DNA of 24,000 nt from Methanomassiliicoccales archaeon (GTDB taxonomy: Archaea > Thermoplasmatota > Thermoplasmata > RBG-16-68-12 > SOIM01), in the NCBI GenBank assembly GCA_004377185.1, contig SOIM01000011.1, positions 14,925 through 38,924 on the forward strand, in the 5' to 3' direction. Under the pieces are notes generated by a model. That model did no database searches. It saw nothing but the letters and a program-made list of their open reading frames with translations, and had not been told where the DNA came from. The stretch's first letter is position 1. Each line of letters opens with the position of its first letter. The translations under genes and the position numbers were made by a program. Below, piece after piece: positions 1-24,000 of the stretch.

Positions 1-326
1 GTTGGATCAGGAGAGTCGAAATCGCCGATCGAGATCGCCACCTTGATACCCAGCTTCTCGAAGGCTTTCAGATCATCATACTTCTCGGAGGCCAAAGCTC
101 TCAGGGGGACTATGTAGAGGGCCTTTCCTCCTTTCAGAACAGATTTCACAATCGCCAGGTAAGCCACAAGCGATTTCCCGCTTGCTGTAGGCATCGCCAG
201 AACGACATTCTTGCCCGACAAAGCTGGTCCGATCGACTCCTCTTGTGGAGGATAGAGCTCCTTGATTCCCTGCGATTGGAGAATATCTGCAACGTCCTTG
301 CCAAGACCGAGCTCGGAAGGCTTCAT
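1..326 (-). CDS. hel308: Ski2-like DNA helicase Hel308, N-terminal part (gene continues past the left window edge)
   Basis: This ORF is absent from the ORF track because it runs off the edge. My minus-strand translation from ATG 326-324 (GTG at 329 is also possible) is open to position 1. It reads MKPSELGLGKDVADILQSQGIKELYPPQEESIGPALSGKNVVLAMPTASGKSLVAYLAIVKSVLKGGKALYIVPLRALASEKYDDLKAFEKLGIKVAISIGDFDSPDP. It carries the Q-motif (ELYPPQ), helicase motif I (MPTASGKS) and motif Ia (VPLRALA), as in archaeal Hel308. A TATA-like AAACTATTTCC lies about 30 nt upstream. Confidence 0.8.
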   Translation of the reverse strand, partial: MKPSELGLGKDVADILQSQGIKELYPPQEESIGPALSGKNVVLAMPTASGKSLVAYLAIVKSVLKGGKALYIVPLRALASEKYDDLKAFEKLGIKVAISIGDFDSPDP

Positions 327-368
327 CACCGTGAGAACGCCGTTTGAAAGGAAATAGTTTTGCAGGCT

Positions 369-3300
369 CTATTCTTCGGTCTCTTCCTCGGTCTCTTCCT
401 CGTCCGCCTTCCCCCTCTGCCTTCTGAAGCGGACAGATATCCCCAAATAGACGAGGCCTATCACGACGAAGATTGGCCCCCAGAGAAGGATTGGCCCCCA
501 TTCGATGGGTGCTCCGGTGACTGAAACTGCGTGAGGAGAGGTTTCGTTCCCAGAATACGCCACATTCCCCCAAGCATCCTGTGCTATGATGAAGTAGTGC
601 ATCTTTCCATCCACCTCAGGTAAGCTGACCTCGCACGCGAACTCATCAGTGAGGCCAACACGCTTCATTTCGAGCGGAGGATTGAAGTGAGAAACTCCAA
701 CCGGTTTGATGTAGAGCTTGACTTTGAAGATTCCCAAGTTGTCGGTCACGGTCGCGGTGAAGTTCACCAGGGAGCCAGCATTTGCGGATCTGATGACATT
801 ATGAGTAAGGGATGGGAGCGTATTGTCGACCACCATCAGGTCGTGTTTCCCGACTACAGGATTTCTGCCGATGTTGCCGAATACATCTCTGGCCACTATG
901 TAGTAGGACACGTATCCGATGGTAGGTTGGGCCGGGATGTGTGCCCTCCATTCGCCGCTGACAGAAGAGCCTGAGAACAGAACCATGTTCGCCTGGGAGA
1001 AACTGCTCTCCCCAATGTTGGTGTAAAAGAGGGTTGCGTATGCTATCGAATCGTTGTCAGATATTGTTGCCAGGATCTCTATGGGTTCATCCATGATTGG
1101 CATGCCTTCAGGTGGGTCGTGGAGAATGACAGGTGCCTCGGTTGTATGGAATTGACAATAGTGGGGCGATTGGAGAAAATTTCCAGACATGTCCTTTGCA
1201 CCGTTGATGGTGACATAATAGGTCGTGTTGTACTCCAAGGGCTGGTAAGGCGTGTAGGTCAGATTGGTCCAATCAACGTTCCAGGACCAGTCCCAACTGG
1301 CCTGAGGATCCATAGTGACTCTCGTAGTGGTCTCCATCTGCATGGGTTCGCTGAAGAGGACGCTTATGTCAGTATCCAAAGAAACGTTAATCGCTCCGTC
1401 CTGAGGGTAACAGCGTCGTACCTCGGGAGGTACTGTGTCAGCATCGGTGGTGAAGTAGATGGAATCGGACACGCCCCATTTCCTGCCATCCTTCCATACA
1501 ACGTAGGCATGCCCTAGGGAATCTAGTGCGATGTCAGGACGTTCTTCGTGATAGGGCCCAACCGCATCGTTCAACGGGAAGGGTTCGAAGACCAAGCTCC
1601 ATTCAGATCCATCCCCTCTGGGTAACACCTCAAACGTTTGGTTGATGATGCCGCCTGGTCCGACATGGCTTTCCGAGACTAACAGGGGTTCCCCTCCCTC
1701 ATAGGCACCAGTCGCGTTGGCATCGATGAAGAGAAGGTTGTCCTGGGCTGAGAAATCGGACAGCATTTTCTTCTCAGCGGATATGACCTGACCGTCATAG
1801 ACAAGAATGTCATACATGTCGAATCCGTCTGCATGGCCTCTTTCTATGGCCAAGTACATGCTATTGAAGGACACGTTGTGTTGCGAGGAAGCATCGTTGA
1901 TGAAACTGATGTTCAGCTTCTGTAGCTCCTCAACACTATCGAGCCCCATGGCGAAAAAATCCACACTCTCATAGACCTCCGTTCCACCCGTATCCACAAT
2001 TTGGAAGAAGGGCGTTTCACCTGCGAGAGACAACGACCAAGTGACATGGTTGCTGCCGTCGTACCCGCTGTCCGTTTTGTAAGCGAACTCCAACTCCACT
2101 GAGGATATCGGGTCTCCAATCCACAAACCCTCATTCTCGAGGTTCACATCCCGTGCAGTTGCCAAACCGAATGCCCCGACCACCATGCGCTGATGCTGTT
2201 CAACGTCATAGTAGAGGGAATCGTCATTTCTGAGGTCCCACCTGAAATAGGTGATGAAATTCCCGGTCGTGTTATCCTGTGGATGGACTGCAGTCGGTTT
2301 CACTCTGGGGTAACGGATGACGGGTGTATCCATTGCAATATCCTCGTCCATGTCCCATCTGAGGTTATCATTCATATCGGAATATCTGATGCGATGGCCT
2401 TCAAGATCCTCCCAGAGGTTGGCATATCCGGTCGCGACAATGGTATCAGGAGAATCCGAGCCGTTGAGGACTCCGGGATCAAGGACGCCATTCCCATTGT
2501 CAAGGATTACAGCCTCTGCGGAGTTGCGAAGGCCATTTAAGGGGCGATTGACGTCAAAGAAGAAGTTACCACCAAAACGCGAGGTCGCTGTGTAGAAGGT
2601 GTTCCCTCCGTCCTGTGATTTGGCGAGATATACGTTATAGTTGCCACCTCTGTCGTCCGTCCAGACCACGAAGATAGGACTCCCTGACTGGTTGACAGCA
2701 ATTGAAGCGCCATGATGGGTAATGTACGGAGATTCTCGATGGTAGAAGGGATCGTTGACCATGATGTTCGGTCCGAAATTGGAGCCATCTGAGGACTTCG
2801 CGAAGTAAATCCTTGGAGTGCCTAGCCTCTCATCCTGCCACACGACATAGACAACATCGTTCAAATCTATCGAAAGAGAAGGGTTCTCCTGCACAACTTC
2901 CCTAATGACATCATTCACAGGAACATTGGTTCCGAAGTCCTGCCCATTGTTTGTTGAGTTTGCAATGTACACATCGAAGTCGTCATCCAGGTACGAAGGT
3001 GGCATGAATCCGCTCCTTCCGTCACTCCACACGACATGAACATCCCCTGTGCTGTTAACGGCCACTTCTGGTGCTATTCGGTGGTTTATCAGACTGTCGC
3101 TCACCAGGACACTCGATTCGAAGCTCTCCCCGTCGTCAACAGATCTTGCCAGACGGATCTCCATCTCCTGGCTGGACCATGCAACATAGATTATGCCCGA
3201 GGCGGAATCGATGGCCATTGAAGGATATCTCTCGTTGTTCCCACTATCACTCACCAAGATGTTGGAATCGAAGGAATATCCGTCAGTCGACTTCGCGAAG

Positions 3301-3695
3301 AATACTCTGTGAGAATTGCTTCCGGCTCTCCCATCATCCCAAACCACGTACACGGTCCCGTTGTGCCCAACAACATCTGGGTATTGCTGATATGTACCAT
3401 CATCAATGGGGTTGTCATTCACCCGAACATCCAGAAGGAAGGACGTCCCTTCGTTACTGCTCTTTGAATAGTAGATGTCCATCCCCCCGTTCCTGCTGTC
3501 CTCCCACAAGATGTAGATGTCTCCATCATCGACCGCTATCGACGCATTGTTCCTCAAAGGGCCAGAACCGACGTCCCTGTCCACTCTGGTATTGGCCCTG
3601 AACTCCTCGGCTGTGACGTTTTGAACGGGAACCACGGATAAGCAAAGCTGAAACAGGAAAATAGTGCACACTGCCAGAATCGCAGTTCTCCTCAT
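369..3695 (-). CDS. Large secreted/cell-surface protein: signal peptide, six BNR/Asp-box blades, SbsA-type Ig-like (Big_5-like) domain, two tandem beta-sandwich repeats, C-terminal TM anchor with acidic tail
   Basis: The track ORF is 369..3722. I prefer the internal ATG at 3695, which gives a signal-like N-terminus (MRRTAILAVCTIFLFQLCLSVVPVQNVTA). There are six Asp-box-like motifs (SSNEGTSF, STDGYSF, SVDDGESF, STNNGQDF, SSDGSNF, SQDGGNTF), each preceded by a VVW.D.R-type strand. DTVPPEV...ISVLFSEPM matches an Ig-like domain. The C-terminus has a WGPILLWGPIFVVIGLVYLGISV helix followed by RFRRQRGKADEEETEEETEE. N-x-S/T sequons are numerous. Confidence 0.75.
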   Translation of the reverse strand: MRRTAILAVCTIFLFQLCLSVVPVQNVTAEEFRANTRVDRDVGSGPLRNNASIAVDDGDIYILWEDSRNGGMDIYYSKSSNEGTSFLLDVRVNDNPIDDGTYQQYPDVVGHNGTVYVVWDDGRAGSNSHRVFFAKSTDGYSFDSNILVSDSGNNERYPSMAIDSASGIIYVAWSSQEMEIRLARSVDDGESFESSVLVSDSLINHRIAPEVAVNSTGDVHVVWSDGRSGFMPPSYLDDDFDVYIANSTNNGQDFGTNVPVNDVIREVVQENPSLSIDLNDVVYVVWQDERLGTPRIYFAKSSDGSNFGPNIMVNDPFYHRESPYITHHGASIAVNQSGSPIFVVWTDDRGGNYNVYLAKSQDGGNTFYTATSRFGGNFFFDVNRPLNGLRNSAEAVILDNGNGVLDPGVLNGSDSPDTIVATGYANLWEDLEGHRIRYSDMNDNLRWDMDEDIAMDTPVIRYPRVKPTAVHPQDNTTGNFITYFRWDLRNDDSLYYDVEQHQRMVVGAFGLATARDVNLENEGLWIGDPISSVELEFAYKTDSGYDGSNHVTWSLSLAGETPFFQIVDTGGTEVYESVDFFAMGLDSVEELQKLNISFINDASSQHNVSFNSMYLAIERGHADGFDMYDILVYDGQVISAEKKMLSDFSAQDNLLFIDANATGAYEGGEPLLVSESHVGPGGIINQTFEVLPRGDGSEWSLVFEPFPLNDAVGPYHEERPDIALDSLGHAYVVWKDGRKWGVSDSIYFTTDADTVPPEVRRCYPQDGAINVSLDTDISVLFSEPMQMETTTRVTMDPQASWDWSWNVDWTNLTYTPYQPLEYNTTYYVTINGAKDMSGNFLQSPHYCQFHTTEAPVILHDPPEGMPIMDEPIEILATISDNDSIAYATLFYTNIGESSFSQANMVLFSGSSVSGEWRAHIPAQPTIGYVSYYIVARDVFGNIGRNPVVGKHDLMVVDNTLPSLTHNVIRSANAGSLVNFTATVTDNLGIFKVKLYIKPVGVSHFNPPLEMKRVGLTDEFACEVSLPEVDGKMHYFIIAQDAWGNVAYSGNETSPHAVSVTGAPIEWGPILLWGPIFVVIGLVYLGISVRFRRQRGKADEEETEEETEE

Positions 3696-3798
3696 TCGAA
3701 CGCCCACATATCTCCAAAACAATAACGAATCTGCTCGTATAAATCATTTTTCCGAACTTTGGGAAGCCTTATTAGGATTGATTTCATTTGTTCCGCGA

Positions 3799-4710
3799 AT
3801 GGTCGACCTTCAGACAAGCGTTGGAGAGCTCAAGCTGAAGAACCCAACAATGCTAGCTTCTGGCATCCTGGGTGAGACTGGCGAACTGTTAATGCGGGTG
3901 GCTGAGAGCGGTGCCGGAGCTGTTGTGACCAAGTCCATAGGTTTGGAACCGAGAGAAGGACATCCCAACCCGACTGTGATAGAGTTCGAATTCGGCCTGC
4001 TGAACGCTGTGGGTCTGGCAAATCCCGGGATCGAGGATTTCAGAGAGCAATTCCAGATAGCCAAGAAAGGAGAAGTGCCAGTCATTGGGAGCATCTTCGG
4101 AAAGGGTGCTGGGGAGTTCGTAGACCTGGCCACAAAGATGGAGGACTACGGAGCGTCCGCAGTAGAGCTGAATCTGAGCTGTCCACACGCCGAAGGATTG
4201 GGGCAGGAAATCGGAGCGGAACCGAAGAACGTTGAGCTCATAACAAAGGAAGTGAAGGGCTCTGTCAGCATTCCGGTCTTTCCCAAGCTCACTCCGAACG
4301 TGAAGGACATAGTGGCACTCGCGGACGCCGCATCCAAGGGTGGTGCTGACGCCGTGGTGGCGATCAACTCGGTAAGAGCCATGGCAATATCACCCGAAAC
4401 GAAAATGCCAATCCTGGCCAACAAGATAGGGGGCCTGAGCGGTACGGCCATAAGACCCATTGGCGTTAGATGTGTCTACGAGATATGGAGGGAAGTCTCA
4501 ATCCCAATAATAGGTGTAGGGGGAATCTCCTCAGGCATGGATGCCTTGCAGTACCTGATGGCGGGTGCATCCGCGGTCCAGATAGGCAGCGGTGTATGGA
4601 TTGGAGGACCTGGCGTTTTCTCGAACGTCTGCAAAGAGATAGAGGAATTCCTTGAAGAGAACGGCCACAAATCCGTCAAAGAAGTGATAGGGGCTGCTCA
4701 TTCGTGTTAG
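3799..4710 (+). CDS. pyrD: Dihydroorotate dehydrogenase 1B, catalytic subunit
   Basis: The track ORF is 3664..4710, but its first 45 codons cover the divergent promoter region. ATG at 3799 gives MVDLQTSVGELKLKNPTMLASGILG. Class 1 DHOD motifs are present: the NLSCPH active-site Cys loop, GGLSG and IIGVGGI. The 3' end overlaps pyrK by 7 nt, which suggests an operon. Confidence 0.9.
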   Translation: MVDLQTSVGELKLKNPTMLASGILGETGELLMRVAESGAGAVVTKSIGLEPREGHPNPTVIEFEFGLLNAVGLANPGIEDFREQFQIAKKGEVPVIGSIFGKGAGEFVDLATKMEDYGASAVELNLSCPHAEGLGQEIGAEPKNVELITKEVKGSVSIPVFPKLTPNVKDIVALADAASKGGADAVVAINSVRAMAISPETKMPILANKIGGLSGTAIRPIGVRCVYEIWREVSIPIIGVGGISSGMDALQYLMAGASAVQIGSGVWIGGPGVFSNVCKEIEEFLEENGHKSVKEVIGAAHSC

Positions 4711-5486
4711 TACGGAAGATAGAGACCATCGTTGTAGAATCACACCACACCAAGAGCTTCTATTTCAAGGGTGGCTTCCATGCTGACCCTGGCCAGTTCG
4801 TAATGGTCTGGATACCAGGCGTTGACGAGATACCGATGGGGCTGTCCACTATAGGAGAGAACATGGGCATAACCGTCCACAGAGTGGGTGAAGCGACTGA
4901 AAAGATGCATGCCCTCAAAGAGGGAGAGAAGATTGGAATCAGAGGTCCGTACGGAAAGGGCTTCGATATTCTTGGTAGAAAGCTGTTGGTGGTGGCTGGA
5001 GGAACTGGAATAGCTTCCCTGATGCCAGCGGTGGAAACTGCGGTCGAACAAGGTCGAGACGTTCAGGTCGCGATAGGAGCACTGACGAAGGACGAGTTGC
5101 TCTTTGCAGAAAGGGTGAGGAAAGCCGGGGCAAAGATTGAGATAGCCACGGATGACGGTTCGGAAGGCTTCGAGGGATTCGTGTCCAATCTGGCTGAAGA
5201 GCTACTGTCAAATGAGAATTACGATCAGATTCTGACTTGCGGTCCCGAGGCGATGATGAAGAAGGTAATAGAGCACGGGATGAATCATAAAATCAGAACT
5301 CAAGTCTCTTTGGAACGGTTCATGCGATGCGGCATAGGAGTGTGTGGGTCGTGCGCCTTTGATGGCCTTAGGATTTGCAGGGACGGACCGGTTTTCGATG
5401 GAGAGGAGGTTTACGGCAAAGGGGATTTCGATACGTACAGAAGAGATCCTTCTGGAAAGCGGATTCCTCTGCTACCTGACGTGTGA
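4704..5486 (+). CDS. pyrK: Dihydroorotate dehydrogenase 1B electron-transfer subunit (FAD/[2Fe-2S])
   Basis: The gene starts with GTG and overlaps the pyrD stop. It has an FNR-like fold with the motifs MVWIPGVDEIPM and LLVVAGGTGIA. The C-terminal Cys cluster CGIGVCGSCAF...C is typical of the PyrK 2Fe-2S site. Confidence 0.88.
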   Translation: MLVRKIETIVVESHHTKSFYFKGGFHADPGQFVMVWIPGVDEIPMGLSTIGENMGITVHRVGEATEKMHALKEGEKIGIRGPYGKGFDILGRKLLVVAGGTGIASLMPAVETAVEQGRDVQVAIGALTKDELLFAERVRKAGAKIEIATDDGSEGFEGFVSNLAEELLSNENYDQILTCGPEAMMKKVIEHGMNHKIRTQVSLERFMRCGIGVCGSCAFDGLRICRDGPVFDGEEVYGKGDFDTYRRDPSGKRIPLLPDV

Positions 5487-5536
5487 GATACCGATGAATG
5501 TGAGCGATCTAGATTGGAACTGAAAGGTGATAGGAT

Positions 5537-7174
5537 ATGGATGATGAGCTGGACAAACTAGTGGATGAGTTCGTCCAATGGTGGGTTGAAAGGAACCCCA
5601 TCGCGGGTACTGTACTGGGTCTTCATGAGTACGACCATCTCCTTCCCGACGGCAGCAGAGAGGCGGTCCTGAAGGAAATAGAGGAAGAGAAGGGCTTCTT
5701 GAAAAGGTTCGAGGGCCTGGACCCCGACAAATTGAGCTTTCAAAAACAAATTGAAAGGGATGCCATGGTCGGCTTGGGTCGTCTTTCAATCTTTGGCATG
5801 GAAGAGTACCGTCAATGGGAATCTCGTCCGTTTGCAGTGGATATTCTGGGAGCAAGCATCCTTCGACTCTACACAATGGATTTCGCACCGCTCAAGGAGA
5901 GGCTTCTCAATATAATGTCCAGGATACAGAAGGCACCCAAGTTCCTGGAGGAGAGCAAGACCAGAATAACCAAACCGGTGAAGCTCTGGGTGGAGATCCA
6001 AATCCAATCCTCCAAAAGATTCCCCGTCTTCTTGGACGAGATTTACGAGACTGCAAAGGACGTTCTGGAGGAAGCAGAACTTGAAACGCTTGGGAAGGCA
6101 ATCCAAGAAATGAAGGAAGCGCTCTCGGATTATGAGAAATGGATGGAGGAGGAACTGCTGCCAAGGTCAGAGGAAGAGTACCGGTTGGGGAAGGAGAAGC
6201 TGGACAAGCTAATCGGATTGAAACGCCTCGGCCTCTCAACTGGTGAGATAAGGGCTCTGGGCCTGGACTATCTTGATCGGTTCAAGAAGGTACTTGAAGA
6301 GCTGGCGGAAGTAATCAAGCCCGGAGCAACAGTGGAAGAGGTCAGAGAACAGGTGAAATCGAACCACCCCGAGAGCTTCGATCAAGTGATGGAGGAATAC
6401 AGGAACTCAATCACAGAGTCAAAGAAATTCATTGAGGAGAACAAAATGGTGACCATTCCCCCAGGAGAGGAACTGAAGGTGGTTGAAACGCCTCAATATC
6501 TCAGGAATATCATTCCTTTCGCCGCATATCTTTCTCCCATGAAATTCGACAAGAAGAAAATTGGGATATATCTCGTAACGCCAGTTGAGGAAAAATCTGA
6601 ACTCATGAAGAAACATTCCTATGCGGGCATCATGAATACCTCAGTTCATGAAGGCTATCCGGGCCATCATCTCCAGCTTACAATGTGCGATCTAAATCCT
6701 TCAATTGTTCCCACATTAATACACGCCACGGAAACAGTGGAAGGCTGGGCCCACTATTGCGAGGACTGGATGAAGGAGAAGGGGTTTGACGACACACCTG
6801 AAACAAGATTCATACAGACGGTAGACCTGGTGTGGAGGGCAGTGAGAATAATCGTGGACATAGACCTGCATTCGAAGATAATGGATTTCGATCAAGCAGT
6901 TGACTTCCTTGTGGAACATGTGGGATTGGAAAGACCATCGGCCGAGGCCGAGGTCAGAAGATACACCATGCACCCCGCCTACCAATTGTGCTATCTGATT
7001 GGGAGACATCTGATAACCGAACTGAGAAATGAAGTGAAAGAAAGGATGGGGGACAAATGGGACGAAGGGTTCTTCCACAACACATTCCTATCGGCCGGGA
7101 GTCTTCCCGTTTTCTTGATACGCCAGATATTCGATAACAAACTAAAGGAAATGGGTTTCCCACCACAAGGTTAA
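5537..7174 (+). CDS. DUF885-family protein (putative metallopeptidase-like)
   Basis: This is a 545-aa ORF with an AGGTGAT Shine-Dalgarno sequence upstream. The overall layout and the HEGYPGHH...EGWAHY motif are as I remember for DUF885 proteins. Confidence 0.7.
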   Translation: MDDELDKLVDEFVQWWVERNPIAGTVLGLHEYDHLLPDGSREAVLKEIEEEKGFLKRFEGLDPDKLSFQKQIERDAMVGLGRLSIFGMEEYRQWESRPFAVDILGASILRLYTMDFAPLKERLLNIMSRIQKAPKFLEESKTRITKPVKLWVEIQIQSSKRFPVFLDEIYETAKDVLEEAELETLGKAIQEMKEALSDYEKWMEEELLPRSEEEYRLGKEKLDKLIGLKRLGLSTGEIRALGLDYLDRFKKVLEELAEVIKPGATVEEVREQVKSNHPESFDQVMEEYRNSITESKKFIEENKMVTIPPGEELKVVETPQYLRNIIPFAAYLSPMKFDKKKIGIYLVTPVEEKSELMKKHSYAGIMNTSVHEGYPGHHLQLTMCDLNPSIVPTLIHATETVEGWAHYCEDWMKEKGFDDTPETRFIQTVDLVWRAVRIIVDIDLHSKIMDFDQAVDFLVEHVGLERPSAEAEVRRYTMHPAYQLCYLIGRHLITELRNEVKERMGDKWDEGFFHNTFLSAGSLPVFLIRQIFDNKLKEMGFPPQG

Positions 7175-7216
7175 TATTTCATGATAGGATAGCGCAGACG
7201 TTAGAGGTGATGAGAG

Positions 7217-7813
7217 TTGAAGAGCTTAGAAGCCCTCATAGAAAAGGCCTTGGAACTGAAGGAAAAGGGCTTGTCGGAAAAAGAGATCGGTGATGAGCTT
7301 CACTTATCTTTGAACACAGTCACGTGGTTGCTTGTCAAGGGTCTGAGAGGTGGGGCGCCCCCACCGGACGTGAAGATCGGATGGCGTTCGATAGGTGTGT
7401 ATGCCAACAGGATAGGTTTTGTTTCTGCAACAATGTCAGACATAATTCTGGAAGAAATGGAGAAGACGGGAGAAGACTTTGATTCGGTCTGCGGAATAGC
7501 GATAAACGGAATCCCGTATGCCACTTTCGTTTCGGAAGAGCTGGGGAAGGAGCTGGTTATATACCGACCCAGCGAGGCGAGACACAGAGGAGGAGGCTTG
7601 TTCAGTTCTAACTACGCAGGCGTGGAGGAGAAGAAGATTGTGATCGTTGATGATATTCTCAGCTCAGGAGACACGATAAAGGGAGCCATAGCCGACATAA
7701 CGGAGAGCGGAGGTTCGGCATTGCTGGCCGTGGTGATGGTCAATAAGACAGAGCACGATGATATCGACGGTGTTCGACTGAGAGCGATGGTCCGGGCTCG
7801 AGCGATCGCGTGA
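7217..7813 (+). CDS. Orotate phosphoribosyltransferase-like protein with N-terminal helix-turn-helix (probable regulator rather than PyrE enzyme)
   Basis: The gene starts with TTG, 6 nt after the Shine-Dalgarno GAGGTGA (7204-7210). The N-terminal GLSEKEIGDELHLSLNTVTWLL segment is HTH-like. The C-terminal PRTase domain has the PRPP loop KIVIVDDILSSGDTIKG. The stop lies 4 nt before lysK. Confidence 0.75.
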   Translation: MKSLEALIEKALELKEKGLSEKEIGDELHLSLNTVTWLLVKGLRGGAPPPDVKIGWRSIGVYANRIGFVSATMSDIILEEMEKTGEDFDSVCGIAINGIPYATFVSEELGKELVIYRPSEARHRGGGLFSSNYAGVEEKKIVIVDDILSSGDTIKGAIADITESGGSALLAVVMVNKTEHDDIDGVRLRAMVRARAIA

Positions 7814-7817
7814 GAGC

Positions 7818-9422
7818 ATGCACTGGTTTGACGAATTGTTACCTCGGGTGGAGAGTTTTCTAGGAGAGAAGAAGGACACGGTCATCTCAGCTGGCTTGTC
7901 AGTCTCGGGATTGCAGCATGTCGGTCGGCTCAGAGGTGAGGTCGTTCTGGCGAACGCTATCGCAGAGGGTCTGAGGAAGAGCGGAAGAAACGTCAAGCAG
8001 ATTCTCGTTCTCTACACCCAAGACTCCTGGAAAGGGAAGGACGGTCAGCTGGCTCAGTTCGGAGATGGAGGTGGAAAGGAGTACGTGGGCAGAAGGCTCA
8101 TCGATGTTCCGGACCCGAAAGGATGTCATGAGAACTGGGTGGACCATTACTGGAGAGACTTCGGAGATGTGCTGGAGGAATTCGCGACAAAGGTCGAGAT
8201 CACTTCCACCACGGAAGTCTACCAAACGGATGAGATGAGGAGGAACGTCCTGGAGTTGCTGGAGAAAGCAGAGAAGATAAGGGAGATAGTGAACAGATAC
8301 AGGGGAAGGATGAAGTATCCCGAGGGATGGATCCCATTCGAACCACTCTGCAAGAAGTGCATGAAGATAGGGAGTGCGGAAGCGCTGTCCGTCTCTGAAG
8401 ATGGACAGGTGAGCTACAAGTGTTCTTGCGGGGATGAAGGGGCATCCAGCATAGAAGAAGGGAAGCTGAACTGGAGGTTGGAATGGCCTTCCTTATGGAA
8501 AGTCCTCTCAGTGGACATCGAACCCTTTGGGAAGGACCACGCGACACCGGGGGGCTCGAGGGACAGCTGCAAGAACCTGGCCAAGAATGTCATGAGTCTT
8601 ACGCCTCCCTTTGGCATTGCATACGAATGGGTGGGGATGTCGAGAGAAGGGACGGACCTGGGTGACATGAGCAGCTCGGATTTCAAGGGGTTCACACCAA
8701 AGGAATGGTTGGAGTTCGGAGAACCACATGCTCTCAGATTCATCTACCTTCAAGCCAAACCGTCAAAGAGGATCGTTCTGGACCTGGCCAAGATGGACAC
8801 ATACCATGACCATTTGGACTCGGGTTACAGCAACTACTGGCAGGATGAGAAGGAGGAAGAGAGCGAGCTGAAATCAAGGACATACGACATATCCGCTGTG
8901 GACCGTGTTGCGAGAAAGGATATGTTCATTCTTCCATACAAGGAAGCTTCCTTGCTCACTCAGATATCCTCGGTGGAGGACAAGCTGCATTGGGTTGTCT
9001 CAAGGTTAACGGACACGGGCATACTCACGAGAGAGCTTGCCGAGGACGAAGAACAGTACCTTTCCAAGAGGATTGGTCTGGCCGATGCTTGGATCACGAA
9101 GTACGCGCCCGAAAGCTACCACGTGGAACTTCAGGAAGAACTGCCTGAGGATGTGAGGAGCGAATTGACGGAGGAGGATGTGAAGTCCTTGGCCATCTTC
9201 CGAGAACGGTTGGAAGGGGCGGATTGGAACGAGGACGCACTGAAGGAAACCATGATCCAGATGACAAAAATGGAAGACTTCCCAGTAAGCACGAAGAGGT
9301 TCTTCCGCAACCTGTACCTGGCACTTCTCGGAAAGGAGCAAGGCCCGAGAGCTGCGCCATTTCTTTCCATCCTGGAGAAGGACTTCGTCCTCGAGAGACT
9401 AGATGATGTTTCTCAGGAGTAG
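7818..9422 (+). CDS. lysK: Lysyl-tRNA synthetase, class I (archaeal type)
   Basis: The N-terminus is MHW..., as in class I LysRS. It has an SGLQHVGRLRGE (HIGH-region) segment, a CKKC...CSCG zinc knuckle, an MSSS (KMSKS-region) segment, and a length of 534 aa. Confidence 0.85.
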   Translation: MHWFDELLPRVESFLGEKKDTVISAGLSVSGLQHVGRLRGEVVLANAIAEGLRKSGRNVKQILVLYTQDSWKGKDGQLAQFGDGGGKEYVGRRLIDVPDPKGCHENWVDHYWRDFGDVLEEFATKVEITSTTEVYQTDEMRRNVLELLEKAEKIREIVNRYRGRMKYPEGWIPFEPLCKKCMKIGSAEALSVSEDGQVSYKCSCGDEGASSIEEGKLNWRLEWPSLWKVLSVDIEPFGKDHATPGGSRDSCKNLAKNVMSLTPPFGIAYEWVGMSREGTDLGDMSSSDFKGFTPKEWLEFGEPHALRFIYLQAKPSKRIVLDLAKMDTYHDHLDSGYSNYWQDEKEEESELKSRTYDISAVDRVARKDMFILPYKEASLLTQISSVEDKLHWVVSRLTDTGILTRELAEDEEQYLSKRIGLADAWITKYAPESYHVELQEELPEDVRSELTEEDVKSLAIFRERLEGADWNEDALKETMIQMTKMEDFPVSTKRFFRNLYLALLGKEQGPRAAPFLSILEKDFVLERLDDVSQE

Positions 9423-9485
9423 GAGAACACCAGCAAAGGATAAATAGAAACTTTCGAATCTCCACATCTACATAATAGATACAGC

Positions 9486-9556
9486 AGCCCCGTGGTGTAG
9501 AGGTAGCATCAGAGACTCTGGATCTCTTGGCGCCGGTTCGAATCCGGCCGGGGCTA
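9486..9556 (+). tRNA. tRNA-Gln (anticodon CUG), archaeal type, no encoded CCA
   Basis: I folded the cloverleaf by hand. The acceptor stem is AGCCCCG/CGGGGCT (A1-U72) and the D arm is GTGT-AGAGGTA-GCAT. The anticodon arm is AGAGA-CTCTGGA-TCTCT, which places CTG at positions 34-36. The T arm is GCCGG-TTCGAAT-CCGGC and the discriminator is A73. Confidence 0.95.
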
Positions 9557-9576
9557 TCCGCCCTTACATCACCCAA

Positions 9577-9595
9577 ATGCTTAATATTTAAGCAT
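9577..9595 (+). promoter_or_regulatory. Perfect 19-nt palindrome containing a TATA-like core, upstream of glnS
   Basis: ATGCTTAA-TAT-TTAAGCAT has 8-nt arms that are exact reverse complements. It lies 21 nt after the tRNA-Gln(CUG) 3' end and 34 nt before the glnS GTG. Confidence 0.4.
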
Positions 9596-9628
9596 ACACT
9601 AAACCTGGGTCATCAAAGGTGACACGCT

Positions 9629-11317
9629 GTGGTTTCAACAGCAACTCCATCAAAGGATTTCATACGTCAAATCATAGACGAAGACAACAGGACAGGCAAG
9701 TATGGAGGGGGAGTGCACACTAGATTCCCGCCAGAGCCAAACGGCTTCCTACACATTGGGCATGCCAAAGCCATATGCGTCAACTTCGGTATTGCCGAAG
9801 AATACGGAGGTAAGTACAACCTTCGCTTCGACGACACAAATCCACTGAAGGAGGAGGACATCTACATCAAGTCCATAATGGATGACATCAAGTGGCTGGG
9901 GTTCGACTGGGAGGACCGGCTCTACTACGGTTCGGATTACTTCGATCAGATGTACGACTACGCGGTCGACCTCGTGAAGAAGGGTAAGGCATACGTGGAC
10001 GATCTGTCCGCCGAAGAAATCAAGGAACTTCGAGGCAACGTGACGACACCTGGAAAGGACAGCCCTTACAGGGAGCGAAGCGTCGAAGAGAACCTGGACC
10101 TGTTCAACAGAATGAAGGCCGGAGAGTTCGCGGATGGAGAAAAGGTCCTTCGCGCCAAGATAGACATGGCCCATCCCAACATGAACATGAGGGACCCGAT
10201 TATGTACAGGATACTTCACGCAACACATCACAACACTGGGGACAAATGGTGCATCTACCCGATGTACGACTGGGCGCATGGACTGGAGGATTCCATCGAG
10301 GGAATCACACATTCGCTCTGTTCACTCGAGTTCGAGAACCACAGACCCTTGTACGATTGGTTCCTAATAGAGCTCGGAGTGTACAGACCGATACAGATAG
10401 AGTTCGCCAGGCTTAACCTGACCTACACGGTCATGAGCAAGAGGAAGTTGCTTGAGCTTGTAAAAGGCGGACTTGTAAGCGGTTGGGATGACCCGAGACT
10501 TCCCACGATAAGAGGGATGAAGAAACGGGGATACTCCACTGCATCCATAAGGAACTTCTGCGACCGCATCGGAATAGCGAAGGTGAACAGCACTGTGGAC
10601 ATCGAGTTCCTGGAGCACTGTGTCAGGGATGACCTCAACAAGACATCTCCAAGGTTCATGGGCGTGCTGAATCCCCTGAAAATGGTGATCGAGAACTATC
10701 CTGAGGACAAGGTAGAGGAGTTCGAGGCAATCAACAATCCCGAGGACGAGAGTGCTGGAACACGCAAGGTTCCGTTCTCCCGAGTGTTGTACATAGAGCG
10801 GGACGATTTCATGGAAGACCCTCCCAAGAAGTTCTACCGACTGGCACCGGGCAGGGAGGTCAGGTTCAGATATGCCTACTTCGTCACATGCAAGGAAGCC
10901 GTCAAAGAGAACGGCGAGATTGTTGAGCTCAGGTGTACCATCGATCCTGAGACGCACGGGGGGAATGCACCAGATGGACGCAAGGTGAAATCCACGCTGC
11001 ACTGGGTATCAGAGTCTCATGCCCTGGATGCAGAGGTCCGCCTGTATGATAGACTGTTCACTGTACCTGATCCGCTCGGACAAAAGGATGCTGACTTCAA
11101 GGACCTCATCAACCCGGATTCCCTCAGAATACTCACCTCTTGCAAGGTTGAGCCGGCCGTACGTGACCTGAAGGCCTTCGACAGGTTCCAGTTCGAACGC
11201 CTGGGCTACTTCTGCGTGGACCCTGACACCACTGAGGAGAACATTGTCCTCAACCGGACCGTCGAACTGCGGGACCCGTGGGCCAAGATACAGAAACAAC
11301 AGCAGAGGAAGAAATAG
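9629..11317 (+). CDS. glnS: Glutaminyl-tRNA synthetase (bacterial-type GlnRS)
   Basis: The gene starts with GTG, 6 nt after AGGTGA. The product is collinear with E. coli GlnS as I recall it: [13 protein letters not shown] (FLHIGHAKA), [34 protein letters not shown] (VMSKRK), and the C-terminal anticodon-binding barrels through FQFERLGYF and RDPWAK. Confidence 0.92.
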
Positions 11318-11404
11318 ACCAGAGAGCCATGTCTTTCCATCGATTTCGCTTGTGCAAAGAATAGTTATTTGAAGGTGACTGCTCTTTGGAAGAATGACAA
11401 TCGC

Positions 11405-11475
11405 AGCCCCGTGGTGTAGAGGTAGCATCAGAGACTTTGGATCTCTTGGCACCGGTTCAAATCCGGTCGGGGCTA
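11405..11475 (+). tRNA. tRNA-Gln (anticodon UUG), archaeal type, no encoded CCA
   Basis: It has the same cloverleaf as 9486-9556 and differs at 4 positions. These are C34->T (anticodon TTG), the compensatory change of pair 49-65 from G-C to A-T, and T-loop position 57 G->A. Confidence 0.95.
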
Positions 11476-11540
11476 TTCTTTCTCGGTGAGCAACTCTTAA
11501 TAATTCGATTGCCATTACCGATTCGCCCGGAGGGGAGGTT

Positions 11541-12698
11541 ATGATATCAAGAGAGAAGGTCCTTGAGGCACTAGAGAGATATGATTTGGAGAAGGCGAAG
11601 ATTGGAGTGTTGGCGTCCCACTCGGCACTGGACGTGTGTGACGGAGCGATCGACGAGGGTTTTCAAACATTGGCGATATGCGAGAAGGGAAGAGAAGAAC
11701 CTTACACGAGGTATTTCAAAGCGGCGAGATCACCGGATGGGAAGCTCATAAGAGGCATGGTGGACAAGACGATTGTGTTCGACAAGTTCAAGGAAATACT
11801 GCTTCCCGAGAATCAGGATCGGATAATCAAGGAGAATGCGATTTTCGTCCCCCACAGGTCGCTCGTGGCCTACGCTGGCATTGATGGGGTGGAGAACGAT
11901 TTTGCAGTCCCTCTGGTTGGCAGCAGGAACCTGCTGAGGTCCGAGGAGAGGGGAGAGGATCGAGACTACTATTGGATGTTGGAGAAGATGGACCTCCCGT
12001 TCCCGGAAAGGATTGAGAACCCAGAGGACATAGATTCCCTCGCCTTGGTCAAGCTTCCTCATAAGGTGAAGAGACTGGAGAGGGGGTTCTTCACGGCCGC
12101 GAGCTACAAGGAATATATAGAGAAGGTAGAGTCCCTGCTGAGGCACGATGTCATCACGAAGGAGGACTTGGAGAGAGCAAGGATAGAGAAATACATCATA
12201 GGTCCCGTGTTCAACTTCGATTTCTTCTATTCCCCGCTCACGAAGGAGGGCGAGAAGCTCGAGCTGCTCGGCATAGACTGGAGGTTCGAAACCTCCCTGG
12301 ACGGCCACGTGAGGCTTCCTGCACCGCAACAGATGACCCTGCTGGAGTCCCAGGCCACACCCGAGTACACCGTCTGCGGTCACAACAGCGCCACCTTGAG
12401 GGAGTCCCTCCTGAGGAAGGTCTTCCCGCTCGCGGAGAAATATGTGGAAGGAACTCAAGAGTACTATCCGCCCGGCATGATAGGTCCCTTCACGCTGCAG
12501 ACCTGCGTGGACAAGGACATGAACTTCTGGATCTATGACGTCTCCCCCAGGGTCGGGGGAGGTACCAACGTGCACCTGGCGGTCGGACATCCCTACGGGA
12601 ATGCGATCTGGAGAACGAACATGAGTACGGGCAGAAGGGTCGCTTTCGAGGTCAGGCAAGCTATAGAAATGGGCGAAATGGAGAAGATCATCACTTAG
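11541..12698 (+). CDS. purP: 5-formaminoimidazole-4-carboxamide ribonucleotide (FAICAR) synthetase PurP, ATP-grasp
   Basis: The Shine-Dalgarno sequence GGAGGGGAGGT lies upstream. The product is collinear with M. jannaschii PurP as I recall it: GVLASHSALD, FVPHRSLVAY, IIGPVFNFDFFYSPL, ELLGIDWRFETSLDG, PPGMIGPF and a C-terminal ...KIIT. Confidence 0.85.
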   Translation: MISREKVLEALERYDLEKAKIGVLASHSALDVCDGAIDEGFQTLAICEKGREEPYTRYFKAARSPDGKLIRGMVDKTIVFDKFKEILLPENQDRIIKENAIFVPHRSLVAYAGIDGVENDFAVPLVGSRNLLRSEERGEDRDYYWMLEKMDLPFPERIENPEDIDSLALVKLPHKVKRLERGFFTAASYKEYIEKVESLLRHDVITKEDLERARIEKYIIGPVFNFDFFYSPLTKEGEKLELLGIDWRFETSLDGHVRLPAPQQMTLLESQATPEYTVCGHNSATLRESLLRKVFPLAEKYVEGTQEYYPPGMIGPFTLQTCVDKDMNFWIYDVSPRVGGGTNVHLAVGHPYGNAIWRTNMSTGRRVAFEVRQAIEMGEMEKIIT

Positions 12699-13456
12699 TA
12701 GACCTTTCCACAGCGGGAACAGGTTCCTTTTCCGTCCGCTCCAATGATGAGCGTACTTCCGCAGGACTGGCAGAATCTGGGTGCTTCCTGTTGAGGTGAT
12801 GGCTGGCCAGGTTCATGTTGCGGCCAATCCGATTTTGGCGGAGCATCTTGCTGAGGCCATCCGCTTGCTCCTGGCTGGGGTGATGGCTGCTGTGCGGGTG
12901 GTGGTGCGGTTGTTGAGTGCGGAGGCGGCGCCATACCTGGCGGTGCGTGTGGAGAGGGTGGTGTTGGATAGGCTGTTTGAGGAGGAACATATGCCATCTG
13001 CTTGAACTGCTGCTCCTGGTACGCTGCTTCGTCCGTCCTCTGGACCGTTGTGTTGGCAACCCTATCCAAGTACTTCTGACGCGGATCCCCCTCGGTAAGC
13101 ATGCCCACTACCCAATCGAGTACCACCAGAAACGCGAGCTTTGAAGCGTTCCTGATAAGAGATGATTGCAGGCTCAGAACTCCCTCCGTCGCCACGACTT
13201 CCATGGTCATGATTTTCTTACCCGGGCTTGCACTCATCGTCAACTCGAAGCCCACGAAATAGAGCATCGCGATGCCCCACCAAAGGAGACCCCATGATGC
13301 CCACCACCAAGGACCTGCCATGAACAGAAGGTTCAGGGCCCACACTATGACGGAGATAATCACTCCATCAATGATTATCGCGATGACCCTCCTTATCCAG
13401 TGCTCCTGCAGGGCTTTGTTGTGCCCAATAATGTCAAAACCCGTTACCATTCCCAT
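12695..13456 (-). CDS. RDD-family membrane protein with Pro/Gln-rich linker and C-terminal zinc ribbon
   Basis: The track ORF is 12695..13570. I prefer ATG 13456 (MGMVTGFDII...), which sits downstream of the AT-rich TTTAAATATATT element (about 13500-13511) and a GGAGAG Shine-Dalgarno. RDD hallmarks are present (WIRRVIAIIIDGVII ... YLDRVANTTVQR) along with 3 TM helices. The linker is low-complexity P/Q-rich, and the terminus is CQSCGS...CSRCGKVY. The stop codon overlaps the purP stop on the opposite strand. Confidence 0.7.
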   Translation of the reverse strand: MGMVTGFDIIGHNKALQEHWIRRVIAIIIDGVIISVIVWALNLLFMAGPWWWASWGLLWWGIAMLYFVGFELTMSASPGKKIMTMEVVATEGVLSLQSSLIRNASKLAFLVVLDWVVGMLTEGDPRQKYLDRVANTTVQRTDEAAYQEQQFKQMAYVPPQTAYPTPPSPHAPPGMAPPPHSTTAPPPAQQPSPQPGASGWPQQDAPPKSDWPQHEPGQPSPQQEAPRFCQSCGSTLIIGADGKGTCSRCGKVY

Positions 13457-13542
13457 CTCTCCTATCCGATGCTTGAAAATCCTAATTCTGTTATTTGCTT
13501 TAAATATATTGGTATCAATATCATTGCACAAAACGGGAGCAG

Positions 13543-14181
13543 TTATCTCTTCTTGGCCTTTGAGAGGCACTCGGGAGGCGTCTCTTTAGTGATGTAGACC
13601 GTCTTTCCAGCCTTCATTATCACCACGTCCTTCTTCTGCGCCTTCTCGGTGTCAACCTCCAAGATGATCGGATCGTCCGTCCTGACCCTCCCCGCCTCCA
13701 TCGCATCCTCGTAGGAATGGCTGAGATGTACCATCTTCCTGTCGGATGGCTTGAGGCCTATCTCCAGCAGAATCGGGCACTCCTCTTCGGTAGTGGGATA
13801 GTACAAGATATCGGGGATGTTGTCCTGGGGAAGGTCCAGGTTCACGTCAAAAGAATGCGCGTAAGTTGCCCTGATCTTCCCTTCCCTGAACTCATACCTT
13901 CCTTTCGCGTCGGTCTCGATCACGCCAAGCACATGATGAGGCTTCAAGAATCTGAACTTCTTGTTCCTTATCTGAATCGCGGTGATGAAGTCCCTCAAGT
14001 CCACAAAACCATTGTCGTCCATATCCAATCCGTACCTTTCCGGAAAATGACGTAGGACCCCTGCCATAGTCCTCCCCAAGCTGTCAAGCTCACTGTCGCT
14101 CAACAGGAACTTGGCCTTGCCACCACAGGAGGGACAAAACTCATCTCGGAAAAAACCGTGCGACCTGCATTCCTTGAGCAT
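13543..14181 (-). CDS. kptA: RNA 2'-phosphotransferase Tpt1/KptA with N-terminal zinc-ribbon extension
   Basis: The Tpt1 core is present: LGRTMAGVLRHFPERYGLDMDDNGFVDL, then ...HHVLGVIETDAKGRYEF, ...IRATYAHS, and ...MVHLSHSYEDA. It is preceded by C-x2-H-x7-C-x2-C (CRSHGFFRDEFCPSC). Confidence 0.78.
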   Translation of the reverse strand: MLKECRSHGFFRDEFCPSCGGKAKFLLSDSELDSLGRTMAGVLRHFPERYGLDMDDNGFVDLRDFITAIQIRNKKFRFLKPHHVLGVIETDAKGRYEFREGKIRATYAHSFDVNLDLPQDNIPDILYYPTTEEECPILLEIGLKPSDRKMVHLSHSYEDAMEAGRVRTDDPIILEVDTEKAQKKDVVIMKAGKTVYITKETPPECLSKAKKR

Positions 14182-14254
14182 TCCACGCCCTCGTTGCCTT
14201 AATGGTGAACGCGACTATTAGCTTTTTGCCTATTGGGCTGTTGGATTCTATCCG

Positions 14255-15079
14255 CTATTTTCGGCTTTCGAGGTCCTTCTGGCTCACTGGCGTCAGGCCC
14301 CGATTCTCAAACCAAGTCCGCAATTCCCGGTACCGAGACTTCTTCATCGCTTTTCTGTGGAAATAGACATATTCTGCACCGGGTGTTTTGTCCATCGCTT
14401 TCTCCAGCATTTCTTCTTTGATATCGTCCAGGGCGTAGGACGGGATTATGTGTCCGAAGGACAGCTTGCTTTGGAGCGCCACGTCCGTGATTCTGGGAGC
14501 GTAGTGACCTCCGCCCACACCTACGGCTATCGGGTCTTCCTCGGGCTTGATTGACAGGATCGCTTCGGCTATCGCCTTTCCTGCAACTTCTTCGACCCAA
14601 CAACTTTCGTCACTGCCAATCTCTATGTAGAATGCCGGGGTCTCGAGATAGGGGCCGTGGTGCGTGGCTTCGAAGGAGACCTTGTGATCCAGTTCCTGAC
14701 CGGAGACCTTCAGATTTCTCAGGGCGCTTGTGAGGTGCAGGGGACACGAAGGCACCAACTCTTCGGATTTGCCACCGAGCTCTGCTTTGGAGAAGTTGCC
14801 AGGGGTGTGGACGGTGAGACTTCTTAGGCCGGATTCGCTTCTGTGCCGAGATGCGAAAATGACGATCTCAGGTTTGACTCCCATTGTCTCGTAGAATTCC
14901 AAATCTACGTTGTCATGGTAAAGATGCTCATCGTTGATCGTTGCAATCATGAAGTTCTCCCGTTCGTAGACGGGGTTGCCCAGAAATTCCCCCTTTTCGT
15001 TCCAGTCCGCCAGGCGTAGAAGGTTCTCTGAGATGTTCAGGCTGGCAGTATCGTTCTTTGATATTATGATGAGCCACAT
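14255..15079 (-). CDS. dtdA: D-aminoacyl-tRNA deacylase, archaeal DTD2 type
   Basis: This is a 274-aa ORF with FEATHHGP and GVGGGHYAPR motifs and the length typical of archaeal DtdA. The upstream element TTTTTTATC lies about 30 nt before the ATG and could serve as both the nrdJ terminator and the dtdA TATA box. Confidence 0.8.
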   Translation of the reverse strand: MWLIIISKNDTASLNISENLLRLADWNEKGEFLGNPVYERENFMIATINDEHLYHDNVDLEFYETMGVKPEIVIFASRHRSESGLRSLTVHTPGNFSKAELGGKSEELVPSCPLHLTSALRNLKVSGQELDHKVSFEATHHGPYLETPAFYIEIGSDESCWVEEVAGKAIAEAILSIKPEEDPIAVGVGGGHYAPRITDVALQSKLSFGHIIPSYALDDIKEEMLEKAMDKTPGAEYVYFHRKAMKKSRYRELRTWFENRGLTPVSQKDLESRK

Positions 15080-15130
15080 CGTAGCACTATTCCGTTGTGC
15101 GATAAAAAAGGTTCCAAGAGGGTCCAGCTC

Positions 15131-16855
15131 TCAGTACGTCCTCAAAACCTGACCAACCCTACTTCCTTCCCGGTAAACAGTAATCCCTTTGCAGCCGAGC
15201 TGGTACGCCATCAAGAAGACCCTCCTCACATCCTCCTTCGTAGAATCATTGGGGAAGTTCACGGTCTTGGACACAGCGTTATCCACATATTCCTGAAAAG
15301 CTGCTTGAATCCGAACGTGCCATTCGGGAGAGATATCTCTGGCCGTCACAAACAGACCCCTCACGTCCTCAGGGATTTCCATCATATCCTGAACACTGCC
15401 CCTTCTGGCAACCTCTTCCATCAACTCCTCACTGTAGAAACCCCTTTCCCTCGCTATTCTGAGAAACTCGGAATTGGTTCTGACCAGCTTGTCTCCTCCC
15501 ATGATTTCGTGAACATAGCTGATGGAGAACAAAGGCTCTATTCCACTGGAACAGTCCGCAATGATGCTGAGGGACCCTGTCGGTGCGATCGTAGTAAGAG
15601 CCGCATTACGCAGTTCAGGTTCTCCCCTTTCTTTATATGCACTACCTTTGAAGTTTGGGAACGGTCCTCTCTCACTGGCTATCTCTTGCGATTCCTTCTT
15701 GGCTCCGTCTGAAATGAACTGGATAATCCCCTCCGCAACTTCCAAAGCTTCCTCGGAATCGTAGCGAACGCCCATTGAAATCAATATATCCGCAAAACCC
15801 ATCACACCCAGACCGATCTTTCTGTTTGCTTTCGATATCTGTTCAATCTCCTTCAACGGGAACTCATTGACATCAATGACATTGTCCAGGAATCTCACTG
15901 AGGTTCTCACGACTCGCTCCAGCTTGGGATAATCCACAACCCAACTCCCGTTCTCCATCCTGAGCATATTAGTAAGAACGATGGACCCGAGCGTGCAGGA
16001 CTCGTTTGCAAGCAGAGGCTGCTCCCCGCACGGATTGGTGCTCTCAATGTTCTCAAGTTGAGGAAGCGGAGTCCCCTCGTTTATCCTGTCCAGAAAAATG
16101 ACCCCGGGTTCGCCATTTCGCCACGCGGCATCCACTATTCTGTCAAACACCTCGGACGCACTGATTTTCCTGGTGACTTCACCTGTCCTGGGATTGACAA
16201 GACCGAACTCCTCATCCTTCTCCAGCGCGCTCATGAACCCTTCTATGATTCCTACCGAGAGATTGAAGTTGCGGAAACTTCCCTCCAGTTCCTTGGCTTC
16301 GATGAACTCCAGTATGTCCGGGTGGTCGACCCTGAGAATCCCCATGTTGGCTCCTCTCCTTGTTCCGCCTTGCTTCACCGCCTCAGTGGCCGCATCGAAG
16401 ACGGACATGAAGGATACCGGACCGCTTGCCAGTCCCTTGGTCGTTCTCACCACATCTCCTCTGGGACGCAGATTGGAAAACGAGAAACCAGTTCCACCTC
16501 CGCTCTTGTGTATTATTGCCGTGTTCTTTATCGTCTCGAAGATGCTCTCCATGGAATCGTCAATCGGTAGAACAAAACATGCGGACAGTTGCTGCAACTC
16601 ACGGCCTGCGTTCATGAGGGTTGGTGAATTCGGAAGAAACTCCAGGTTGGCCATCAAATCGTGAAAAGCCTGCGCCGTGGCAGCGACATCAGCCTTCTCA
16701 TCATAAATCAGATCAGCAGAAGCCACATTCTCTGCAACCCTCCAGAACATCTCATCCGGCCTCTCGACAACCTCGCCTTTCTCATTCTTTCCAAGGTACC
16801 TTCTCTTGAGCACTCCGATTGCGTTCTGGCTTAGAGATGGCTCAGCACCCTTCAT
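15131..16855 (-). CDS. nrdJ: Adenosylcobalamin-dependent (class II) ribonucleotide reductase
   Basis: The TNPCGEQPL thiyl-radical loop is present, along with LSACFVL and ESCTLGS redox Cys contexts, KSGGGTGFSFS, and GCKGITVYREGSR near the C-terminus. The track ORF begins with TTG at 16867. I prefer ATG 16855 (MKGAEPSLSQNAIGVLKRRYL). Confidence 0.88.
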   Translation of the reverse strand: MKGAEPSLSQNAIGVLKRRYLGKNEKGEVVERPDEMFWRVAENVASADLIYDEKADVAATAQAFHDLMANLEFLPNSPTLMNAGRELQQLSACFVLPIDDSMESIFETIKNTAIIHKSGGGTGFSFSNLRPRGDVVRTTKGLASGPVSFMSVFDAATEAVKQGGTRRGANMGILRVDHPDILEFIEAKELEGSFRNFNLSVGIIEGFMSALEKDEEFGLVNPRTGEVTRKISASEVFDRIVDAAWRNGEPGVIFLDRINEGTPLPQLENIESTNPCGEQPLLANESCTLGSIVLTNMLRMENGSWVVDYPKLERVVRTSVRFLDNVIDVNEFPLKEIEQISKANRKIGLGVMGFADILISMGVRYDSEEALEVAEGIIQFISDGAKKESQEIASERGPFPNFKGSAYKERGEPELRNAALTTIAPTGSLSIIADCSSGIEPLFSISYVHEIMGGDKLVRTNSEFLRIARERGFYSEELMEEVARRGSVQDMMEIPEDVRGLFVTARDISPEWHVRIQAAFQEYVDNAVSKTVNFPNDSTKEDVRRVFLMAYQLGCKGITVYREGSRVGQVLRTY

Positions 16856-16982
16856 GTTCTTCCACAAACCTGACAGATTTCAATTGTGTGAGTGTATATT
16901 AATCCTTTTGCGTGAATGCCCGTTCCGACCATCCACAGGGTGGGAGAGAAACTATTTATCGCCAATCTGGAATGCTTCATCC

Positions 16983-18686
16983 GTGAAGAACCAAGAGATT
17001 GCAAGGATCTTCTACCAGATCGCTGACTTCTTGGACATCCAGGGTGTTGCCTTCAGGCCCAATGCCTACCGCAGGGGGGCAAGGATCATCGAAGAGCTCC
17101 AAGAGGACGTTGCGAAAATCAAGCAAAGAGGGGAACTGACCGGGATACAGGGCATCGGAAAGAACCTTGCCAACAAGATAGGCGAGTATCTCAAAACAGG
17201 AGAGATTGGGCTTCACAACAGGCTCAAGAGAGAGGTGCCCCCGGGACTTCTCGATATCATTTCTGTCCCAGGTCTGGGACCTAAGACGGCAGGGTATCTG
17301 TACAAAGAGAAGGGAATATCCAGCTTGGAAGAGCTTGAGAAGGCCGCAAAAGAGAGACGCCTGAGACAGATGAAGGGTTTTGGGCAGAAGACCGAAGAGA
17401 ACGTTCTGAAAGGCATTGAGATGCTCAAGAGGATGAAGGGCAGGATCCTGCTGGGCGAGGCGCTGCCAATCGCTCAGGAAATCATCGAAGAGATAGAATC
17501 AAAGTGCAAGGTGGAGAGAATATGCGTTGCTGGCTCGGTCAGAAGAATGAAGGAAGCCATTGGGGATATCGACATCCTTGTGGTCTCAGAAGATCCCGGC
17601 AAGACCATGGACGTGTTCTCAAGCATATCTGGAGTGCAGGACGTAATTGTCAAGGGTCGAACCAAGACCAGTGTGTATCTCAAGGACGGACTGCAGGCTG
17701 ACCTCAGGGTAGTTGACCTGGACAGTTATGGTGCTGCATTGCAGTATTTCACCGGCTCCAAGGACCACAACATCCACCTGAGGAAGATCGCCCAGAAGAT
17801 GGGTTACAAAGTGAATGAATACGGGCTTTTTGAAGGAGAGAGAAAGATCGCTGGAGAGACAGAAAAGGAACTGTACGAAACGCTCGAGATGACCTACATA
17901 GAACCTGAACTGAGGGAGGACAACGGGGAGATTGAAGCATCGCAGAAAGGGAAGCTGCCGAATCTTGTGCGACTCGAGGACATCAAGGGAGACCTGCACG
18001 TACACACCAACTGGAGCGATGGAACGGAAAGCATCGAGGACCTGGCCAAGATAGCTCAGGGCATGGGCTACGAATACATCGCCGTGGCAGATCACTCAAA
18101 ATCACTAAAGGTTGCCGGAGGACTGGACGAAGACGAGCTGATGCTGCAGGTCAAGGAAATCAGGAAGATCAACAAGAGAATCAAGGGTTTCAAGATCCTG
18201 GCCGGGATTGAGGTTGACATTCTGGGGAACGGAGAACTGGACTTGGATGACAGTGCTCTCAAGGAAATGGACGTGGTTGTGGGCGCGATACATTCTAAGT
18301 TCTCGATGTCCGAGAAGGAAATGACGGAGAGAGTTCTGGAGGCGATCAGGAACGAGAACCTGGATATACTGGCCCATCCGACGGGCAGGTTGATCGGAAG
18401 AAGAAATCCCTATGAAGCGGACATCGATAAGATCATGAGAGAATCAGCGGACACCAAGACCGCCTTGGAGATAAACTGCTTTCCGGACAGGCTGGATCTG
18501 AACGGCCCAAACGCCAAACGGGCAAAGCAGATGGGTGCAAAGATATCTCTCGGAACTGACACCCATGCGGCCTCCAACTTGTACTTCATGAAATTCGGCG
18601 TGGGAATGGCCCGACGCGGATGGCTGGAAAGCAAGGATGTCTTGAACACCTGGAGCGCCAAGGAGATTCTTGATTATCTCAAATGA
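16983..18686 (+). CDS. polX: Family X DNA polymerase with C-terminal PHP (3'-5' exo/phosphoesterase) domain
   Basis: The track ORF 16806..18686 overlaps nrdJ at its N-terminus. The in-frame GTG at 16983 gives (M)KNQEIARIFYQIADFLDIQG, which matches the MRNQELARIF-type N-terminus of bacterial/archaeal PolX. HhH motifs are present. The catalytic segment is GSVRRMKEAIGDIDILV, and the PHP domain begins DLHVHTNWSDG. A TATA-like AAACTATTTATC lies about 28 nt upstream, which suggests a leaderless transcript. Confidence 0.85.
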   Translation: MKNQEIARIFYQIADFLDIQGVAFRPNAYRRGARIIEELQEDVAKIKQRGELTGIQGIGKNLANKIGEYLKTGEIGLHNRLKREVPPGLLDIISVPGLGPKTAGYLYKEKGISSLEELEKAAKERRLRQMKGFGQKTEENVLKGIEMLKRMKGRILLGEALPIAQEIIEEIESKCKVERICVAGSVRRMKEAIGDIDILVVSEDPGKTMDVFSSISGVQDVIVKGRTKTSVYLKDGLQADLRVVDLDSYGAALQYFTGSKDHNIHLRKIAQKMGYKVNEYGLFEGERKIAGETEKELYETLEMTYIEPELREDNGEIEASQKGKLPNLVRLEDIKGDLHVHTNWSDGTESIEDLAKIAQGMGYEYIAVADHSKSLKVAGGLDEDELMLQVKEIRKINKRIKGFKILAGIEVDILGNGELDLDDSALKEMDVVVGAIHSKFSMSEKEMTERVLEAIRNENLDILAHPTGRLIGRRNPYEADIDKIMRESADTKTALEINCFPDRLDLNGPNAKRAKQMGAKISLGTDTHAASNLYFMKFGVGMARRGWLESKDVLNTWSAKEILDYLK

Positions 18687-18758
18687 GGTAAAGAACCCGC
18701 AGGAATAGGATTCTTTATTTTCGAGAAACAGTTACCACAACATGAGTGGTGATATCAG

Positions 18759-19331
18759 GTGCCCCTCACCAAGAAGGAAAGAGCTCTTCGAAAGATCGCT
18801 TCCGAGGTCAGACGCTGCAAGAAATGTCCCCTCTATAAAGAAAGGACAAATGCAGTTCCCGGTGAGGGCCCAGCAAACGCCAGAATGTTCTTCGTCGGTG
18901 AAGCTCCAGGAAAAGCGGAGGATGAAAAAGGAAAGCCCTTTGTGGGATCAGCCGGAAAGATACTCGACGAAGCTTTGGAAAAAGCAGGACTTCAGAGATC
19001 CAAAGTGTTCATCACAAGCATTCTGAGGTGCAGACCGCCAAACAACAGGAATCCAAAGGCCGGAGAGATGTCGGCCTGCTGGCCGCACCTTGAGAGGTAC
19101 GTCGACACCATCTCGCCTCGAGTATTGGTAGCATTGGGCCGCTATGGATTCAAAGGGCTCACAGGCAAGACCGCAAGGATTGGAGAGATGAGAAACAAGA
19201 AGCTAGAATACAAAGGAATACCTATCGTTGCAACGTACCATCCCGCAGCGGTGCTTTATAACCGCAAGCTCATCAAGAAAATCGTATACGATTTCAGAAA
19301 GGCCAGAAGGCTATCCGAGCAGAGCGCTTAG
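18759..19331 (+). CDS. udg: Uracil-DNA glycosylase, family 4 (Fe-S type)
   Basis: The gene starts with GTG after a GGTGAT Shine-Dalgarno. The motifs are CKKCPL, FVGEAPGKAEDEKGKPFVGSAG, LRCRPP, CWPHL and ATYHPAAVLY. Confidence 0.85.
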   Translation: MPLTKKERALRKIASEVRRCKKCPLYKERTNAVPGEGPANARMFFVGEAPGKAEDEKGKPFVGSAGKILDEALEKAGLQRSKVFITSILRCRPPNNRNPKAGEMSACWPHLERYVDTISPRVLVALGRYGFKGLTGKTARIGEMRNKKLEYKGIPIVATYHPAAVLYNRKLIKKIVYDFRKARRLSEQSA

Positions 19332-19473
19332 AGAAAGATCGGACCTGGACTTCCAGGAGAGTGTTGTGTACATTCCCGGGCCATGCTTCCGTCTTCTTCA
19401 CATTATCAAAGATGATAATGAGAGACCAAAATATCTTATACCACTGGCAATCTCGAATCACCGAGGTGGGAAC

Positions 19474-21087
19474 TTGAAAGATTCCACGGGAATACCAGAG
19501 GAACTCGTGAATTTCTTCAAAGGACCGGGCGGACACTCTCTGATTGTGAAAGGACTTGCGGGGACCGGGAAGACGACATTTGCCCTTCAGTTGGCTGAAG
19601 AGCTGGACAATGTGGCGAAGAGCCACTATATTTCGGTAAGGGTATCCGATGAGTCGCTGTACAATCAATTCCCCTGGCTGAGGAAGAAGTTGGAAGAGAC
19701 AGGGAAGTTGAAGATGGTCAAGGGCTATGCCAAGACGCTGAGCTCCAATTTCGTTCATAGGGAAAGCGCGACGGACGTGGCCCTCGAGGTCAGAATCCGG
19801 ACGGCCCAACAGCTCCTCAGGTCCATTGGAGAAGCATTGAAGGACAGTAGCAAGGTCGACCGTAGCGAACTCCAAAGACTGGAAGGGAGGATAGAGATGG
19901 GGGAGGAGAGTGTGGAGGAGCCTTTCGGCGCACTTGGGGAGGGATCGGTTCTAGACGACACCATCATCTTCGATTTAGGTTCAGACCTCCCTGAGATTGA
20001 TCTTGCGTACGACATGGTTGAGCAGGCGCTACCTGACAAGACGCTTGTGCTGATAGACAGCATTGACGCTCTCAGCGAGAGATACGGAGTTCATGCTTCC
20101 AAGCTCATCAACACCCTCCAGAAGGACTTGGTGGAACATTCGAATGCGGACGTGCTGTATGTCCTGGAGACGGGCAAGGACAACAGACTGGACTATCTTG
20201 GGGATGGTGTGGTTTCCTTCGTGGACGAGGAATACAACGGAAGGAGACTCAGGGTTCTCAGGATAGACAAGCTCAGAGGGACCGAGATAAAACAGCACAA
20301 ATACATCTACACACTGAAGGGCGGGCGCTTAGGAACATTCCTTTTCAAGAGGGAAGAACAGCCCAGCGAGCCAAAACACTGGAAGGTTGTGAAAGACATC
20401 TCTGAGGATGTGGTTTCCACAGGGAACGAAGAGCTTGATCAGCTTGTGGGAGGGATAAGAAAAGGTTCCATCATTGCGATAGAGGTGGGAGGAAACGTCC
20501 CGGGATTCTACGTGGACCATATCAAGACGGGGCTGATATCCAACTTCACCTGCCAGAACAGGGGAGTGGCTCTGATGCCGTCAAAGAGAGCTCCTGCCGA
20601 GACGATAGAAGCGGAAATCATACCTTACATCGGCGAGGACACATTCGAGAACAATGTACGGGTGTACGAGGCGACTGAATTCGGCTCTCTCGAAGGCTCC
20701 AAGAACACCATCCAGCTTGAAGGTCGCGATCTGGCCAACGAGATGAAATGGAACACCGTTGAATACAACCTTCAGAGTGCAAATCATCCCTTCATGTCGC
20801 TCATAGCCTTCGACACGCTGGAGTCAACCTATGACGAAGACGTGATAGAGAAGCTTACACCACACCTGACCTCCATAAGAAGGAACAAGGACATCTTCGT
20901 GGGCCTTCTCATCCCGACTGACGAATCCACCGACAAGCTGGCCAACGTCGCTCACATTCATTTGAAGATCGAGAACCTTGACGGCTCGGTTGTCCTATTC
21001 GGGGAGAAACCGCACACCGAGCTCTTCGCTTTGTCCTTTGACGTGTCTAAAGGATATCCCAAGGCAAGGCTTACGTCCATAGTCTAG
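19474..21087 (+). CDS. Two-domain KaiC/GvpD/RAD55-family RecA-superfamily ATPase (intact N-terminal P-loop domain, degenerate C-terminal domain)
   Basis: The track ORF starts at 19228 inside udg. I prefer TTG 19474, which lies 5 nt after the Shine-Dalgarno GAGGTG (19463-68) and about 40 nt after the TATA-like AAAATATCTTATA (19428-40). GTG 19366 is an alternative start. Domain 1 has STGIPEELVNFF..., Walker A GLAGTGKTT, Walker B LVLIDSIDAL and RVLRIDKLRGT. Domain 2 repeats the STGNEELDQLVGG entry motif, but the P-loop position reads GGNVPGFY. Confidence 0.7.
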   Translation: MKDSTGIPEELVNFFKGPGGHSLIVKGLAGTGKTTFALQLAEELDNVAKSHYISVRVSDESLYNQFPWLRKKLEETGKLKMVKGYAKTLSSNFVHRESATDVALEVRIRTAQQLLRSIGEALKDSSKVDRSELQRLEGRIEMGEESVEEPFGALGEGSVLDDTIIFDLGSDLPEIDLAYDMVEQALPDKTLVLIDSIDALSERYGVHASKLINTLQKDLVEHSNADVLYVLETGKDNRLDYLGDGVVSFVDEEYNGRRLRVLRIDKLRGTEIKQHKYIYTLKGGRLGTFLFKREEQPSEPKHWKVVKDISEDVVSTGNEELDQLVGGIRKGSIIAIEVGGNVPGFYVDHIKTGLISNFTCQNRGVALMPSKRAPAETIEAEIIPYIGEDTFENNVRVYEATEFGSLEGSKNTIQLEGRDLANEMKWNTVEYNLQSANHPFMSLIAFDTLESTYDEDVIEKLTPHLTSIRRNKDIFVGLLIPTDESTDKLANVAHIHLKIENLDGSVVLFGEKPHTELFALSFDVSKGYPKARLTSIV

Positions 21088-21131
21088 AAGAGCAAAAAGA
21101 GTATCAGCCATGATAATTGGATGAAAAGTGG

Positions 21132-21139
21132 TTTAAAAA
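21132..21139 (+). promoter_or_regulatory. Archaeal TATA box (TTTAAAAA) for wHTH paralog A
   Basis: It matches the TTTAWATA-type consensus and lies about 24 nt upstream of ATG 21160. Confidence 0.4.
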
Positions 21140-21159
21140 CGCGGATGGTAGAAGGTATA

Positions 21160-21501
21160 ATGCGAGAGAAAGAGATATCAAGACTACTAACTGACGACTA
21201 CGCAGAACGCATTCTCGTCGCAACATACTACTCCGCCAAATCGGCACAGGAAATCAGCGATAGGTACGACGTACCAATAGCCGCGTGCTACCGCAAAATC
21301 CACGAATTGGAAGATGCGGGCCTGCTGAGATGCTACAGGATTGTCACGACACCGAAAGGGAAGAGCATGAAGCTTTATCGCTCGCAGTTGAAGAAGGCCT
21401 GCCTTATGTATGAAGATGGAATTTTCAAGGTCAGGCTGGAGTTCAAGCACGAGGAGCCGATAAACAACACATGGATACAGTTGAACACTCCTCGCAGCTA
21501 G
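21160..21501 (+). CDS. Small winged-helix (ArsR-like) transcription regulator, paralog A
   Basis: The track ORF starts at 21121. ATG 21160 (MREKEISRLLTDDY...) lies about 24 nt after the consensus TATA box TTTAAAAA (21132-39) and aligns residue for residue with the paralog's N-terminus. The HTH segment is SAQEISDRYDVPIAACYRKIHELEDAGLL. Confidence 0.7.
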   Translation: MREKEISRLLTDDYAERILVATYYSAKSAQEISDRYDVPIAACYRKIHELEDAGLLRCYRIVTTPKGKSMKLYRSQLKKACLMYEDGIFKVRLEFKHEEPINNTWIQLNTPRS

Positions 21502-21503
21502 AT

Positions 21504-21534
21504 GTTCTTACTCGCTTTTTCCTGAGAACAAAAA
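21504..21534. terminator. Bidirectional termination region between convergent genes
   Basis: A hairpin forms between GTTCTTA (21504-10) and TGAGAAC (23-29). A T5 run on the plus strand lies in its loop (21516-20), and an A5 run (T5 on the minus strand) lies at 21530-34. It begins 3 nt after the stop of the wHTH paralog A gene (21160..21501). Confidence 0.4.
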
Positions 21535-21648
21535 GGTGCCAACCCGGAATTTCAAAGAATCGAACCTAGTGAGCGAGTATGAGCACTCCCATCGGGGATT
21601 GTTAGTCTCATTATTCTGGGCAGTCTTCGTTCTTCTGAGGGACCTAGG

Positions 21649-22473
21649 TCAACGAGAGAGTTCAGTCCCGCATGAAGGACAGAACGAAAAGCCGTCAACC
21701 CTCCCACCACATTTTGGACAGAAATTCATCGCTGTACCGCTGATGTGGGCGCCCAATGGTTGCGGGGCCGAAGGGGCAATTGCGGGCCTTGGAAGGGGTA
21801 ACTCTCCCAGATGAGGGAGTGAGAGAAAGAGGCCTATCGTTGTGAGTATTGCTGCAACAAAAAGGAGAATCCATCCAACAGGTATGAAGAAGGCGAAGAT
21901 CAGAGACATGATGAAGCTGCCAGATATGATGTAGATCACGCCCGATGCCATGAAAATCGACGGTGACGCAAGGGATTTCCTGGCCAAAATGTGGGAAACT
22001 CCGATTATCACTACCCCAACTCCCAGGATTATTGACGCGACCCACACGAATAAGGGATTGAGGTAATAGTTGTAGTCGTAGTAGTAGCCCCAGTAGTCTG
22101 TCTGGACAGAGAGGACCATCAGGGCAATGAACAAGACCGAGACAATTATGGAGAATATGAAGGTGGCCATCCCCATCCCGGACTTGTGGTGTACGTAGTA
22201 GCCCGCATGGGCAAATGAGTGGACAATCATCCCTACGAACACGATGATGGAGGACACGATAATGGCAATTGGATAACCAATGCTGCGATACCAATAGAAG
22301 CCGGAAGTCACGAATGAGACCGTGAAAGCCATCGCTCCGACTCCAAGCAAGATTGCGCCGATAGCACCAACGATAATGAGATTCTTTCCCTTCACATGTT
22401 CTCTGGCCGGAATTCCGGCCGGTGGAACCACCTGTTGACCCAACTCAGGAGAGTAACCCGAAGCATCCTGCAT
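21649..22473 (-). CDS. Six-TM membrane protein with Pro-rich linker and C-terminal double-CxxC zinc ribbon
   Basis: A strong Shine-Dalgarno GAGGAGGTGA lies directly upstream of ATG 22473. I read six hydrophobic helices by eye. The terminus is ...PLPRPAIAPSAPQP...MNFCPKCGGRVDGFSFCPSCGTELSR. Confidence 0.7.
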   Translation of the reverse strand: MQDASGYSPELGQQVVPPAGIPAREHVKGKNLIIVGAIGAILLGVGAMAFTVSFVTSGFYWYRSIGYPIAIIVSSIIVFVGMIVHSFAHAGYYVHHKSGMGMATFIFSIIVSVLFIALMVLSVQTDYWGYYYDYNYYLNPLFVWVASIILGVGVVIIGVSHILARKSLASPSIFMASGVIYIISGSFIMSLIFAFFIPVGWILLFVAAILTTIGLFLSLPHLGELPLPRPAIAPSAPQPLGAHISGTAMNFCPKCGGRVDGFSFCPSCGTELSR

Positions 22474-22744
22474 CTATTCACCTCCTCGCAACCCACTTCC
22501 TCTGCCGAGCAGAACGATTCCTAGATACATAGAGTTATAGGGTCAGAGTCTGGACAATCGTGAGGGGCGCATTGATTGAGGGGAAGGCTCTGAGGAAAAC
22601 AGCTCCAGCAAGACCTACCGGATGTCGCTGTTAGCGCTGGGAGGTCCTCCGATAACGAAGAGGTGAACTATAAGTAGTAGGAACCTTTACGCGTGTTTTA
22701 CTCTACAAAAGCTGTCTCGCAATGTGTTAGGGTGGGGGAATACC

Positions 22745-23107
22745 ATGGACGCACTGGAAGCCTCTCAGATGCTGACGGATGAGTATTCTGCTAAAATTCT
22801 TTTGGCAACATTCAAGAGAAAGATGAGTGCCCAAGAAATCAGTAACAAGTATGGCATCCCGATAGCGGCTTGCTACAGGAAGATCAAGACGCTGGAAGAT
22901 GCTGGGTTAATCGAGTGCATCGACCGAGTGCTCACCCCCAAAGGCAAGAGAAAGAACCTGTACCTCTCGCGACTGAAGACCGCGTTCATATTCTTTGAAA
23001 ACGGAAAATTGAGGGCGAGATTCCACCTTTCCACAGGAGTCACCAAGGACTTCGGTGGGGACTGGAACGGACTTGAATTCTTGAAAGTAGTAAATCCTCT
23101 TGAGTGA
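22745..23107 (+). CDS. Small winged-helix (ArsR-like) transcription regulator, paralog B
   Basis: The track ORF starts at 22724. ATG 22745 (MDALEASQMLTDEY...) gives the same 9-residue lead before LTD as paralog A. In my manual alignment, about 49 of 93 aligned positions are identical to 21160..21501, including SAQEIS..Y..PIAACYRKI..LEDAGL and TPKGK..LY.S.LK.A. Confidence 0.7.
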   Translation: MDALEASQMLTDEYSAKILLATFKRKMSAQEISNKYGIPIAACYRKIKTLEDAGLIECIDRVLTPKGKRKNLYLSRLKTAFIFFENGKLRARFHLSTGVTKDFGGDWNGLEFLKVVNPLE

Positions 23108-23284
23108 TCATTGGTCTTTACCCCCAACGATTTGGATGGGCGGCACTTCCAACGGAATCTGATATGTGTCGTACTCTACAACTCTCTCGAATGTGCTATG
23201 GTGACAAAGAAGCGGGCATGGCGTCCGGTCTTTTTGCAGAGAAGGAGTGTTTGGTGTCCGGTTGGCTGTTTCATTTGCAAAAGA

Positions 23285-23329
23285 GATAACCAGTCGCATA
23301 AAAGATAATCAGTCACGATAATCGATTGC
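23285..23329 (+). repeat. Three direct GATAAY-led 13-mers immediately upstream of the small-ORF TATA box (candidate operator)
   Basis: The three copies are GATAACCAGTCGC (23285-97), GATAATCAGTCAC (23304-16) and GATAATCGATTGC (23317-29). Copies 1 and 2 match at 11 of 13 positions. The TATA-like element starts at 23335. Confidence 0.4.
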
Positions 23330-23371
23330 TCTAGTTTAAGTATTCCTGGGTTATAACAACAGCAAGATACA

Positions 23372-23506
23372 ATGAAGCTACGGTTCCACAAGATAATACC
23401 CGAGGGAAAAAGCATCATCTACCCCAAAGAAGAAGAGGAAGAGGGGAAGATCATAGACCTCAACGTGATAGTCCTGCCCAGTCAACAGAAAAAAGAGAAG
23501 CAGTAG
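23372..23506 (+). CDS. Candidate 44-aa small protein (MKLRFHKIIPEGKSIIYPKEEEEEGKIIDLNVIVLPSQQKKEKQ)
   Basis: This ORF is below the ORF-track size cutoff and I found it by reading the sequence. The TATA-like TTTAAGTATT (23335-44) lies about 32 nt before the ATG, which is leaderless geometry. A T6 run (23525-30) follows 19 nt after the TAG stop. Third-position codon choices (ttc, cac, atc, tac, gac, ctc, aac, ata) resemble the neighbouring genes. Confidence 0.4.
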   Translation: MKLRFHKIIPEGKSIIYPKEEEEEGKIIDLNVIVLPSQQKKEKQ

Positions 23507-23517
23507 AATTTTCTCTC

Positions 23518-23796
23518 TCAATCCATTTTTTCGATCGCGTTAGCTGTTTCTGAGTAGTTTACGAAAAAAAATAAAGGGGGGTGAGGAAGTCGGTAACAAG
23601 GCCCGAAGGCCCCGATCCGCAAAAAACGCGGGCACCGTTCTTCCTCAGAGGAGGGGACATCGTGATTCGTGATTTTTTCATATGCTGATATCTTGGCCCA
23701 CCGCTCCGGTTCATACAGCAATTCAATTTCTCGCACGATCTCACATATAAAAACCTTTCCGAGACTATTATCAGGTTTGATAACTCGGGCCATCAT
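23518..23796 (-). CDS. Hypothetical 92-aa ORF abutting the upstream ATPase stop codon (doubtful, at least in its 3' half)
   Basis: The ATGATG start directly follows the TGA of the KaiC-like gene (tgaATGATG), which would suit translational coupling. However, the 3' half reads through a GC-rich multi-hairpin structure and a T8 run (PPLFFFV) that look non-coding. Confidence 0.25.
   Translation of the reverse strand: MMARVIKPDNSLGKVFICEIVREIELLYEPERWAKISAYEKITNHDVPSSEEERCPRFLRIGAFGPCYRLPHPPLFFFVNYSETANAIEKMD
23564..23646 (-). other. Predicted three-way-junction RNA structure followed by an oligo-U tract (candidate terminator/3'-UTR element or small ncRNA)
   Basis: I paired the bases by hand using plus-strand coordinates. 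The outer stem pairs 23583-89 with 23640-46 (GAGGAAG/CTTCCTC, 7 bp) and 23591-94 with 23634-37 (CGGT/ACCG). Hairpin 1 pairs 23600-03 with 23608-11 (GGCC/GGCC); on the minus strand this is a C(UUCG)G tetraloop with two extra G-U pairs. Hairpin 2 pairs 23617-20 with 23628-31 (CCGC/GCGG). On the minus strand the structure is followed by C7-TTTA-T8 (A8 at 23564-71). Confidence 0.35.
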
Positions 23797-24000
23797 TCAG
23801 GACTGAGACTTGAGAACCACTATCCCCTGAGACGCGGTTATGTCCATGGATTGTCTCCCAGTTACGTGGTGGGTTCCCCTCATCTTCAGTACTTCCAGGT
23901 ATTTTCGTCTTATTTCCCCTTCCTCTTCCATGCGAAGAAGAATGATTCCGTCCACAGAATAGGCGATCTCGGGTGGATAAAGCAAGCCAGGTTCGACCTC
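23797..24000 (-). CDS. KaiC/RAD55-family RecA-superfamily ATPase, C-terminal part (gene continues past the right window edge)
   Basis: The frame is open from position 24000. The sequence ...EVEPGLLYPPEIAYSVDGIILLRMEEEGEIRRKYLEVLKMRGTHHVTGRQSMDITASQGIVVLKSQS* has the R..L.V.KMRGT.H...F.I...GI.V signature of KaiC-like C-termini. Confidence 0.7.
   Translation of the reverse strand, partial: EVEPGLLYPPEIAYSVDGIILLRMEEEGEIRRKYLEVLKMRGTHHVTGRQSMDITASQGIVVLKSQS

Follow-up and report, generated by a model that had tools for sequence, protein, structure and literature searches.

A bacterial-type glutaminyl-tRNA synthetase gene bracketed by both tRNA-Gln genes forms a conserved and apparently undescribed cassette in archaea

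In archaea, Gln-tRNA-Gln has been described as the product of an indirect route, in which ND-GluRS and GatDE act on an archaeal-type tRNA with an A1-U72 pair (PDB 2D6F, 3AII). Reviews and surveys from 2016 to 2022 state that archaea are without GlnRS, and another states that almost all archaea use the indirect route. The hallmarks of archaeal tRNA-Gln are A1-U72 and A73 (PMC9499178, citing Marck & Grosjean 2002). The former has been cited as part of a signature compatible with GatDE, and C12-G23 has been given as the archaeal and G12-C23 as the eukaryotic state (PMC9499178). For direct charging, the closest described systems are the GlnRS-tRNA-Gln complexes of E. coli and P. aeruginosa (PDB 1GTR/1QTQ, 5BNZ), where the identity set of the E. 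coli tRNA comprises U1-A72, G2-C71, G3-C70, G10, U35, G36 and G73 (PMC9976931). Two further systems share traits with the locus presented here: the Deinococcus-type GlnRS/YqeY fusion (PRK14703, PDB 2HZ7) and the pylT-pylS cassettes, in which a synthetase gene adjoins its cognate tRNA gene(s) and this linkage is conserved.

We analysed 24,000 nucleotides of a contig from a Methanomassiliicoccales archaeon (SOIM01000011.1; hereafter the window). Here the host is an archaeon and, in a further difference from E. coli and P. aeruginosa, glnS is bracketed by the genes of both tRNA-Gln isoacceptors (Table 1), which are exactly the two tRNA genes that ARAGORN detects in the window. The spacers are 72 nt between tRNA-Gln(CUG) and glnS and 87 nt between glnS and tRNA-Gln(UUG). 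An earlier reading of this stretch from its letters alone (the sequence-only reading) had reported these spacers and two 71-nt tRNA genes with anticodons CUG and UUG that differ at four positions; ARAGORN and the sequences agree with it to the base. The differences are base 34, the compensatory change of G49-C65 to A49-U65, and position 57 in the T-loop.

Table 1. Features of the cassette and its upstream neighbour in the window. Promoter and terminator elements were called by eye and their functions are putative.
Feature	Position	Strand	Remarks
Class I LysRS	7818..9422	+	TIGR00467 lysS_arch, 321.7 bits (cutoff 147.55); archaeal marker, upstream neighbour, outside the cassette
BRE/TATA-like element AAAGGATAAATAG	9435..9447	+	~40 nt 5' of the mature tRNA-Gln(CUG) end; putative archaeal promoter of the tRNA(CUG)(-glnS) unit
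tRNA-Gln(CUG)	9486..9556	+	71 nt; ARAGORN; Rfam RF00005, 62.2 bits, 71/71 positions
TATA-like element CTTAATATTT	9580..9589	+	~40 nt 5' of the GTG start of glnS; in the window's subclade, possibly a promoter for glnS alone
Shine-Dalgarno-like GGTGA	9618..9622	+	6 nt 5' of the GTG start; read from the sequence; kept in L081 and L085
glnS, bacterial-type GlnRS	9629..11317	+	562 aa, GTG start; NCBIfam, Pfam and structure matches
BRE/TATA-like element AAAGAATAGTTATTTG	11356..11371	+	~35-50 nt 5' of tRNA-Gln(UUG); putative separate promoter
tRNA-Gln(UUG)	11405..11475	+	71 nt; ARAGORN; Rfam, 63.2 bits, 71/71 positions
T-rich tract TTCTTTCTC	11476..11484	+	directly 3' of tRNA-Gln(UUG); resembles an archaeal oligo-T terminator (putative)

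The glnS product has the domain architecture and length of the E. coli and P. aeruginosa enzymes, with ~58-60% identity. It contains the class Ic catalytic domain PF00749 (residues 29-337, E = 3.6e-107) and the two beta-barrel anticodon-binding domains PF03950 and PF20974, and the HIGH/KMSKS signature motifs are present as LHIGHAK and VMSKRK. Its catalytic residues are conserved, and its Gln-binding and anticodon-reading residues are identical to those of the E. coli/P. aeruginosa system. The residues R30, Y211 and Q255, with C229 and F233, which we take from published E. coli GlnRS work to be those that select glutamine, show no variation across the window protein and the 120 proteins of the archaeal clade that we compared (see below). 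In these 120 proteins, D66 and T68 (E. coli numbering) are likewise invariant, as are the anticodon-reading residues R341, R402, R410, R412, Q517, E519 and R520. Among the NCBIfam models, the best score is that of the GlnRS/YqeY fusion (870.5 bits, cutoff 681); however, the match covers only positions 11-566 of the 769 in the model, and the Pfam domain GatB_Yqey is absent. Since the 562-aa product lacks the YqeY domain, as it does the eukaryotic N-terminal domain, the PGAP name (GlnRS/YqeY fusion) is a misnomer for these archaeal proteins.

Both tRNAs score well above the Rfam gathering score of 29. They carry A1-U72, G2-C71, C3-G70, G10, U35, G36 and A73, and tRNA-Gln(CUG) has a 7-nt D-loop, a 4-nt variable loop, G37 and no encoded CCA; the architecture and acceptor features of tRNA-Gln(UUG) are the same. 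The archaeal hallmark A1-U72 with A73, which the sequence-only reading had pointed out, is thus present in both; among the linked tRNAs of the archaeal clade, however, A73 is less frequent than G73. The D-stem consists of G10-U25, U11-A24, G12-C23 and U13-G22, and therefore differs from the archaeal C12-G23. With the E. coli and P. aeruginosa system, the tRNAs share G2-C71, G10, U35, G36, a weak first pair, the length of 71 nt, the 7-nt D-loop and the 4-nt variable loop, whereas A1-U72 replaces the U1-A72 of E. coli, C3-G70 its G3-C70 and A73 its G73. The contrast that had been drawn to the identity set of E. coli was overstated, as the tRNA-Gln of Bacteroidota already has U-A or C-G as the 3-70 pair, together with A73, and Asp235 is already missing from the nearest bacterial GlnRS (see below). 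A bacterial origin of the compact tRNAs by co-transfer with glnS is not favoured, because their cores are 74% identical to archaeal long-D-loop tRNA-Gln and 66% to bacterial tRNA-Gln; the acceptor stem, bases 8-9 and D-stem are also archaeal-like. Some related bacterial glnS loci (L041, L111, L122, L160 and others) do have one tRNA-Gln(CUG) 69-182 nt upstream on the same strand, but these tRNAs have U1-A72, G3-C70, G73 and an encoded CCA, unlike those in the window, and in no bacterial locus examined does the UUG isoacceptor lie on the other side of glnS. The likeness to pylT-pylS is one of arrangement only, and we claim no membership: the tRNAs here derive from the host, are canonical isoacceptors, serve a standard amino acid and include no orthogonal suppressor tRNA.

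The window enzyme belongs to an archaeal GlnRS clade of at least 120 protein clusters, which are 77-87% identical. The best 120 listed proteins were compared with 74 bacterial GlnRS and are monophyletic against them by neighbour joining (NJ), and the clade is placed among bacterial GlnRS. When metagenome loci are added, the archaeal groups and one bacterial contig form a clade (NJ bootstrap 78/100), with this contig (L159) placed either within the archaeal clade or beside it. The phylogeny was estimated by NJ only, and its deep nodes are without resolution; for this reason and because of the placement of L159, we can only propose that there was one transfer and which way it went. A scan of genomes with the GlnRS protein gave bacterial loci of 61-71% identity and no archaeal genome among the matches listed; we used these loci as outgroup.

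Within the clade we distinguish the window's group (group 1, with the window, L081 and L084) from a deep-branching group (group 2, with L105 and L113). Of the 20 group-1 loci with enough 5' flank, 16 have a tRNA-Gln(CUG) 4-73 nt 5' of glnS and in the same orientation, and of the 21 with enough 3' flank, 16 have a tRNA-Gln 36-252 nt 3' of it. In thirteen loci, which represent four different genomic neighbourhoods among others, glnS has a tRNA-Gln on either side, and the linkage is kept even where the neighbouring genes change. It is not obligatory, as glnS lacks a flanking tRNA in L145/L125 and L102, which also belong to the clade. Across 38 linked tRNAs, the 3-70 pair is always C-G, the 1-72 pair is A-U in 31 and G·U in seven, and the discriminator is G73 in 24 tRNAs and A73 in the other 14, with A73 kept in the window's subclade. 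The upstream tRNA is separated from glnS by 4 nt in both L087 and L135, and by 17-21 nt in L153, L123 and L155; such short distances to the start codon in several relatives suggest co-transcription. In an alignment, AAAGGATAAATAG is invariant across the window, L081, L085 and L087 while the flanking bases vary. Most of CTTAATATTT is shared by the window, L081 and L085, but it is missing from L087, where the gap between tRNA and ATG is just 4 nt, and AAAGAATAGTTATTTG is conserved in the window, L081 and L085 and in part in L087. The T-richness after tRNA-Gln(UUG), seen in TTCTTTCTC, is also conserved, and no such tract follows tRNA-Gln(CUG).

We then compared the enzymes to the tRNAs that they would recognize. 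Only six substitutions mark the clade (120 archaeal against the bacterial GlnRS), none of them at a known acceptor-stem contact, and we looked for a residue that tracks the split between A73 and G73 and found none. The window enzyme has Asn, Val and Lys at the positions of Asp235, Leu136 and Arg130 (E. coli numbering). The change from Asp235 to Asn was considered as an archaeal adaptation to C3-G70 and rejected: Asn235 is not specific to the clade (83 of 120 archaeal and 15 of 74 bacterial proteins), and the closest relatives of the window have Asp. Among bacteria, Asp235 occurs with G3-C70 in five of five loci, and Val or Ile at this position with U3 or C3 and A73 in two of two. At this position, the relatives from Planctomycetota, Sumerlaeota and Hydrogenedentota have N, A or I. 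Asp235 is thus already missing from the nearest bacterial GlnRS among the matches listed, which suggests that the donor-type enzyme was probably tolerant at 3-70 before any transfer.

Taken together, the locus is best explained, in our view with good confidence, by a GlnRS that was acquired from bacteria, has long been inherited and directly charges both flanking tRNA-Gln, which are of archaeal descent. An ancestor within Thermoplasmata-type archaea would have acquired glnS, and its long inheritance is suggested by a GC content that matches the host and by its occurrence in genomes of 28% to 58% GC. The enzyme would charge the CUG and UUG isoacceptors with glutamine, as the linkage and residue conservation suggest, in one step by a class Ib synthetase as opposed to the indirect route, which yields the same product. 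Recognition may proceed via the unchanged anticodon pocket (U35, G36 and C/U34) and the first acceptor pair, A1-U72 or, in relatives, G1·U72, which is weak and could therefore open in the way it does in the complex of E. coli. On the side of the tRNAs, the greater part of the archaeal clade would have switched the discriminator from A73 to the bacterial-type G73, with the window's subclade still at A73; the weak NJ tree is what suggests this direction. Probably, tRNA-Gln(CUG) and glnS form one transcript that starts at the tRNA promoter and is separated by tRNA processing, while tRNA-Gln(UUG) would have its own promoter and T-rich stop.

Several alternatives to this scenario can be weighed. 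That the product is instead a GluRS/GlxRS-like enzyme or a non-translational paralogue might be suspected because GlnRS is homologous to the GluRS of archaea and eukaryotes, and the archaeal gltX model TIGR00463 still reaches 357.3 bits. This score is, however, below the cutoff of 401.75, and the bacterial gltX model reaches 77 bits against a cutoff of 290, whereas the glnS model TIGR00440 is exceeded clearly (711.8 bits, cutoff 425.8). Among solved structures, the product scores 704 bits with P. aeruginosa, 687 with E. coli and 482 with human GlnRS, but only 184 with archaeal GluRS. With R30, Y211 and Q255 invariant and tRNA-Gln genes, not only tRNA-Glu, as neighbours, we consider this alternative very improbable; the sequence-only reading had likewise called a genuine GlnRS, and neither the model scores nor the structure comparison place the protein inside GluRS/GlxRS. 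The product looks like a working, glutamine-specific, bacterial-type GlnRS, with an activity predicted from its sequence. A bacterial contig, or a chimera that joins a bacterial glnS to archaeal DNA, could be argued from the bacterial affiliation of the closest relatives outside the clade and from one relative that is filed under a Petrotogales MAG, but the neighbours on that contig are common to the archaeal genome CP070798.1. In the window, the tRNAs on both sides of glnS are of archaeal type, GC stays at ~0.51-0.53 over glnS and its neighbours, and the neighbouring genes (class I LysRS, PurP, DTD2 and a GfcR-like PRTase) are archaeal, as the sequence-only reading had said of every other lineage marker in the window; FEN1 follows just past the window. 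Extending the contig by 10 kb adds FEN1 and PyrBI, and no gatDE, gltX or further tRNA-Gln was found in this extension. The same gene order recurs in the closed 1.99-Mb Thermoplasmata-type genome CP070767.1, a 790-kb scaffold, several MAGs and an independent Logan assembly. Because independent assemblies agree, we regard the explanation by a bacterial or chimeric contig as refuted. The cassette might also be a mobile unit that spreads among archaeal genomes, either because its near-identical tRNA repeats recombine or with the help of an integrative element that targets tRNAs. Its presence in at least four different neighbourhoods, the 94% identity of the two tRNAs as direct repeats and the tRNA-fragment-like hairpins between the duplicated tRNA-Gln genes of L084 fit with mobility. 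Yet no integrase or transposase adjoins the cassette in the window, its GC is fully matched to the host, and the order PRTase-LysRS-glnS is common to the window, L081, L084, L085 and L087 and the deep-branching L105 and L113, which fits vertical descent with rearrangement. We found no evidence for the excision or insertion by tRNA-repeat recombination that had been suggested from the sequence, and we judge mobility to be unlikely.

A different question is whether the acquired GlnRS replaces the indirect route or is added to it. In a dual system, ND-GluRS and GatDE would serve long-D-loop A73 tRNA-Gln and GlnRS a dedicated compact set, so that the cassette adds a second route. Three loci have both kinds of tRNA-Gln beside glnS: L084, with two G73 copies upstream and, downstream, one A73 copy whose D-loop has 10 nt, as well as L090 and L128, where an A73 and a G73 UUG copy occur together. 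In addition, most linked tRNAs retain A1-U72; however, a weak 1-72 pair is also needed by bacterial GlnRS, so that its retention is not specific to GatDE, and seven linked tRNAs have G1·U72. The window's subclade has only one compact A73 pair at the locus. We searched for GatD and GatE by tblastn with M. thermautotrophicus GatE (618/619 residues identical to PDB 2D6F chain C) and an approximate GatD query, and found neither in the window or in 2.3 Mb of DNA from glnS loci, where only bacterial GatB matched. We consider two pathways side by side as possible but rather unlikely. A tentative proposal, to which we give somewhat less than an even chance, is that the clade, or at least its members with G73 and/or G1·U72, has abandoned GatDE and relies on direct charging only, with a rewired tRNA identity (A73 to G73, compact D-loop). 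If true, these would be the first archaea that make Gln-tRNA-Gln by direct charging alone, and the rewired tRNA-Gln would fit the bacterial enzyme and escape the archaeal GluRS. Tumbula and colleagues are said to have proposed, in 2000, an 'archaeal tRNA-Gln barrier' to the acquisition of GlnRS, and in that case the clade would show, as an experiment of nature, how this barrier was crossed.

The textbook view from which the sequence-only reading started, that archaea are without GlnRS, is indeed that of the reviews cited above, and the cassette contradicts it. The arrangement is already common in sequence databases, but in full-text literature searches, one of which used the accession CP070767, an archaeal GlnRS clade was nowhere described. 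We thus present a real, conserved and, it appears, undescribed archaeal cassette for predicted direct glutaminylation. In textbooks and reviews, Archaea are defined in part by having no GlnRS, and a large and long-established archaeal clade with a bacterial-type GlnRS between archaeal-type tRNA-Gln genes is a direct counter-example. The clade offers natural matched pairs of enzyme and tRNA (A73/G73 and A1-U72/G1·U72), which lend themselves to assays with GlnRS, with archaeal GluRS and with GatDE and thus make the old tRNA-barrier hypothesis testable. The cassette is also relevant to the question of how a synthetase gains a foothold after horizontal transfer, in this case beside the genes of its substrate tRNAs and probably co-transcribed with them, and to whether archaea can lose the indirect pathway.

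The sequence-only reading took the 562-aa product for a genuine GlnRS and not a GluRS, and the model searches agree. With 711.8 bits, the protein scores well above the 425.8-bit cutoff of the NCBIfam glnS equivalog, and it falls below the cutoffs of the archaeal and bacterial gltX models, and Pfam detects the class Ic catalytic domain together with both beta-barrel anticodon-binding domains. When compared with all solved structures, the GlnRS of P. aeruginosa (704 bits), E. coli (687), D. radiodurans (549), human (482) and yeast (405) all rank above eukaryotic GluRS (289) and archaeal GluRS (184). The top NCBIfam model is a GlnRS/YqeY fusion, but the match covers model positions 11-566 of 769 and neither this match nor Pfam places a YqeY domain in the protein. 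Thus, the PGAP name 'glutamine--tRNA ligase/YqeY domain fusion protein', carried by proteins of 560-565 aa (the window protein and its relatives P0003, P0011, P0038, P0067 and P0115), is a misnomer. Using E. coli numbering, transferred by alignment to the E. coli structure, we observed that the glutamine-binding and catalytic residues (R30, D66, T68, Y211, C229, F233, Q255) and the anticodon readers (R341, R402, R410, R412, Q517, E519, R520) are unchanged in the window protein and in 120/120 close relatives. The roles given to these residues were established in published studies of the E. coli enzyme and would, by alignment, apply to the archaeal protein.

A bacterial or chimeric origin of the contig is excluded: the neighbouring genes are archaeal (see table), GC stays at ~0.51 without a step at glnS, and the gene order recurs in independent assemblies. 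The window derives from JGI metagenome 3300022542 (contig Ga0247412_1559761, 64.8 kb), and the same order is found in an independent Logan assembly, a 790-kb scaffold, several MAGs and the closed 1.99-Mb genome CP070767.1. NCBI labels the relatives as Thermoplasmata, Thermoplasmatota, Methanomassiliicoccales or Methanobacteriota archaeon.

Genes in and next to the window
Feature	Position	Strand	Identification or context
Predicted surface protein, 1117 aa	369-3722	-	Big_5 Ig-like domain
GfcR-like PRTase	7217-7813		window neighbour
Class I LysRS	7818-9422		lysS_arch model, above cutoff
tRNA-Gln(ctg)	9486-9556	+	ARAGORN
glnS ORF, 562 aa, GTG start	9629-11317	+	between both tRNA genes
tRNA-Gln(ttg)	11405-11475	+	ARAGORN
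GvpD/KaiC-like double P-loop ATPase	19228-21087
HTH_20 regulator, first paralogue	21121-21501		after the ATPase
Zinc-ribbon membrane protein	21649-22473	-	flanked by the HTH_20 regulators
HTH_20 regulator, second paralogue	22724-23107		after the ATPase
PurP, DTD2-type D-aminoacyl-tRNA deacylase, Tpt1, NrdJ, PolX			other window neighbours
FEN1, PyrBI			directly beyond window edge

Among the remaining genes, the surface protein contains many short 'YVVW.D.R'-type repeats, a transmembrane helix at its C-terminal end and an acidic tail, and it is conserved, in the same place, at two related loci (L085 and L087). The two HTH_20 regulators are small (MxxxLTDxYxxxILxATxxxxxSAQEIS...).

All tRNA and glnS features described from the sequence were recovered, at the coordinates given for them, with ARAGORN, Rfam, ORF prediction and the sequence itself. 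The two tRNA genes are the only ones that ARAGORN detects in the 24-kb window; both match the Rfam tRNA model over 71/71 positions with 62-63 bits (gathering score 29) and lie 72 nt upstream and 87 nt downstream of glnS. Of their four differences, two make up a compensatory change from G49-C65 to A49-U65 and the other two fall in the T loop and at the wobble base of the anticodon; the two genes share A1-U72, G2-C71, C3-G70, G10, U35, G36, G37 and A73. A BRE/TATA-like element, AAAGGATAAATAG, unchanged in an alignment of four relatives, lies about 40 nt before tRNA(CUG), and tRNA(UUG) has a comparable one in front of it; of the two tRNAs, only the downstream one is followed by a T-rich tract. 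In the window's subclade, the 72-nt spacer includes the TATA-like CTTAATATT and a putative ribosome-binding site, GGTGA. At other loci, the distance from tRNA(CUG) to the glnS start codon is only 4 nt (L087, L135) or 17-21 nt (L153, L123, L155), which leaves no space for a promoter. This suggests that glnS is co-transcribed with the tRNA in these relatives, and that tRNA processing would separate the glnS mRNA from it.

The enzyme is not restricted to this contig. Homologues with 77-87% identity form at least 120 protein clusters, including four closed genomes of 1.9-5.2 Mb. A genome scan with the GlnRS protein, dominated by peptides universal to GlnRS, returned, among the matches listed, only bacterial GlnRS of many phyla (61-71% identity), which served as outgroup. 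In neighbour-joining (NJ) trees, the method used for all phylogenies here, the 120 relatives form a single clade that includes no bacterium. Further loci came from scanning metagenomes with a pattern biased toward the clade, and these include a deeper archaeal group, group 2 (L105, L113, L120, L161 and others), besides the window's own group 1. The archaeal groups and contig L159 are united in 78/100 NJ bootstraps. L159 is bacterial (65% GC, with a bacterial-type gltX immediately upstream of glnS; 5969-9596), its GlnRS shares 73% identity with the window protein, and it is placed within or beside the archaeal clade. Its glnS could be a back-transfer or could represent the closest donor lineage. 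The next sister group (L133, L148, L142) is also bacterial, with DnaX and RecR. The simplest reading of the trees would be a single old transfer from a bacterium to an archaeon, followed by mostly vertical descent. A further contig, L090 (JBMCVV010000159.1), is filed under a Petrotogales bacterium MAG; its RTC-CinA-tRNA-Gln-glnS order matches that of the closed archaeal genome CP070798.1 and it carries archaeal-type tRNAs; mis-binning of an archaeal contig into that bacterial MAG is the probable explanation.

The link between glnS and tRNA-Gln is conserved across related genomes. Three closed genomes (CP070798.1, CP070739.1 and CP070751.1) have an entirely different set of genes around glnS, yet tRNA-Gln genes still adjoin it. 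Among non-redundant group 1 loci with sufficient flank, 16/20 have tRNA-Gln(CUG) on the same strand, 4-73 nt ahead of glnS, 16/21 have a tRNA-Gln 36-252 nt after it, and 13 loci have one on both sides; tRNA-Glu(UUC) frequently comes next downstream. Within the clade, L145/L125 and L102 are exceptions: no tRNA flanks their glnS. Some bacterial glnS loci have one bacterial-type tRNA-Gln(CUG) nearby, whereas both isoacceptors were found beside glnS in none of the bacterial loci examined. In two bacterial sets (L111, L122, L124, L160, L162, L166, L169 and the L094-L117 group), an identical tRNA-Gln(CUG) lies at a fixed distance within each set, 69-182 nt upstream or ~411-550 nt downstream; thus, this linkage also recurs in some bacterial lineages.

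Two observations concern the tRNA genes themselves. In L084 (CP070751.1, 8700-9480), two duplicated tRNA-Gln genes are surrounded and separated by several hairpins built from tRNA-Gln acceptor-stem halves (for example AGCCCCGTGGTA...AAGGGGCTA and CAGCCCC...CCGGGGCTG), which are repeated along with the genes; such hairpins could be left over from duplication or integration, or could be repeats derived from tRNA. ARAGORN calls of tRNA-Arg(tcg) and tRNA-Stop(tta) in L135 and L153 (downstream of glnS) and in L081 (3150-3238) look like intron-containing archaeal tRNAs, and the L135 and L153 versions can be read as tRNA-Glu(UUC) interrupted by an intron that follows position 37.

We compared 38 linked archaeal tRNA-Gln genes. 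Pair 1-72 is weak in all (A-U in 31, G·U in seven), and C3-G70 and a 4-nt variable loop are invariant (38/38 each). The archaeal A1-U72/A73 hallmark holds for both window tRNAs but not for the whole clade, as the discriminator is G in 24 tRNAs and A in 14. A73 occurs in the window's subclade, in the basal group and in long-D-loop copies alongside G73 copies (L084, L090, L128). A73 is the archaeal and G73 the bacterial state (PMC9499178, a 2022 review), and the identity elements of E. coli GlnRS include G73 as well as pairs 1-72 and 3-70 (PMC9976931). The linked tRNAs appear host-derived, since their cores are 74% identical to archaeal long-D-loop tRNA-Gln vs 66% to bacterial tRNA-Gln and both the acceptor stem and the D stem resemble those of archaea. 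Across most of the clade, the tRNA side seems to have shifted toward the bacterial enzyme.

In the enzyme, the archaeal clade is set apart by only six substitutions, and none of them affects a known acceptor contact. At the position of Asp235, the residue that reads G3-C70 in E. coli GlnRS (the mutants 1QRS, 1QRT and 1QRU are entered in the PDB as distinct sequences), the window protein carries Asn. Asn235 was rejected as a feature of the clade because the closest relatives carry Asp. Among bacterial loci with a neighbouring tRNA-Gln, Asp235 is paired with G3-C70 in 5/5, and Val/Ile235 occurs with U3 or C3 plus A73 in 2/2 Bacteroidota loci; the E. coli identity set is therefore not universal among bacteria. 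The contrast with the E. coli acceptor set stands for the window tRNAs (A1-U72, C3-G70, A73), but it does not separate archaea from bacteria, as Bacteroidota tRNAs also depart from that set. At 235, Asn, Ala or Ile is found in the nearest bacterial groups, and the donor enzyme was probably permissive at pair 3-70 before the transfer.

The textbook view that archaea lack GlnRS is indeed stated in reviews and surveys from 2016-2022, which ascribe it to the divergence of archaeal tRNA-Gln (PMC5388404, PMC7373986, PMC9499178), with a weaker wording, 'almost all archaea', in PMC8762117; the clade of at least 120 protein clusters runs counter to it. Full-text literature searches found no description of an archaeal GlnRS, and the GenBank annotation of these genes is automatic. 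No gatD or gatE was found in the 2.3 Mb of collected locus DNA. The G1·U72/G73 tRNAs hint at a release from the constraints of GatDE, the amidotransferase of the indirect route, and the A73 and G73 sets side by side in three loci hint at dual pathways in some lineages. The PRTase-LysRS-glnS order is common to the window, L084, L105 and L113. The GfcR-like PRTase and class I LysRS pair keeps its place directly before glnS even between the most deeply diverging branches of the clade; this pair offers a useful synteny anchor for locating the pre-insertion state in relatives without GlnRS. The observation is real and reaches well beyond a single contig, and its initial interpretation is supported. 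Judged from sequence, it would represent a known enzyme family in an unexpected domain, with an altered identity set and a conserved tRNA-synthetase-tRNA order.
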